61,945 nucleotides of DNA from Bacillales bacterium (GTDB lineage: Bacteria > Bacillota_I > Bacilli_A > RFN20 > CAG-449): assembly GCA_029006735.1 (NCBI GenBank), contig JAQXGN010000035.1, positions 1 to 61,945 on the forward strand, in the 5' to 3' direction. The translations under genes and the position numbers were made by a program. The notes beneath the pieces were generated by a model that saw nothing but the letters and a program-made list of their open reading frames with translations, did not search any database and was not told the DNA's origin. Below, piece after piece: positions 1 through 61,945 of this stretch (positions are counted from its first letter, which is position 1; each line of letters opens with the position of its first letter).

Positions 1-919
1 TATTATATCTAAAGCTGTTTTTAATCATATAGGTAATGCTTTTATTGATGATAATAAAATGATTACTGATATATTATCTATGGATGGTAAAGTATCTTTA
101 TCTTCTTCACGAAATAGAAGAGATAAAGATTTTATTAAAGCGTTAAATACAATGCACGTACATTCGACTGAATTAGGTATTACTTTAGTTTCAGAGCCGA
201 TAGAAAATAAGACTAATGAAATACCTGTAGGACAAAAGATATTACAAACAATGGATTTAAGAGGAAAAGTAATTATTTGTGATGCATTAAATACTCAAAA
301 AGAATTAACTGAAATCATAACAAAATCTCATGGAGAATATGTTTTACCTGTTAAAGAAAATCAAAAAAATCTAAAAGATGACATTGAATTATACTTTAAA
401 GAGGGATTTGATAAGACTAAAGTCTTATATAAGAAAGAAAGAGATAAAGAATCATCTAAAATAGTTACAAGAGAGTATTATTTATCACCAGAAGTTAAGT
501 GGTGTTATGAAGTGGATAAATGGACCAATATCCAAGGTTTTGGAATGATTAAAAAAACAGTAGAAGACTTGATTACAAAAGAAATAAGTGAAGAAAAAAG
601 ATACTTTATTTCATCATTCAACGATTCAATAGAATTATTTTCTAGAGCTGTAAGAAATCATTGGTCGGTAGAAATAATGCATAGAGATTTAGATATGTTT
701 TTTGATGAAGACGATAATATGACTATAAGATCAAATGCATTATTAAATTTTAATACATTAAAGAAAGTAGTTTTATCAATATTAAAATTAGTTCAAGGAT
801 TTTATGGAGAACATTTTTCTAAAAACAGTATTAGACAAAGAATCAGTTATGGCTTTGGCAAAGAAATAGAAAGTATATTTAAATCTATTTCTTATTTAAT
901 TACTAAAAAGGCAAAATAA
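1..919 (+). CDS. ISAs1-family transposase (5' end outside window)
   Basis: Motifs ILSMDGK, KTNEIP, DALNTQ, VKENQKNL, RYFISS and RNHWSVE..H..LD..F.ED are typical of ISAs1/H-repeat transposases. The frame is open back to base 2. Confidence 0.92.
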   Translation, partial: IISKAVFNHIGNAFIDDNKMITDILSMDGKVSLSSSRNRRDKDFIKALNTMHVHSTELGITLVSEPIENKTNEIPVGQKILQTMDLRGKVIICDALNTQKELTEIITKSHGEYVLPVKENQKNLKDDIELYFKEGFDKTKVLYKKERDKESSKIVTREYYLSPEVKWCYEVDKWTNIQGFGMIKKTVEDLITKEISEEKRYFISSFNDSIELFSRAVRNHWSVEIMHRDLDMFFDEDDNMTIRSNALLNFNTLKKVVLSILKLVQGFYGEHFSKNSIRQRISYGFGKEIESIFKSISYLITKKAK

Positions 920-1058
920 GATATATGATGATTAATATTTTTACTTAATATATAGGGCTTAAGAATAACCATATTTCTAGCCAAAAGTTATATAAGTTCA
1001 AAAAAAGCATAAATTACTTTTGATTTTAACTTATTTACTAATTTATGCGTTTATTCTG
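1..1058 (+). mobile_element. Right part of an ISAs1-family insertion sequence
   Basis: Transposase plus TTATGCGTTTATTCTG at 1043-1058 (revcomp CAGAATAAACGCATAA), which resembles ISAs1-type CAG...AACGCAT terminal inverted repeats. The left end is not visible. Confidence 0.7.
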
Positions 1059-1093
1059 AGAAAACACTAAGGATAATTTAATATTATTATTGA

Positions 1094-1813
1094 TTAGTCA
1101 TGTAATTTTACATTATGATAAACAGCTTGAACATCTTCGCATTCTGAAAGCATAGCAAGTAATCCTTTAAATTTTTCTTCATCTTCAGGATCTAATTCTA
1201 CCCATTCATTTGGAATCATTTTAATTTCACATGTTGTAAATTCACTAATTCCCATTTCTGTTAATGCTTCTTTTGCTGTATTTAATGCTGTAGGAGCAGT
1301 ATATACAGAGATGAAATCTTCATCAATTTCTACAGAATTTACATCAACATCTGCCATGATTAATGTTTCTTCAACTTCATCACGATTTGTTCCTTCAAAT
1401 TCAATGACACCTGATTCTGTAAAATTAAAAGAAACTGAACCTGGGTTACCTAAGTGACCACCTTTCTTTGTAAAACATCCTCTTACTGCAACATATGCTC
1501 TGTTTGTATTATCAGTTAATGTATCAACAATAAGTGCAGATGCTCCTTGGCCAAATCCTTCATATCTACCTGCAGTATATGATTCTGCTGAACCACCTTT
1601 TGCCTTTTGAATAGCTCTTTCAATAACTTCTTTTGTAACATTTTGACCTTTCCATTTTTCAATCGCAGATCTTAATGCTAGGTTCATTGTTGGATCAGGT
1701 TCACCTGATTTTGCTGCCATATAGATTTCTTTTGAAGCTCTCATAAATAATGATGATCTTGCTGCTGCTGTTGCTGCCATCGCTTTAGCTCTAACTTCGT
1801 GTGCTCTACCCAT
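1094..1813 (-). CDS. yebC: YebC/PmpR family protein
   Basis: MGRAHEVR start, YEGFG, TLTDNTNR, EDVQAVYHN. Confidence 0.95.
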   Translation of the reverse strand: MGRAHEVRAKAMAATAAARSSLFMRASKEIYMAAKSGEPDPTMNLALRSAIEKWKGQNVTKEVIERAIQKAKGGSAESYTAGRYEGFGQGASALIVDTLTDNTNRAYVAVRGCFTKKGGHLGNPGSVSFNFTESGVIEFEGTNRDEVEETLIMADVDVNSVEIDEDFISVYTAPTALNTAKEALTEMGISEFTTCEIKMIPNEWVELDPEDEEKFKGLLAMLSECEDVQAVYHNVKLHD

Positions 1814-1846
1814 AAAATAAATCTCCTTAATTTATTGCCGTTAAAT

Positions 1847-1855
1847 ATTATATCA
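1847..1855 (-). promoter_or_regulatory. Putative extended -10 (TGaTATAAT) for yebC
   Basis: TGATATAAT on the minus strand about 35 nt upstream of the ATG. The same motif occurs before tsaE (29867-29875) and immediately upstream of the DUF402 gene. Confidence 0.5.
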
Positions 1856-1871
1856 CACTTTATTAAGAAAT

Positions 1872-3182
1872 CTACATTAATACTGATAGTAATTTGAATA
1901 TTTTTTGTCCAAGACGATATTTTTTTAACTCCTTTTTTTCAAATTCTTCACTATAAATAAGTGAATTAATCACATCGACGCTAAAAATGTTTTTATGACG
2001 ATATATCTGTTCTTTTCCATAGATTAATGCGGTTAATTCAAAATTATGATACATACTTCTTACATCTAAATTAACACTACCAATAGATAATTTTTCATCA
2101 TCTACTAATAAGGTTTTCGCATGAATAAAACCTTCATAGAAATATACTTTAGCGCCTAAATCAAATAATTCTTTAACGTACTCTAATGTACCAAAATATG
2201 GAATCAACTTATCATAAACACGTGGTATCATAATCTCAACTTTTACTTTATTGTGTAATGCCGTTTTTATTGCATTCATAATTCCAATATCAGGGACTAA
2301 ATAAGGGGTTTGAATTTGTATTAATGATTTTGCCCCATATATCCAACTCATATATGTTTCTTTTATTTTATTAAAATCATCTTTTGGACAAAAACTCACT
2401 AAATCAATTGGCAATATTCTATCAGAATATTTTTCTTTAATTAAATCAAGATTGTCTTCATACTGAATTGATTTTTTTGCAAAATTATAATCTTTTAAAA
2501 ATTCTTTTTGCAAAACATAGACGCATTCCCCTTTAATTTTGATTTGTGAGTCTCTCCAAGGAGTAATTCGAGGATGCTTAGATAAATATTCAATTCCTAA
2601 ATTAAAACCTCCCAAATAGCCTAATTTACCATCTATCACAATTATTTTCCGATGATTACGATAATTAAAATTTAATATTTTAAATATCCCTTTATAATAG
2701 GGATATACTTTACCACCTAATTTAATAAATTCTACAAATTGATTTCTATCATTAGTCAAATTTGCATTGGGATCATAGACAATTCTCACTTTTACTCCTT
2801 CTTTTAATTTCACATATAGTTCCTTCATTAACTCTTTTGTAAAACGATCATCTCTAAAAATATAGCTTTCAATATGAATAGTTGATTTTGCTTTTTTTAT
2901 TTCTTCCATTAAATCATCATAAAAAGATTTACCATCCGTAAAAATTTGTAAATGATTATATAATGTTAAAGTTTGATAATAATCTTCTTTTTTATAAAAA
3001 AATAACATTGGGCCACGACCAAAAAAGAAAAATAAAATCCAACCACCAATAGGAAAAATTAAAAATATACTAATCCAAATAAAAAGCGATCGATAATTCT
3101 TTTTTTCCACAAATATTAGATAGCAAATGAATAACACATTCATAATATTTACTAATATAGAAAAAGTAGTATTATCGATCAT
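1872..3182 (-). CDS. cls: Cardiolipin synthase (PLD family)
   Basis: Two N-terminal TM helices and two HKD motifs (NHRKIIVIDG, HAKTLLVDD). ATG 3182 preferred over TTG 3191. Confidence 0.92.
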   Translation of the reverse strand: MIDNTTFSILVNIMNVLFICYLIFVEKKNYRSLFIWISIFLIFPIGGWILFFFFGRGPMLFFYKKEDYYQTLTLYNHLQIFTDGKSFYDDLMEEIKKAKSTIHIESYIFRDDRFTKELMKELYVKLKEGVKVRIVYDPNANLTNDRNQFVEFIKLGGKVYPYYKGIFKILNFNYRNHRKIIVIDGKLGYLGGFNLGIEYLSKHPRITPWRDSQIKIKGECVYVLQKEFLKDYNFAKKSIQYEDNLDLIKEKYSDRILPIDLVSFCPKDDFNKIKETYMSWIYGAKSLIQIQTPYLVPDIGIMNAIKTALHNKVKVEIMIPRVYDKLIPYFGTLEYVKELFDLGAKVYFYEGFIHAKTLLVDDEKLSIGSVNLDVRSMYHNFELTALIYGKEQIYRHKNIFSVDVINSLIYSEEFEKKELKKYRLGQKIFKLLSVLM

Positions 3183-3187
3183 TAATA

Positions 3188-3973
3188 TCAAATCTCCAAT
3201 TTATTAACAAACTCAAGATTTAATTCTTTAATCATTTTATACCCGGCATCATTATTCAAAGAAGATAAATCTAATGGAGCATGAGCGTCTAGACCAAGAA
3301 TAATCTTACATCTATATTTTTTCACCATTTTCCAAAATTTATCATACGGATAAGGAAATCTATATTCATCTCCATAGATTTTCTTTCCTCTTCTTACACC
3401 ACCAAAATTAAACTCTAAAGGAACATCATACTTCTTACTTGCTTTTATAATCATTCTTGAACATTTTTGACAAGTATAATCCCATTTAACATATGAGCCC
3501 ATAAAACAATCTGGATGACAAACAAATTTATATAATCCTGTTTTCATTCCTCTTATTAATGATTTCGTATATCGAATAATATCATTCTTATTTGCTGCAC
3601 TAGAAAAGAATGCTTTTAGTTGATTATCTACTATCTCTAAATGATTACCTAAACATAAAAAATCAATCTTTTTACTATCTAATAATTCTCTATAATAAGA
3701 TTCATAATATGGTAAGGCCTCTGCTTCAAAGCCAAGATAAATTTTAATGCGATCTTTATATTTTTCTTTTAAAGCATTAATTGAATTCACATAGTCATCT
3801 AGCAAAGAATAATCACCTCTAATATTTGGTTGAGGGTGATCTTTTAACATAATATGATCGCTAAATCCGAGTTCGCTTAGCCCCATCGCAATTGCTTCTA
3901 AAACGTATTCTTCATCTTCACCAAAAGCATGGCCACAACGAACGGTATGAGTATGATAATTATTCTTAATCAT
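3188..3973 (-). CDS. PHP-domain histidinol-phosphatase-like (HisJ family) phosphatase
   Basis: NYHTHTxRCGHA, GFSDH, HPD, GLDAH. ATG 3973 follows an SD-like GAAGGAG. Confidence 0.88.
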   Translation of the reverse strand: MIKNNYHTHTVRCGHAFGEDEEYVLEAIAMGLSELGFSDHIMLKDHPQPNIRGDYSLLDDYVNSINALKEKYKDRIKIYLGFEAEALPYYESYYRELLDSKKIDFLCLGNHLEIVDNQLKAFFSSAANKNDIIRYTKSLIRGMKTGLYKFVCHPDCFMGSYVKWDYTCQKCSRMIIKASKKYDVPLEFNFGGVRRGKKIYGDEYRFPYPYDKFWKMVKKYRCKIILGLDAHAPLDLSSLNNDAGYKMIKELNLEFVNKLEI

Positions 3974-4709
3974 AATCTTCTCCTTCATAATCAACTTCAA
4001 CTAAATATAAACCTTCTGCAGGTGCTTTATAACGAACTCGACACATTTGTTCTGTATTTATTAATTCCTCAACATCTTTTAATGGAATCTTTTTTAATCC
4101 TAATTCAATTATCGTACCCATAATCATCCTGACCATGTATCTTCTAAATCCATTCCCTTTTATATTAAAAACAAATAGACCATCTTTTTCTTCTACATCA
4201 AAAGAATAGATTTTTCTAACAAAATCTTCATCATTTGTACAGAAATTATGAAAATCATGTTCTCCTAAAAATAGTTTCATTCCTTCTTTCATTAAATCAA
4301 TATCTAATGGCTTTTTAACAGTATAAACGAAATCAATTAAAAATGGAGAAGGCTCTTTTAAAGAGACGATATACCGATATGTTTTTGATTTAGCTAAATA
4401 ACGAGAATGAAACTCCTCATCGACTTTTTCTAAAGAAATAACATGGATATCTTTTGGTAATAAACAGTTGAGCGAATATCTTAAACGATATAAAGACATT
4501 TCTTGAGCAATATCAAAATGAATTACTTGCCCTAAAGCATGAACACCTTTATCTGTTCTTCCAGAAGCAGAAATTTTGATATCTTCATGAAAAATCTTAT
4601 TTAAAACATCTTCAAATTCTTTTTGAACGCTTCTTAATTTTTCATTCTTTTGAATTTGGAATCCATAAAATGAAGTTCCCTTATAAGAAATAATCGCTTT
4701 AATTCTCAT
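3966..4709 (-). CDS. truA: tRNA pseudouridine(38-40) synthase
   Basis: SYxGxxFYGFQ, SGRTDKGVHA, HDF, MVR, APAEGLYL. Confidence 0.96.
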   Translation of the reverse strand: MRIKAIISYKGTSFYGFQIQKNEKLRSVQKEFEDVLNKIFHEDIKISASGRTDKGVHALGQVIHFDIAQEMSLYRLRYSLNCLLPKDIHVISLEKVDEEFHSRYLAKSKTYRYIVSLKEPSPFLIDFVYTVKKPLDIDLMKEGMKLFLGEHDFHNFCTNDEDFVRKIYSFDVEEKDGLFVFNIKGNGFRRYMVRMIMGTIIELGLKKIPLKDVEELINTEQMCRVRYKAPAEGLYLVEVDYEGEDYD

Positions 4710-4718
4710 AAAAATCAC

Positions 4719-5669
4719 CTAAAACAATGAAGTAATCCAATTAACTAAAAGGGCTAGTACATCAATATGCAATGCGCTTAAAGTGATAATTCCACCAAGT
4801 AAAATAACGACAAATAATAAAGTGAAAGTATCACGTAAATGCCACTTATTAATACGATATTTTGTTCTTTTTGCACCTGGATTATATCCTCTTGCTTCCA
4901 TTGCGTTTGCAAGTTCTTCACTTCTTTGGAAAGCGGAGATAAATAAAGGGACGATTAAAGAAATAACTGCACGAATTTTTTCAATTAATTTACCATGTTC
5001 AAAATCAACACCTCTACTTGCTTGTGCTTTCATTATTCTTTCAGTTTCTTCTAATAAAGTTGGAATGAATCTTAAAGCAAGAGAGATAGTCATTGCGATT
5101 TCATGAGCAGGAAAATGAATTACTTTTAGTGGAGACATCATCCATTCTAACGCATTAGTAATCTCTAATGGTTTAGTTGTTGAAGTCAAAACTAACGTTA
5201 ATCCAAACATGATAATTAATCTAAAGACAATATAAATTGTGTTAAATAACGATGAATAATATATCTTAAAATCTTTAAATACGACAAAATAAGGATCAAT
5301 TGAAAAATTAGATAAAATGTAAAAAGCATTTTCATTACTTCTCGGAACTAAAATGTTAATAATTAATAGGAATATGAGCATAACCCACATTGCTTTCAAT
5401 TGTCCAAATAACATCTTTAAAGAAACATGAGAAATACGCATGATGATATAAATAAAAATAAATAAAAGGAAGTATACTGCAAAATTAAGTCCAACTAAAT
5501 CAACTGTAATTGTTTTTACTACACCATCTTCTAAAATATCGACATTCGCAGTAAATTTAATAAATATTGCAACAAGCAAAAGAATCATCGAGAAAATTTT
5601 TACACGTGGATCTAATCGATGAACAAAGGAATTATATGGAACATATTTACCTAGAGTAATATTCTTCAT
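4719..5669 (-). CDS. ecfT: ECF transporter T component
   Basis: LDPRVK, ALRFIPTL, AQASRG, AMEARGY. Confidence 0.95.
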   Translation of the reverse strand: MKNITLGKYVPYNSFVHRLDPRVKIFSMILLLVAIFIKFTANVDILEDGVVKTITVDLVGLNFAVYFLLFIFIYIIMRISHVSLKMLFGQLKAMWVMLIFLLIINILVPRSNENAFYILSNFSIDPYFVVFKDFKIYYSSLFNTIYIVFRLIIMFGLTLVLTSTTKPLEITNALEWMMSPLKVIHFPAHEIAMTISLALRFIPTLLEETERIMKAQASRGVDFEHGKLIEKIRAVISLIVPLFISAFQRSEELANAMEARGYNPGAKRTKYRINKWHLRDTFTLLFVVILLGGIITLSALHIDVLALLVNWITSLF

Positions 5670-6598
5670 AGACTACCTCCAGATATTTCTTTTTTATTAG
5701 ATGCTATTTCATCCGCTAAAGATTCAACATCTTTAATTTTTGATAAATCAAGATGGTATCCTTTTTTATTTAATTCTTTTGCAAAATGAATACATTTTGG
5801 TTCTTCAATGCATAGTAAAGAAATCATATTCTCATCTAAGAATAATTCGTATGGTTGACATTCTTTTAAGACTTTTCCTTTACCTAAAACAACAACATCA
5901 CTACCATATTTTATTACATTATCCATATCATGAGTAACCATGATAACTGTTGTACCATTTTGATGAATCTTTTTAAATAAATCCATCATTTCTTGACATC
6001 CTTGAGGATCTAATCCTGCAGTTGGTTCATCTAAAATCAAAACATCAGGCTTTAAAGAAATAATACCCGCGATTGCAACACGGCGTTTTTGTCCACCGGA
6101 TAATTCAAAAGGACTTTTTTCAAATAATTCTTCATTTAATCCAACTAAGTTTAATGCATTCTTTGCTAATTCAATAGCTTCTTCATCTTTATAGCCAAAG
6201 TTTTTAGGACCAAAAGCAACATCCTTAAGTACAGTTTCTTCAAATAATTGATATTCTGGAAATTGAAATACTAAACCAACATTTTTTCTTAATAATTTAA
6301 TGTCTTCTAATTTCTTTAATTCTTCTTTAGTTAATTTATTTTTTCTACGATTTTTCTTAATAGTTTTAGTATCATTTTTACTAGCCACAATAAAACCATT
6401 AACATCAACTTGTCCACTAGTTGGAATAAGTAAAGCGTTAATTTGTTGAATCAAGGTTGATTTACCTGATCCAGTATGACCAACAATACAAGTAAATGAA
6501 TGATCTTTAATTTCCAAATTAATATCTTCTAATGCGATAGAAGCAAATGGAGTAGATGGAGAATAAATATAATTTAAATGAGAAAATTTTATAGGCAT
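5666..6598 (-). CDS. ecfA2: ECF transporter ATPase A2
   Basis: GHTGSGKST, FQFPEYQLFEETV, SPFELSGGQ, DEPTAGLDP. Confidence 0.95.
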   Translation of the reverse strand: MPIKFSHLNYIYSPSTPFASIALEDINLEIKDHSFTCIVGHTGSGKSTLIQQINALLIPTSGQVDVNGFIVASKNDTKTIKKNRRKNKLTKEELKKLEDIKLLRKNVGLVFQFPEYQLFEETVLKDVAFGPKNFGYKDEEAIELAKNALNLVGLNEELFEKSPFELSGGQKRRVAIAGIISLKPDVLILDEPTAGLDPQGCQEMMDLFKKIHQNGTTVIMVTHDMDNVIKYGSDVVVLGKGKVLKECQPYELFLDENMISLLCIEEPKCIHFAKELNKKGYHLDLSKIKDVESLADEIASNKKEISGGSL

Positions 6599-7404
6599 AA
6601 TTCATTCACCATCTCTTTCTCATCAATAGTATCAATAGAAATACCATTTCTTTTTAATTCATTTCTTAATTGAAATACAAAAGGGACACTTAAATTCATT
6701 AAAGATAATTCCTTTTCATGTGCAAAAACATTATTTGGAGTATCATTAAAAACTATACTACCATGATTAATGCAAATTACTCGATCCGAGTCAAAAGCTT
6801 CTTCGATATCATGAGTAATTGATAAAACCGTCAAATTTGGATTTTCACTTCTTAAACTTTTTACAATATCACGAATTTCTTTTTTTCCTTTAGGATCTAA
6901 CATTGCAGTTGATTCATCCATAATAATTAATTCTGGTTGCATTGCTAAAACTCCAGCTATTGCAACTCTTTGTTTTTGCCCACCAGAAAGAGCAGTTGGT
7001 TCTTTATCAAGAAATTTTTCCATACCAACTTTTGTTGCATATTTTAATATGATTTCATCCATTTCTTCTGTCTTTACACATTTATTTTCAAGTCCAAAAG
7101 CAATATCATCCGCGACAGTTGCCCCAGTAAATTGGTTATCTGGATTTTGAAAAACAATACCCATCTTACTTCTTAATTCATAAACATTTTCTTCATTAAG
7201 TTCTTTACCAAATATTTCAATCTTTCCACTACTAGCCTCTAGTAAACCAATAATCAATTTCGCTAGTGTCGATTTACCAGATCCATTATGACCTATAATC
7301 GCGACATATTCTCCTTTTTCAACATGTAAAGAAAGGTCATTAAAAATAGGCGTTTTTTTATCATATCCAAAGCATAAATTTGTAATCTTTATCGCATGAT
7401 CCAT
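6589..7404 (-). CDS. ecfA1: ECF transporter ATPase A1
   Basis: GHNGSGKST, FQNPDNQF, LSGGQKQR, DESTAMLDP. Confidence 0.95.
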   Translation of the reverse strand: MDHAIKITNLCFGYDKKTPIFNDLSLHVEKGEYVAIIGHNGSGKSTLAKLIIGLLEASSGKIEIFGKELNEENVYELRSKMGIVFQNPDNQFTGATVADDIAFGLENKCVKTEEMDEIILKYATKVGMEKFLDKEPTALSGGQKQRVAIAGVLAMQPELIIMDESTAMLDPKGKKEIRDIVKSLRSENPNLTVLSITHDIEEAFDSDRVICINHGSIVFNDTPNNVFAHEKELSLMNLSVPFVFQLRNELKRNGISIDTIDEKEMVNELCL

Positions 7405-7406
7405 AC

Positions 7407-7646
7407 TTATTTTTTTTCTTCCTTTTTTCTTTTTTGACTTTCTCTTCTTAAGACAATATAAAAACTAAACCAGTAAATTACAGTAATAGAACCAATAATT
7501 ACACCCCATACAACGCCATTTTTAGTTTGAGTGCCCCCAATAACTCCTGCCGCTGTACCTATTATCATAAAATAAATCAAAAGAAGAATAATAAATCTTC
7601 TTTTACTTGCAGTTTTTCTTTTTGCTTCATTTAAATTATCTGCCAT
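7407..7646 (-). CDS. Small two-TM hypothetical membrane protein
   Basis: 79 aa with two hydrophobic segments and basic ends. 2-nt gaps to both neighbours, SD GGAGG upstream. Confidence 0.75.
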   Translation of the reverse strand: MADNLNEAKRKTASKRRFIILLLIYFMIIGTAAGVIGGTQTKNGVVWGVIIGSITVIYWFSFYIVLRRESQKRKKEEKK

Positions 7647-7648
7647 AA

Positions 7649-8140
7649 CTATTTATCCTCCTGAAAATCAATAATAGGAGTTTTTCCTTCATATCTACGA
7701 TATTTTACACCTGCTAAATCAAACATTCTTTTACTTGCTATTGAAGAAAGAGAATCACAATATTTATCATCAGCATAAATAACTTCTTTAATTCCTGATT
7801 GAATAATTGCTTTAGCACATTCATTACATGGGAACAATGTAACATAAATCCTACCATCTTCTAATGATGTAGGAGAATTTAATATAGCGTTAAATTCAGC
7901 ATGGCAAACATAAAAATACTTTGTTTCAAGTGGATTATCTCCTTCCCTATCCCAAGGCATTTCATCATCATCACAACCAATAGGCATACCATTATATCCC
8001 ATAGTTAAAACTTTGTTTTTTCTTGAAGCGACACATGCGCCTACTTGAGTAGAAGGATCTTTACTTCTTTTGCTAGATAAAGCAGCAACTCCCATAAAAT
8101 ATTCATCCCATGAAATATAATCTTTTCTTTGATTTGCCAT
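7649..8140 (-). CDS. dCMP deaminase
   Basis: SWDEYFM, RSKDPSTQVGA, HAE, PCNEC zinc motif. Confidence 0.94.
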   Translation of the reverse strand: MANQRKDYISWDEYFMGVAALSSKRSKDPSTQVGACVASRKNKVLTMGYNGMPIGCDDDEMPWDREGDNPLETKYFYVCHAEFNAILNSPTSLEDGRIYVTLFPCNECAKAIIQSGIKEVIYADDKYCDSLSSIASKRMFDLAGVKYRRYEGKTPIIDFQEDK

Positions 8141-8237
8141 AACTAATCTCCTCTAAATCAATTATTCTTATTATACATAATTTTATTTTAAAATTAAAAT
8201 AAATCGTATGTATTATCAAAATATAGCCAATAAAAAG

Positions 8238-8272
8238 AAAAAAAACTACCGAGATTTTATTCTCTCGATAGT
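8238..8272 (-). terminator. Intrinsic terminator after rplQ
   Basis: Stem ACTATCGAGA/TCTCGGTAGT followed by a T-run on the minus strand. Confidence 0.8.
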
Positions 8273-8289
8273 AATTTTAATAAATTTAA

Positions 8290-8694
8290 TTATTTAACAA
8301 AAGAGACGATTGCCATAGGTGCATTATCACCTTTTCTATTTGCAACCTTTAAAACTCTTGTATAACCGCCATTACGATCTTTATAAGATGGTGCGATTTC
8401 ATTAAATAATTTTTGTAATGCTGTAACAGTATGTTTGTCATCTGCCCAAACATCACGAACTGTAGCTGCTGCTAATCTTCTAGCATGTAAGTCGCCTCTT
8501 TTACCAAATGTTACCATTTTATCAGCAAGAGCAACTAAATCACGAGCTGTAGATAATGTTACTGTAACACTTCCACAAACGATTAAATCAGTAACAAGTG
8601 TTCTTAACATTGATTTATATTTGCTTGTTGTAAAAGCTGCCTTTGTTCTTACGCCGCCTTTACCATGAACATTTTTACGTCCTTGAGTTTTCAT
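8290..8694 (-). CDS. rplQ: 50S ribosomal protein L17 (divergent N-terminus)
   Basis: GDLHARR, LQKLF, RNGGYTR, RKGDNAPMA; follows rpoA. Confidence 0.95.
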   Translation of the reverse strand: MKTQGRKNVHGKGGVRTKAAFTTSKYKSMLRTLVTDLIVCGSVTVTLSTARDLVALADKMVTFGKRGDLHARRLAAATVRDVWADDKHTVTALQKLFNEIAPSYKDRNGGYTRVLKVANRKGDNAPMAIVSFVK

Positions 8695-8705
8695 TTCCGG
8701 TCCTC

Positions 8706-9659
8706 CTATTCATTATAATCTCTGAAGCCAAGACCAATTGCTTGTAATTTTTCTTTAACTTCTTTTAATGATTTCTTACCAAGATTTCTGACTTTCATCA
8801 TATCTTCTTCTGTTCTTTGTGTTAATTCAATAACATTAGAGATATTTGCTCTTCTTAAGCAATTGAATGAACGGACTGATAAATCTAATTCCTCAATCGT
8901 CATATCTTGATATTTATTTTTTGGTTCTTCTACAGTTTCAGCAAGAATATCTTCTGAAGTAGCAATTTCGCTTAATTCAACAAATAAATTGAAGTGTTGT
9001 ACTAAAATCTTTGCTGCTAAAGCAATTGCTTCTTGTGGTAACATTGCACCATTTGTGAAAATTTCCATATCAAGTTTATCATAATTGTTATCATGACCAA
9101 CTCTAGTTTGTTCAACATTATATGATACTTTTGTAATAGGTGAATAATTTGAATCTGTTGGAATAACTCCTCTTGGGAAAGAATCTGATTTATTTCCTTC
9201 TGAAGTAACATATCCTCTACCATTCTTGACATAAATTGTCATGAATAATTTTCCACCTTCACCAACATGAGCTAAAACTAAGTCTTTATTAACAATTTCT
9301 ACACCAGTAGGGCAAACAATATCAGCTGCTGTAACTTCTTTAGCAGTTTCAACGTGAATACTACATTTATATGATGGTTCTAAATCGTTATCAATTTTAA
9401 TAACTAAATCTTTTAATGCTAAGATAATTGAAGTGACATCTTCTTCAACACCGTCTAATGATGAGAATTCATGACGTGCACCTTCTACTTCAATTGCATA
9501 AACACTAGCGCCAGGTAATGAAGAAAGAAGAACTCTTCTTAATGCGTTACCAAGAGTAATACCGAATCCTCTTTCGAGTGGTTCAATAACAAAATGGCCA
9601 TAGTTTGTTGATTTATCATATGTAGCAATCTTAAATTCTGGTTTTTCAAATTTTTTCAT
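8706..9659 (-). CDS. rpoA: RNA polymerase alpha subunit
   Basis: EPLERGFGITLGNALRRVLLSS, IEELDLSVRSFNCL. Confidence 0.99.
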   Translation of the reverse strand: MKKFEKPEFKIATYDKSTNYGHFVIEPLERGFGITLGNALRRVLLSSLPGASVYAIEVEGARHEFSSLDGVEEDVTSIILALKDLVIKIDNDLEPSYKCSIHVETAKEVTAADIVCPTGVEIVNKDLVLAHVGEGGKLFMTIYVKNGRGYVTSEGNKSDSFPRGVIPTDSNYSPITKVSYNVEQTRVGHDNNYDKLDMEIFTNGAMLPQEAIALAAKILVQHFNLFVELSEIATSEDILAETVEEPKNKYQDMTIEELDLSVRSFNCLRRANISNVIELTQRTEEDMMKVRNLGKKSLKEVKEKLQAIGLGFRDYNE

Positions 9660-9717
9660 AGCGTTCCTCCCGGGTATCTAAATTTGATTGTGTTAGTATA
9701 ATACTAATTTATTACAA

Positions 9718-10110
9718 CTAACCACGTGGGCGCTTTGGTGGGCGGCAACCATTGTGTGGGATTGGAGTTGTATCTGTAATAGTTTGGATTTGTAAACCTG
9801 CTGCGGCTAATGATCTTAATGCAGATTCACGACCTGGGCCTGGGCCTTTGACTTCTACGTCAATTGTTTTTAATCCTTGATCTAATGCAACTTTAGCACA
9901 TGCTTCTGAAGCTAATTGAGCTGCGAATGGAGTGGATTTTTTTGCACCTTTGAATCCTAATGCACCAGCACTTGACCATGCGATTGCATTACCTGCTTCA
10001 TCAGTGATTGTTACGATTGTGTTATTAAAGGTAGAGTGAATGTGTGCAATACCTTTAGTATAAGCTCTTTTAATTTTTTTCTTACGAGCTACTGGTTTCT
10101 TTGCTGCCAT
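9718..10110 (-). CDS. rpsK: 30S ribosomal protein S11
   Basis: [25 protein letters not shown]. Confidence 0.99.
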
Positions 10111-10128
10111 ATTTATCTCTCCTTCCTA

Positions 10129-10503
10129 TTATTTACTTGCTACTTTCTTATTAGCAATTGTTTTTCTTGGGCCTTTACATGTACGTGCGTTATTCTTTGT
10201 GCCTTGTCCACGACATGGTAAACCTTTTCTATGTCTTAAGCCACGGTAACATCCTATTTCTTCTAATCTCTTAATATTTAAAGCGACTTCTCTACGGAGT
10301 TCACCTTCTGTTTTTACTTTTGTTAATTCGTTACGAATTGCAGTAATTTGTTCTTCTGTTAAATCTTTAACTCTGATTGTTGCATCAACATTAGCGTCTG
10401 CACATGCTTTTTTAGCAGTTTGTAAACCGACACCATAAATGTATGTTAATGAGTATGCAACTTGTTTATCATTTGGAATATCTACACCTAAAATACGTGC
10501 CAT
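10129..10503 (-). CDS. rpsM: 30S ribosomal protein S13
   Basis: [20 protein letters not shown]. Confidence 0.99.
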
Positions 10504-10522
10504 ATTTCATTTCCTCCTTAAA

Positions 10523-10636
10523 TTAACCTTGTCTTTGCTTATGTTTTGGGTTAACGCAGATAACCATAATACGGCCTTTTCTACGAATAACTTTACACTT
10601 ATCGCAAATTGGTTTTACTGAAGGTCTAACTTTCAT
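10523..10636 (-). CDS. rpmJ: 50S ribosomal protein L36 (not in the ORF track)
   Basis: Manual translation [37 protein letters not shown], with SD AGGAGG upstream. Confidence 0.98.
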
Positions 10637-10686
10637 AAATTTTTCCTCCTAAATTTTCCTAGTTTTATGATACTAGATGATACTTT

Positions 10687-10905
10687 CTATTTGTATCTAA
10701 ATGTTATTCTACCACGTGTTAAATCATAAGGCGATATTTCGATTTTAACTCTATCACCTGGTAAGATGCGAATGTAATTCATACGGATTTTACCAGAAAC
10801 GTGGGCAAGAATTACTACGCCGTTTTCTAACTTTACATTAAACATTGCATTTGGTAAAGTTTCAACGACTACCGCCTCAACTTCTATGACATCTCCTTTT
10901 GCCAT
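10687..10905 (-). CDS. infA: Translation initiation factor IF-1
   Basis: [28 protein letters not shown]. Confidence 0.99.
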
Positions 10906-10908
10906 TCT

Positions 10909-11670
10909 TTAAATTTTTCCTCCATTTGTTGTAAGGATTTCATATCCATCCTTAGTTATAACTATAGAATTTTCATAATGTGCTGCTAACTTGTGATCAC
11001 AGGTTACTGCTGTCCAACCATCACTTAGAACTCTAGTTTCTTTTCTACCTTCTAATATAATTGGTTCAATTGCAACTGTCATTCCTTCCTTTAATGGCAT
11101 ACCAGTATTTGGTGTCCCATAATTAGGAATTGATGGATCTTCATGCATTGATCTACCTAAAGCATGGCCTGTATAATCACGTGTTACTTGGAATCCATTC
11201 TCTTCCGCATGTTTTTGGATTACTGCTCCAATATCGCCAACTCTTACACCTGGACGAATAATTTTCATTGCTTCAAAGAAACACTCTCTTGTAACATCAA
11301 TAAGTTTTTGAGCTGCAGGGCTTATTTTACCAACAGGGAAAGTCCTACATGCATCAGCCATATACCCTTGATAAGAAACAACAATATCTAATGAAACTAT
11401 ATCCCCATCTTTTAATTTAATATTAGCAGAAGGAATGCCATGGACAACCACATCATTAACTGATGCACAGATTGCTGCTGGATATCCATAGTATCCTTTC
11501 TCTGCTGGAATAGCACCAGCATCACGAATCATCTTTTCCGCAACATCGGAAAGATGCTTCGTTGTAGTGCCAGGTATACATAAGGTTTCAAGTTTATCAA
11601 ATACATTAGCAAGGATTTCACCTGCTTTTTTCATCAAAGCGATTTCTCTACTAGATTTGATTGTTACCAT
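10909..11670 (-). CDS. map: Type I methionine aminopeptidase
   Basis: SVNDVVVHGIP, MHEDP, AIEP, AHYEN. Confidence 0.97.
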   Translation of the reverse strand: MVTIKSSREIALMKKAGEILANVFDKLETLCIPGTTTKHLSDVAEKMIRDAGAIPAEKGYYGYPAAICASVNDVVVHGIPSANIKLKDGDIVSLDIVVSYQGYMADACRTFPVGKISPAAQKLIDVTRECFFEAMKIIRPGVRVGDIGAVIQKHAEENGFQVTRDYTGHALGRSMHEDPSIPNYGTPNTGMPLKEGMTVAIEPIILEGRKETRVLSDGWTAVTCDHKLAAHYENSIVITKDGYEILTTNGGKI

Positions 11671-11675
11671 AAATA

Positions 11676-12326
11676 TTATTTAACCTCATCAAGTAATTTT
11701 TGAATGTCATTGAAAACATCAGGGATGCTCTTTAAACCATTTACAGATTTACATAAGCCAAGATTTGCATAAAAATCAATAAGTGGCTTAGTTTGGTTTT
11801 CATAAGCATCTAATCTCACATTAAGACTTTCAATAGTGTCATCCTTTCTTTGAATTAATTCACTACCGCATGCATCACAGATGCCATCAGTTTTAGGTAA
11901 TTTGAATTGTAAGTGATATGAATTGCCACATTGAGGACAAACACGTCTACCGGAAATTCTTTTAACTAATTCATCTTTGTCTGCTTCGATATTAATAACT
12001 AATTCAACAGGACGTGAGATTTCTTTTGCTAAAACTTGTAAAGCTTCAGCTTGTGGAATAGTACGAGGAAATCCATCAAGAAGATAACCATTTTTACAAT
12101 CATCTTTTGATAATCTTTCTTTAACTAATCCAATTGTGACTTCATCAGGAACTAATAAGCCTTTTGTAATATAATTTTGTGCTTCTAAACCTAATGGAGT
12201 TTTATTCTTGATTGCTTCTCTAAACATATCACCTGTAGAGATATGTGGAATTGAACAATATTCAAGAATTTTTTCTGATTGAGTACCTTTGCCTGCTCCA
12301 GGTGGACCCATTAAAATAATATTCAT
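11676..12326 (-). CDS. adk: Adenylate kinase
   Basis: GPPGAGKGTQ, LDGFPR, Cys4 lid. Confidence 0.99.
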   Translation of the reverse strand: MNIILMGPPGAGKGTQSEKILEYCSIPHISTGDMFREAIKNKTPLGLEAQNYITKGLLVPDEVTIGLVKERLSKDDCKNGYLLDGFPRTIPQAEALQVLAKEISRPVELVINIEADKDELVKRISGRRVCPQCGNSYHLQFKLPKTDGICDACGSELIQRKDDTIESLNVRLDAYENQTKPLIDFYANLGLCKSVNGLKSIPDVFNDIQKLLDEVK

Positions 12327-12345
12327 TAATATATCCTCCTGAAGA

Positions 12346-13695
12346 CTAAGCTACTGCAGTTGCGTGAGTATCTGCAGCGATAAGACCTTCGATTTGTTTG
12401 TATGTTTCTAAAGCAACACCAACAACGATGATCATACCAGTTCCTCCTAAGGCAAGTGAAGAAGGAACAAGTTCTAATAATGTGAGTACAATTGGGAATG
12501 CAGCAATTAATGTTAACGCTGAAGCTCCTAAGAAAGTGACTCTATTAAGAACTTTTTTAACATAACGGAATGTTTCATTACCTGGTCTAACACCTGGAAT
12601 ATAAGTGCCTGACTTTTGGAAGTCTTCCGCTAATCTTTCTGGGTTAATAGTTAAGTTGGAATAGAAGAAGCTAAATACAAATGTTAAGAAAACATAGATA
12701 ATTAAGCCCCAAGGCATATACCAAATTTTGCCATTAAACCAAGTCATCTCTGTTAAGGCTGAAGAAGTAAATACTTTTAAGACATTCATAATGACGTCAT
12801 TTGAAGTATAATCTTCAACAATGAATGAGATAATAACTGCTGGAGCCATCATAATTGATGAAGCAAAGATGACAGGAATAACACCAGCTGAGTTAATCTT
12901 AATTGGTAAGAAAGATGTATTATTGACTTTAGCATTTAATGCTCCGCCTGTACCAGAATGTTGTACTGGAATCTTTCTTATTGATTTTTCGATGAATGTA
13001 ACAAAGACAATAATTAAGACTAATGTAATTAAATATAAGCCTAATTTAAGAGATCCTTGTATAATTCTAGCTCTCTCAGTAACTAACTCACTTGTTAAGA
13101 AGTAAGAAGTTGCTTGGAAAATTTGAGATGGTAATGAAGAAACAATACCTGCGAAGATAATCATGGAAACACCGTTTCCGACACCTTTTTCAGTAATTTG
13201 GTCCGCCATCCACATGACAAGCATTGAGCCAGCCATTAAGTATAAAATAATTTTTGCATAAACCCAGAATGTTAATGTCTCGCTAAAGACAATAGCTTCT
13301 GAGTTGTGCATTGTTACGATAATACCATATGCTTGGACAGCGCCAAGTACAAGGGTTAAGTAACGTGTTGCCATTTCGATCTTTTTACGACCTGATTGAC
13401 CTTGTTTTGAAAGTTCAGTTAATGCAGGAAGAACGTCTTTGGAAAGAAGTTCGATAATAATTGAAGCTGTAATGTATGGTGAAACGCCAAGAGCAAAAAC
13501 TGAGAAGTTTTGTAAAGCACCACCACCCATTAAATTCATCAAACTAAGAATATCTGTATCTTTAATTGATTCCGATAAAGAAACACCAGGAACAGTAATA
13601 TTTGAACCGATTCTAAATACGAGGAAGATCATGAGTGTAAAGAGAATTCTCTCTCTAACATCTTTATTCTTTAATATGGCAACTAGTTTCTTCAT
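12346..13695 (-). CDS. secY: Preprotein translocase SecY
   Basis: FALGVSPYITASII, GVGNGVS, AGVIPVIFASS, IPGVRPG. Confidence 0.98.
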   Translation of the reverse strand: MKKLVAILKNKDVRERILFTLMIFLVFRIGSNITVPGVSLSESIKDTDILSLMNLMGGGALQNFSVFALGVSPYITASIIIELLSKDVLPALTELSKQGQSGRKKIEMATRYLTLVLGAVQAYGIIVTMHNSEAIVFSETLTFWVYAKIILYLMAGSMLVMWMADQITEKGVGNGVSMIIFAGIVSSLPSQIFQATSYFLTSELVTERARIIQGSLKLGLYLITLVLIIVFVTFIEKSIRKIPVQHSGTGGALNAKVNNTSFLPIKINSAGVIPVIFASSIMMAPAVIISFIVEDYTSNDVIMNVLKVFTSSALTEMTWFNGKIWYMPWGLIIYVFLTFVFSFFYSNLTINPERLAEDFQKSGTYIPGVRPGNETFRYVKKVLNRVTFLGASALTLIAAFPIVLTLLELVPSSLALGGTGMIIVVGVALETYKQIEGLIAADTHATAVA

Positions 13696-13696
13696 A

Positions 13697-14137
13697 CTAG
13701 AGTACCTCTACAGAACCGCCTGCATTTTCAATAGCAGCTTTAGCTGAAGCTGATACTTTGCAGCCTTTAACAACTAATTTCTTTGTTAATTCGCCATCAC
13801 CTAATACTTTAACATTTACACTTGAAGAAGGAACTAAGCCTTTCTCAATTAATAATGTTGGTGTAATAACAGTTTCATCATCGAAACCATTTAAATCACG
13901 AATATTAACAACTTCATATTCTACTCTATTGATATTGTTGAAGCCTCTTTTTGGTAATCTTCTATAAATTGGGTTTTGGCCACCTTCAAATCCAGGGCGA
14001 GTTCCGCCACCGCTTCTTGATTTTTGACCTTTATTACCTGATCCACCGTTTTTACCTAAGCCTGAGCCTAATCCACGGCAAATTCTTTTCTTAGAAGATC
14101 TTGAACCTTCGTTATATTTTAATTCATTAAGATTCAT
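13697..14137 (-). CDS. rplO: 50S ribosomal protein L15
   Basis: KGQKSRSG, GFEGGQ, RRLPKRGF. Confidence 0.99.
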   Translation of the reverse strand: MNLNELKYNEGSRSSKKRICRGLGSGLGKNGGSGNKGQKSRSGGGTRPGFEGGQNPIYRRLPKRGFNNINRVEYEVVNIRDLNGFDDETVITPTLLIEKGLVPSSSVNVKVLGDGELTKKLVVKGCKVSASAKAAIENAGGSVEVL

Positions 14138-14148
14138 TGAAGTACCTC

Positions 14149-14748
14149 CTATTTACGAAGTGCAGCAATTTGTGCACTTGTATGGATTTGTGATAGACCA
14201 GCTGAAGTAGCTCTGATACAGTTGATTGGTGTTCTTGAGCCATAAACTTTTGAACAGATATTTTTGATACCTGCAAGTTCAAGAATAGCTCTAACTGGAC
14301 CACCAGCAATAATTCCAGTACCTTCAGGAGCTGGTTTTAAATAAACTTTTGATGCACCAAATTCGCCATAAACTTCGTGTGGAATTGTACCATTGACAAT
14401 AGCGATATGGAACATATTCTTTTTAGCAGCTTCTAATGCTTTCTTGATTGCATCTGGGACTTCAGCAGCTTTACCTGTTCCGAAACCATAATTTCCTTTG
14501 CCATCACCAATAACGATTAATGCTGCGAAACGCATGTGTTTTCCACCTTTAACAGTTTTTGAAATTCTGTTAATTGAAACTACACGTTCCTCATATTGTT
14601 TTTCAAATGGTTTATCTTTACCTTCTCTACGTTGAGGTTTTTTACCATCTTTTCTTGGACCTTTGAAAGGTCTATCGCCTCTAGGAGCTCTAACTGGTTT
14701 TGCTTCTGGTGCTGCTTCTTTAGCAACTACTTTATTTTCTTCTGCCAT
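14149..14748 (-). CDS. rpsE: 30S ribosomal protein S5 (N-terminal extension)
   Basis: [24 protein letters not shown]. Confidence 0.99.
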
Positions 14749-14759
14749 TTGTCTACCTC

Positions 14760-15116
14760 CTAGAATTGTAAGCCAGCTTCACGAGCTGCTTCTGCGACTG
14801 CTTGGACACGTCCATGATAGACATAACCAGCACGGTCAAATACGACCTTAGTAATACCTTTTGCTAATGCAACTTCAGCAATTTTTGCGCCAACTGCTTT
14901 AGCAGCTTCAATATTACCACCATTTTCTAATTTTAATGCAACTGAACTAGCTGCACAAAGTGTAACACCGTTGACATCGTCAATAACTTGAACGCTGATG
15001 TGCTTGTTTGAACGATAAACGCTCAATCTAGGACATTCTGGAGTTCCGCTAACTTTAGCACGAACACGAGCATGACGTCTAACACGGCTAATTTCTTTTG
15101 ATTCCTTGTTAATCAT
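14760..15116 (-). CDS. rplR: 50S ribosomal protein L18
   Basis: [21 protein letters not shown]. Confidence 0.99.
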
Positions 15117-15141
15117 ATTCTATTAAATTCCTTTCTAAGCA

Positions 15142-15684
15142 CTATTTCTTACCAGCGCGTTTACCTTCTTTACGGAGGATAACTTCGCCAACATATTTAA
15201 TACCTTTACCTTTATATGGTTCAGGTTCACGAACTGATCTAATTCTTGCTGCTGTTTGGCCAACTGCTTGAGCATCAATACCTTCTACAGTAATCTTTGT
15301 AGCCTCTGGAGCTGTAATTTTTACGCCTTCATCTGGAGTAATAACTACTTCATGAGAATAACCCATGTTAAGAACTAAATTTGTTCCTCTCATTTGGCAT
15401 CTATAACCGATACCAACGATTTCTAAGTTTTTCTTGAATCCTTCGCTTACACCAACAACCATTGAGTTAATTAAAGCTCTTGTTGTTCCGTGTAATGAAC
15501 GAGATTCGATTTCATCATTTGGTCTTTCACAGATAACTTCATTATTTTCAACTTTGATAGAAATAATTGGAGCGAAGTCTCTTACTAAAGTACCTTTTGG
15601 TCCTTTAACTTCAACGTGTGAACCATTAACTGTTACTGTAACACCTGATGGGATAGCAATAGGTTTTTTACCGATTCTTGACAT
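15142..15684 (-). CDS. rplF: 50S ribosomal protein L6
   Basis: MSRIGK start at 15684 after GGAGG; PEPYKGKGI. Confidence 0.99.
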   Translation of the reverse strand: MSRIGKKPIAIPSGVTVTVNGSHVEVKGPKGTLVRDFAPIISIKVENNEVICERPNDEIESRSLHGTTRALINSMVVGVSEGFKKNLEIVGIGYRCQMRGTNLVLNMGYSHEVVITPDEGVKITAPEATKITVEGIDAQAVGQTAARIRSVREPEPYKGKGIKYVGEVILRKEGKRAGKK

Positions 15685-15695
15685 ATTTCTACCTC

Positions 15696-16091
15696 CTACC
15701 AAACGTAAGCGACAACTTCGCCACCGATACCTAATTTACGAGCTTTTTTATCTGTCATTAAACCTTGTGAAGTTGAAATGATTGCGATACCTAAGCCGTT
15801 TAAGACTCTTGGAAGTTTGTCTGCTGGAGCATTAACTCTTAAACCTGGTTTTGAAATTTTCTTTAAACCTGAGATGACTTTAACGCCACCTTCTGAATAT
15901 TTAAGTGTTAATGTTAATTCTTTTTTTACATCACCATCAACTACATAGTCAACGATGAATCCTTCTTCTTTTAAGATTTTTGCAATATTTACTTTCATTG
16001 TAGAAGAAGGCATTGATACTTTTTCTTTTCTTAATGCGTTTGCGTTACGAATTCTTGTAAGCATATCTGCAATTGGATCTGTCATTACCAT
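15696..16091 (-). CDS. rpsH: 30S ribosomal protein S8
   Basis: [23 protein letters not shown]. Confidence 0.99.
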
Positions 16092-16103
16092 TATACTTTC
16101 CTC

Positions 16104-16289
16104 CTACCATGATGATTTAGTCATACCTGGGATTTCTCCTTTGTATGCTAAATTTCTTAAACAAATACGGCATACGCCGAATTTTCTGATAACAGAATGT
16201 GGACGTCCACAAATTCTGCATCTTGAATACTCTCTGACCTTAAATTTTTGAGGACGAGATTGTTTTACTTTTAATGCTGTTCTTGCCAT
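16104..16289 (-). CDS. rpsN: 30S ribosomal protein S14 (type Z, Zn-binding)
   Basis: 61 aa, CRICGR...CRIC, GEIPG. Confidence 0.98.
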
Positions 16290-16309
16290 AACTTTCTTAT
16301 CCTCCTTTA

Positions 16310-16849
16310 CTATTTATGGAATGGCATACCCATTAACTCGAGTAATGTATATGCTTCTTGGTCTGTGTTTGCTGTTGTTACGATAACAATATCCATACCT
16401 CTGATTTTACCGATTTTATCAAAATCGATTTCTGGGAAGATTAATTGTTCTTTAACGCCTAATGTATAGTTTCCTCTACCGTCGAAAGCATTTTTGCTTA
16501 CACCACGGAAGTCTCTAACACGTGGAAGTGAAATAGAAACTAATTTATCGAAGAATTCATACATTCTATCGCCTCTTAAAGTTACTTTACAGCCAATTGC
16601 TTGACCTTCTCTTAACTTGAATGTAGCGATTGATTTTTTTGCTTTTGTGATGACTGGTTTTTGACCTGAAATAATTGTCAAATCTCTAACTGCATCTTCT
16701 AATAATTTTGAGTTGCTAGTAGCATCACCAACACCAATATTGATAACAATTTTATTGAGTGCAGGGACTTGCATAACTGAATCATAATGATATGTATCCA
16801 TTAATTTAGCAACGACTTCATTTTTATATTTATCTTTTAAACGTGCCAT
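16310..16849 (-). CDS. rplE: 50S ribosomal protein L5
   Basis: [20 protein letters not shown]. Confidence 0.99.
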
Positions 16850-16862
16850 ATTCAGTTACCTC

Positions 16863-17168
16863 CTAGATTGCTTTGCCGGTTTTCTTATTAACACGGACTT
16901 TTTTACCATCTTCAATCTTGTATCCAACTTTTACAACTTTCTTTGCTTTTTCATCATAGAGAGCTACATTAGATGCATCGATTGGAGCATACATTTCAAC
17001 AATAGAACCTTCTGGGTTTGATTGTGTTGGTTTTTGATGTTTTTTAACTGTATGAACGCCATCAACAACAACTCTATTTAATTTTGGGAAAACTTTTTGA
17101 ATTGTGCCGACTGTTCCTTTATCTGCGCCTGCAATAACGATTACTTTATCGCCTGTTTTAAGTTTCAT
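16863..17168 (-). CDS. rplX: 50S ribosomal protein L24
   Basis: GDKVIVIAGADKG, KKHQKP, SNV. Confidence 0.98.
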   Translation of the reverse strand: MKLKTGDKVIVIAGADKGTVGTIQKVFPKLNRVVVDGVHTVKKHQKPTQSNPEGSIVEMYAPIDASNVALYDEKAKKVVKVGYKIEDGKKVRVNKKTGKAI

Positions 17169-17182
17169 AATCGGGCTACCTC

Positions 17183-17557
17183 CTATAAGACTTCTGGTGC
17201 TAAGGAAATAATTTTCATAAATCCTTCACCCTTTTCACGTAATTCTCTAGCAACTGGGCCAAAGACACGTGTGCCACGAGGAGTACCGTCGTCATTAATA
17301 ATGACAACTGCGTTATCATCGAAGCTAACATTTGAACCGTCTGGTCTTCTGACATTTTTAACAGTTCTTACGATGACGCCTTTTACAACATCACCTTTTT
17401 TGATTTTACCATTAGGAATTGCATCCTTAACTGCGCAAAGAACGATATCACCAACTGATGATGATTTTCTTTTTGATCCGCCATATAAACGGAAGACACG
17501 GACTGATCTTGCGCCAGAGTTGTCTGCAACAACTAAGTTTGTTTCTGTTTGAACCAT
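17183..17557 (-). CDS. rplN: 50S ribosomal protein L14
   Basis: [26 protein letters not shown]. Confidence 0.99.
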
Positions 17558-17579
17558 ACTTTCTTTATCCTCCTATTTA

Positions 17580-17846
17580 TTATTTAACGTCTTCTGCGCG
17601 AGCGACAATTTTTACTAAACGGAAATGTTTATTAGCTGAGAGTTTACGAGTTTCCATAATTTGAACTGTATCTCCAACTTTACATTCGTTATTTTCATCA
17701 TGTGCGAAATATTTTTTAGAGTATTTAACTCTCTTGCCATATTTTGCATCTTTCTTATAAGTTTTAACTAAAACGATGATTGTTTTATCACATTTATCTG
17801 ATGTAACAACACCTTGAATAACTCTACGTGTATTTCTTTCTGCCAT
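17580..17846 (-). CDS. rpsQ: 30S ribosomal protein S17
   Basis: [22 protein letters not shown]. Confidence 0.98.
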
Positions 17847-17859
17847 GTTTTAGTTCCTC

Positions 17860-18057
17860 CTAGTTTAATCCGAGTTCGCGTTCTTTTAATACAGTATAAA
17901 TACGTGCAATTGATTTACGAACTTCTGTGATTTTTTTGCCATTTTCTAATTGGCCTGTTGCGTGTTGGAAACGTAATTGTAATAATTCTTGTTTTAATTC
18001 GTAAACTTTTGAATTTAATTCATCAGTTGACATTTCTTTAATTTCTGCAATCTTCAT
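17860..18057 (-). CDS. rpmC: 50S ribosomal protein L29
   Basis: LRFQHATGQLEN, IARIYT. Confidence 0.98.
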   Translation of the reverse strand: MKIAEIKEMSTDELNSKVYELKQELLQLRFQHATGQLENGKKITEVRKSIARIYTVLKERELGLN

Positions 18058-18059
18058 AA

Positions 18060-18476
18060 TTACTTATTGTCTCCTTTCGCAATAATTTTTGTTTTTATTG
18101 GGAGTTTATAAGCAGCTAAGCGAAGAGCTTCTCTAGCTTGTTCTTCTGGGACTCCACCGATTTCAAACATAACACGGCCAGTTTTAACAACTGCTACCCA
18201 TTGATCTACTGAACCTTTACCAGAACCCATACGAACTTCTGCAGGTTTCTTTGTTTTTGCAAGTTGTGGGAAAATTCTAATCCAAATTTGTCCACTTCTT
18301 TTTGTGTATCTAGCTAATACGATACGAGCTGATTCAATTTGTCTAGCTGTAATCCAGTTTCCGGAGACAGCTTGGAGACCAAATTCACCAAAAGATACTT
18401 CGTTACCAGCTTTTGATAAACCTTCGTACTTAATTGAGTGTGGTCTTCTATATTTAACTCTTTTTGGTTGTAACAT
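18060..18476 (-). CDS. rplP: 50S ribosomal protein L16
   Basis: [21 protein letters not shown]. Confidence 0.99.
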
Positions 18477-18482
18477 AGTAAA

Positions 18483-19154
18483 CTATTCTCCTTTCTTTTC
18501 AACTGGGTTTGATTCTTTCTTGAATCTAGCAGCAACACCACGGCTAATCCAAACTTTGCAGCCTAATTTACCATATTGTGTTGAAGCTTCTGCAATAGCG
18601 TAGTCAACATCCATACGTAATGTATGAAGTGAAACAACACCTTCTTTATAGCCTTCTGAACGAGCAATATCAGCTCCGCCTAAACGACCACTGACTGAAG
18701 TTTTGATACCAGCAGCACCTGACTTCATAACTCTTTGAATAGCTTTCTTTTGAACATTTCTAAATGAAGCACGTGCTTCGAGTTGAGCTGCCATATCTTG
18801 AGCAATAATTGTTGCATCTAAGCCTGGATTTTTAACTTCAACTACTGATAATTTAACATCACCAGATTTTACTAATTTAGAAATTTTCTTTTGTAATAAT
18901 TTAACGTTTGCACCATCTTGTCCTAATACAACACCTGGACGTGCTGTAAATACTGAAACAGTAACAATGCCTTTTGATCTTTCGATTTCGACGTGAGATA
19001 CTGAAGCATCCTTTAAATCCTTATTAATTAAAGATCTAATTTTATAATCTTCATTTAAGAAGTCAGCGAAATCTTTCTTATTTGCATACCATTTAGAATT
19101 CCAATCACGGCTAATACCGATTCTCATTCCAACTGGACTTACTTTTTGACCCAT
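18483..19154 (-). CDS. rpsC: 30S ribosomal protein S3
   Basis: MGQKVSP, SGRLGGADIARSE, LHTLR. Confidence 0.99.
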   Translation of the reverse strand: MGQKVSPVGMRIGISRDWNSKWYANKKDFADFLNEDYKIRSLINKDLKDASVSHVEIERSKGIVTVSVFTARPGVVLGQDGANVKLLQKKISKLVKSGDVKLSVVEVKNPGLDATIIAQDMAAQLEARASFRNVQKKAIQRVMKSGAAGIKTSVSGRLGGADIARSEGYKEGVVSLHTLRMDVDYAIAEASTQYGKLGCKVWISRGVAARFKKESNPVEKKGE

Positions 19155-19166
19155 GTTCGCTTCCTC

Positions 19167-19499
19167 CTATCTTTCTGCTACAACACATGTGATGTGGCTT
19201 GTTCTTTTAATGAGTGAATCAGCTGAGCCTTTAGCTCTTGGTAGATATCTTTTTAATCTTGGACCTTCATTTGCATAGATTGTCTTGATATAGAGTTTTG
19301 ATTCATCCATTTTATTGTTGTTAACAGCATTTGCTGCTGCTGATTTAATTAATTTAGTAACAACTACTGTTGCTGATTTATTAACGTTTGCTAAGATACC
19401 TAATGCATCTGCAACATTTTTACCTCTTACTAAATCAATGACGAGTTTTACTTTTCTAGGAGTGATACGGACTCCAGTTACTTTTGCTGTTGCTTCCAT
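19167..19499 (-). CDS. rplV: 50S ribosomal protein L22
   Basis: RITPRK, SAAANA, PRAKG, RTSHIT. Confidence 0.99.
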   Translation of the reverse strand: MEATAKVTGVRITPRKVKLVIDLVRGKNVADALGILANVNKSATVVVTKLIKSAAANAVNNNKMDESKLYIKTIYANEGPRLKRYLPRAKGSADSLIKRTSHITCVVAER

Positions 19500-19508
19500 A
19501 CTTTCCTC

Positions 19509-19787
19509 CTATCTCTTAGCTGACTTATCATTGCCAGCGTGTCCTTTGTATGTTCTTGTTGGTGCGAATTCACCTAACTTGTGACCGACCATATCTTCTG
19601 TTACATATACTGTAATAAATTCATGACCATTGTATACTGCGAAAGAGTGTTCAATGAATACTGGGAAGATTGTTGATCTTCTTGACCATGTTTTAATTAA
19701 TTCTTTTTTATGAGCCTCATTTAAAGCGACTACTTTTTTCATTAAGTGTTCATCACAGAATGGACCCTTTTTTAAACTACGTGCCAT
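19509..19787 (-). CDS. rpsS: 30S ribosomal protein S19
   Basis: [27 protein letters not shown]. Confidence 0.99.
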
Positions 19788-19806
19788 AATTCACTTTTCT
19801 CCTTTC

Positions 19807-20649
19807 CTAGTATGCTTTCCCACCGTCAGCTCTTCTGACGATTAATTTGCTAGATGCTTTCTTTGATTTTCTTGTCTTAACGCCAAGTGCACGTTTACCC
19901 CAAGGAGTTCTTGGTGCATCACGTCCAACTGGACATTTACCTTCACCACCACCATGAGGGTGATCGTTAGGGTTCATAACAGAACCTCTGACAGTAGGTC
20001 TTACACCATACCATCTGTTCTTACCTGCTTTACCAAAGTTAACTAAGTTCCAGTCTTCATTACCGACAATACCAACTGTTGCACGGCATGCGCCTAAAAC
20101 TTTTCTTACTTCACCTGAAGCTAAACGTAATGTAACGTATTTACCTTCAACGCCTAAGACTTGAGCTGATGTACCAGCTGCACGGCACATTTGGCCGCCT
20201 TTCATAGGTTGTAATTCAACATTGTGAACGAATGTACCTTCTGGAATATTTCTTAATTCCATAGCGTTACCGACTTTAATATCAACTGCTTCGCCAGATT
20301 CAATTTTGTCTCCGACTTTGATGTTTTGTGGTGCTAAGATATATCTTTTTTCACCATCTACATAATTGATTAAACAGATATTTGCATTTCTGTTTGGATC
20401 GTATTCGATTGTAGCGACTACACCAACGATTCCATCTTTATTTCTCTTGAAGTCAATAACACGGTATTTTCTTTTGTTACCTCCACCAATATGGCGGCAT
20501 GTAATCATACCAGTATTATTACGTCCACCTGTTTTATTAAGTGAAACTAATAAACTTTTTTCAGGAGTAGATGTTGTAATTTCTTGGAATGTTGATTGAG
20601 TCATATGACGACGGCTTGGTGTCGTTGGTTTATAACTTCTAATTGACAT
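19807..20649 (-). CDS. rplB: 50S ribosomal protein L2
   Basis: [24 protein letters not shown]. Confidence 0.99.
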
Positions 20650-20681
20650 ATTTTTTCTTTCTCCTATATTCGGCTTTTGCC

Positions 20682-21026
20682 TTATTCATTAACTACGTTA
20701 ATTTTGTCAGCTGCGTTAATTGTAACGATAGCTTTCTTGAAGCCATTAACTACGCCTTCGTAACGGCCAACTCTCTTTGTGTGAGAGTTTGTATTGATGA
20801 TTTTAACATCATCGACTTTAACATTGAAAATTTCTTGAACAGCAATTTTGATTTGAGTTTTGTTTGCTTTATTTGAAACTTTTAATGTGATTTTGTTTTC
20901 TTCTTGTTGTGCTTTCATTGTTTTTTCAGTAACAATTGGAGCGATAATAATGTCGAAACTACTCATTTGAGGAGCTGCATATTTTCTTTCTTCGACTACA
21001 GCTTCATTCTTCTTTGCTCTTGGCAT
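20682..21026 (-). CDS. rplW: 50S ribosomal protein L23 (N-terminal extension)
   Basis: [19 protein letters not shown]. Confidence 0.97.
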
Positions 21027-21664
21027 TAATTGAGACCTCCTTCGACTTCTTTAACAGCTGCTTTTGTAAAGACAACACTGTTTGTATTTAAGATGTCATA
21101 GACACTTAAGTTATTTGTACCAACTACGATGACGCCTGGGATGTTTCTAACTGAAGCAACTAAGTTGTCATTTTCTTCATTGATAACAATTAATGTTTTT
21201 GCTTTAGCTTTAATATTTGCAAGCATTGCTGCACCATTCTTTGTTGAAATTGTTTCGAAGTTAAATTCATCAACAACAATGATATCTTTGCTTGCTGCTT
21301 TAAGTGAAAGAGCTGACTTAAGAGCTAATGCATGTTCTTTCTTGTTTTGAGAAAGTTTGTAGTTTTGATTTCCTCTTGGTCCAAATGCGATACCGCCTTT
21401 TCTCCAAATTGGGGAACGTGATGAACCAGCTCTTGCTCTACCTGTGCCTTTTTGTCTCCATGGTTTTTTACCGCCACCTCTAACTTCTGCACGAGTTAAA
21501 ACTTTTGCTGTACCTTGTCTCATATTTGCTTGATAAACTTGAACTGAATCAAACATAACTTGGTTATTTGCTTCGATTCCGAATACTGCTGCGCTTACTA
21601 AGACTTTGCTTACGTCTTCACCTGATTGGTTAATGACTTTTAAAGTAACTTTCTTTTCTGCCAT
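21026..21664 (-). CDS. rplD: 50S ribosomal protein L4
   Basis: GGGKKPWRQKGTGRARAGS, RNIPGV. Confidence 0.99.
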   Translation of the reverse strand: MAEKKVTLKVINQSGEDVSKVLVSAAVFGIEANNQVMFDSVQVYQANMRQGTAKVLTRAEVRGGGKKPWRQKGTGRARAGSSRSPIWRKGGIAFGPRGNQNYKLSQNKKEHALALKSALSLKAASKDIIVVDEFNFETISTKNGAAMLANIKAKAKTLIVINEENDNLVASVRNIPGVIVVGTNNLSVYDILNTNSVVFTKAAVKEVEGGLN

Positions 21665-21667
21665 AGA

Positions 21668-22369
21668 CTATTTCTCCTCTCCGCCTTCATTAGCTACTGG
21701 TGTGTAGTTGACTAATGGTTTTACAACTGGTTTTGTTCTTTGTGCTTTAACTGCACTTCTAATTGTAACAATGGATTTCTTTGGTCCTGGGATAGCACCC
21801 TTGATTAAGATTGCATTGTTTGCTGGATCAACTGAGATAACTGTTAAGTTTAAGATAGTTGATGTTTTGTTACCATGATGTCCTGCTGCTTTTTTACCTT
21901 TCATAACGCCACGGTTATAACGACCGTTTGTAGCGTATGAACCAGCACCTCTATGGTATCCTGAACCATGCCCTTTTGGACCGATTGTGAAGTGCCAACG
22001 TTTGATAGCACCGCTGAATCCTTTACCTTTGCTTACGCCTGTGACATCTACAACATCACCTGCTGCGAAAATATCGCAAGTAATTGATTGTCCAACTGCA
22101 TAGTTCATCATTTCATCGCCTTTTAATTCAGCGAGTTCATATTTTGGTGAAACACCTGCTTTTTTGAAAATACCTAATTCTGCTTTGTTGCAGCGATTTT
22201 CTTTTTTGTCTTCGTAACCGACTTGAATAGCATTGTAGTCGTCTGTTTCTTCTGTCTTAACTTGAGTTACAACATTTGGTAAGACTTCAACAACAGTGAC
22301 AGGATACATTGTGCCATCTTGAGCGAAGACTTGAGTCATACCCATTTTTCTACCTAAGATTGATTTCAT
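21668..22369 (-). CDS. rplC: 50S ribosomal protein L3
   Basis: Start MKSILGRKMGMTQ at 22369; SKGKGF, KGAIPG. Confidence 0.99.
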   Translation of the reverse strand: MKSILGRKMGMTQVFAQDGTMYPVTVVEVLPNVVTQVKTEETDDYNAIQVGYEDKKENRCNKAELGIFKKAGVSPKYELAELKGDEMMNYAVGQSITCDIFAAGDVVDVTGVSKGKGFSGAIKRWHFTIGPKGHGSGYHRGAGSYATNGRYNRGVMKGKKAAGHHGNKTSTILNLTVISVDPANNAILIKGAIPGPKKSIVTIRSAVKAQRTKPVVKPLVNYTPVANEGGEEK

Positions 22370-22388
22370 ATTGGTTTCCTGCCTCCTT

Positions 22389-22697
22389 CTACTTAATTTC
22401 GATATCAACACCACTTGGTAAATCCATGTGTGTTAATGCGTCGATTGTTTGTTTTGTTGGGTTTACGATATCGACGATTCTTTTGTGTGTTCTGATTTCA
22501 AATTGTTCACGAGCGTCTTTATATTTGTGAACTGCACGTAAGATTGTATAGACTTGTTTCTCTGTTGGTAGAGGAATTGGTCCAACAATTGTTGCGCCTG
22601 TTTGAGTTGCTGCTGATACAATCTTTTGAACTGATAAATCTAAAATCTTGTGATCGTATGCTTGTAAGCGAACTCTGATTTTTTTGCTTTTTGCCAT
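22389..22697 (-). CDS. rpsJ: 30S ribosomal protein S10
   Basis: [28 protein letters not shown]. Confidence 0.99.
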
Positions 22698-22729
22698 TTT
22701 CTTTTCTCCTTTATTTGTCTAGATCATTG

Positions 22730-22845
22730 TTAGACTTCCGTTCCATGTGAGTTACCTGAATTTTCGAAGTTTCGTTGCGGCTTTGACAACGGCTGTCGGC
22801 GTTCAGCAATCTCCCATCTCAGCACGGGTATCTTTTCAAGGCTCG
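22730..22845 (-). promoter_or_regulatory. Structured S10-operon 5' leader (putative ribosomal leader)
   Basis: GC-elevated segment (ACCCGTGCTGAGATGGGAGATTGCTG...CGTTGTCAAAGCCGCAACG...) between promoter and rpsJ with a clear internal hairpin. It resembles Firmicutes rpsJ leaders as recalled. Confidence 0.6.
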
Positions 22846-22853
22846 ACTTCAAT

Positions 22854-22883
22854 ATCATACTAAAATCGTAATATACAAGTCAA
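22854..22883 (-). promoter_or_regulatory. SigA-type promoter of the S10 operon
   Basis: TTGACT-18 nt-TATGAT with an A/T-rich upstream region. Confidence 0.7.
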
Positions 22884-23143
22884 CAACTTTTTTTGCTTTT
22901 TTTCTTATTATTTTTATTTTTTTCTATTTTAGGGATTAAATATATTATTTAATACTTAAAAGTATATATAACTTTAAGCATATGCACGTATACGCGCAAA
23001 AAAACAAAACAACTCTTATCCGTGTTTCTTCTCCCTCTTTTTTTCTAATAATCTCTCTTCTTTGTTACTCTTATTTTTGTTTTTAATTATCTAATCACAC
23101 TAAAAAAAATCGGATAAATTATGAAGAAATATCAAAATATATT

Positions 23144-23174
23144 AAAAAAATGTTCCCTTTTTTAGGAAACATTT
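23144..23174 (-). terminator. Intrinsic terminator after queH
   Basis: Inverted repeat AAATGTTTCC/GGGAACATTT followed by a T-run. Confidence 0.65.
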
Positions 23175-23182
23175 AGCTAATA

Positions 23183-23851
23183 TTATTCCTCATTTTTGTT
23201 TTTTTTCATCATCTCTAAATATGAATATATGCAACCACAATAGTTTTGATTATACATATTATATTCTTTGATTAATTCTTGTCGACGTACATCTCCACCT
23301 TGTTTTTTGAAGTCAGAATAGAAATATTTAGGTTTATATTTATGCGACAATTCTTCGCCTATTAGGTTTAATACTTGAGCAGATTTTTGTCTTGAAATAG
23401 ACATAACTGTGCAATAGTAATCATAGTTATGTTCATGTGCATATTTATATGTTTCTTCCATCCTTTTACGATAACAGGCTTGACATCTTTCTCCGCCTTC
23501 TCTTTCTTTTCCATATTGATTAAGAAATTGATTATATTTTTCATTGTCGTAAGGAAAATAAACGATTTCTACCACATTTCCGAACTTATTATTAAAATCA
23601 TCAACATACCGCTCTAATTCCTCTAATCGACGATTATATTCACTTTGAGGATAAATATTTGAATTATCAAATAGAACGATAATTTTAGAAAAATACTTCG
23701 CTAAAAATTCAATAGGCCATAATGAGCATGGTCCACAACAAACATGCATTGCAATAGATGGCTTTTTATTAGATTCTTGTATCCTCTTTACCTCATCCAT
23801 CGATTTTAAATAATAATTTACTCTTTTATTTTTATCTACTATTATCGCCAT
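23183..23851 (-). CDS. queH: Epoxyqueuosine reductase QueH
   Basis: [32 protein letters not shown]; adjacent to queA and tgt. Confidence 0.93.
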
Positions 23852-24881
23852 AAATAAACATTGCGTCTCCAAAAGAGAAGAAACGATATTTCTCTTTTAC
23901 TGCTTCATTATAAGCATCTAAAATAAACTCTCTTCCCGCGAAAGCTGAAACTAACATAATAAGAGTAGACTTTGGTAAATGAAAGTTCGTGATTTGTGCA
24001 TCAATCGCCTTAAATGTATATCCTGGATAGATAAAGATTGATGTTTCTCCTCTACATTCTTTAAAGCAATTATATTTTTGATAAACAGATTCTAAAGTAC
24101 GTGTAGAAGTAGTTCCAATTGCAATAATTCTTCTACCCTCTTTTTTTGCTTTATTTAAAACATCAGCTACTTCACTAGTCATCTCGTATACTTCTGAATG
24201 CATATGATGGTCTTTAATATTATCAACTTTTACTGGTCTAAAAGTACCTAATCCAACATGTAAGGTAACATCGACAACTTCGATTCCTTTTGCTTTTATT
24301 TTTTCAAATAAATCTAAAGTGAAATGGAATCCAGCAGTAGGTGCTGCTGCAGAACCTTCTACTTTAGCGTAAACAGTTTGATAACGTGAATTATCTTCAC
24401 ATTGTTTTTTTATATATGGAGGTAAAGGCATTTTACCTAAAACATCGAGTATTTCATATAAAATACCCTTATATAGCAATTTCATTTTGCGTAGACCTTC
24501 ATCTTTAATTTCTACACATTTTGCCTTTAAAGAACCATCCCCAAAAGAAATAATTGTACCGATTTTAATTACTTTTGCATTACCGCATAAACATTCCCAA
24601 ACATCATCACCTAAATCTTTTAACAACAAGACTTCAACATGTGCATTTGTTTCTTCTTTTATGCCAAATAATCTAGCAGGAATTACTTTAGAATTATTTC
24701 TAACTAGAACATCTCCTGGTCTTAGATAATCAATAATATCATAAAAAGAACGATGTTCAATCGTCTTTTTATCTTTATTCAATACCATTAAACGAGAATG
24801 ATCTCTTATTATTGAAGGAGATTGAGCAATTAATTCTTCTGGCAATTCATAATTATAATTTTCTATATCCATAATATCCAT
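23832..24881 (-). CDS. queA: S-adenosylmethionine:tRNA ribosyltransferase-isomerase
   Basis: [46 protein letters not shown]. Confidence 0.98.
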
Positions 24882-24885
24882 AGAA

Positions 24886-26022
<1,137 letters not shown>

Positions 26023-26025
26023 CTA

Positions 26026-27327
26026 TTACTCACTTTCTTTAATTAAGTTATCTTGCTTTGGATACAATCTTTTAAATAAATCGACACTAATAACGATAAT
26101 TGCAATAAGTGCCAATATCGCACCAAATCTAAAAGTCATATCACGATTTATGCTGGTATCTGAAGAAATGGTGATAAAAGAAACATTCCATAAATAAGCT
26201 AAATATCCAAAAAGAGAATTAGCTATTTCAAGAATTGCTACATAGAACATTTTTGGCTTTAAAATCACATAAATGCATACCATTACATCAGTTAAGAAAT
26301 AATAACGATCATGCATATGCGGTAATATAAATGGAACAATTAATGAAAACAACATGAATATATCGATATAATCAAAATCGTCAAATTCTTTTTTCGAATG
26401 GAAAAGAGCAAATAAAGTAGTTCCTATTACTCCAAGAGATAAAGGAACAGAAAACGCCGAAATAGTATCACTATTAGTAAAATTCTTAAATATTAATGTC
26501 CAAAAAGTACCAGCATTTAATGCTAATTGAGAATAAGAATTTGCCGTTTGATTAACATAAACCATCATAATTTCGCCAAATCTATCAAAGAAATTATCCG
26601 CAATAAAGCAAGAAGGAAGTGCAAATAAAATATATACAAAAGGTATATATAAAAAATACTTAAACTTGAGTTCTCGTCTAAAAGCAGCAATAACAAATAT
26701 CGGTAAAATAAAAATTGATTGGAGTTTAAACGCAAAAGCAAATCCATATAGAATCATTGATGTACGATGATTTTTTCTTAAGAAGAAATAGATTGAAGCA
26801 ATACAAAATGAAACAAAAATCGAATCACATTGTCCCCACCAAGAAGAGTTTAGACATACTGTTATACCACATAAAACTAAAGCATATGTAAATGCGGCTT
26901 TTAGTTTATTTTTATCCGTTAATCGATAGACTATTAATCCAGCAAAAATCGCACAAGCAAAATCAAAAATTATAGAAAATATTTTGATTCCATATACAAA
27001 AGGTAAAGATCCAGGTTCAAATCTAAATAAACTTAAAAACCATATAAAATAAAGATATGCAGGTGTATAATCACCAACACTTTTTCCTAACGCTTTATAA
27101 TCGTTAAGTATTTCTTTATACCAAGATGTTAAGAATGATTCTACATCCCAAGATACTTCATTAAACATTGCTACACGTATAAGTAAAGCAATAATAGTGA
27201 TTGCAACCAAAAAGATTTCAATATCAAATCTTTTAATGAACTTACAAATAGAATCACCAATTATACTTGCTATTTCACTAACTCTTTTAAAAAAACTATC
27301 TAATTTATTCGTTTTTCTTTCTGCCAT
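26026..27327 (-). CDS. Polytopic GT-C superfamily glycosyltransferase-like membrane protein
   Basis: About 10-11 TM segments. DYTPAYLY, NSSWWGQCDS, FKLQ..F..P and PHMHDRY resemble Gpi18/GT87-like membrane mannosyltransferases. Confidence 0.75.
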   Translation of the reverse strand: MAERKTNKLDSFFKRVSEIASIIGDSICKFIKRFDIEIFLVAITIIALLIRVAMFNEVSWDVESFLTSWYKEILNDYKALGKSVGDYTPAYLYFIWFLSLFRFEPGSLPFVYGIKIFSIIFDFACAIFAGLIVYRLTDKNKLKAAFTYALVLCGITVCLNSSWWGQCDSIFVSFCIASIYFFLRKNHRTSMILYGFAFAFKLQSIFILPIFVIAAFRRELKFKYFLYIPFVYILFALPSCFIADNFFDRFGEIMMVYVNQTANSYSQLALNAGTFWTLIFKNFTNSDTISAFSVPLSLGVIGTTLFALFHSKKEFDDFDYIDIFMLFSLIVPFILPHMHDRYYFLTDVMVCIYVILKPKMFYVAILEIANSLFGYLAYLWNVSFITISSDTSINRDMTFRFGAILALIAIIVISVDLFKRLYPKQDNLIKESE

Positions 27328-27340
27328 TTTTCCTCCAGGA

Positions 27341-28357
27341 TTAAAATTTTCTAAAATCTTCTAACTTCCAACTTGGATTTGCACTAATTGATAAAGGGGC
27401 AAATACCTTTTCTTCGTATAAATAGGACCCCACTTTAGCAATCATTGCCGCGTTATCGGTTGTACACCAAATAGGTGGAATAATAACTTCGACACTTTTA
27501 TCTTTTAATCTTTCAACTATTTGACTTCTTAGATATGAATTAGCAGAAACTCCCCCTGCTAAAACAACTTGCTTAACATTAAATTCATCAACTGCAGGAA
27601 GAGCCTTATCTAAAAGTAAATCAATCGCAGTTTCTTGGAAAGAGCAAGCAAGATCTTCAACAATTACCTCTTCCCCTTTTTGATGTAAATTATTAACTAA
27701 ATTAATAACTGCAGTTTTTATTCCCGAATATGAGTAATCGTATTTTGAATCAACGATTGGTCGAGGTAATTTATAATTGTGTTTGCCTAATTTTGCAAGT
27801 TTATCAATAGAAACACCACCTGGATAAGGTAAACCAACTACTCTAGCTACTTTGTCAAATGCCTCACCAATAGCATCATCTCTAGTTTCTCCGATAATCT
27901 TAAATGAAAGGTGATTTTCCATAACAACTAATTCTGTATTTCCCCCAGAAACAACAATAGCCAAGCAAGGAAACTTTAATGGACTAACATATTCATTCGC
28001 ATAAATATGACCTGTAAGATGATGTACAGGGATTAAAGGTTTATGATACATTAATGCAAGAGTTTTTGCGGTTTGAAGTCCAACTAATAAAGCACCTATT
28101 AATCCAGGTCCTACAGTAACTGCAATAGCAGAAACTTCATCCATTGTAATTTGTGCTTGTTCTAAGGCTTCTTTTAAAACTACACCGACATTCTCGACAT
28201 GTAATCTTGAAGCGATTTCTGGCATAACTCCACCATATTTTTGATGAACAGAAATCTGAGTCGATACAACATTGGCTAATAGTTCTGTATTATTTTTTAA
28301 AATTGCAATTGCCGTTTCATCACAACTTGATTCAATTGCTAAGATAATTTTATCCAA
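27341..28357 (-). CDS. tsaD: t6A synthase subunit TsaD
   Basis: IESSCDET, GPGL, HHLTGH, SGGNT, DDAIGEAFDK, CTDNAAMI; TTG start. Confidence 0.98.
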   Translation of the reverse strand: MDKIILAIESSCDETAIAILKNNTELLANVVSTQISVHQKYGGVMPEIASRLHVENVGVVLKEALEQAQITMDEVSAIAVTVGPGLIGALLVGLQTAKTLALMYHKPLIPVHHLTGHIYANEYVSPLKFPCLAIVVSGGNTELVVMENHLSFKIIGETRDDAIGEAFDKVARVVGLPYPGGVSIDKLAKLGKHNYKLPRPIVDSKYDYSYSGIKTAVINLVNNLHQKGEEVIVEDLACSFQETAIDLLLDKALPAVDEFNVKQVVLAGGVSANSYLRSQIVERLKDKSVEVIIPPIWCTTDNAAMIAKVGSYLYEEKVFAPLSISANPSWKLEDFRKF

Positions 28358-28358
28358 A

Positions 28359-28796
28359 TTAATACACCCCCTTAATCATATAGTACGCATCTTCTCCATC
28401 AGTATAATATCCTTCTTTAGTAAGTATAGTTTTAAACCCAAATTTCTCATACAATTTTTGTGCGCTAATATTTGATACTCTAACTTCTAAAGTAATAACA
28501 TAACACTCATTTTTCTTAAAATCTTCACTTGCTTTTTCAAGTAAATAAGATGCAATCTTTTTTCTTCGATAATCTTCTTTAACACATATTTTATTGATTT
28601 GTCCATTATCAAATATAATCCAATAATTAATATATCCAATTAAACATTCTCCTTCATAAACGACAATGGTTTTAGAAAATTCATTTTCCTTAATTTCATA
28701 AAGAAATTGTTCTTTAGTCCAAGGAGAATGAAAATTTTTACTTTCCAAATCTGCTAAACTATCAATATCTAATTCATTTGCTAAACGATATTCCAT
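28359..28796 (-). CDS. rimI: Ribosomal-protein N-acetyltransferase RimI
   Basis: GNAT motifs LEVRVSN..AQKLYEKFGF and YY..GEDA; lies between tsaB and tsaD. Confidence 0.92.
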   Translation of the reverse strand: MEYRLANELDIDSLADLESKNFHSPWTKEQFLYEIKENEFSKTIVVYEGECLIGYINYWIIFDNGQINKICVKEDYRRKKIASYLLEKASEDFKKNECYVITLEVRVSNISAQKLYEKFGFKTILTKEGYYTDGEDAYYMIKGVY

Positions 28797-28798
28797 AA

Positions 28799-29383
28799 TT
28801 AATCCTTCAAATATGTAGGTTTTACACTCAAAATATCTTCCACTTCTATAATTGAGTCTTTTATAGACATCATCCCTTCAATTTCATTTGGAATTGAAGA
28901 TTCAATTTTTAAATATTTACAATCTCCAATAACTTCAAAATCTGAATGATTTTTAATAAATTCAAGAACTTCTTCATTAGTTAAAACGCAATCTTGTAAT
29001 ATTGTTCCGCTAGGAGAATATGCTCCAATATAGCTTCTATTACTTCTAGCATTTATCAAAGAAATAAAAGATTTATCTTTATTTCCAAACATTTGTAATG
29101 AAGATACGAGTTTTAGCTTAGCCCCATTCATTAAACAAATAATTTTTGCAATTGTAAGAGCGATTCTTACACCTGTATAAGATCCTGGACCTTTTCCACA
29201 TACAACTTCATCAATATCTAAAAGTTCAATTCCAGTTTCTTTGATTGCTAATTCAATTTCTGGAATCATTTTTTCAGATTGTCTTTGCCAGCATGCATAG
29301 ATTTTTTGATATACAATTTTATTATCGATCGCGACGCCAACAACTAAATTTACATTCGAACTATCTAATAATAAAGTATTCAT
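28799..29383 (-). CDS. tsaB: t6A biosynthesis protein TsaB
   Basis: GPGSYTGVRI, C-terminal PTYLK. Confidence 0.95.
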   Translation of the reverse strand: MNTLLLDSSNVNLVVGVAIDNKIVYQKIYACWQRQSEKMIPEIELAIKETGIELLDIDEVVCGKGPGSYTGVRIALTIAKIICLMNGAKLKLVSSLQMFGNKDKSFISLINARSNRSYIGAYSPSGTILQDCVLTNEEVLEFIKNHSDFEVIGDCKYLKIESSIPNEIEGMMSIKDSIIEVEDILSVKPTYLKD

Positions 29384-29844
29384 TCAAGACCCTCCTTTAA
29401 AGAATTCATAATCTCATCATATTTTTCATAGTTAGAAGAAATAATAAATTCTCTACTATCGTCTTTTAAAATTCTAATTTTAATCTCTAGTGGTTCAAAA
29501 ATTTTCTCTTGAATAAATTTTCCCCATTCAATAATACAAACACCATCACCTTCAATAACTTCTTCTAAGCCAATATTTGAATTGATTCCTTCTTCAAGAC
29601 GATAAGCATCAATATGATATAAAGGCATATCCCCTTCAAAATAACATTTTAAGATATTAAAAGTAGGGCTAGAAACATGTTCAGTAATACCCAATTCCTT
29701 AGCAATCGATTTTGTTAATGTAGTTTTACCTGCACCTAAATCGCCATCTAAAGATATCACTGCACCAGGAAAAAGATTTTTTGCAATAAGTTTTGCTAAT
29801 TTTTCTGTATCTAATAATGAATTGCTTTGATATTTTATCTCCAT
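29380..29844 (-). CDS. tsaE: t6A biosynthesis ATPase TsaE
   Basis: GDLGAGKTT, SSPTF, HIDAYRL, IEW. Confidence 0.97.
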   Translation of the reverse strand: MEIKYQSNSLLDTEKLAKLIAKNLFPGAVISLDGDLGAGKTTLTKSIAKELGITEHVSSPTFNILKCYFEGDMPLYHIDAYRLEEGINSNIGLEEVIEGDGVCIIEWGKFIQEKIFEPLEIKIRILKDDSREFIISSNYEKYDEIMNSLKEGLE

Positions 29845-29977
29845 ATCTTTCCCCTCAAACATCTAAATTATATCATTAATACGCAAATTATAAATCACTC
29901 ACTTATGATAATTCCATTATTTTATAATAAAAAATAATGATTTTTTCTCTTTTATTTGCAAAAAGAAAAAATATCAC

Positions 29978-30550
29978 CTATTTGATGATATTCTTTTCTT
30001 GATTTTCTTTAATAACTAAATACTTTGCATAATAATCTCTCATAAGAGCATCATCAAATGGAAATCCACCCCTTCGCATTAGTTCTTTTGCATATTCGTT
30101 TGCACCTTTAATGACATAATCTAATTCATCTGAGTATACATACTTTTTTCGGTGAAACTCGTACTCTTTTGAGTCTAATTGAATAATTGATTTATTAGGC
30201 AATAATTTTAAATCCAAATCATAATCAATATATTTTATACAGTTTTTATCAATCAAACTAGGTGATGCAATATTGCAGTAATACATTATTTCATCATCTT
30301 TAAACATTGCAATGAAATTAAACCAATCATTGAAGAAGAAAACAGAGACTGCAGGCTCTCTTGTATACCAATGCCTACCATCAGCTTCAACTACTTTGTT
30401 ACATGTAGATGCAATAACAATATAATCATCTGTCACATCTACAATCATTGCGCTATCCCAAGTGCGATGCAAAGAACCATCGTGCTTATAACTTTGGACA
30501 TGAAACCATTTACCAATGTAACTTGAATCTAACACGATAATATACCTCAC
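29978..30550 (-). CDS. DUF402 family nucleoside di/triphosphatase (Ntdp-like)
   Basis: SYKHDGSLHRTW, WYTREPA, YYCNIASP, YIDYDLD. Confidence 0.9.
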   Translation of the reverse strand: MRYIIVLDSSYIGKWFHVQSYKHDGSLHRTWDSAMIVDVTDDYIVIASTCNKVVEADGRHWYTREPAVSVFFFNDWFNFIAMFKDDEIMYYCNIASPSLIDKNCIKYIDYDLDLKLLPNKSIIQLDSKEYEFHRKKYVYSDELDYVIKGANEYAKELMRRGGFPFDDALMRDYYAKYLVIKENQEKNIIK

Positions 30551-30592
30551 TTACGTTTTAAATTATATCATTGATAATTTATAAATCAAATA

Positions 30593-30630
30593 AAAGAAGG
30601 AAAACTATTATGTAAATAATTTTCCTTTCT
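30593..30630 (-). terminator. Probable terminator after the 30652-31644 gene
   Basis: AAGGAAAA...TTTTCCTT inverted repeat followed by T-rich sequence on the minus strand. Confidence 0.5.
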
Positions 30631-30651
30631 AACTAACGATTTAATAAATAA

Positions 30652-31644
30652 TTAATTATCTTTAAAATAATGATTCTTTCTTACTGCTTCATTGAATTCA
30701 ATAATAAAGTTTAAATCTTTTTTATAATGGCTTAATGGTTCAACTTTAAATTCTTTATCAAATGGTATAACCATTAACTCATCTGAATATGATAAACCAA
30801 TAATAATTTGCTCTTTTTGAATAGTTATCAACACATCATTCAACATACTATCTGTAACTAAATTATTTAACACTTTTACTATTTCATTAGTAAATATGCG
30901 TGAATAATTATTATTTGAAGTATATACAACCCAACGATTTGATAATCCATCAACATTAACTTGGTTAACTTCTTCTAATTTATTAGGAGCAGAATCTCCA
31001 CATCCTTTTAAATAAAGAATTGTTCTACCAAAATCAGGATTTAGATATTGAAAATTAAAGACTTTTCCAACAAAAACAGCTTTTTGCTTTCTTATATCTT
31101 TTTCTTCTCCATCTTTAATAGAAACATCTGCAGCCTCAAAATATTTCCCAGACATTTTTCCTTTAATCATATCTCGAGACCCAACCGCACCAACTTTTGA
31201 AAGGAAATCCATCTTTTCAACAATTAATGGGTTAACTTTTTCTTTAAATCCTAATTTAACATCAGTTATCTTTTCATTATTGAAAATAAAAGAATCTGTA
31301 TAGTTACTATAAATATCAAGATATGTTCTAACTGCATCATTAAGTTTTTTTCGAGAAAGTTTAGTAAAGATAAAAACTCCTACAAAGCAAACAATAATAG
31401 CAATTAACAAATATAATACATATTGAGAGTATAAAAATGTAACTACAGAGCCTCCAATAATCAACAAAATAAAGATAGCTGCGACAATTCGATTTACATT
31501 CATTGTTTTTTTATGTACTTGTTCAAAAGCCGTTCTAGCTTCATTAATACTTTTTTCTACTTCTTCTATTGAATCAACTAAAATAGGATCTACATAATTA
31601 GAATCAACTTTCATCTCTTTTTGATTAATTTGTTCATTCATCAA
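30652..31644 (-). CDS. Hypothetical membrane protein (two TM plus soluble domain, DUF3137-like)
   Basis: N-terminal TM hairpin. The segment D.I.G...G..F....V...VF.G is reminiscent of DUF3137. Confidence 0.6.
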   Translation of the reverse strand: MMNEQINQKEMKVDSNYVDPILVDSIEEVEKSINEARTAFEQVHKKTMNVNRIVAAIFILLIIGGSVVTFLYSQYVLYLLIAIIVCFVGVFIFTKLSRKKLNDAVRTYLDIYSNYTDSFIFNNEKITDVKLGFKEKVNPLIVEKMDFLSKVGAVGSRDMIKGKMSGKYFEAADVSIKDGEEKDIRKQKAVFVGKVFNFQYLNPDFGRTILYLKGCGDSAPNKLEEVNQVNVDGLSNRWVVYTSNNNYSRIFTNEIVKVLNNLVTDSMLNDVLITIQKEQIIIGLSYSDELMVIPFDKEFKVEPLSHYKKDLNFIIEFNEAVRKNHYFKDN

Positions 31645-31744
31645 AAATCACCTCGCATTTCTTATTATACATAATTTTTTAATAAAAAGAAAAAAGTATC
31701 GTCTTTTAATTGCATTTTGTGAAAAAAAGGTGATAATTATAGAT

Positions 31745-31823
31745 GGGAGCTCAAGAAATGGGCTGAGAGGATTTTTGATACTAAAGTCGACCAAAACTTG
31801 ATCTAGGTAATGCTAGCGGAAGG
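31745..31823 (+). ncRNA. TPP riboswitch
   Basis: GGGAGC...GGCTGAGA...GACC...TGATCTAGGTAATGCTAGCGGAAGG matches the TPP aptamer core; lies upstream of a thiamine S-component. Confidence 0.93.
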
Positions 31824-31843
31824 ATTTTTTTATTTTGTATTTT

Positions 31844-31880
31844 ATCCTTTTTGAGCATTACAATCAGAAAGGATTTTTTT
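31844..31880 (+). terminator. TPP riboswitch expression platform (terminator / SD-sequestering hairpin)
   Basis: ATCCTTTTTGA/TCAGAAAGGAT stem plus T-run ending immediately before the ATG at 31881; the stem includes the SD AAGGA. Confidence 0.75.
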
Positions 31881-32441
31881 ATGAACAAGAAAAAAATATT
31901 ATTTTCAGTTCGCGATATCTGTGAAATCGCAATGTTAACTGGACTAGCAATCTTACTTGGAACATTCGCTGAAATTAAAATTGGTGAAAATGGTGGTTCA
32001 ATTGGTTTTGCTATGATTCCATTATTATTTATTTGTTTCCGTCATGGTTTACTTAAAGGATTTATCGCTACCGGTATCGTTTATGGTATCTCAACTTGTG
32101 CGATTGATGGTTATGGATTTCACTGTTATCCTTTAGATTATTTACTTGCTTATGGATCATTATGCATTGTTTCATTATTCTATAAATTAGTATTTAAATC
32201 AGAATCAAAATGGAAACCTTATTTTTATATTTGTTTATCCATCTTAATTGCTTGTGTTCTTAGACTCGCATTCCATGTTATTTCCGGTATGGTATTATGG
32301 GAAACACCATTTTTAGGTTCATTAATTTATAATATTGCATATGTTGGACCATCTTGTTTACTCTGTATGATTTTATTCTGTGCTTTATATGTTCCATTTA
32401 AAATGCTTGACAATAAATATCCAGTACAACATAGAATTTAA
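31881..32441 (+). CDS. thiT: ECF thiamine S-component ThiT
   Basis: GGSI, LDYLLAY, H.ISG...W and YN..Y motifs; TPP riboswitch upstream. Confidence 0.92.
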   Translation: MNKKKILFSVRDICEIAMLTGLAILLGTFAEIKIGENGGSIGFAMIPLLFICFRHGLLKGFIATGIVYGISTCAIDGYGFHCYPLDYLLAYGSLCIVSLFYKLVFKSESKWKPYFYICLSILIACVLRLAFHVISGMVLWETPFLGSLIYNIAYVGPSCLLCMILFCALYVPFKMLDNKYPVQHRI

Positions 32442-32444
32442 AAA

Positions 32445-33044
32445 TTAATATACAATTATTAAGCAGCCATCTTTAACTTCGATGGTTGCTTTTTTGTTGA
32501 TAAATTCATTAGAAACTCCTAAAGGAAATTTATCATTCAAATCATAATCAATTAATTCATATTTTAAGTTTTTTAGAGTTACTCCTTTGGCTTCTTTATA
32601 AGCAAAAATAGAAATATACCCTTCTTCTTGAAATAGATTTTTTTCTCCATTACGCAAGAATTCAATGGTTTGATTTTTACTAAACACAGTTATTTTAATC
32701 CCTTTTTCTACGTAAAATAACACATCTTGCATGAGTGCAATAGAATGATCAATTCTACCTCCAATACAACCATAGATTAAAAATTCTTTATATCCTAATT
32801 TAATACCCTCTTCAATAGCAGCGTGCGTATCTGTAATATCTTTTATCGGATTTAATCTAATATATTTATTCTCTTTTGGAAGCATATTAAGTGAATCAAA
32901 ATCACCGATAGCCAAATCTATTCGATATCCATTTTCACTTAAAAATAAACATCCTCCATCAGAACCAATAATATAATCATTTTCGTCATATGAGAATAAT
33001 CTTTGACTATCTAAACTTGCTCCAACAATAATGCATCTACCCAT
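32445..33044 (-). CDS. thiN: Thiamine pyrophosphokinase
   Basis: DGG, GDFDS, KDITDT, GGRIDH, GVSNE. Confidence 0.96.
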   Translation of the reverse strand: MGRCIIVGASLDSQRLFSYDENDYIIGSDGGCLFLSENGYRIDLAIGDFDSLNMLPKENKYIRLNPIKDITDTHAAIEEGIKLGYKEFLIYGCIGGRIDHSIALMQDVLFYVEKGIKITVFSKNQTIEFLRNGEKNLFQEEGYISIFAYKEAKGVTLKNLKYELIDYDLNDKFPLGVSNEFINKKATIEVKDGCLIIVY

Positions 33045-33128
33045 AAAAATTCACCATAATAATTATAACAAATATTTGTGCTTAAATCATTTATTAATTC
33101 ATATAGTTAAATAGTAAAGGAGAACAAT

Positions 33129-33515
33129 ATGAATCCAATTCAACCACCGCCAAATTATTATGGCGCACCTTATCCTAGTCCAAAAGACATGGGACCACAA
33201 TATCCAAATATGGGTCCTAACTCACCTTATCCTAGCCAAGATAATAATTTTCCTAGAGAAGATAAAAATGGCGATACAACAATGACAAGTGATGAGAATT
33301 CACAAAACTATTTTACTTACTTTTTAAAAGATAAAATTGGAAAAAATGTAAAAGTATATTGCTCATTCACCGATGCTGCAGATTGGCACGATAAAATATT
33401 TGAAGGAACAATTATCTCTTCTGGTGATGATTACATTATTCTAGACGAGAAAAATGTAAATAGAATTGTCCTAATATTAGCCGTCTATATTCATTTTATT
33501 GAGATCGACAAATAA
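33129..33515 (+). CDS. gerQ: GerQ-family spore coat protein
   Basis: P/Y/Q-rich low-complexity N-terminus, then GKNVKVYCSF...WHDKIFEGTIISSGDDYIIL...LILAVYIHFI, aligning with the recalled GerQ core GK.A.VYMTF...W..KIF.G.IEAAGRDHII...LL..IYLDYI. SD AAAGGAG. Confidence 0.85.
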   Translation: MNPIQPPPNYYGAPYPSPKDMGPQYPNMGPNSPYPSQDNNFPREDKNGDTTMTSDENSQNYFTYFLKDKIGKNVKVYCSFTDAADWHDKIFEGTIISSGDDYIILDEKNVNRIVLILAVYIHFIEIDK

Positions 33516-33517
33516 GA

Positions 33518-33569
33518 AAAACGTTCATCTAATTATAGTAAATTAATACTATAGTTTCATGAACGTTTT
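33518..33569. terminator. Long hairpin between convergent genes (likely bidirectional terminator)
   Basis: AAAACGTTCAT/ATGAACGTTTT outer stem plus AATTATAGTA/TACTATAGTT inner stem. Confidence 0.75.
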
Positions 33570-33576
33570 ATTTATT

Positions 33577-35364
33577 TTATTTATTAGATTTCATTTCTTT
33601 AAAAGACGGTACTTTTTTTGCCCCATAACCTGATTTTTTCTTATTTCGATATGCTGCAAATGGATCAGTCTTTTCTTCTTTTGGAGTGTTTGGAGTTTCT
33701 TCCACTACTTGATTTTTATTTAATTCTTTAAAAGATGGTACTTTTTTTGCTCCATATCCTTTATTTTTCTTATTACGATATTGAGCAAATGGATCATTCT
33801 TTTTAATAGGTTCATTTGTTTTTTCTTCAACGTCAAGTTTTCCTTGCTCTTTAAAGGAAGGAACTTTTGTTGCAGAATGTTTACCATGATTCATTCCTCG
33901 ATATGCAGCAAAAGGATCGTTCTTTTTAGGTTCTTCTTTACCAATATCGATTTGTGGTGCAATATCTTCTAATAAGATTTCTTCAACAACTTGTTGTTCT
34001 TCCACTTTTTCTTCTTTTATTTCTTCCTGTAAAGAATTATTCTCTTTATCATTTAAGACTTCTTCATTGTTAATATCTTTTTCTTCATTTTCTTCTACTT
34101 GTGTATTCTTTAAAATATAGTCTTCCACATCTTGAGATACGCCTGAGGAATCTTCACTAACATTTTCATCCGCTTCATATTTTTCGAAGAATAATTCATC
34201 TTCAATAGAAGGATTAACATCAGTTACATCATCTTCTTCCACAACTTCAATAACTGGTTCTTCTTCTAAAATAATATCGACATCTTCATCAGAAATATAA
34301 CGTACTTCTCTTTCTGTAATTGGTTTTGTGACTTCTTCGTTATCTTTAGTAATACCTAAATCAGTAACGCCATAACCAATTTCTTCTAAATAAGCCTTCT
34401 TTTGTCGATCAAATAATCCTTTTTTATCGTTTTCTTTATATGCGTCAATATTAGAGATTGATGTTGCTGGTGTATTTTGCTCTTCTTCGACAATAGAAAT
34501 AAAATCGTCCGCTTTTACAGAAGTTTCATCTTTATATTTTTTGTGTAATCGGTATTCAATTTTTTCCATTTTCTCAATATAACGGCGTTTAGCTAATTTA
34601 CTGCGACGTCTTGCTAATGGCTTCTTAAAGATAAGACCAATTAAGAAGAAAACTAATAACCATAAACCAAGAATGATAATTGAGCCAACAAATAATAAGA
34701 CATATTCAACCCAAGGTACATTATTTAAAAATGATGTAACTAATTTAATATACATACCCATTCTATATGTAAAGAAATCATGAATTGATGCAGGGGTTGC
34801 AATTGAAGATAAAAATGGCTCGATATATTTATTTGATATATCTAATGTTCCATTAAGTTTGGACCCATTAACTTCGCATATTACTTTATCAAAACGAATA
34901 ATAATGAATAATGCGATTAATAAAACTGGGAATATAAAAGAAATTACAGTGCCTTTAGGAAATCTACGAATAAAATTCTTCTCATCTAATTTTTCTTTTT
35001 CTAAGTTAGTTAATTGATACTTAGGTACAATTTCTCTTCTTTTTCTCTCATTCTTTTTTCTAAATACTATCGTTAATGGCCCAAAAATAGCATAATAAAT
35101 AACAATACAAATCACATTAACAATCAATAATCCAATAATTTTTACAATAACCGGATATGCTAAATAATTATTAATAGTTAATAACACACTTACTCTCCAT
35201 CCTAAGGAAAGAAGTTTTCTTCCTGCCCAAGCCATTTGAGAGATAACGATAATACTATTAATACTATCTAGATATAGTGAAAGAATTGCAAAGAAAAGAA
35301 CAACACTTTCAAACAATAAAATAAGCCCTAAAAACAATTTTTTCTTCATAATTTTATTCTCCAT
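33577..35364 (-). CDS. Hypothetical membrane protein with long acidic tail and three C-terminal repeats
   Basis: About 4 TM segments in the first 245 aa, a D/E-rich region, and three copies of DPFA.YR...KVPSFKE. Confidence 0.85.
   Translation of the reverse strand: MENKIMKKKLFLGLILLFESVVLFFAILSLYLDSINSIIVISQMAWAGRKLLSLGWRVSVLLTINNYLAYPVIVKIIGLLIVNVICIVIYYAIFGPLTIVFRKKNERKRREIVPKYQLTNLEKEKLDEKNFIRRFPKGTVISFIFPVLLIALFIIIRFDKVICEVNGSKLNGTLDISNKYIEPFLSSIATPASIHDFFTYRMGMYIKLVTSFLNNVPWVEYVLLFVGSIIILGLWLLVFFLIGLIFKKPLARRRSKLAKRRYIEKMEKIEYRLHKKYKDETSVKADDFISIVEEEQNTPATSISNIDAYKENDKKGLFDRQKKAYLEEIGYGVTDLGITKDNEEVTKPITEREVRYISDEDVDIILEEEPVIEVVEEDDVTDVNPSIEDELFFEKYEADENVSEDSSGVSQDVEDYILKNTQVEENEEKDINNEEVLNDKENNSLQEEIKEEKVEEQQVVEEILLEDIAPQIDIGKEEPKKNDPFAAYRGMNHGKHSATKVPSFKEQGKLDVEEKTNEPIKKNDPFAQYRNKKNKGYGAKKVPSFKELNKNQVVEETPNTPKEEKTDPFAAYRNKKKSGYGAKKVPSFKEMKSNK
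33595..33918 (-). repeat. Three intragenic ~24-aa repeats
   Basis: DPFAAYRGMNHGKHSATKVPSFKE / DPFAQYRNKKNKGYGAKKVPSFKE / DPFAAYRNKKKSGYGAKKVPSFKE. Confidence 0.95.
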
Positions 35365-35452
35365 AGAAATTATATTAAAATCACCCTATTTTTTCAATAT
35401 CGCTATTAAGATGAATAATACTTCAATTTTATTATGTACCAATTTAATAATA

Positions 35453-36757
35453 TTATAATGCTTTTCTTAAATACATTTCTTCAATCTCATATTTTCCATT
35501 TATATATCGGCCATAATCTTTGTAATTTGATTCAGGATCTGATAAATATATCGTTCTTTCTTCATCTTTTTTTATTACTGCAGCATATTCTTGATCAATT
35601 AGTTTTTCTTGATACAAAGATAAATCTCCCTTCAAAGTTAAATAGAGGTTCATATAAGTCAAATCAACTAATTTTTTCTTAGATACAATACTTGAAATAG
35701 TAAATGTTTCATTATTATATCCTTCCTTATAATCATAATACAAAGAACGATTTATTACCTGATTGTCATGTATAAATGAATAAAAATTTGTATTATTATT
35801 TACACCAAATGTTCTAATTTGAGATACGTTGCATGCTCCACTAGAAGACACTATACCAACAGGAAAAACTTTATTGGTTTTATCATAGATAATGATATTA
35901 TTTTCATCAACAAATGAATCACTCATAAAGATAATTTCTCCTGTTTCTGCATAAAAATACCCTTTTGTTAGATTTGCATTAATAAAATCTTGATATACTT
36001 CTTGTAAATAATAACTATTGAATAAAGAGTTTAAATCTAGGTAATTTGCTTCTAAGGATAAATCATCAACTAAAGAAACTACTTCTTGATCAACATTTAA
36101 TGTTGCATAATATTTGTCATCTTCTTTATCTAATTTTAATTTCAAATTATTTTCTTTTTTACAAGCTTGTTTAATTAACTCTAAATCCGCTTTATTTTTA
36201 TTGTCTAATAAAGGATCAATATTCTTATTTAAACTATAATTTAATGTAAAATTTGTTTTCCAAAAACTATTTATTAACCCAGAATATAAAGAATAAGTTT
36301 CATTTAAATTCGTTTTATCTAAAGCATCAGATAAGATATTATATAATCTTTCTTCGATTTCAATTTTTTCATTAATATGATTGTTTATATAGGAAATCCC
36401 TTTTGTTTTATAATTATAATCCGGTGTTGAATCAATAAGTGAATAAACCTTTTTTGCTTTTTGAATAAATAAATCCCTTACTAGTTTATTAGTATTTTTG
36501 ACTTGTGCTTTATCCCCATCAACATAATACATTAATCGAATATCATTATTATATCCAATATAATCATTATCATTATATAATGATAAATCAAAATTTACCC
36601 AACCAGAATTCTCTAATCCTTTAGTTGAGCAAGAATAAACGCCAAAGCCAATCGCACCAATTGCAATTATAAAAGAAACGACAAAAATAACTATACGTAA
36701 AGGTATATGTTTATCACTAATATTTAGTTTAATGTCTTCGTTTTTTTTCTTTTTCAT
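35453..36757 (-). CDS. Membrane-anchored, divergent ApbE (flavin transferase)-like protein
   Basis: N-terminal TM. ISYINNHINEKIEIEERLYNILSDALD...YSG.I..FW and LDLNSLFNSY...L..G follow the ApbE pattern, but the DLG(A/G)IAKG motif is degenerate. Confidence 0.55.
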   Translation of the reverse strand: MKKKKNEDIKLNISDKHIPLRIVIFVVSFIIAIGAIGFGVYSCSTKGLENSGWVNFDLSLYNDNDYIGYNNDIRLMYYVDGDKAQVKNTNKLVRDLFIQKAKKVYSLIDSTPDYNYKTKGISYINNHINEKIEIEERLYNILSDALDKTNLNETYSLYSGLINSFWKTNFTLNYSLNKNIDPLLDNKNKADLELIKQACKKENNLKLKLDKEDDKYYATLNVDQEVVSLVDDLSLEANYLDLNSLFNSYYLQEVYQDFINANLTKGYFYAETGEIIFMSDSFVDENNIIIYDKTNKVFPVGIVSSSGACNVSQIRTFGVNNNTNFYSFIHDNQVINRSLYYDYKEGYNNETFTISSIVSKKKLVDLTYMNLYLTLKGDLSLYQEKLIDQEYAAVIKKDEERTIYLSDPESNYKDYGRYINGKYEIEEMYLRKAL

Positions 36758-36772
36758 ACTTTAATAAAATTA

Positions 36773-36796
36773 AAGCGTACGAATAAAAGTACGCTT
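36773..36796 (-). terminator. Hairpin after oppF
   Basis: AAGCGTAC/GTACGCTT stem followed by an imperfect T-tract. Confidence 0.6.
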
Positions 36797-36809
36797 AGTA
36801 AAACTTATT

Positions 36810-37757
36810 TTAGCTATTTCTTTCTTTAATATATTTTTCAATTTCACTTTTACTACCAAAAACAAAATGTTCATTACCAATATTAACTAATTCTGGTTCT
36901 TCACAAGAATAATCATGAATTGATGGATCATAGACGAATAATGTTTTATTTTTTTCAATCAAAGGATCTGGAACAGGGATTGCCGAAATCAATGATTTCG
37001 TATATGGATGTAAAGGATGTAAGAATAATTCTTCTGATGTTGCAACTTCAACAATTCGGCCTTTATGAATAACTGCGATTCGATCCGAAATAAAGCGAAC
37101 AATTGATAAATCGTGTGCAATAAACAAGTAAGTAATTCCTTTCTCTACTTGGAATTTTTTTAATAAATTTAATACTTGTGCACGAATAGAAACATCTAAT
37201 GCGGAAATAGGTTCATCTGCAATAATGAGTTCTGGTTCCATAACAATTGCTCTTGCTAATCCAACACGTTGACGTTGTCCACCAGAAAATTCATGTGGAT
37301 AACGAGTTAAGTGTTCAGGAAGCAAACCTACTTCTTTAATAACTTTTTCAATTTTCTCAATACGTTCTTTTTCATTTTTATATAAATGGAAATTATATAA
37401 ACCTTCAGAAATAATATATTCAATAGTTGCTCTTTCATTTAATGATGCTGCAGGATCTTGGAATACCATTTGTATGTGACGAATAACATTTCTTTCTTCT
37501 TTTTCAGATATTTTTCCTGATATTCTATTCCCATGGAAAAGAATCTCTCCTTTAGCACAAGGATTAATACGCATAATCGCACGTCCTATTGTAGTTTTTC
37601 CCGAACCCGATTCTCCAACAATAGAAAATGTTTCTCCTTTATATATATCAAACGATGCATTTGTTACTGCTCTAAAAGCGTTTTTCCCTCTTCCAAAGAC
37701 TATATCAACATTCTTGACAGATAGAAGGACTTCTTTTTCAACTTTATTATTTTCCAT
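36810..37757 (-). CDS. oppF: Oligopeptide ABC transporter ATPase OppF/AmiF
   Basis: [37 protein letters not shown]. Confidence 0.95.
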
Positions 37758-37767
37758 AGTAATCCTC

Positions 37768-39519
37768 CTAATTCTTTTGATTATAAACACTATTTAATAG
37801 TGTTTCATGTAAGTTTTGAATGTTCTTTGGTTTTTCTACTTTTGGTGCTCGTGGATCACATAACCATGTTTTTGCAAAGTGAGTTTCACTTATTTTAAAC
37901 ATTGGAGGTTCTTTGACTAAATCAACTTTCATACAATATGGATTACGTGGAGCAAAAGCATCACCAACAATTTTATTGTATAAAGAAGGTGGAGTTCCCT
38001 CAATAGAATAAAGTTTTTCACCAATAACTGATAGTTGTGGTAATGAAGAAAGTAATGCCCAAGTATAAGGATGTTTTGGATCATAGAATATTTCTTCAAC
38101 TAATCCATATTCAATTACTTGACCTGCATATAAAACTGCAACTCTTTCTGCAACATTCGCAACAACACCTAAGTCGTGAGTAATATATACTGTAGTAAAC
38201 TTATATTCGTTTTGTAACTTCTTAATCAATTTTAATATTTGTGCTTGAATAGTAACATCGAGTGCAGTTGTTGGTTCATCACAAATTAAAATCTTTGGAC
38301 GACATGATAACGCAATCGCGATAACAATTCTTTGTCGCATACCGCCTGAATATTGGAAAGGATAATCATCAAATCTTTTTTCAGGGTTAGTAATACCTAC
38401 ATCACGCATAATTTCGATTGCCTTTTCTTTTGCAACTCCCAAAGAAACATGTTGATGTTTAATAATAACGTTAGTAATTTGTTTACCAATTGTAATAATT
38501 GGGTTTAAAGATGTCATTGGATCTTGGAATACTGTTGCAATTCTTGTGCCACGAATCTTTTGCCAATCACGTGGATTATCAACTTTTGCTAAATTAATAA
38601 TTGCTTTGCCATGTAAAGAACCATCTTCTAATGTTTCTAAGTATTCTACATGAAAACAACAAGTATTAAAAATCTCATGTACATTATCTTTATTTGATAA
38701 ATCAACGCCTCTAATCATTGATTTTTTGAATTGTCTTAATATCTTAAAAGCATATGTGAATTGTTGAGAAAAAGAATATCTGCTTGTAGATAATAATATT
38801 TCTTTTGCAAAGATTTCATTTCTTGTAATGCAAGAATTATTTACATCTTTTTTATATGCTTCTTTTAATTCTGCTTTTAAAGATTTTAATGTTGATGAAT
38901 AGTATTTTTGGAATTCAACATCTTTTTTATATGCGGCTTTTTTATTTTTTGCTAATACAATTATAGACTTATCTAATGTTTTAATTTCCTTTTTTAAAAT
39001 AGCAATCTCTTTTTTAAGATTAACAATTATTTCTTTATCTTTTGATTTATCATAAAGCATTATTTCATTTTGTTTTTCGACAATTTGATTATTCTTTACT
39101 TGAATCTCTTTTAAAATAGGTTCTTTTTCTTCTTCTTGAAGATTAATCTTAAAAAGCCTTTCCTTTTTTAAATCACTAATTTTTTGATAAAGTGTAGCTC
39201 CATTTTCAAAATGAGAATACTTATTCAATTGTTTATGAATAAATAATAGAAATTTGTTATTCACTTTTGCATGAGTATCAGATAATTCATCATCATTTAA
39301 GAAAATATCCCCTGCAGAAATGAAACCATTAGAATCATTCATACCAGAAAATGTTTTTGTTAAAACTGACTTACCTGATCCAGATTCACCAACGATTGCG
39401 ATAGTTTCTCCATCATATATATCTAAGTCGACACCTCTAATCGCGGTTAAGAATCTTCCTCTAACTTTAAATTTTAATTCTACACCTCTTAGAGATAATA
39501 ATGTTTTTCTATTTTCCAT
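37768..39519 (-). CDS. oppD: Oligopeptide ABC transporter ATPase OppD/AmiE with large insertion
   Basis: [52 protein letters not shown]. Confidence 0.95.
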
Positions 39520-39533
39520 ACTCTTATTACCTC

Positions 39534-40511
39534 CTATGACATATGTGTTCTTGGATCTGAAGCATCACCAACATTTTGACCAACAACGTATAAAACAACT
39601 GAAATTATCGCAGAAACAATAACTGCTGGCCAGAATCTCCATGGAGATGACATCCATACTTTTTGTCCATCATTAATCATACGACCAAGAGAAGGAATAT
39701 TCGCAGATAAACCAACGTTAATATATGATAAGAATACTTCATAAGAAATATATGATGGTAATTCAGATGCAAGTAATGTAACAATAACTGAAATCATAAA
39801 TGGAAGAATATTTTTAAAGACAATTGTAAAAATATTTGTTCCTAAGCATCTTGAAGCTAAATTATATTCTCTATCACGAATGATGATAACTTGCGTACGA
39901 ATAAAATATGCAATTCCGAGCCAACCAGTGATTGATAAAGCTAAAACAAAGCTCCAAAAACCTGTACCAATAATATATGCTAAAACTGTAATTAATAAAA
40001 TATAAGGGATATTACCAATGATGTTATAAATTTGATTCATAATAGTATCAAATGTTTTTGATAATCCCCAAACTGCACCGAGAATAACACCAATTGTCAT
40101 ATTAATAATTGTACAAATTGAAGATAATGCAAGTGATGTTCTTGAACCAGTCCATAAATAATCAAAAACAGATCCACCACCACCATCAGTACCGAATATC
40201 CACGATAATTTAAATCCAAACATTTTAATTGCGTTAATTGGACTTAAATTAAATGAATCTAAGTTAGATACATTTGGATTGTGTTCTGGTCCACCTGGAG
40301 AAATCATTGGATAGAATATTGACATAACAATAATAACTGCAAGTAAAGCTAAAAATACCCAGTTAGATTTTTTTCTAAAGAATACTCTACCTACTGATTT
40401 CCAATATGAATATCTAGGAGCAGTAATTTTTTCTGAATCAGAAGATGATTGAGGCACTAAAACAAATAAATCATCTAAGCCATCATTCATCATAATGCTT
40501 TGATTTTCCAT
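39534..40511 (-). CDS. oppC: Oligopeptide ABC permease OppC/AmiD
   Basis: YSYWKSV, FGTD, RDREYNLASRCLG, DASDPRTH. Confidence 0.95.
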   Translation of the reverse strand: MENQSIMMNDGLDDLFVLVPQSSSDSEKITAPRYSYWKSVGRVFFRKKSNWVFLALLAVIIVMSIFYPMISPGGPEHNPNVSNLDSFNLSPINAIKMFGFKLSWIFGTDGGGGSVFDYLWTGSRTSLALSSICTIINMTIGVILGAVWGLSKTFDTIMNQIYNIIGNIPYILLITVLAYIIGTGFWSFVLALSITGWLGIAYFIRTQVIIIRDREYNLASRCLGTNIFTIVFKNILPFMISVIVTLLASELPSYISYEVFLSYINVGLSANIPSLGRMINDGQKVWMSSPWRFWPAVIVSAIISVVLYVVGQNVGDASDPRTHMS

Positions 40512-42490
40512 TATTTTCTACCTCCTGTAAATGAAATTCTAGGATCAACAATAGTCAACATAATATCACCAAGAATTAATGATGTAATTGAAAGAATTGA
40601 ATAAAAGAATGTTAATCCTAAAATAGTACCATTATTGTGTTCTTGAATTGCTGTTGTTAATAATCCACCAGTACCTGGAACACCATAAACACTTTCTGTA
40701 ATAAAAGCGCCACCAAGACAACCAATAATTGCACCTGGAATACCATGAACAATAGGAATCATCGCATTCTTTGCAATGTGTTTTGTAAATATTTCACCAT
40801 CACTTAAGCCTTGAGATTTAGCAAATTTAACATAATCTGAATTTGATTGGTCAATCATATATCTTCTTACCCATCTCATTTCACCTGCAAGAGAAGGTAA
40901 TACTAAGGAAATAACTGGTAAAACATAATATAACCATCCAGTGCCTTCAGCAAAACTTGTTGGGAGATTTAATAATCGTCCAAGTGATCTAAAGATGTAA
41001 ATGTAAGCAAGTGAAGGAACTGCAATCATAAAGATAATATAACCAATACCTAATTTATCTGCTAATCTATCTTTTTTTCGTGCCATTAATATACCTAAAG
41101 GAATACCGACAAAATAAGCAATTATTGTCGCTGCAATACCCATAATAAATGAGTATCCGACTTTAGGCATTTTATTATAATAAGAAATACAATTCATATA
41201 ACGATCGCCAAATAAAGCATATTCTTGTTCATTAATTAATAAAGAAGAATTAAATGATGCAGTATGGAAATTATATGCTGATTCGCTATATTCATCTGTC
41301 CCTAATTGAGTTGGGTATTGTTGTTCCTTAGTAACTAATGCCCCTTGACCTTCATTAGAAAAGATAACATCTGTTACATTTTGTCCTTTAGTAGGACCAG
41401 ATAATGATGTTCCTAAACTAAAATGAATAAAGTTTTGATGAATAAATGGGAATTGATCATCAAAATATAATAAATATTTATGTGTAGTACCGCTTCCGAC
41501 AATCGCAGGCATATGCGAATATTCATCCCAAATTAATTTAATGCCCTTTTCTTTAATAGGAAATTCATCGCCACGAGAAAATACTGTAAAATTATTAACA
41601 TAGGTGCTTAAAACAGCTGCATCAGATTCATAATGAGGATTCTTATTTTCATCATAATCACAATAGCATATAAAACGATATTCACCTGCCCCTGTAGTAA
41701 TAACTTGATTATTTTCAAAAACTAAAGAAACATTTTTATCTTTATCAATGTAAGCAATATTCCAAAAGAAATAACCATCAGAATCTAAATTATCTTCTGT
41801 AATACTCATATTAATAAAATAAGCCATTTCTGTATCTGTTCTTGGGCTAACAATCTCTTCATTTGAAGATAATTTGAAAGAATTTGCTCCCCAATATTGA
41901 TTGAAATTTTCCCATTCATTGATGTCGCTAACTAAATAGTATCCTTTGCCTGGTACAGCACCATTTTCTTCAACCATTTTATCAACATCATTTACTGTTT
42001 CAAAAGAAAACATGTTTTTAAAGAATTTACCAATACGAATAAATGGATTGCTATCTTTATAAGCATATAGATATGGTTGGCAACCATTTTTAATATCTCC
42101 ACGTCTATCATAATCAGCTACTAATCTTTTAACTGTATATCCTTTTGACTCGCAATATGATGAAAACTTTGCAATATATGGATTATTTTCATCATCTTCT
42201 TGATCATTAGGAATAAATAAAGCATCAGATAATTCCCTATCAGTTAAATCATCGCCATATTCACTAACAACAAAATCAGAAAAAGTTATTAAATCTATGT
42301 AATCGTATTTTTCATATTGACTATCTTTGTAGTACTCTAAGTCATTTTCACGTAATTTGGAAATATTTTGATCTCCATTAAAAATGACATCTCTTTTTGT
42401 AAAAGTAAATAGTAATAAAATCATTACAAAAACGATGCAAACAAGAGAAAAGATTGAAAATAATATTCTCTTCAATAGATATTTTCTCAT
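40511..42490 (-). CDS. oppB: Oligopeptide ABC permease OppB/AmiC with enlarged extracellular region
   Basis: MRKYLLKR start, HKYLLYFD..FPFIHQNF (AmiC-like), RRYMIDQ..SDYVKFA, DPRIS. Confidence 0.93.
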   Translation of the reverse strand: MRKYLLKRILFSIFSLVCIVFVMILLLFTFTKRDVIFNGDQNISKLRENDLEYYKDSQYEKYDYIDLITFSDFVVSEYGDDLTDRELSDALFIPNDQEDDENNPYIAKFSSYCESKGYTVKRLVADYDRRGDIKNGCQPYLYAYKDSNPFIRIGKFFKNMFSFETVNDVDKMVEENGAVPGKGYYLVSDINEWENFNQYWGANSFKLSSNEEIVSPRTDTEMAYFINMSITEDNLDSDGYFFWNIAYIDKDKNVSLVFENNQVITTGAGEYRFICYCDYDENKNPHYESDAAVLSTYVNNFTVFSRGDEFPIKEKGIKLIWDEYSHMPAIVGSGTTHKYLLYFDDQFPFIHQNFIHFSLGTSLSGPTKGQNVTDVIFSNEGQGALVTKEQQYPTQLGTDEYSESAYNFHTASFNSSLLINEQEYALFGDRYMNCISYYNKMPKVGYSFIMGIAATIIAYFVGIPLGILMARKKDRLADKLGIGYIIFMIAVPSLAYIYIFRSLGRLLNLPTSFAEGTGWLYYVLPVISLVLPSLAGEMRWVRRYMIDQSNSDYVKFAKSQGLSDGEIFTKHIAKNAMIPIVHGIPGAIIGCLGGAFITESVYGVPGTGGLLTTAIQEHNNGTILGLTFFYSILSITSLILGDIMLTIVDPRISFTGGRK

Positions 42491-42594
42491 ACTTATCCTC
42501 CTTTTTATCACTATAGATTTTAATATAATAAAAATCTATTGTCTATAATTCCTTAAAAAATAAATAATTAATGGTCTATTATAGCCAAATAATG

Positions 42595-42621
42595 AAAAAT
42601 GGGAGAATAAATTCTCCCATT
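42595..42621 (-). terminator. Intrinsic terminator between oppA and oppB
   Basis: Perfect stem AATGGGAGAAT/ATTCTCCCATT plus T-run. Confidence 0.85.
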
Positions 42622-42640
42622 ATTATTCATTAATCAAATA

Positions 42641-44806
42641 TTAATATAATCCACAAACTTTGGTCATATTTCCTTCACCATTTGATAAGAATGTGTCTAG
42701 ATATGAAATTGGATCACCAAAGTCAGGACCCCAACCTGAGCCATAATATGTATCATAGTTGACATCTTTTCCTTGTTCAGCATAATATGAAGCAGATAAA
42801 TATGCATTTTGATCAGAAGTTTGTAAAACATTTACTTTTACATATGGTTTTAATGCTTCTTCAATGCTATTTTTATAAATATTACCTTGGTTGATATTTT
42901 CAGTTTCAGTTGCTAATACGATTGTATCAATATAAATTGGCTTGTCTGCTGTAATACCAAGTTCTTGAGCAGCTTTTGCAATATACTTTTTAGCTAAGTC
43001 TACATTGTACCAACCATCGATAGCATCAGCAACCTTAATTTCTCCACCATAATATTCATCAATAAAGAATTGTACTAATTCACCATATTCAGTTTTTGCT
43101 GGGAAAGTCTTAGAAATATTATTTTTTGAATCAGTATACTTAACTTCTTTTTCTAAGGATAAGAAGTTTGGAGAAGTATACATATTTCTTAAATTAGCTG
43201 TAGCTAATTCTTTACCTTTAACCGCACCATTCCATGTAGTTCTATCAAATGCATAGTTCAATGCTTTTCTAAAGTTTCTATTTACTAAAGCATTTCTTGT
43301 TGCTTCTTTTTGTTCTGCAGTTTTTGTTGAATTTAATTCTTTTGGATAACCTGAAACAGAATATGCTTGTCTATTTAAATTAATCGCAGATAAAAATGTT
43401 GTTGCAGCAGTTGAAGAAATGAATGCATTTTTTTCAAAATATCCATCTTTTTTAGCGTCATTAATGATTGTATCTGTTAAAGTAACACTAATATATTTAT
43501 GATTGATAACATCAGAATAGTAATCTTTTGCACTTGAGTTATTATCATAAACATAAACGATAGAATCAATCTTTCTATTTGCTTTATCATAATAATGTTC
43601 ATTAGCTTTTAATGATATTTTGTTATTATCTGTAATTTCATCAAAATAAAAAGCAGAGTTATAAAGAATAGATTGTGGGTTACTTGAAATACCATATTTA
43701 TAATTAGCAGTATTATTTTTAGCAGTATTATATTCTGTCTTTCCTAAAGCACCACCCATTGAACGATAGAATGTTTCATTTAATGGTAAGAATGTAGAAT
43801 AAGTCAACATTGTCATGAAATATGGAACTTCTTTTTCTAATGTGATTTGTAATTCATACTCACCATTAGCTTTCATACCAACTTTACCGAAATCTGTAGT
43901 TTTTCCTGCCATATATTCTCTTGCATTTTTAACAACGCCAGATACTAATTGACCTAAACCTGATTCAGAACCTGCGTCTAACATATGTCTAAATCCAGTA
44001 ACAAAGTCTTGTGCAGTTACCTTTCCATAAATTGTTCCATCTGCTTTAACCCAATTAACATCATCTCTTAATTGGAATGTATATACTAATTTGTCATTAG
44101 ATATTGTATGACTTTTTGCAATAGCATATTGTTGATTACCTAAGTTATCATATTTCATTAATCCTTCTAATCCATTAACAATATAAACGCTATCTGAACT
44201 CTTTGAAGTTGCTAAAATATCTAAACTTTGTGGAGCCGCAGAATAAACACTCTTATATTCACGATTTAAAGTATGTCCTTGGCTAAGTAAATATTCAGAA
44301 GGATCATATTTTGTACCATTTTTTAATGCATCGTTCCACATTTTTTCCATATGATCTCTTTCTGCTTTAGTAACTAATGCATCTTTAATTAAAACCATAT
44401 TTTCAACTCTATCAGAATCTAAGCCCCATTGAACGTATGGAGTTGATCTATATGCTGAGTGAGTTAAAGCATAAGAGCCACCAGAAGTTGATGTTGGCAT
44501 GAAAATATTTGAATTTAATAATTCTGCCTCTGCTCTAGCATAACTTAAATATCTTTTTTCATTATCAGTGATATCTCTTGCTTCATCAATCATACCCCAA
44601 TAAGTATCTAAAATATCATCATAAATAGTATCATCATCTGTCATATCTACAGCTGGTGCATCTTCAATATCAATTTCAATTGGATTATCAGATGGCTTAT
44701 TATTTGAAGGATTGTTTGATGTTGTAACATCTCCTCCATTACCTCCACATCCAACTAATGCGAAAATTGATAAAATTGAAAGTAAACATATTTTTTTATT
44801 TTTCAT
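42641..44806 (-). CDS. oppA: Oligopeptide-binding lipoprotein (AmiA/AliA-like), circularly permuted
   Basis: Lipobox LVGC; YTFQLRDDVNW, VTAQDFVTG, NFRKALNYAFDR, GWGPDFGDPISYLD. Confidence 0.93.
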   Translation of the reverse strand: MKNKKICLLSILSIFALVGCGGNGGDVTTSNNPSNNKPSDNPIEIDIEDAPAVDMTDDDTIYDDILDTYWGMIDEARDITDNEKRYLSYARAEAELLNSNIFMPTSTSGGSYALTHSAYRSTPYVQWGLDSDRVENMVLIKDALVTKAERDHMEKMWNDALKNGTKYDPSEYLLSQGHTLNREYKSVYSAAPQSLDILATSKSSDSVYIVNGLEGLMKYDNLGNQQYAIAKSHTISNDKLVYTFQLRDDVNWVKADGTIYGKVTAQDFVTGFRHMLDAGSESGLGQLVSGVVKNAREYMAGKTTDFGKVGMKANGEYELQITLEKEVPYFMTMLTYSTFLPLNETFYRSMGGALGKTEYNTAKNNTANYKYGISSNPQSILYNSAFYFDEITDNNKISLKANEHYYDKANRKIDSIVYVYDNNSSAKDYYSDVINHKYISVTLTDTIINDAKKDGYFEKNAFISSTAATTFLSAINLNRQAYSVSGYPKELNSTKTAEQKEATRNALVNRNFRKALNYAFDRTTWNGAVKGKELATANLRNMYTSPNFLSLEKEVKYTDSKNNISKTFPAKTEYGELVQFFIDEYYGGEIKVADAIDGWYNVDLAKKYIAKAAQELGITADKPIYIDTIVLATETENINQGNIYKNSIEEALKPYVKVNVLQTSDQNAYLSASYYAEQGKDVNYDTYYGSGWGPDFGDPISYLDTFLSNGEGNMTKVCGLY

Positions 44807-44952
44807 TTTTTACCTCCCTATAATTGAAAATTTTTTTCATTATTAAACAAACATTAAATAAATTTAATGTAATTATATGAAACAATATTTTCATGAGAAA
44901 AGCAATAAAAATAGATGATTTAATAAAAAAGATTGATATTAATCAGTTTTTC

Positions 44953-45558
44953 TTATAAATTAATACCAATCTTATTTTGGTTATATAAAATATCAATAAT
45001 TAAATTTGAATAAAATCCCGCTTCTACAAAATATATTTCGTTATCATCTTGTAATAATTTTAATTTGATTTGATCAAGAATAAGAACTTCTTTTTCTACC
45101 TTCAATTCATCAAGCACAATTACATTAGTTTCTTGAAATAGTTTTGTAAGACCTAAATATTTTTTGATTTTATTTTTTGATTTAACAATAAGTGTAATTC
45201 TTTTTGAAAATATCTCCATTGGTAAGTCATCATTATTAAACCCATTCATTATTTCACAATTATTATTTTTGATTCTTTTATATAAATTCATATTTTGTTT
45301 ATTATTCGAGAAAAGCAAACTACTATTTGTGATAGCGACTTTAGTTTGAAATGCATAATAATTAATAATATTATTAGTAATCTTAGCCGATGGAAATTCT
45401 TCTTCTAAAATTTCTATTAACTTTCTTTTATATCTATTTTTGACAAAAAAGAACTTTGATTCTACGTATTTTAACGCATAAAAACTAGCCTCATCAAACT
45501 TAAAAGTTGAAAAGCTTAATCCGTTATACAAATAATCTTTTAATACACTTTCTTTCAT
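44953..45558 (-). CDS. Hypothetical protein (weak GT-D fold-like similarity)
   Basis: 2 nt downstream of smpB. C-terminal IYFVEAG...IID.L....KIGINL recalls GT-D fold domains. Confidence 0.55.
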   Translation of the reverse strand: MKESVLKDYLYNGLSFSTFKFDEASFYALKYVESKFFFVKNRYKRKLIEILEEEFPSAKITNNIINYYAFQTKVAITNSSLLFSNNKQNMNLYKRIKNNNCEIMNGFNNDDLPMEIFSKRITLIVKSKNKIKKYLGLTKLFQETNVIVLDELKVEKEVLILDQIKLKLLQDDNEIYFVEAGFYSNLIIDILYNQNKIGINL

Positions 45559-45560
45559 AA

Positions 45561-46013
45561 TTAATACATAACAGCTTTTGATGCTTCTCTTTTTTGATCT
45601 CTTTCTTTAATCGTTTCTCGTTTATCAAACAATTTTTTACCTTTAGCTAAAGCGACTTCTAGTTTTGCTTTACCCTCTTTTAAATATACTTTTGTACATA
45701 CAACAGTAAATCCTTTTTCTTGGATTTTTTGTTGAAATTTAAGTATTTCTTTTTTATGTAATAATAGTTTACGGGTTCTTAATGGTTCATGATTAAAAAT
45801 ATTACCATTTCGATAAACCGCAATATTCATTCCTAAAATATACGCTTCTCCATTCTTGATTAATACATATGAATCATTGAGTGAACAGCCATTTTCTTTT
45901 AAAGATTTTATTTCTGTTCCTTTAAGTTCAATACCTACTTCTAAAAAATCAGATAAAAAATACTCAAAAAAAGCTTTTTTATTATTAGTGATAACTTTTA
46001 CGTTTTCTGCCAT
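45561..46013 (-). CDS. smpB: SsrA-binding protein
   Basis: NKKA, GTEIKS, RKLLLHKKEI, GKKLFDKRE. Confidence 0.99.
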   Translation of the reverse strand: MAENVKVITNNKKAFFEYFLSDFLEVGIELKGTEIKSLKENGCSLNDSYVLIKNGEAYILGMNIAVYRNGNIFNHEPLRTRKLLLHKKEILKFQQKIQEKGFTVVCTKVYLKEGKAKLEVALAKGKKLFDKRETIKERDQKREASKAVMY

Positions 46014-48147
46014 GCTTTTTTACCCCTTTCTTTTTAGAAGACATCTTTATTCTAGATGTTTTGCTTTTATTAATCAATTTAAATGTGATTTCATGTGTTT
46101 TGACATTGACCTTTAAAACAAGTATTTCAACTTTATCACCTAATGAGTATACTTTATTAGTCATACGTCCATAAGCGCACATATAATTCTCATCAAAAAT
46201 ATAATAATCATCATCCATTTCTTCAAATAAGATAAGACCATCAATACCATTATCGAGTTCAACAAACATTCCTTTATTAACCATCCCGTTAATAAAGCCT
46301 GAATATATATTACCTATTTTTGTCGCCATATATTTTGCCGATTCTAAATCATCGACTTCACGTTCAATCGCGATTGCTCTTCTTTCTTTAATTGATGTGT
46401 TTTCTGCAATAAAAGCAATTTCTTTTTCAAAATCTGGACCATAAGAAATATTGCCATTTACTAAATATCGATCAATTAAACGATGGACTAATAAATCCGG
46501 ATATCTTCTTATTGGTGAAGTAAAATGAGTATAAGATTTACTTGCTAATCCATAATGCCCTTTATTAGATTCGCTATATCTAGCTTTAGCTAAGCTCCTT
46601 AATAACATAATAGAAATGATTTTTTTTATATCTTGATTATCAATACTTATTAAATAGTTGGATAACTCTTTTGGCGTAACTGTTAAAGGAGAAAAATTAG
46701 TTTTATATCCCAAATGGGTGGATAATTTAATAAAAGCATCCATTTTCTTTGATTTTGGTTGTTCATGGATACGATAAATAAATGGTAATTCCATCGCTTC
46801 AATCGTTTCTGCAACTTGCTCGTTTGCAGTAATCATTAGGTCTTCAATTAGTTGTTCACCTAAACCTTGTTCACGAATAATTACATCAATTGGATTACCT
46901 TTTTCATCACATTTAAAAAGAATTTCATTAGATTCAATATCTAACGATCCTTGATTTTTTCTTCTTTTCCTTATTTTTGTTGCCACTTCATTTAATAAAT
47001 AAATTGTTTGATCAATATCGCTAGAAAGATGTTCTAAACAAGGATCTTTTGATAACAATCTATTTACATAATCATATGTTAATCTAGCATGAGAATTAAT
47101 TATACCTTTAGTAATCCTACTTGATAGAATATTACCATATGGATCAACAGTAAAAATACAAGAAGTAACAAGACGATCAACATGTGGGTTTAATGAACAA
47201 ATTCCATTTGATAATTCAAATGGGAGCATTGGAACAACTCTATCAGTCGCATAAATCGATGTTCCTCTAGATAGTGCTTCTTTATCTAATGGAGAATCAT
47301 CTGGAACATAATGAGCAACATCAGCAATATGAACACCTACTTGATATCCTTCTATACACCTTTTTACTTCAACTGCATCATCAAAATCTTTTGCATCATT
47401 ACCATCAATAGTAACGATAAGATGATCCGTAAAATCCTCTCTATTTTCTTTTTCTTCTTCACTTACAAAAGAAGGTATATTTTTAACTTGTTTTTTTACT
47501 TCTTCTGGGAATTCTATATCTGCACCATATTTATAGATGATACTACTAATATCTACTCCTGGATCGTTCTTATTGCCAATTACTTCAATAATATCAACAT
47601 AAATTGTTCGTCTAGTGATTTTTGTTGGTATTCCAATTGCGATAAATCCATCCAATAAAACTAATGATGTCGGATTTATCATAAAAACAACATCTTTAGA
47701 CGCTACATCTTTTACATCAAGTATTAATTGACCATAATAGTCTTTAATTTCACCAACAAATTTATTTCTTGTTCTTTTTATAATCGAGAAAACAGTATAT
47801 TCATCCTTTAATGATTGTCTATCTTTCATTAACCATACTTCATCATCTAAAAAAGCAGAATTAAGATTTTCATTATCAATATATACATCTTCATCTATAG
47901 ATATATTAGCAAAAGAAAAGTTTTCCTTTATTGATACAATTCTTCCCTTAATCAAATGAAGTGATTCTGGAGTATAGTATTCATGTTTTTTTTGAACTAT
48001 TTTACCTTCAGCAACTAATTCATTTAATGCATCGATAGTTTCTTGGCTTGCTGAAAAAATCTCAAATATTAATTTATCTGAGAGTGAATGTTTATTTAAC
48101 ATTTGATAAATTCTTTCTTTTAGCATGTTCTCTATATTTTTCTCCAA
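45985..48147 (-). CDS. rnr: Ribonuclease R
   Basis: TIDGNDAKDFDDA, HIADV, HYGLA..YTHFTSPIRRYPD, S1 domain and basic tail. The start may be ATG 48126. Confidence 0.97.
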   Translation of the reverse strand: MEKNIENMLKERIYQMLNKHSLSDKLIFEIFSASQETIDALNELVAEGKIVQKKHEYYTPESLHLIKGRIVSIKENFSFANISIDEDVYIDNENLNSAFLDDEVWLMKDRQSLKDEYTVFSIIKRTRNKFVGEIKDYYGQLILDVKDVASKDVVFMINPTSLVLLDGFIAIGIPTKITRRTIYVDIIEVIGNKNDPGVDISSIIYKYGADIEFPEEVKKQVKNIPSFVSEEEKENREDFTDHLIVTIDGNDAKDFDDAVEVKRCIEGYQVGVHIADVAHYVPDDSPLDKEALSRGTSIYATDRVVPMLPFELSNGICSLNPHVDRLVTSCIFTVDPYGNILSSRITKGIINSHARLTYDYVNRLLSKDPCLEHLSSDIDQTIYLLNEVATKIRKRRKNQGSLDIESNEILFKCDEKGNPIDVIIREQGLGEQLIEDLMITANEQVAETIEAMELPFIYRIHEQPKSKKMDAFIKLSTHLGYKTNFSPLTVTPKELSNYLISIDNQDIKKIISIMLLRSLAKARYSESNKGHYGLASKSYTHFTSPIRRYPDLLVHRLIDRYLVNGNISYGPDFEKEIAFIAENTSIKERRAIAIEREVDDLESAKYMATKIGNIYSGFINGMVNKGMFVELDNGIDGLILFEEMDDDYYIFDENYMCAYGRMTNKVYSLGDKVEILVLKVNVKTHEITFKLINKSKTSRIKMSSKKKGVKKHGRKRKSYH

Positions 48148-48179
48148 AACAAAAGGGATTAAGCAATTGCCAATCCCTT
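48146..48179 (-). terminator. Hairpin after secG
   Basis: AAGGGATT/AATCCCTT stem followed by TTTTGTTTT. Confidence 0.7.
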
Positions 48180-48185
48180 AGTAAA

Positions 48186-48413
48186 CTAACCAAAATATTT
48201 TGTAAGCAATGTAAATAGGAAGAAGATAATACCTACAACAAGAGTTGCGATGGAAATAACTTTTTCTGATCCTCTTTCTTTAGTTTTTGCAAAAATATTC
48301 ATCTTAGATCCACCAGTAATAGCACCGGAAGCACCTTGAGATTTACCACCTTGTAACAAGGTTAATATGATCATAGCAATTGATACAATAATTAATACAA
48401 TTTCGAAGCCCAT
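48186..48413 (-). CDS. secG: Preprotein translocase SecG
   Basis: Two TM, LLQ..K..G.SGAI.GG, KERG; secG-rnr-smpB synteny. Confidence 0.94.
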   Translation of the reverse strand: MGFEIVLIIVSIAMIILTLLQGGKSQGASGAITGGSKMNIFAKTKERGSEKVISIATLVVGIIFFLFTLLTKYFG

Positions 48414-48536
48414 GGATTTTCCTCCTTAAACGCATCTATTATATATTACACCATTTTTGATAAACTTCAAAATAAAAATTATTATTTTCTAAAAATAATC
48501 TATCTTTTTAAGCATTCCACTAATATAATAAAGATA

Positions 48537-48625
48537 ACAGAGAAGTTAGAAAGCGTTAAGTGCCTATTTTTAGGAAGAATAAATAGGACGAACACATTGT
48601 GGCGGTTTTCTAACACGTCCGCTGT
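48537..48625 (+). ncRNA. THF riboswitch (class I, variant)
   Basis: P1 ACAG/CTGT, P2 GTTAGAAA/TTTCTAAC, GCGTTAAGTG, P3 CCTATTT/AAATAGG, ACGAA, GCGGT, TCCGCTG; lies upstream of folT. Confidence 0.9.
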
Positions 48626-48634
48626 AAATTTGCG

Positions 48635-48659
48635 GACCTACATTTGGAGGTCTTTTTTT
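48635..48659 (+). terminator. THF riboswitch expression platform hairpin
   Basis: GACCT/AGGTC stem plus T-run, overlapping the SD GGAGG directly before ATG 48660. Confidence 0.7.
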
Positions 48660-49877
48660 ATGAACAATAATAAAAAAACAAAAATATTTAAGATGATATC
48701 TATCTATATCATCACACTATTATTATCGTTCATATTAGGCTTTTTTATAACTAGTACAGTGAATAAATACACAGAAACATTTGAGTCTAACTTTACTTAT
48801 ATAGGTGACGATGAAAAAGATTTCACTAACTTTGTGAATGAGGATTTCTTTAATAAAGTAATTGAAAATCATAAAGGTGTTAATCTTGAAGATATTAACG
48901 TAAAATCTTTAATAAAAAATAATGACTTCACTATTACAAATAATAGTAAAAATAATTATACAATCATTACTAAAACAAGATACTATGAAACAAGTTTTAT
49001 CTCTTCAAAGCAAAAAATTATTAATAGAGCTCAAACATTTGTAAAATATGCGCTTTATGATTATGTTGTGGATACTTCATTAATTGAATTTGAAAGTGCA
49101 GACATTGGTGTCATTAATCACTCTTTTTCTCCTTGGTATGGTGGTCTATTTGCCACAATTGGTGGATTAATAATTGCGAGTATATCATGTGCGTTTTTCT
49201 ATAAAAAATCCAATGAATTTAAAAGAATAGAAGATAATGAAACTATTTTCCATACACCATTTCATAAAAAATATTGGTCATACGCAATTCATTCATTAAA
49301 AGATGTAAAATCGATAGTAACATTAGCAATGTTATTTTCTTTAGTACTAATAAGCAAACTATTTAAACTACCTTCTGGATTTGGTGATTTAGGTCTAGGA
49401 TTTAGTTTTATTTTTCTAGCGACAATTGCTTGGATATATGGACCAGTTGTTGGATTATTCATTGGAATGTTTTCTGATGTATTAGGATATTTTATTGGAT
49501 CTTCTGCGCTTAGTTTTAATCCTTTATATACAATACAAGCGATGCTAGCAGTATTTGTCTATGGTTTATGTTTTTATCGTACTAAAATTAATTTTTCTAA
49601 AGTTCTATTATCTCGTCTTATTATCAATATGATATTGAATGCATTATATGGTAGTTTTCTAATGGTTTTAATGTATTTTAATGCCGGAAAAATTACTTCT
49701 GATACATTCTTAAACGCCTTTAAAGTATATGCTATAATGTTATCATTACCAAAAAATATTGTTTATTTATTACCACAAACAATTACTTTATTTATTGTTT
49801 TTAAATCTATTGGTAAGTTATTAGCTAGATTCAATTATATAGAAAAAGATATTGGAGAAAACATCACTCTATTTTAA
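48660..49877 (+). CDS. folT: Folate-family ECF S-component FolT fused to an N-terminal TM-soluble-TM domain
   Basis: C-terminal ~200 aa: LAML, F.F......YGPV.G...G..SDVLGY, YGL.FY, R..IN...N, KN; THF riboswitch upstream. Confidence 0.88.
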   Translation: MNNNKKTKIFKMISIYIITLLLSFILGFFITSTVNKYTETFESNFTYIGDDEKDFTNFVNEDFFNKVIENHKGVNLEDINVKSLIKNNDFTITNNSKNNYTIITKTRYYETSFISSKQKIINRAQTFVKYALYDYVVDTSLIEFESADIGVINHSFSPWYGGLFATIGGLIIASISCAFFYKKSNEFKRIEDNETIFHTPFHKKYWSYAIHSLKDVKSIVTLAMLFSLVLISKLFKLPSGFGDLGLGFSFIFLATIAWIYGPVVGLFIGMFSDVLGYFIGSSALSFNPLYTIQAMLAVFVYGLCFYRTKINFSKVLLSRLIINMILNALYGSFLMVLMYFNAGKITSDTFLNAFKVYAIMLSLPKNIVYLLPQTITLFIVFKSIGKLLARFNYIEKDIGENITLF

Positions 49878-49879
49878 TA

Positions 49880-50467
49880 TTAATTTTCTTTTCTAAAAAG
49901 AACTTGATGACAATGACGACATCTTGGTTCATATTTTTCGCTTGCTCCTATAATGATAATTGGATCATCATAATATGCAGGTTTTCCATTAACTATTCTT
50001 TGTGTCCTTGTCGCATTATGTCCACATACACTACAAATTGCAGTTAATTTTGTTACATACTCTGCCATACATAATAATTGAGGCATAATTGAAAATGGTT
50101 CTCCTTTAAAATCATTATCTAATCCCGCGCAAATAACTCTAATACCTTTATTAGCTAATTCTTGCGCTACAGATAAAATTCCTTCATCCATAAATTGAAC
50201 TTCATCAAACGCTACTGCATAAGTAGTATTTTTAATATATTGATGAACTTCAGATGATGATTTTAAATTATAACATTTAACTTTGGATTTATTATGGGAA
50301 ACTACCTCATCCTCAGAATATCGATTATCAATAAGTGGTTTAAATACTATCACTTCTTTTTTTGCGTAAATAATTCTTCTAATTCTACGAATTAATTCTT
50401 CTGATTTACCTGCAAACATCGGACCACAAATTACTTCAATCCATCCTGATCTTGTATTAAACTCCAT
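49880..50467 (-). CDS. tdk: Thymidine kinase
   Basis: [32 protein letters not shown]. Confidence 0.98.
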
Positions 50468-50521
50468 ATCAATTACCTCACTAAGAAATAGTTTATCATC
50501 TACGCAATTTTCTTTCAATTT

Positions 50522-50553
50522 AAAAAAGAAAGGTACACCATTAAGTGTACCTT
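50522..50553 (-). terminator. Intrinsic terminator after rpoC
   Basis: Perfect stem AAGGTACAC/GTGTACCTT plus TCTTTTTT. Confidence 0.88.
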
Positions 50554-50559
50554 AAATTA

Positions 50560-53500
50560 TTAGAAATTTTGTGTGAAGTCAAAGATTTGTTGATTATCTT
50601 CAATAGATTGAGTTTCTTTTGGAGCAATTTCTTCAAAAACTTCTTCAACTTCGAAATCATCTTTTTCTTCTACTTCATTAGTTAATCCTCTACCTGCAGG
50701 GATTAATTTGCCAACCATAACATTTTCTTTTAAGCCATGGAGACGATCAATCTTTCCTTTAATTGCTGCATCTGTAAGAACTCTTGTTGTTTCTTGGAAT
50801 GATGCTGCAGATAAGAATGATTCTGTATCGAGAGCAGCTTTAGTAATACCAAGAATAATTGGAGTACCATTTGCAGGGCGTTTTCCTGCAAATAAAGCTT
50901 CTTTGTTCTTTTCAGTAAATGTTGTAATATCGACTTTTGTTCCTGGTAACAATGAAGTATCACCTTCATCAAGAATTAAAATCTTTCTTAACATTTGTCT
51001 GACAATAACTTCAATGTGCTTATCAGCAACGTCGATACCATTACCTTTATAAACTTTTTGAACTTCTTTAACGATGTATTTTTCAACTTCAGTTACATTA
51101 GATACATTGAGTAATTCTTTTGGATCTTTTGCACCTTCAGTAATCTTTTGACCACTGACAACAATATCTCCTTCTTTAACTCTTAATCTTGCGCCAAAGT
51201 TAGTGACATCAGAATATTCTTCTAATTCATTTTTAATTGTAAATGAATATCTACCATTTTCTGATTTAATTGATTCGACTTTACCATTAATCTTAGAAAT
51301 CATTGCTTCGCCTTTTGGAGTACGAGCTTCAAATAATTCAGCAACCCTTGGTAAACCTTGAGTAATATCGCCACCAGCGACACCACCAGTATGGAATGTT
51401 CTCATAGTTAATTGAGTACCTGGTTCACCAATTGATTGAGCAGCCATAACACCAACAGCATCGCCTAATTCAACTTCTTTTCCAGTTGCTAAGCAAACAC
51501 CATAACAATGTTTACAGACACCATCTTTAGTTTGACAGCCAAATAATGATCTAATCTCAACTTCTTTAATACCAGCATTAACGATTGCTTTTGCATCTTT
51601 ATCAGTCATGAGTTTGTTACCTTCAACAATAACTTCACCATTTGCATCAACAACATCTCTTACTGTATAACGACCAATTAATCTTTCTTCTAAGGAAACA
51701 ATAGTTTCTTTCTTTTGAGTATTAACGATTTCTGATACTACAAAACCATGATCTGTTCCACAATCTTCTTCTCTAATGATAACATCGTGAGAAACGTCAA
51801 CTAATCTTCTTGTTAAATAACCTGAGTCAGCTGTCTTTAAAGCAGTATCAGCACCACCCTTACGAGCACCGTGAGTAGCAATAAAGAATTCACTAACTGA
51901 AAGACCTTCACGGAAGCAAGTTTTAATTGGTAATTCGATAGTTTCACCAGATGGTTTAGCCATCAAACCACGAAGACCACATAATTGAACGAAGTTAGAT
52001 GTATTACCACGAGCACCAGACTTACTCATCATAAAGATAGGGTTAGTCTTATCCTTTTTAATAATATCTTTTAATACTTTCTCAATATCTGTCTTAACAT
52101 CTGTCCAAATATCAACAACTTGTTTGTGTCTTTCTTCATTTGTTAATAGACCATAGTCATATAAGTTTTGAACTTCTTCAACTTTTTCTTCACCAGCTTT
52201 AATTAAGTCATTCTTTCCTGGAATAACACTAATATCCGCGATAGAAACAGTAATACCTGCAAGAGTCGAATAATGGAAACCTTGATCCTTTAATTTATCA
52301 AGTACATCTGCAGTAGTTTCAGCCCCATAACGTTTAAAGATTTCATCAACAATTTTACCAATATCTTTCTTAATAAATGGATCTCTTGTTGGTTGAGAAG
52401 CAATATATTCTTTAATATTTGTTCCTTTAGGGACAAAGTATGAAATTTGGTTTTCTTTTAAATTTGCCTTTGTAACTTCCATTAAGAATGGGAAATCACT
52501 TGGGAAAATTAAATTGAATAAGACTTTACCAACAGTAGCAACTAAGTAACTATTTAACATCTCATCTGTAAATCCTTCTTTACCCATTACAGAACCTTTT
52601 AATGCAATTCTATTGTGTAAATGGATTTGTTTAGTTTGATAAGCTAAGACTAATTCATCAATACTCTTAAATACTTTACCTTCACTAGCAGCATAATTTT
52701 CATATAATTCTGCTTCAGAAACATCGCCTCTTGCTCTACATTCATCTGCATGTTTGAGGAAATCTTCTTTATTCTTCTCAATTGTTAAGTAATAGTTTCC
52801 TAAAATCATATCTTGAGAAGGAGTACAAATTGGCTTACCATCTTTAGGACCTAAGATGTTCTTAGATGCTAACATTAAATCGAGAGCTTCTTGTTGAGCT
52901 GATTTAGAAAGAGGTACGTGAACTGCCATTTGGTCACCATCGAAGTCAGCGTTGAATCCAGCACAGACTAATGGGTGTAAACGAATTGCCCTACCATTAA
53001 CAAGAACTGGTTTAAATGCTTGAATACCTAAACGGTGAAGTGTAGGAGCACGGTTTAATAAAACTGGGTGTTCTTTAACAACTCTTTCAACAATAGACCA
53101 TACTCTGTCATCATAATGATCAATCATCTTATTTGCTTGTTTATGAGAAGTTGCGATACCTTCTTTAATCATAATTGCAGCAATGAATGGTCTAAATAAT
53201 TGAATTGCCATTTCTCTTGGAATACCACATTGATACATTTTTAAGAATGGACCAACTGCAATAACTGAACGTCCTGAATAGTCAACACGTTTTCCTAATA
53301 AGTTTTGTCTGAAACGACCTTGTTTACCTTTTAATGTTGAAGATAAAGATTTTAAAGCTCTTCCACCTGGACCAGTAACTGGTTTTGTTCTTCTACCGTT
53401 ATCAATTAATGCATCGACTGCTTCTTGAAGCATACGTTTTTCATTCATTAAAATAACGTCTGGTGCATTCATATCAATTTCACGTTTTAAACGTGAGTTA

Positions 53501-54426
53501 CGAGTAATTACTCTACGATATAAATCGTTTAAATCAGAAGTAGCAAATCTACCACCATCAAGTTGTAACATTGGTCTTAAATCTGGTGGAATGACTGGTA
53601 AAACATCTAATACCATCCATTCAGGACGATTGTTAGAGTTTCTAAATGCTTCAACACATTCGAGTCTCTTATAAAGAGCAGCTTTATTTTGTTTTGAAGT
53701 GTTCTTTTTGATTTCTTCAGAAATTTCACTAAATTCTTTATCTAAATCAACTTCGCTTAATAAACGTTTAATTGCTTCTGCACCAGAGCCAAATTCTGCG
53801 CCTGTAAATTTTGAAATAAAGTTTGCAGTTGAAGTGAAATTAAATGTTTCTTGTGGGTTTTGCATTCTAGCAATTAATTCTTCTGCTCTATTATAATCAT
53901 AAGTTCCTGGTTCTAATCCTAATTGAATTTCTCTGATAGCATCAACAAATTCAATACGTGCTTTCTTTTCATCGATAACATCACGATATTTTAAAACACT
54001 TGATGTTCCTGGATTCAAACAAATACGAGAAACGAAGTAAATAACTTCTTCTAATTGTTTTGGTGATACTTGAAGGATTAAACTCATTCTTGAAGGAGTT
54101 CCTTTTAAGTACCAAATATGTGCACATGGAGAACATAATTCAATATGTCCCATTCTTTCTCTACGGACTGCTTTTGTTGTAACTTCTACGCCACATTTTT
54201 CACAAACCATTCCAGAGAATCTAATCTTTTTATATTTACCACAATGACATTCATAGTCTTTTGCAGGTCCGAAAATTCTTTCACAGAATAATCCTTCCAT
54301 TTCTGGTTTTTGAGAACGGTAGTTAATTGTTTCTGGCTTTTTTACTTCGCCATATGACCATTCTCTAATTTTTTCAGGAGATGCGAGGCCGACTTGAATA
54401 GCGGCTAAATTATTAACATCAAACAT
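50560..54426 (-). CDS. rpoC: RNA polymerase beta' subunit
   Basis: [34 protein letters not shown]. Confidence 0.99.
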
Positions 54427-54441
54427 ATTCTAATCTACCTC

Positions 54442-57400
54442 CTATAGTTCTTCATCGGAAACAACTCGAGCATCTGAAGTCATTTCTCTAACTTCATTAT
54501 TGATCTTTCTTGTTTCACGTTCATTTTCTTTTGAAAGTTTTGACGTATCAATTTCATTATTTTCGTTATCGAATAATTTAACATTGATTGCAAGTGATTG
54601 TAATTCTTTTACTAAAACACGGAATGCTTCTGGCATACCTGGTTTTGGAATTGAATTACCTTTAATAATAGCTTCATATGATTTTGCTCTACCAACCATA
54701 TCATCTGATTTGAGAGTGATAATTTCTTGTAAAATATGAGCAGCTCCATAAGCTTCAAGAGCCCAAACTTCCATTTCACCAAATCTTTGACCACCATTTT
54801 GTGCTTTACCACCTAAAGGTTGTTGTGTGACTAATGAATATGGACCTGTTGAACGAGCGTGTAATTTATCGTCAACCATGTGAACGAGTTTAATCATATA
54901 CATGACACCAACAGAGATTCTTTCATCAAATCTATCACCTGTACGTCCATCATATAAAACTGTTTTTCCGTCTGGATCCATACCTGCTTTTGCCATTAAA
55001 TCAAATACTTCTTCATTAGAAATACCATCAAAGACTGGAGTAGCAATATGTAATCCTAATTTCTTACAAGCCATACCTAAGTGCATTTCAAGAATTTGGC
55101 CAATGTTCATACGTGAAGGAACACCTAATGGGTTTAACATGATATCAACTGGTGTACCATCTGGTAAATATGGCATATCTTCGACTGGAAGAATTCTAGA
55201 GATAACACCTTTGTTACCATGTCTACCTGACATCTTATCACCTTCAGAGATTTTTCTTTTTTGAGCGATATAAACCTTAATTACTTCATTAACACCTGCT
55301 GGTAATTCAGCACCTTGATCACGTTTAAATCTCTTGACGTCAATGACAATACCTGCACCACCATGTGGAACTTTTAATGATGTATCTTTACCATCTTTAG
55401 TCTTTTCTGCAAAGATTGCCATTAATAATTTTTCTTCTGGAGTTGGTTCTGTTAAACCTTTTGGGGTAATCTTACCAACTAAATAATCATCTTCTTTAAC
55501 TTCTGAACCTGGAATAATGATACCCTCTGCATCTAAATTTGCTTTTGCATCTTCAGAAAGGTTTGGAATATCACGTGTGATTTCTTCATCACCAAGCTTT
55601 GTAGTACGGCATTCAATTGAATATTCTTCAATATGAATTGAAGTATAAACATCATCTTTTACTAATCTTTCAGACATAATAACAGCATCTTCATAGTTAT
55701 AACCATTCCATGTCATGAATGCGATAGTAACGTTTTGTCCTAATGCTAAATCGCCATTATCCATTGCTGGACCATCTGCGATGACATCACCTTTTTTAAC
55801 TTTATCACCAACGTGAACAATTGGTGTTTGGTTAATACAAGTGCCTGAGTTAGAACGGACAAACTTTTGTAAAACATAATTAATTGATTCGCCAGTTTCA
55901 TCACTCTTAACAACAATATGTTTTGAATCCATTTCTGTAACAACACCATCGAAAGATGCTGTAACTGCAGCACCTGAGTCATGTGCAATATTATATTCAA
56001 TACCTGTTCCAACAAATGGAGCATGTGGTTTTAAAAGTGGTAAAGCTTGACGTTGCATGTTAGCACCCATTAAAGCACGGTGGTTATCATCGTTTTCAAG
56101 GAATGGAATACATGCAGCAGCAATAGATAAAATTTGTTTTGGTGAGGCATCAACATAGTCGATCATTTCTCTTGGGGCCATAACGTTTTCACCATTATAA
56201 CGAGCGATAACATAATCATCTAAAATTTCACCATCAACAATTCTATTTGAAGCATGAGCAATATAGTGATTTCTTTCTTTATCTGCAGATAAATATTCTG
56301 TTTCTTCTAAAACTTTATGTGTGACTTTATCTACTTTACGATAAGGAGTTTCAATAAAACCAAATTCATTAATTTTTGCATAACATGCTAAATTGTTAAT
56401 TAAACCAATGTTTTGACCTTCTGGAGTTTCAATTGGACAAATACGACCATAGTGTGAAGTATGAACATCACGAACTTCCATAGAAGCACGATCTCTAGTT
56501 AAACCGCCAGGGCCTAAAGCTGATAATCTTCTCTTATTTGCTAATTCAGCAAGAGGATTAACTTGGTCCATAAATTGAGATAATTGTGAAGAAGCAAAGA
56601 ATTCTTTAATTGCTGCAGTTAATGGACGAATATTTGTTAAGTTTTGTGGTGTTACAACTCCTTCAGTAGCAAGTGACATTTTTTCCTTAACTGTTCTTTC
56701 CATACGTGATAAACCAATTCTAAATTGATTTTGAATTAATTCACCAACACAACGGATTCTTCTGTTTCCTAAATGGTCGATATCATCTGTATCGCCAAAT
56801 CCCTCAATAATATTCATAAAATATGAGAAGCAAGCAAACATATCAGAAATGGTGACATATGGAACATCAATGTTTAAATCTGTACCAATAATATTGACTG
56901 CTTTTTCACATTTTTCATCTGCATAAACTAAAACTTTTGTAACACGATTATGATTGTCTAATAAATTATTGAATGGTAATTCAACTAAATGAGCACCATT
57001 TTCAAAGAATCTTTCTTCTTGTAATTTTTCAATAATTTCTTTTGTCATTTCAGTTCCAGCATCATAGATTACTTCGCCATCACATGAAACTAATGGTTCA
57101 GCGATAACTCTATTAGCTAAACGATTATATACGCCTAACTTTTTATTATATTTAAATCTACCTGCTTTCCCTAAATCATAATGCTTATGATCGAAAAATT
57201 TAGATCTAAAGAAACTTGCAGCACTATCATTTGGAGCTGGTTCACCTGGTCTTAATCTAGCATAAATGTCAAGAAGTGCTTGTGCAGATGTTCTAGATTC
57301 AGCATTTACGAATGATTCTTTTTCTTTTTCGATTGTGTTTAATAATTGATCGGTATTACCGAATAAATCAATCATCATATCATAATCTAAGATTCCTATT

Positions 57401-57999
57401 GCTCTTAAAAGAATTGTAACAGGCATTTTTCTAGTTCTATCAATACGAACAGATAAAATGTCTTTTGCATCAGATTCAAATTGTAACCATGTACCTCTAG
57501 TTGGGATTAAATCTCCACCATAAATGTACTTACCTGATTTGTCTCTTTCTTTCTTCATATATGCGCCTGGGGAACGAACAAGTTGTGAAACAATTGCTCT
57601 TTCAGCGCCATTAATAATGAATGTTCCAGAATCAGTCATTAATGGGAAATCACCCATGAAGACTTCGTTCTCTTTTATTTCGCCTGTGCCTTTATTAATT
57701 AATCTTAAAGTGACCTTTAATGGTGCACTATAAGTTAAATCACAAGATTTACATTCGATGAAAGTATATTTTGGTTTATCAAATCTACAACTAACGTATT
57801 CAATAATTAATTTGTCATTACGATCTGCGATTGGATAAACATCCCTAAACACTTCATCAATGCCTTCTTCTAAAAGCCATTTGAAAGACTTTGTTTGAAT
57901 TTCGACTAAATTTGGTAAAGATAATTTACCTGAAATCTTAGAAAAGTCAATTCGATTATTATGAAGGTACTTATAATCTTTTTGTAAATTTTTGCTCAT
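54442..57999 (-). CDS. rpoB: RNA polymerase beta subunit
   Basis: [31 protein letters not shown]; ATG 57999 after AAGGGAG. Confidence 0.99.
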
Positions 58000-58398
58000 T
58001 GCAAATCTCCCTTCTAAAAAATTATTTTTTTTATTCACAATACAATTAATAATCTTTGCACTATGTTATTTTTATCGTTATTTATTAAGTAAGGCGACTC
58101 CGCCCAATTAGTTGATTATCAATTTTAGTGAATAATATGATTTCCTACACACGCACCCATACGCTTAAGCGCGCGCGACAAGATAATCAAAAAATATAAA
58201 ATAAGCCCCTGGGTATCAATAAAACATCAATACGATTATCGATAAATCGACCTGATAAATTTGTTAAAATTAATCTAACAAAAGGGCCCTTTATCAGTTA
58301 AATAAAATATTAATATTAAGGATTTTACATATTAATTTATCTATAAATACTATTAAAGTATAAATAAGGTACAAAATATTCTAACCCTTAAAATTGAC

Positions 58399-58426
58399 AA
58401 AAACCCACCCCATAAAGGGGTGAGTT
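58399..58426 (-). terminator. Intrinsic terminator after rplL
   Basis: AACTCACCCC/GGGGTGGGTT stem plus TTTTT. Confidence 0.88.
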
Positions 58427-58449
58427 AAATTTAAATTGTTGAACTAAAA

Positions 58450-58824
58450 TTACTTAATTTCAACTTCTGCACCAGCAGCAACAAGAGCTTTCTTGTGTTC
58501 TTCTGCTTCGACTGGAGAGATATGTTCTTTGATGTTTGATGGGCAAGCATCGACTAATTTCTTAGCATCGATTAAGCCTAAGCCTGTAATAGCTTGAACT
58601 GCTTTAATAACTGCAACTTTTGAAGCACCGAATGATTTTAAGACTAAGTTAACTTCTGTTGGTCCTTTTGGAGCTTCTTCTTCTGCAGGAGCTGCTGCTG
58701 CTGCAACTGGAGCTGCTGCTGTAACACCGAATTCTTCTTCGATAGCTTTTACTAAGTCATTTAATTCTAAAACTGTCATTTCTTTAATTGAAGCAATGAT
58801 TTCTTCATTTGTTAATTTTGCCAT
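58450..58824 (-). CDS. rplL: 50S ribosomal protein L7/L12
   Basis: [34 protein letters not shown]. Confidence 0.99.
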
Positions 58825-58859
58825 TTTAATTTTCCTCCTATATGTGAATTAATGGTTTA

Positions 58860-59345
58860 CTATTGTTTGTCTGCAACAGCTTTGACTGCACATGCGAAGC
58901 CTCTGACTGGTGCTTGTAATACAGAGAGTAACATTGATAATAATCCTTCTCTGCCTGGAAGTTTTGATAATGCGATAACATCATCTTTTCCAACAACTCT
59001 GCCATCAACAATAGCTGCTTTGATGACTAAGTTTTCATGAGTTTTTGCAAACTTTGTTGCAATTTTTGCTGCACTAATTGAATCTTTTGAATAGATAACA
59101 GCGTTTGGTCCTTCTAAATATTGTTTGATTTCAGAATAACCACAAGCATCTGCTGCTCTGTCGACTAAAGTGTTTTTATAAACACTCATTTTTGAATCTG
59201 CTTTTAATAAATTTCTCTTTAAATCCATGATTTCTGAAACTTTTAAACCACGATATTCAACGATAACTACAGAAGCTGATTCTTTTAAAATATTTGAAAC
59301 TTCGTCAACAACTGCTTTCTTTTGTTCTAAAACGTTTTGATTCAT
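58860..59345 (-). CDS. rplJ: 50S ribosomal protein L10
   Basis: EYRGL, VYKNTL, LEGP, LPGREGLLSML. Confidence 0.99.
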   Translation of the reverse strand: MNQNVLEQKKAVVDEVSNILKESASVVIVEYRGLKVSEIMDLKRNLLKADSKMSVYKNTLVDRAADACGYSEIKQYLEGPNAVIYSKDSISAAKIATKFAKTHENLVIKAAIVDGRVVGKDDVIALSKLPGREGLLSMLLSVLQAPVRGFACAVKAVADKQ

Positions 59346-59359
59346 TTAATTGCACCTCC

Positions 59360-59490
59360 TTCTTCTTAGATTTTTGTTGTATAGGCATCAATATACGGAG
59401 TTTTCCTATTGTTTAATGAAATATATTAATTCAAATAGTTACCTCGGCAACATTATTAAGCCCCTTGGCCGTTGCTGTCTATGGTATATT
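59360..59490 (-). promoter_or_regulatory. L10 leader (ribosomal leader)
   Basis: AGACAGCAAC...TTAATAATGTTGCCGAGGT upstream of rplJ matches the Firmicutes L10-leader core (AGACAG...GCCGAGG). Confidence 0.85.
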
Positions 59491-59510
59491 GTAGCTTTCT
59501 AAATAATTAA

Positions 59511-60194
59511 TTAACGACCAATTGAGATTTTAATTGCTGGACCCATTGTTGTATGGATAACACAATTTTTAACGTATTGGCCCTTAACCGATGCTGGTTT
59601 AATTCTTAAAATAGTATCAATAACTGCATTAAGATTATCAGCAATTACGTTTGCATCAAATGATGCACGAGCGATTGAAACGTGAATGTTTCCTGTTTTA
59701 TCTGTACGGTATTCAACTTTACCAGCTTTAATTTCTTTAATAGCTTGGCCAATATTCATTGTTACTGTACCAGTTTTTGGGTTTGGCATTAATCCTTTAG
59801 GACCTAATAAACGACCCATTTTACCTAATTCAGCCATCATATCTGGAGTAGCAACGATGATGTCGAATCCGAACCAGTTTTCTCTTTGAATTTTTTCGAG
59901 CATATCTTTATCACCGACAAAATCTGCTCCTGCTTCCTTAGCTTCTTCTGTTTTTGAACGAGTAACAGCTAAGATTTTCTTTGTTTTACCGTTTCCGTGT
60001 GGGAGAACGATTGTACCTCTTAATTGTTGATCAGCGTATTTTGGATCGACATTTAAGCGGAATGAAACGTCTACAGTTGCATCAAATTTAACTGTTGATG
60101 TTTCTTTAACTAATGTACATGCTTCATCAACTGTATAAAGTTTTGTTGTATCTACTTTAGCAGCTGCTGCAGTATACTTTTTACCTCTTTTCAT
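59511..60194 (-). CDS. rplA: 50S ribosomal protein L1
   Basis: [26 protein letters not shown]. Confidence 0.99.
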
Positions 60195-60209
60195 TTCTTG
60201 TTCCTCCTT

Positions 60210-60237
60210 GTGGTATTAGCGGGGGTTTCCCTTCCAC
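60210..60237 (-). promoter_or_regulatory. L1-binding RNA site before rplA
   Basis: GTGGAAGGG...CCGCTAATACCAC immediately 5' of the SD; typical shape of an L1 autoregulatory site. Confidence 0.8.
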
Positions 60238-60240
60238 TGA

Positions 60241-60654
60241 TTAGTCTTTAATTGCAATGCCCATGTTACGTGCTGTACCTGCAATAATTTTTTCAGCAGC
60301 TTCTACATCGTAGCAGTTTAAATCTGGCATTTTGTATTCAGCAATTTTTCTTAATTGAGCACTTGTAATTGTGCCGACAATGCTAGCTTTTGCACTAGCT
60401 GATCCTTTTTTAACTCCAGCTTCTTTTAATAATAATTCAGCAACTGGGCTTGTTTTGATGACATAATCAAATGATTTGTCTTCATAAGCTGTAATAATAA
60501 CTGGGACTGTTTGACCTTGTCTATCTGCAGTCTTTGCATTAAAGTCTGTACAGAATTTAGGCATCATAATACCAGCAGATGCTAGTTTTGGTCCTGGTTT
60601 TGCTTGTCCACCTGGGATTTCAAGTTTTACAACTTTTGCGATTTTCTTACTCAC
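60241..60654 (-). CDS. rplK: 50S ribosomal protein L11
   Basis: FCTDFN, KMPDLN, IAGTARNMGI; GTG 60654 is correctly spaced from AGGAGG. Confidence 0.98.
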   Translation of the reverse strand: MSKKIAKVVKLEIPGGQAKPGPKLASAGIMMPKFCTDFNAKTADRQGQTVPVIITAYEDKSFDYVIKTSPVAELLLKEAGVKKGSASAKASIVGTITSAQLRKIAEYKMPDLNCYDVEAAEKIIAGTARNMGIAIKD

Positions 60655-60687
60655 GTGACACACCTCCTATAGTTCTTTGTCCGTGCT

Positions 60688-60733
60688 GTGGTAAACGGGT
60701 TGATATTACTTTATAAGTAATAAATCCTTCCAC
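60688..60733 (-). promoter_or_regulatory. L1-binding RNA site before rplK
   Basis: GTGGAAGG-[hairpin TATTACTT/AAGTAATA]-CCCGTTTACCAC. Confidence 0.78.
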
Positions 60734-60787
60734 TGCGCAATATTGATGGTTAATCTACTTCTACTCAAGCGATAACCATGCTGTATT

Positions 60788-60816
60788 AGTATAACTAATA
60801 TAGGATTACATTGCAA
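60788..60816 (-). promoter_or_regulatory. SigA-type promoter of rplK
   Basis: TTGCAA-17 nt-TATACT. Confidence 0.75.
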
Positions 60817-60884
60817 GTATTTTTTTGAAAACTTTCATAATCTATAAGATTATTTTATAGAAAAACTACAAATAATATTGTTTG

Positions 60885-61715
60885 ATGAGGATAATTTCAA
60901 ATTTAATACAACGCTTCTACGCGTTTCTTAACAATAAAAAAACAAGGCGTTTCATTGAATGGATTACTCTTTCAGGTAATCAAGGAATTGGGCCTTCTTC
61001 CTTGGCGTATTATTTAGTTATTTCTCTTGTTCCAATATCAACAATGATAGTATTAATACTATCAATATTCGATTTTTCTAACGATTATGTTGCTATTCTT
61101 TTAAAGCAAATTCCCATCATCGGAGATTTGGATTTATTGAAAATTAAGGACCAGTTATTAGATAATAATCCCTATTTTATTTCTATAATAATCTCCCTTT
61201 TTTTTACAATATTTCTCGCTAGTAAAAGCACATATTCATTTTTAAAAAATTATGAGAATAATACAGGCGAAAAAGCAAAGAAAAGCCACTATATTCAAAA
61301 AAGATTTTATAGTGTGATTTTTACTATTATTTACGAAATATTATTTGCTTTTTTTATTGTATTTTTAACCTTTTTTCAATATAAAATAGGCATAATTTTT
61401 CATATAAAAATATTAATCGAAATATGCCTATCTATATTATTTTTATTTATATTTTTTTGCTCATTATTTTCTCTTCCTTATGGAAGAAAGTTGCGTTTTA
61501 AGCAAGTATATTTAGGTGCAATTTTTTCTACAATTTCTACACTTGTTTGTTTGAGTGCCTATACGTATTATTTATCCTTTATTACACGTGCTCACGTGTA
61601 TTATGGATCTTTATCAAACTTTATTTTTTTGTTGCTTCTATTATATTATTGCGCTTATCTATCATTATTAGGCAGTCATTTAAATCATCTAAAATATCAT
61701 AAGCAAAATATATAA
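60885..61715 (+). CDS. YihY/BrkB family membrane protein
   Basis: LAYY...SL.P, GA.FS, YYGSL...LL...Y......LLG; about 6 TM. Confidence 0.85.
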   Translation: MRIISNLIQRFYAFLNNKKTRRFIEWITLSGNQGIGPSSLAYYLVISLVPISTMIVLILSIFDFSNDYVAILLKQIPIIGDLDLLKIKDQLLDNNPYFISIIISLFFTIFLASKSTYSFLKNYENNTGEKAKKSHYIQKRFYSVIFTIIYEILFAFFIVFLTFFQYKIGIIFHIKILIEICLSILFLFIFFCSLFSLPYGRKLRFKQVYLGAIFSTISTLVCLSAYTYYLSFITRAHVYYGSLSNFIFLLLLLYYCAYLSLLGSHLNHLKYHKQNI

Positions 61716-61735
61716 GTTACCTTTATTTTTGTTTT

Positions 61736-61945
61736 TTATTCAAACAATTGTTTACTTCCATCGTTATAAGAATATTCATATTTTTTGTTTCCTTCTTCAT
61801 CAACAATTTCACGAATATGAAATACTCCTACCTTACCATCTATATTGTATCTAACTTTTAATTTTGCTATATTCTCTTTTTCTTCTCTTTCTACAATATA
61901 GTATCCTTTTGAAGATCCACTACGGAATTCCAATGCATATTCTGT
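61736..61945 (-). CDS. Hypothetical protein, 3' end only
   Basis: The frame stays open to the window edge (TEYALEFRSG...), so the start lies outside the window. Confidence 0.6.
   Translation of the reverse strand, partial: TEYALEFRSGSSKGYYIVEREEKENIAKLKVRYNIDGKVGVFHIREIVDEEGNKKYEYSYNDGSKQLFE

Follow-up and report, generated by a model that had tools for sequence, protein, structure and literature searches.

A probable natural circular permutant of AmiA/Ali-type oligopeptide-binding proteins heads the oppABCDF operon of a Bacillales bacterium

Results

An oppABCDF operon headed by a 721-residue lipoprotein

The window analysed here is a stretch of 61,945 nucleotides from contig JAQXGN010000035.1 of a Bacillales bacterium (assembly GCA_029006735.1). 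It contains a lipoprotein ORF at 42641–44806 on the minus strand, encoding 721 amino acids; the ORF and the peptides quoted from it in a preliminary description of this DNA were found exactly at this position. The gene, oppA, is the first of a complete oppABCDF operon, all genes of which lie on the same strand. The features of the locus are as follows.

44872..44899, minus strand: promoter-like site upstream of oppA, TTCTCA, 16 nt spacer, TATAAT (consensus scan, 10/12 matches; a pattern match only, the count of such sites in the region not being above that in shuffles)
44813..44818, minus strand: ribosome-binding site GGGAGG, 6–7 nt 5′ of the ATG at 44806 (sequence reading)
44747..44806, minus strand: signal peptide and presumed lipobox, residues 1–20, ...ALVGC, with Cys20 (translation; conservation of C20)
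44639..44746, minus strand: disordered tether, residues 21–56 (36 aa, rich in N, S, P and D; pLDDT, linker statistics)
44405..44638, minus strand: segment A, residues 57–134, homologous to canonical residues ~531–608 (sequence and profile matches, DSSP)
44267..44404, minus strand: segment B and new connector, residues 135–180 (module profile, alignment A2, pLDDT)
42644..44266, minus strand: body, residues 181–721, comprising domains I, II and most of III and ending ...CGLY (Pfam, VIA, Foldseek)
42722..42736, minus strand: G691-W692-G-P694-D695 motif (alignment A1 and match to GWGPD of AmiA/AliB/AliC)
42641..42643, minus strand: TAA stop codon (translation and sequence)
42598..42621, minus strand: terminator-like hairpin between oppA and oppB, 10-bp stem, T-rich tail (hairpin scan; 2 sites where shuffles predict 0.5, one hairpin being counted on each of the two strands)
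40511..42511, minus strand: oppB, permease of 666 aa that includes a large extracytoplasmic region (BPD_transp_1 at 469–660, E 1.7e-31)
39534..40511, minus strand: oppC, permease, 325 aa (BPD_transp_1 and OppC_N)
37768..39519, minus strand: oppD, ATPase, 583 aa, ABC domain in two matched stretches (ABC_tran and oligo_HPY)
36810..37790, minus strand: oppF, ATPase, 326 aa (ABC_tran and oligo_HPY)

The protein ends with ...KVCGLY directly before the TAA codon, and the terminator-like hairpin follows 19 nt after the stop, so that the chain has no hidden continuation at its C-terminus; the chain break lies directly after G-L-Y, where the preliminary description had placed it. No second OppA-like gene was found in the 1.49-Mb genome, a 65-contig draft, and therefore the importer would have no receptor without the OppA described here.

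The OppB encoded in the window (666 aa) contains an extra ~140 residues, which are also present at locus L003. A pairing of this type of OppA with an enlarged OppB was considered and rejected, since OppB has ~530 aa at most loci of this type.

Two stretches of homology in swapped order

In phmmer searches against all PDB chains the best matches were AmiA, AliB, AliC and AliD of Streptococcus pneumoniae (E 9e-75 to 2e-57; next PDB match 2.6e-24), and the four best matches each gave two stretches in swapped order. Residues 181–709 aligned to AmiA 13–500 (8a42, SEQRES numbering; i-E 3e-69) and residues 66–158 to AmiA 524–619 (i-E 0.0099), the N-terminal stretch being matched also to AliC 515–624 (1.3e-6) and AliB 515–608 (0.001). 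Comparison by blastp with the canonical streptococcal homolog P0031 (652 aa) gave the same picture, with residues 66–157 aligned to 541–632 (E 3.6e-10) and residues 175–720 to 26–527 (E 3e-75). Residues 181–721 correspond to approximately the N-terminal 500 residues of a canonical protein and residues 57–178 to its C-terminal module. Each of the two segments is homologous to the reference, their order is swapped and neither is duplicated; the collinear order of canonical receptors, with the N-terminus at strand 1 of domain I, is not followed. Earlier the moved piece had been put at about 100 residues. The move itself stands, but the piece is larger, with ~120 residues (57–178/180).

Pfam recognizes the protein by SBP_bac_5 (PF00496) at residues 227–712 (score 122 bits, cut-off 32.4; E 4.3e-35) and matched no domain in residues 1–180. 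Such an annotation, together with the failure of the module alone to give a significant structural match (see below), would fit a non-permuted protein, that is a C-terminally truncated OppA preceded by an unrelated accessory domain. We regard this explanation as very improbable. A profile built from 80 N-terminal modules and searched against 177,635 distinct PDB sequences matched only five of them, always in the C-terminal part: AliC 510–625 (2.1e-17), AliB 514–614 (1.3e-12), AmiA 519–626 (3.1e-12), AliD 503–613 (3.7e-11) and DppE 451–489 (0.0049). The agreement with the C-terminal parts of the Ali/AmiA proteins is far beyond chance. As the first helices of the module match DppE 451–489, the moved piece holds core elements of the fold and is not a mere appendage. 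Close pairs of permuted and canonical proteins likewise argue against an unrelated domain: their modules are 46–58% identical (P0139/P0164 58%, P0081/P0088 49%, P0155/P0151 46%), next to 51–56% identity in the body. Finally, the body lacks precisely what the module supplies, its model ending at AmiA 533 of 627.

Predicted structure of body, module and connector

The whole-chain AF2 model reached a pLDDT of 92.2 and a pTM of 0.90. Residues 50–180 were predicted at pLDDT 90–98; values for residues 1–20 were below 50 and those for the tether remained below 50 up to residue 40, rising to 90 by residues 50–60. The structural aligners are sequential and the VIA match covers residues 180–721 only, which superposed on AmiA 33–533 with Z 30.1 and an rmsd of 2.3 Å over 492 aligned residues; Z values of at least 8 were obtained for 170 of 996 chains. 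Foldseek gave E 1.9e-41 and TMt 0.73 for the body. The structural elements missing beyond AmiA 533 are exactly those of the module.

Segment A corresponds to the two helices that close domain III, the second crossover of the hinge and the final strands of domain I (DSSP: H58–77, H82–98, E102–104, E112–115), all at pLDDT 95–98 in the whole model. Segment B is predicted to form an α19-like helix (H147–163) that packs on lobe 1. According to the structural work on the pneumococcal proteins (PMC11192437), an extra helix, α19, is a hallmark of Ali proteins. The module profile aligns through the α19 region up to AliC SEQRES 625 and AmiA 626, in agreement with the helix of the model. From this helix the connector YDPSEYLLSQGH (H169–175) leads to strand 1 of domain I. 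It has ~17 residues with the consensus YDPxxYLxxKGH, is conserved in alignment A2 and, together with segment B, has a pLDDT of 94–98. Its Y[DN][PA] element was present in 79 of the 192 full proteins with the order A-B-body.

When the module was folded alone, pLDDT in its strand region dropped to 68–83, compared with 95–98 in the whole model. A strand region that is confident only beside the body is what would be expected of a piece that completes two domains. Foldseek searches of the PDB with this isolated module ranked AliC first (E 0.043, rmsd 14 Å) and AmiA second (E 0.29, 10.6 Å), both non-significant, and a wide VIA search returned just generic helical hairpins (Z ≤ 6.6). The module is no autonomous domain. 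In the complete protein it would probably take up the place in space that the C-terminal module has in canonical receptors. The preliminary description is borne out by sequence matches, profile and fold in that an AmiA/Ali-type protein has been circularly permuted, with its C-terminal module placed in front.

Lipid tether, hinge and chain ends

Residues 1–20 form a signal peptide whose end, ALVGC, fits the general pattern of a lipobox. C20 is nearly invariant in family alignment A1 (≥ 90%), and a lipobox-like pattern was found within the first 45 amino acids in 166 of the 192 full permuted proteins. The linker between the cysteine and the first structural element has a median length of 35 aa in permuted proteins (IQR 23–40, n = 166) versus 8 aa in canonical ones (6–14, n = 75), a comparison of related, non-independent sequences with HMM-defined element starts, from which proteins lacking a recognizable lipobox (26 A-B-body, 3 canonical) were excluded. 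Domain III of AliD spans residues 297–582 (PMC11192437). With these limits and with residues 58–98 mapped to approximately AmiA 536–577, the lobe carrying the lipid tether does change, as had been supposed: the tether has moved from lobe 1 to lobe 2, on a linker that is approximately fourfold longer. This mapping puts the new chain ends within domain III (lobe 2), and within lobe 1 the new connection between helix α19 and strand 1 of domain I. A rewiring of the hinge, which the preliminary description had suggested, is not supported: both inter-lobe crossovers, from domain I to III and from III to I, are predicted to be continuous chain as before.

The gene is intact and under purifying selection

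The window derives from a draft genome of 65 contigs, and an artefact of assembly or gene calling, such as a 5′ module misjoined to a 3′-truncated oppA, or a broken remnant of a gene, had to be considered. The gene is contained from end to end in contigs of two other studies (X9, 13,540 nt; X8, 2,448 nt), a further contig (X4) covers both junctions, and no joints within the gene were seen in any of the four runs examined. A misassembly at the junctions, named earlier as a finding that would overturn the permutation, was not encountered. At least half of the sampled words were present in 13 runs. The same order is found in 208 homologs from ENA, JGI, NCBI and Logan, and the reading frame has a strong ribosome-binding site, a TAA stop and the terminator-like hairpin. 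Strain differences listed for the coding sequence are 25 synonymous and 11 non-synonymous; the permuted oppA is under purifying selection. The artefact explanation, to which we assign a negligible probability, is refuted for practical purposes. Contigs from metatranscriptomes matched 43102–43357, 44215–44550 and 44584–44836, which places the gene in an RNA library and is not proof of transcription.

The permuted order is common, and more than one re-cutting of the chain has taken place

The order A-B-body was found in 208 of the 320 homologs collected (192 full and 16 partial sequences), and 19 of the 20 closest matches share both order and chain end with the protein of the window. Among 80 genome loci, 76 encode A-B-body proteins and the other four are truncated at the edge of a contig; oppB is the next gene downstream at 77 of the 80. 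Carriers are gut and rumen Bacillota, Acholeplasma-like Bacilli and Spirochaetota, and a genome of the same genus (G141) also has this order. The suggestion that similar permutants might exist unrecognized in other gut Firmicutes was correct but too modest, given these counts and the presence of the order in Spirochaetota as well.

A third order, B-body-A, occurs in 3 of the 320 sequences (P0016, P0208 and P0084), whose three clusters comprise 16 distinct sequences. In these relatives the ring of segments is the same, B is joined to the body by the shared connector (YDPAAYL..KGY), and the signal peptide is homologous. Their ring is cut between A and B, however, so that A is C-terminal and B follows almost directly after the lipobox. 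Between P0016 and the permuted P0073, identity amounts to 65% for the body and to 71% for segment A. A metagenome scan with P0016 yielded no B-body-A locus among 15 (5 were A-B-body, the others canonical or fragments), and none was found among 300 genomes of the class.

Trees were calculated with FastTree (122 rows) and with IQ-TREE under LG+G4 for 46 hand-picked sequences out of 155 with a full body. The body tree places the permuted clade as sister to canonical Ali-like proteins, and a single origin of the non-canonical orders was rejected (AU p 5e-39). Duplication intermediates of the type A-B-body-A-B were absent from the 320 homologs, none of which carries two copies of segment A, and no tandem oppA copy was present within ±3 kb at any of the 80 loci. 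A route via duplication or fusion is thus without direct support from intermediates or tandem copies. These permuted OppA proteins form a large, unrecognized family in which re-cutting of the chain was not a single event.

Discussion

The two-lobe fold of substrate-binding proteins is a textbook example of structural conservation, and the Ami/Ali receptors of streptococci have been studied in detail. The 721-residue protein described here is very probably a natural circular permutant, with the order A-B-body, of an AmiA/Ali-type OppA and serves as the receptor of an importer. It shares with AmiA and the Ali proteins the three-domain cluster C fold, the GWGPD motif and a homolog of α19; it is a lipoprotein as they are and, as the gene context suggests, likewise serves an ABC peptide permease. 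VIA comparison with the AmiA/Ali structures (8a42, 8qlj, 8qlh, 8qlc; PMC11192437) gave Z values of 28.8–30.6 and rmsd values of 2.3–2.5 Å for the three monomeric entries. The AmiA/Ali proteins follow the order body-A-B, however, and identity in the body is only 31–34%. Their chain ends lie at strand 1 of domain I and at the end of α19, whereas those of the permuted protein are inside domain III; only the permuted protein has the conserved connector from the α19-like helix to strand 1, and its tether of 36 aa exceeds the canonical median of 8 aa. The α19-like helix is internal and has ~17 residues, in contrast to the C-terminal helix of 30 residues in AliD, which indicates that segment B is a shortened version. 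The classical receptors OppA, DppA, MppA and DppE of Escherichia coli, Salmonella, Bacillus subtilis and Listeria (for example 1ola, 3tcf, 8are, 5kzt) likewise belong to PF00496 and adopt the cluster C fold (VIA Z 22–25), but their order is canonical, α19 is absent and the relationship is much more remote (phmmer E 1e-13 to 1e-24).

The ligand is probably an oligopeptide. Residues G691, W692, P694 and D695 are conserved at ≥ 90% in alignment A1 and align to the GWGPD of AmiA, AliB and AliC. In AliB, AliD and AmiA a Trp and an Asp (W500 and D503) hold the N-terminus of the bound peptide (PMC11192437). The permuted receptor descends from the AmiA/AliA/AliB branch of cluster C (family 5), with the chain order recut from body-A-B to A-B-body. 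Following Cys20, the chain runs through the 36-residue disordered tether, segment A, segment B and the connector into domains I, II and III. Fold and Venus-flytrap mechanism would be unchanged, as both hinge crossovers are predicted to be intact and the position of the chain ends alone to be altered. W692 and D695 would then grip the N-terminus of the peptide, the lobes close, and the loaded receptor dock on OppBC.

One might imagine a protein that is permuted but functionally diverged, either as a sensor or adhesin, instead of or besides being the receptor of the transporter, or in that the moved tether materially alters docking and the kinetics of capture and delivery. Fusions found in the permuted family, namely to a Ser/Thr kinase (P0121), a TIR domain (P0080) and a zinc ribbon (P0130) as well as to SLH, BspA-type LRR, Ig-like and dockerin modules, indicate that the module is used beyond simple lipoprotein receptors, and the tether is systematically longer in permuted proteins. 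Such divergence nevertheless appears unlikely for the protein studied here: its gene immediately precedes oppB in the same orientation, both in the window and at 77 of 80 loci, the Trp/Asp motif that anchors the peptide is at least 90% conserved, and the genome has no other OppA-like gene. A peptide receptor of the OppABCDF importer remains the preferred reading.

Natural circular permutations, in which the same fold is kept with shifted ends, include concanavalin A/favin, saposin/swaposin, some DNA methyltransferases and transaldolases, and the usual explanation for them is a duplication or fusion with subsequent loss from either end of the chain. The rearrangement of OppA may have arisen in the same way, with loss of the redundant parts. 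Unlike cases of the concanavalin A/favin type, OppA is a receptor of two lobes that bends at a hinge and is tethered to lipid, and the cut point therefore decides which lobe is anchored; in addition, a single family shows more than one cut point and repeated switching. It is conceivable, although we would stop short of calling it probable, that the AmiA/Ali receptor is altogether a re-cuttable ring (body → A → B → body) that has been opened at three places by several switches. These would include at least two independent A-B-body origins with unrelated connectors and two B-body-A origins inside the permuted clade, one of them between proteins that are 65–71% identical. On this view the usual operon-encoded OppA in a large part of the gut and rumen Clostridia, Erysipelotrichia, Acholeplasma-like Bacilli and Sphaerochaeta/Treponema would be the A-B-body protein and not the textbook form, and the trait under selection would be the lobe-2 tether with its fourfold longer leash.

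In a literature search that covered result listings and the openings of abstracts, with few subscription journals among them, we found no description of a natural circular permutation of an OppA-type protein; the matches concerned engineered biosensors, phage genomes or unrelated topics. As the Pfam match is confined to the middle part of the chain, hundreds of proteins from gut microbes carry no annotation over their first 180 residues, and alignment-based trees or models that assume collinearity will mis-handle permuted proteins. The natural cut sites and the conserved connector mark where the scaffold tolerates new termini, which could be used in the design of biosensors. Close permuted/canonical pairs and a third cut point offer unusually good material on the origins of permutations. 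The family is moreover a natural experiment in which connectivity and tether position can be set against hinge motion, permease docking and presentation at the membrane. If the ring-like reading is true, a tether on lobe 2 together with a longer leash would change the presentation of the receptor to OppBC or its reach.

Swapped-order homology of OppA

The oppA gene (42641-44806, minus strand) encodes a protein of 721 amino acids, and the peptides first noted for it are present in this translation. The sole Pfam match is SBP_bac_5 (residues 227-712, E = 4.3e-35), with no model on residues 1-180. Searching all PDB chains with phmmer, we obtained pneumococcal AmiA, AliC, AliB and AliD as best matches (E = 9e-75 to 2e-57), the next one lying far behind (E = 2.6e-24). 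Each of the four was matched in two stretches of swapped order. Residues 181-709 correspond to AmiA SEQRES positions 13-500, and residues 66-158, part of the N-terminal module, to AmiA 524-619 (i-E = 0.0099), AliC 515-624 (i-E = 1.3e-6) and AliB 515-608 (i-E = 0.001). In a blastp comparison with a canonical streptococcal homolog (P0031, 652 aa), residues 66-157 aligned with 541-632 (E = 3.6e-10) and residues 175-720 with 26-527. We aligned 80 N-terminal modules from family members (alignment A2), and the resulting profile matched only five of 177,635 distinct PDB sequences, every time in the C-terminal part.

Matches of the module profile in the PDB
AliC, 510-625, E = 2.1e-17
AliB, 514-614, E = 1.3e-12
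AmiA, 519-626, E = 3.1e-12
AliD, 503-613, E = 3.7e-11
DppE, 451-489, E = 0.0049

Taken together, phmmer, blastp and the module profile indicate that the swapped-order homology is real and well beyond chance, and they bear out the permuted order that the preliminary description had proposed for this AmiA/Ali-type protein. The moved piece comprises about 120 residues (57 to 178/180). Below, residues 57-134 are called segment A, residues 135-163 segment B (followed by a connector up to 180), and residues 181-721 the body; the order is thus A-B-body here and body-A-B in canonical proteins.

Integrity of the gene

A ribosome binding site (GGGAGG) lies 6-7 nt 5′ of the oppA ATG. The gene ends in ...KVCGLY-TAA, followed 19 nt on by a 10-bp terminator-like hairpin and then by oppB; no C-terminal continuation lies hidden beyond the stop codon. 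The stretch is near-identical in pig-gut metagenome runs; in 13 of them, half or more of the sampled words were present. Three DNA runs were compared, none of them from the study that may be the source: the whole gene is spanned by one contig of 13,540 nt (X9) and by one of 2,448 nt (X8), and two contigs of X4 cover both junctions. A misassembly can be excluded, since contigs from other studies span the gene or its junctions and no joints were reported for any of four runs. The coding sequence contains 36 listed strain differences, 25 synonymous and 11 non-synonymous. The X9 strain carries a 9-nt insertion (ATTTTTTTC) at 44829 in the 5′ UTR, between a promoter-like site and the ribosome binding site. 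In a metatranscriptome run, three contigs map to 43102-43357, 44215-44550 (crossing the module-to-body junction) and 44584-44836; they document presence in an RNA library and are not proof of transcription.

Predicted structure and position of the lipid tether

An AlphaFold2 model based on the 63-sequence family alignment A1 had a mean pLDDT of 92.2 and a pTM of 0.90 for the whole chain; pLDDT fell below 50 in residues 1-40 only and was 90-98 for residues 50-180. The top Foldseek match was AmiA (E = 1.9e-41, TMt 0.73, rmsd 2.8 Å over 546 columns). VIA aligned model residues 180-721 with AmiA 33-533 (Z = 30.1, rmsd 2.3 Å, 492 residues), and the model also with AliB 32-528 and AliD 29-526. Both programs align sequentially and are blind to a swapped module; residues 57-178 would be placed in space as in the canonical fold. 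Folded alone, the module reached a pLDDT of 85.1 and a pTM of 0.58, and its strand region scored 68-83 compared with 95-98 in the whole chain. These lower predicted values fit a piece that would complete two domains and not form one. In structural searches with the isolated module, no match was significant: AliC (E = 0.043) and AmiA (E = 0.29) ranked highest in Foldseek, at rmsd values above 10 Å, and VIA gave generic helical hairpins with Z ≤ 6.6.

According to PMC11192437, Domain I of AliD comprises residues 29-63, 191-296 and 583-617, Domain II 64-190 and Domain III 297-582, and an extra helix, α19 (622-652), packs on lobe 1 and is termed a hallmark of Ali proteins. Combining these domain limits with the phmmer, VIA and module-profile alignments, we mapped the end of the permuted chain to about canonical residue 526-533, inside Domain III. 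On the same mapping, segment A contains the last two Domain III helices (58-77 and 82-98), the crossover from Domain III to Domain I and the last Domain I strands, and segment B contains the α19 equivalent (147-163, about 17 residues compared with 30). Residues 164-180 form a new connector with a short helix (169-175). The permutation had been proposed to change the tethered lobe and to rewire the hinge. The first part stands on the domain mapping; the second does not, since both hinge crossovers stay continuous chain. It is the chain ends that have moved: on these published domain limits, the lipid tether is predicted to exit from lobe 2 (Domain III), whereas the canonical tether exits from lobe 1 (at the first strand of Domain I).

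The linker between the lipobox cysteine and the first folded element is longer in A-B-body proteins (median 35 aa, IQR 23-40, n = 166) than in canonical ones (median 8 aa, IQR 6-14, n = 75), in a sample of related, non-independent sequences from which 26 A-B-body and three canonical proteins without a recognizable lipobox were excluded. In the protein studied here it measures 36 aa. This difference is in line with a tether moved to lobe 2.

Distribution of the arrangements

A word-indexed search yielded 59 homologs. Among the 20 closest, 19 share the order and end point of the query, and the other 39 are collinear with canonical P0031. Of 1.84 billion cluster representatives searched exhaustively with HMMER, 4,872 matched at E ≤ 1e-3 and 164 at E ≤ 1e-30. 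All 320 collected sequences were sorted by order using segment HMMs built from A1.

Arrangements among the 320 collected sequences
A-B-body: 192 full, 16 partial
Canonical (body-A-B or body-A): 78 full, 1 partial
B-body-A: 3
Fragments and other partial orders: 30

The best 80 loci in GTDB species genomes, most of them from rumen or gut MAGs, comprised 76 A-B-body ORFs (one split) and four cut by contig ends, with OppB immediately downstream in 77. The titles of the records mention Erysipelotrichaceae, Solobacterium, Lachnospiraceae, Oscillospiraceae, Christensenellaceae, Anaerovoracaceae, Avacholeplasma, Anaeroplasmataceae, Sphaerochaetaceae and Treponemataceae. Within 300 genomes of the same class, 34 had a relative at E ≤ 1e-30; a genome of the same genus carries the permuted protein, whereas this query matched nothing in four further genera of the family. 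Precomputed annotations place PF27766.1 on some permuted members (P0013, P0014 and others), and scanning P0013 with a Pfam copy that lacks this family gave SBP_bac_5 only; PF27766.1 may be a newer model that covers a portion of the permuted protein.

Apparent repeated changes of arrangement

The 740-aa homolog P0016 has the order signal peptide-B-body-A. Its identity to permuted P0073 is 65% for the body, 71% for segment A and 50% for the signal peptide, although segment A is C-terminal in P0016 and N-terminal in P0073. P0084 and P0078 show the same contrast, and P0208 is a third B-body-A case. The three B-body-A clusters hold 16 distinct sequences, known here as proteins, from ENA, Logan, JGI and NCBI (contigs up to 132 kb); eight of nine members of one cluster have 722 aa, all six of another have 694 aa, and P0016 is single. 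A metagenome scan with P0016 yielded 15 loci, none of them in B-body-A order. At residues ~27-48 of its tether, where segment A sits in P0073, P0016 contains the direct repeat SASGLSVSQS twice, which could be a rearrangement scar.

Three A-B-body proteins fall among canonical ones: P0081 (56% body and 49% module identity to P0088), P0139 (55% and 58% to P0164) and P0155 (51% and 46% to P0151). In an unrooted body-only tree (IQ-TREE, LG+G4, 46 hand-picked full-body rows), the starred branches force six arrangement changes, gains and reversals being indistinguishable; FastTree on 122 rows agreed. With groups named after the tree was seen, AU tests rejected a single clade of all non-canonical rows (p = 4.6e-39, ΔlnL 368) and one of the three B-body-A rows (p = 0.003); P0139 and P0155 as one clade were not rejected (p = 0.11).

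The main-clade connector is of the type YLxxxG[HY]T, preceded by Y[DN][PA] in 79 of 192 sequences, and is shared by the B-body-A forms; that of P0081 is weakly similar. The connectors of P0139 and P0155 are unrelated to this type. The connectors, too, support an independent origin. Circular permutations usually arise by duplication or fusion, after which the redundant ends are lost, a plausible route for permuted OppA as well. None of the 320 sequences has two copies of segment A or represents a two-copy intermediate, and no tandem copies occur within 3 kb on either side at the 80 loci.

Operon context and putative function

Five genes follow one another on the same strand in the order oppA, oppB, oppC, oppD, oppF, and oppA is the sole OppA-like gene in the 1.49-Mb genome, which is 94% complete.

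Genes next to oppA
oppB: 40511-42511, minus strand, 666 aa
oppC: 325 aa
oppD: 37768-39519, minus strand, 583 aa
oppF: 326 aa
Downstream of oppF: ORFs at 33577-35364, minus strand, 595 aa, and 35453-36757, minus strand, 434 aa
Upstream: ORFs at 44953-45558, minus strand, 201 aa, no Pfam match; 45561-46013, minus strand, 150 aa; 45985-48147, minus strand, 720 aa

From their translations, judged by eye, we take the 150-aa and 720-aa products to resemble SmpB and an RNase R-type exoribonuclease, respectively. The two ORFs just downstream of oppF matched no Pfam family at E ≤ 0.001. OppB has 666 aa compared with ~530 aa at most permuted-OppA loci; its ~140 extra residues (~178-320) lie in an extracytoplasmic region and recur among the 80 loci only at L003 (664 aa). 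OppD matches ABC_tran in two separate parts (best 309-418), which suggests a putative insertion of ~200 residues inside the nucleotide-binding domain.

Across the family (A1), conservation is 90% or more at G691, W692, P694 and D695, which align in phmmer with the GWGPD motif of AmiA, AliB and AliC; according to PMC11192437, the Trp and Asp of this motif bind the peptide by its N-terminus. The protein very probably serves an oligopeptide importer as its functional receptor, with the Venus-flytrap mechanism unchanged and the chain permuted.

Several collected proteins join permuted OppA to other domains: an N-terminal Ser/Thr protein kinase (P0121), a TIR domain (P0080), a double zinc ribbon (P0130), Ig-like or PKD stalks (P0061, P0066), SLH domains (P0075, P0072, P0085) and BspA-type LRRs (P0070, P0072, P0108, P0111, P0116), P0111 also carrying a dockerin; P0100 (4,648 aa) adds an SBP_bac_8 domain. 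Gene calling may have created some of these fusions; if they are genuine, the permuted receptor would double as a sensor or wall-anchored module.

Relation to known binding proteins

By descent, this OppA belongs to the AmiA/Ali branch of the cluster C binding proteins. Solved members of cluster C are all collinear, an order from which it departs, and phmmer, Foldseek and VIA found no solved structure with A-B-body order in the PDB. A literature search at title and abstract level, largely in open-access journals, found no report of OppA-type proteins being naturally circularly permuted. The protein combines an ordinary function with an unusual topology and represents a large family, unannotated as permuted, with several cut points.
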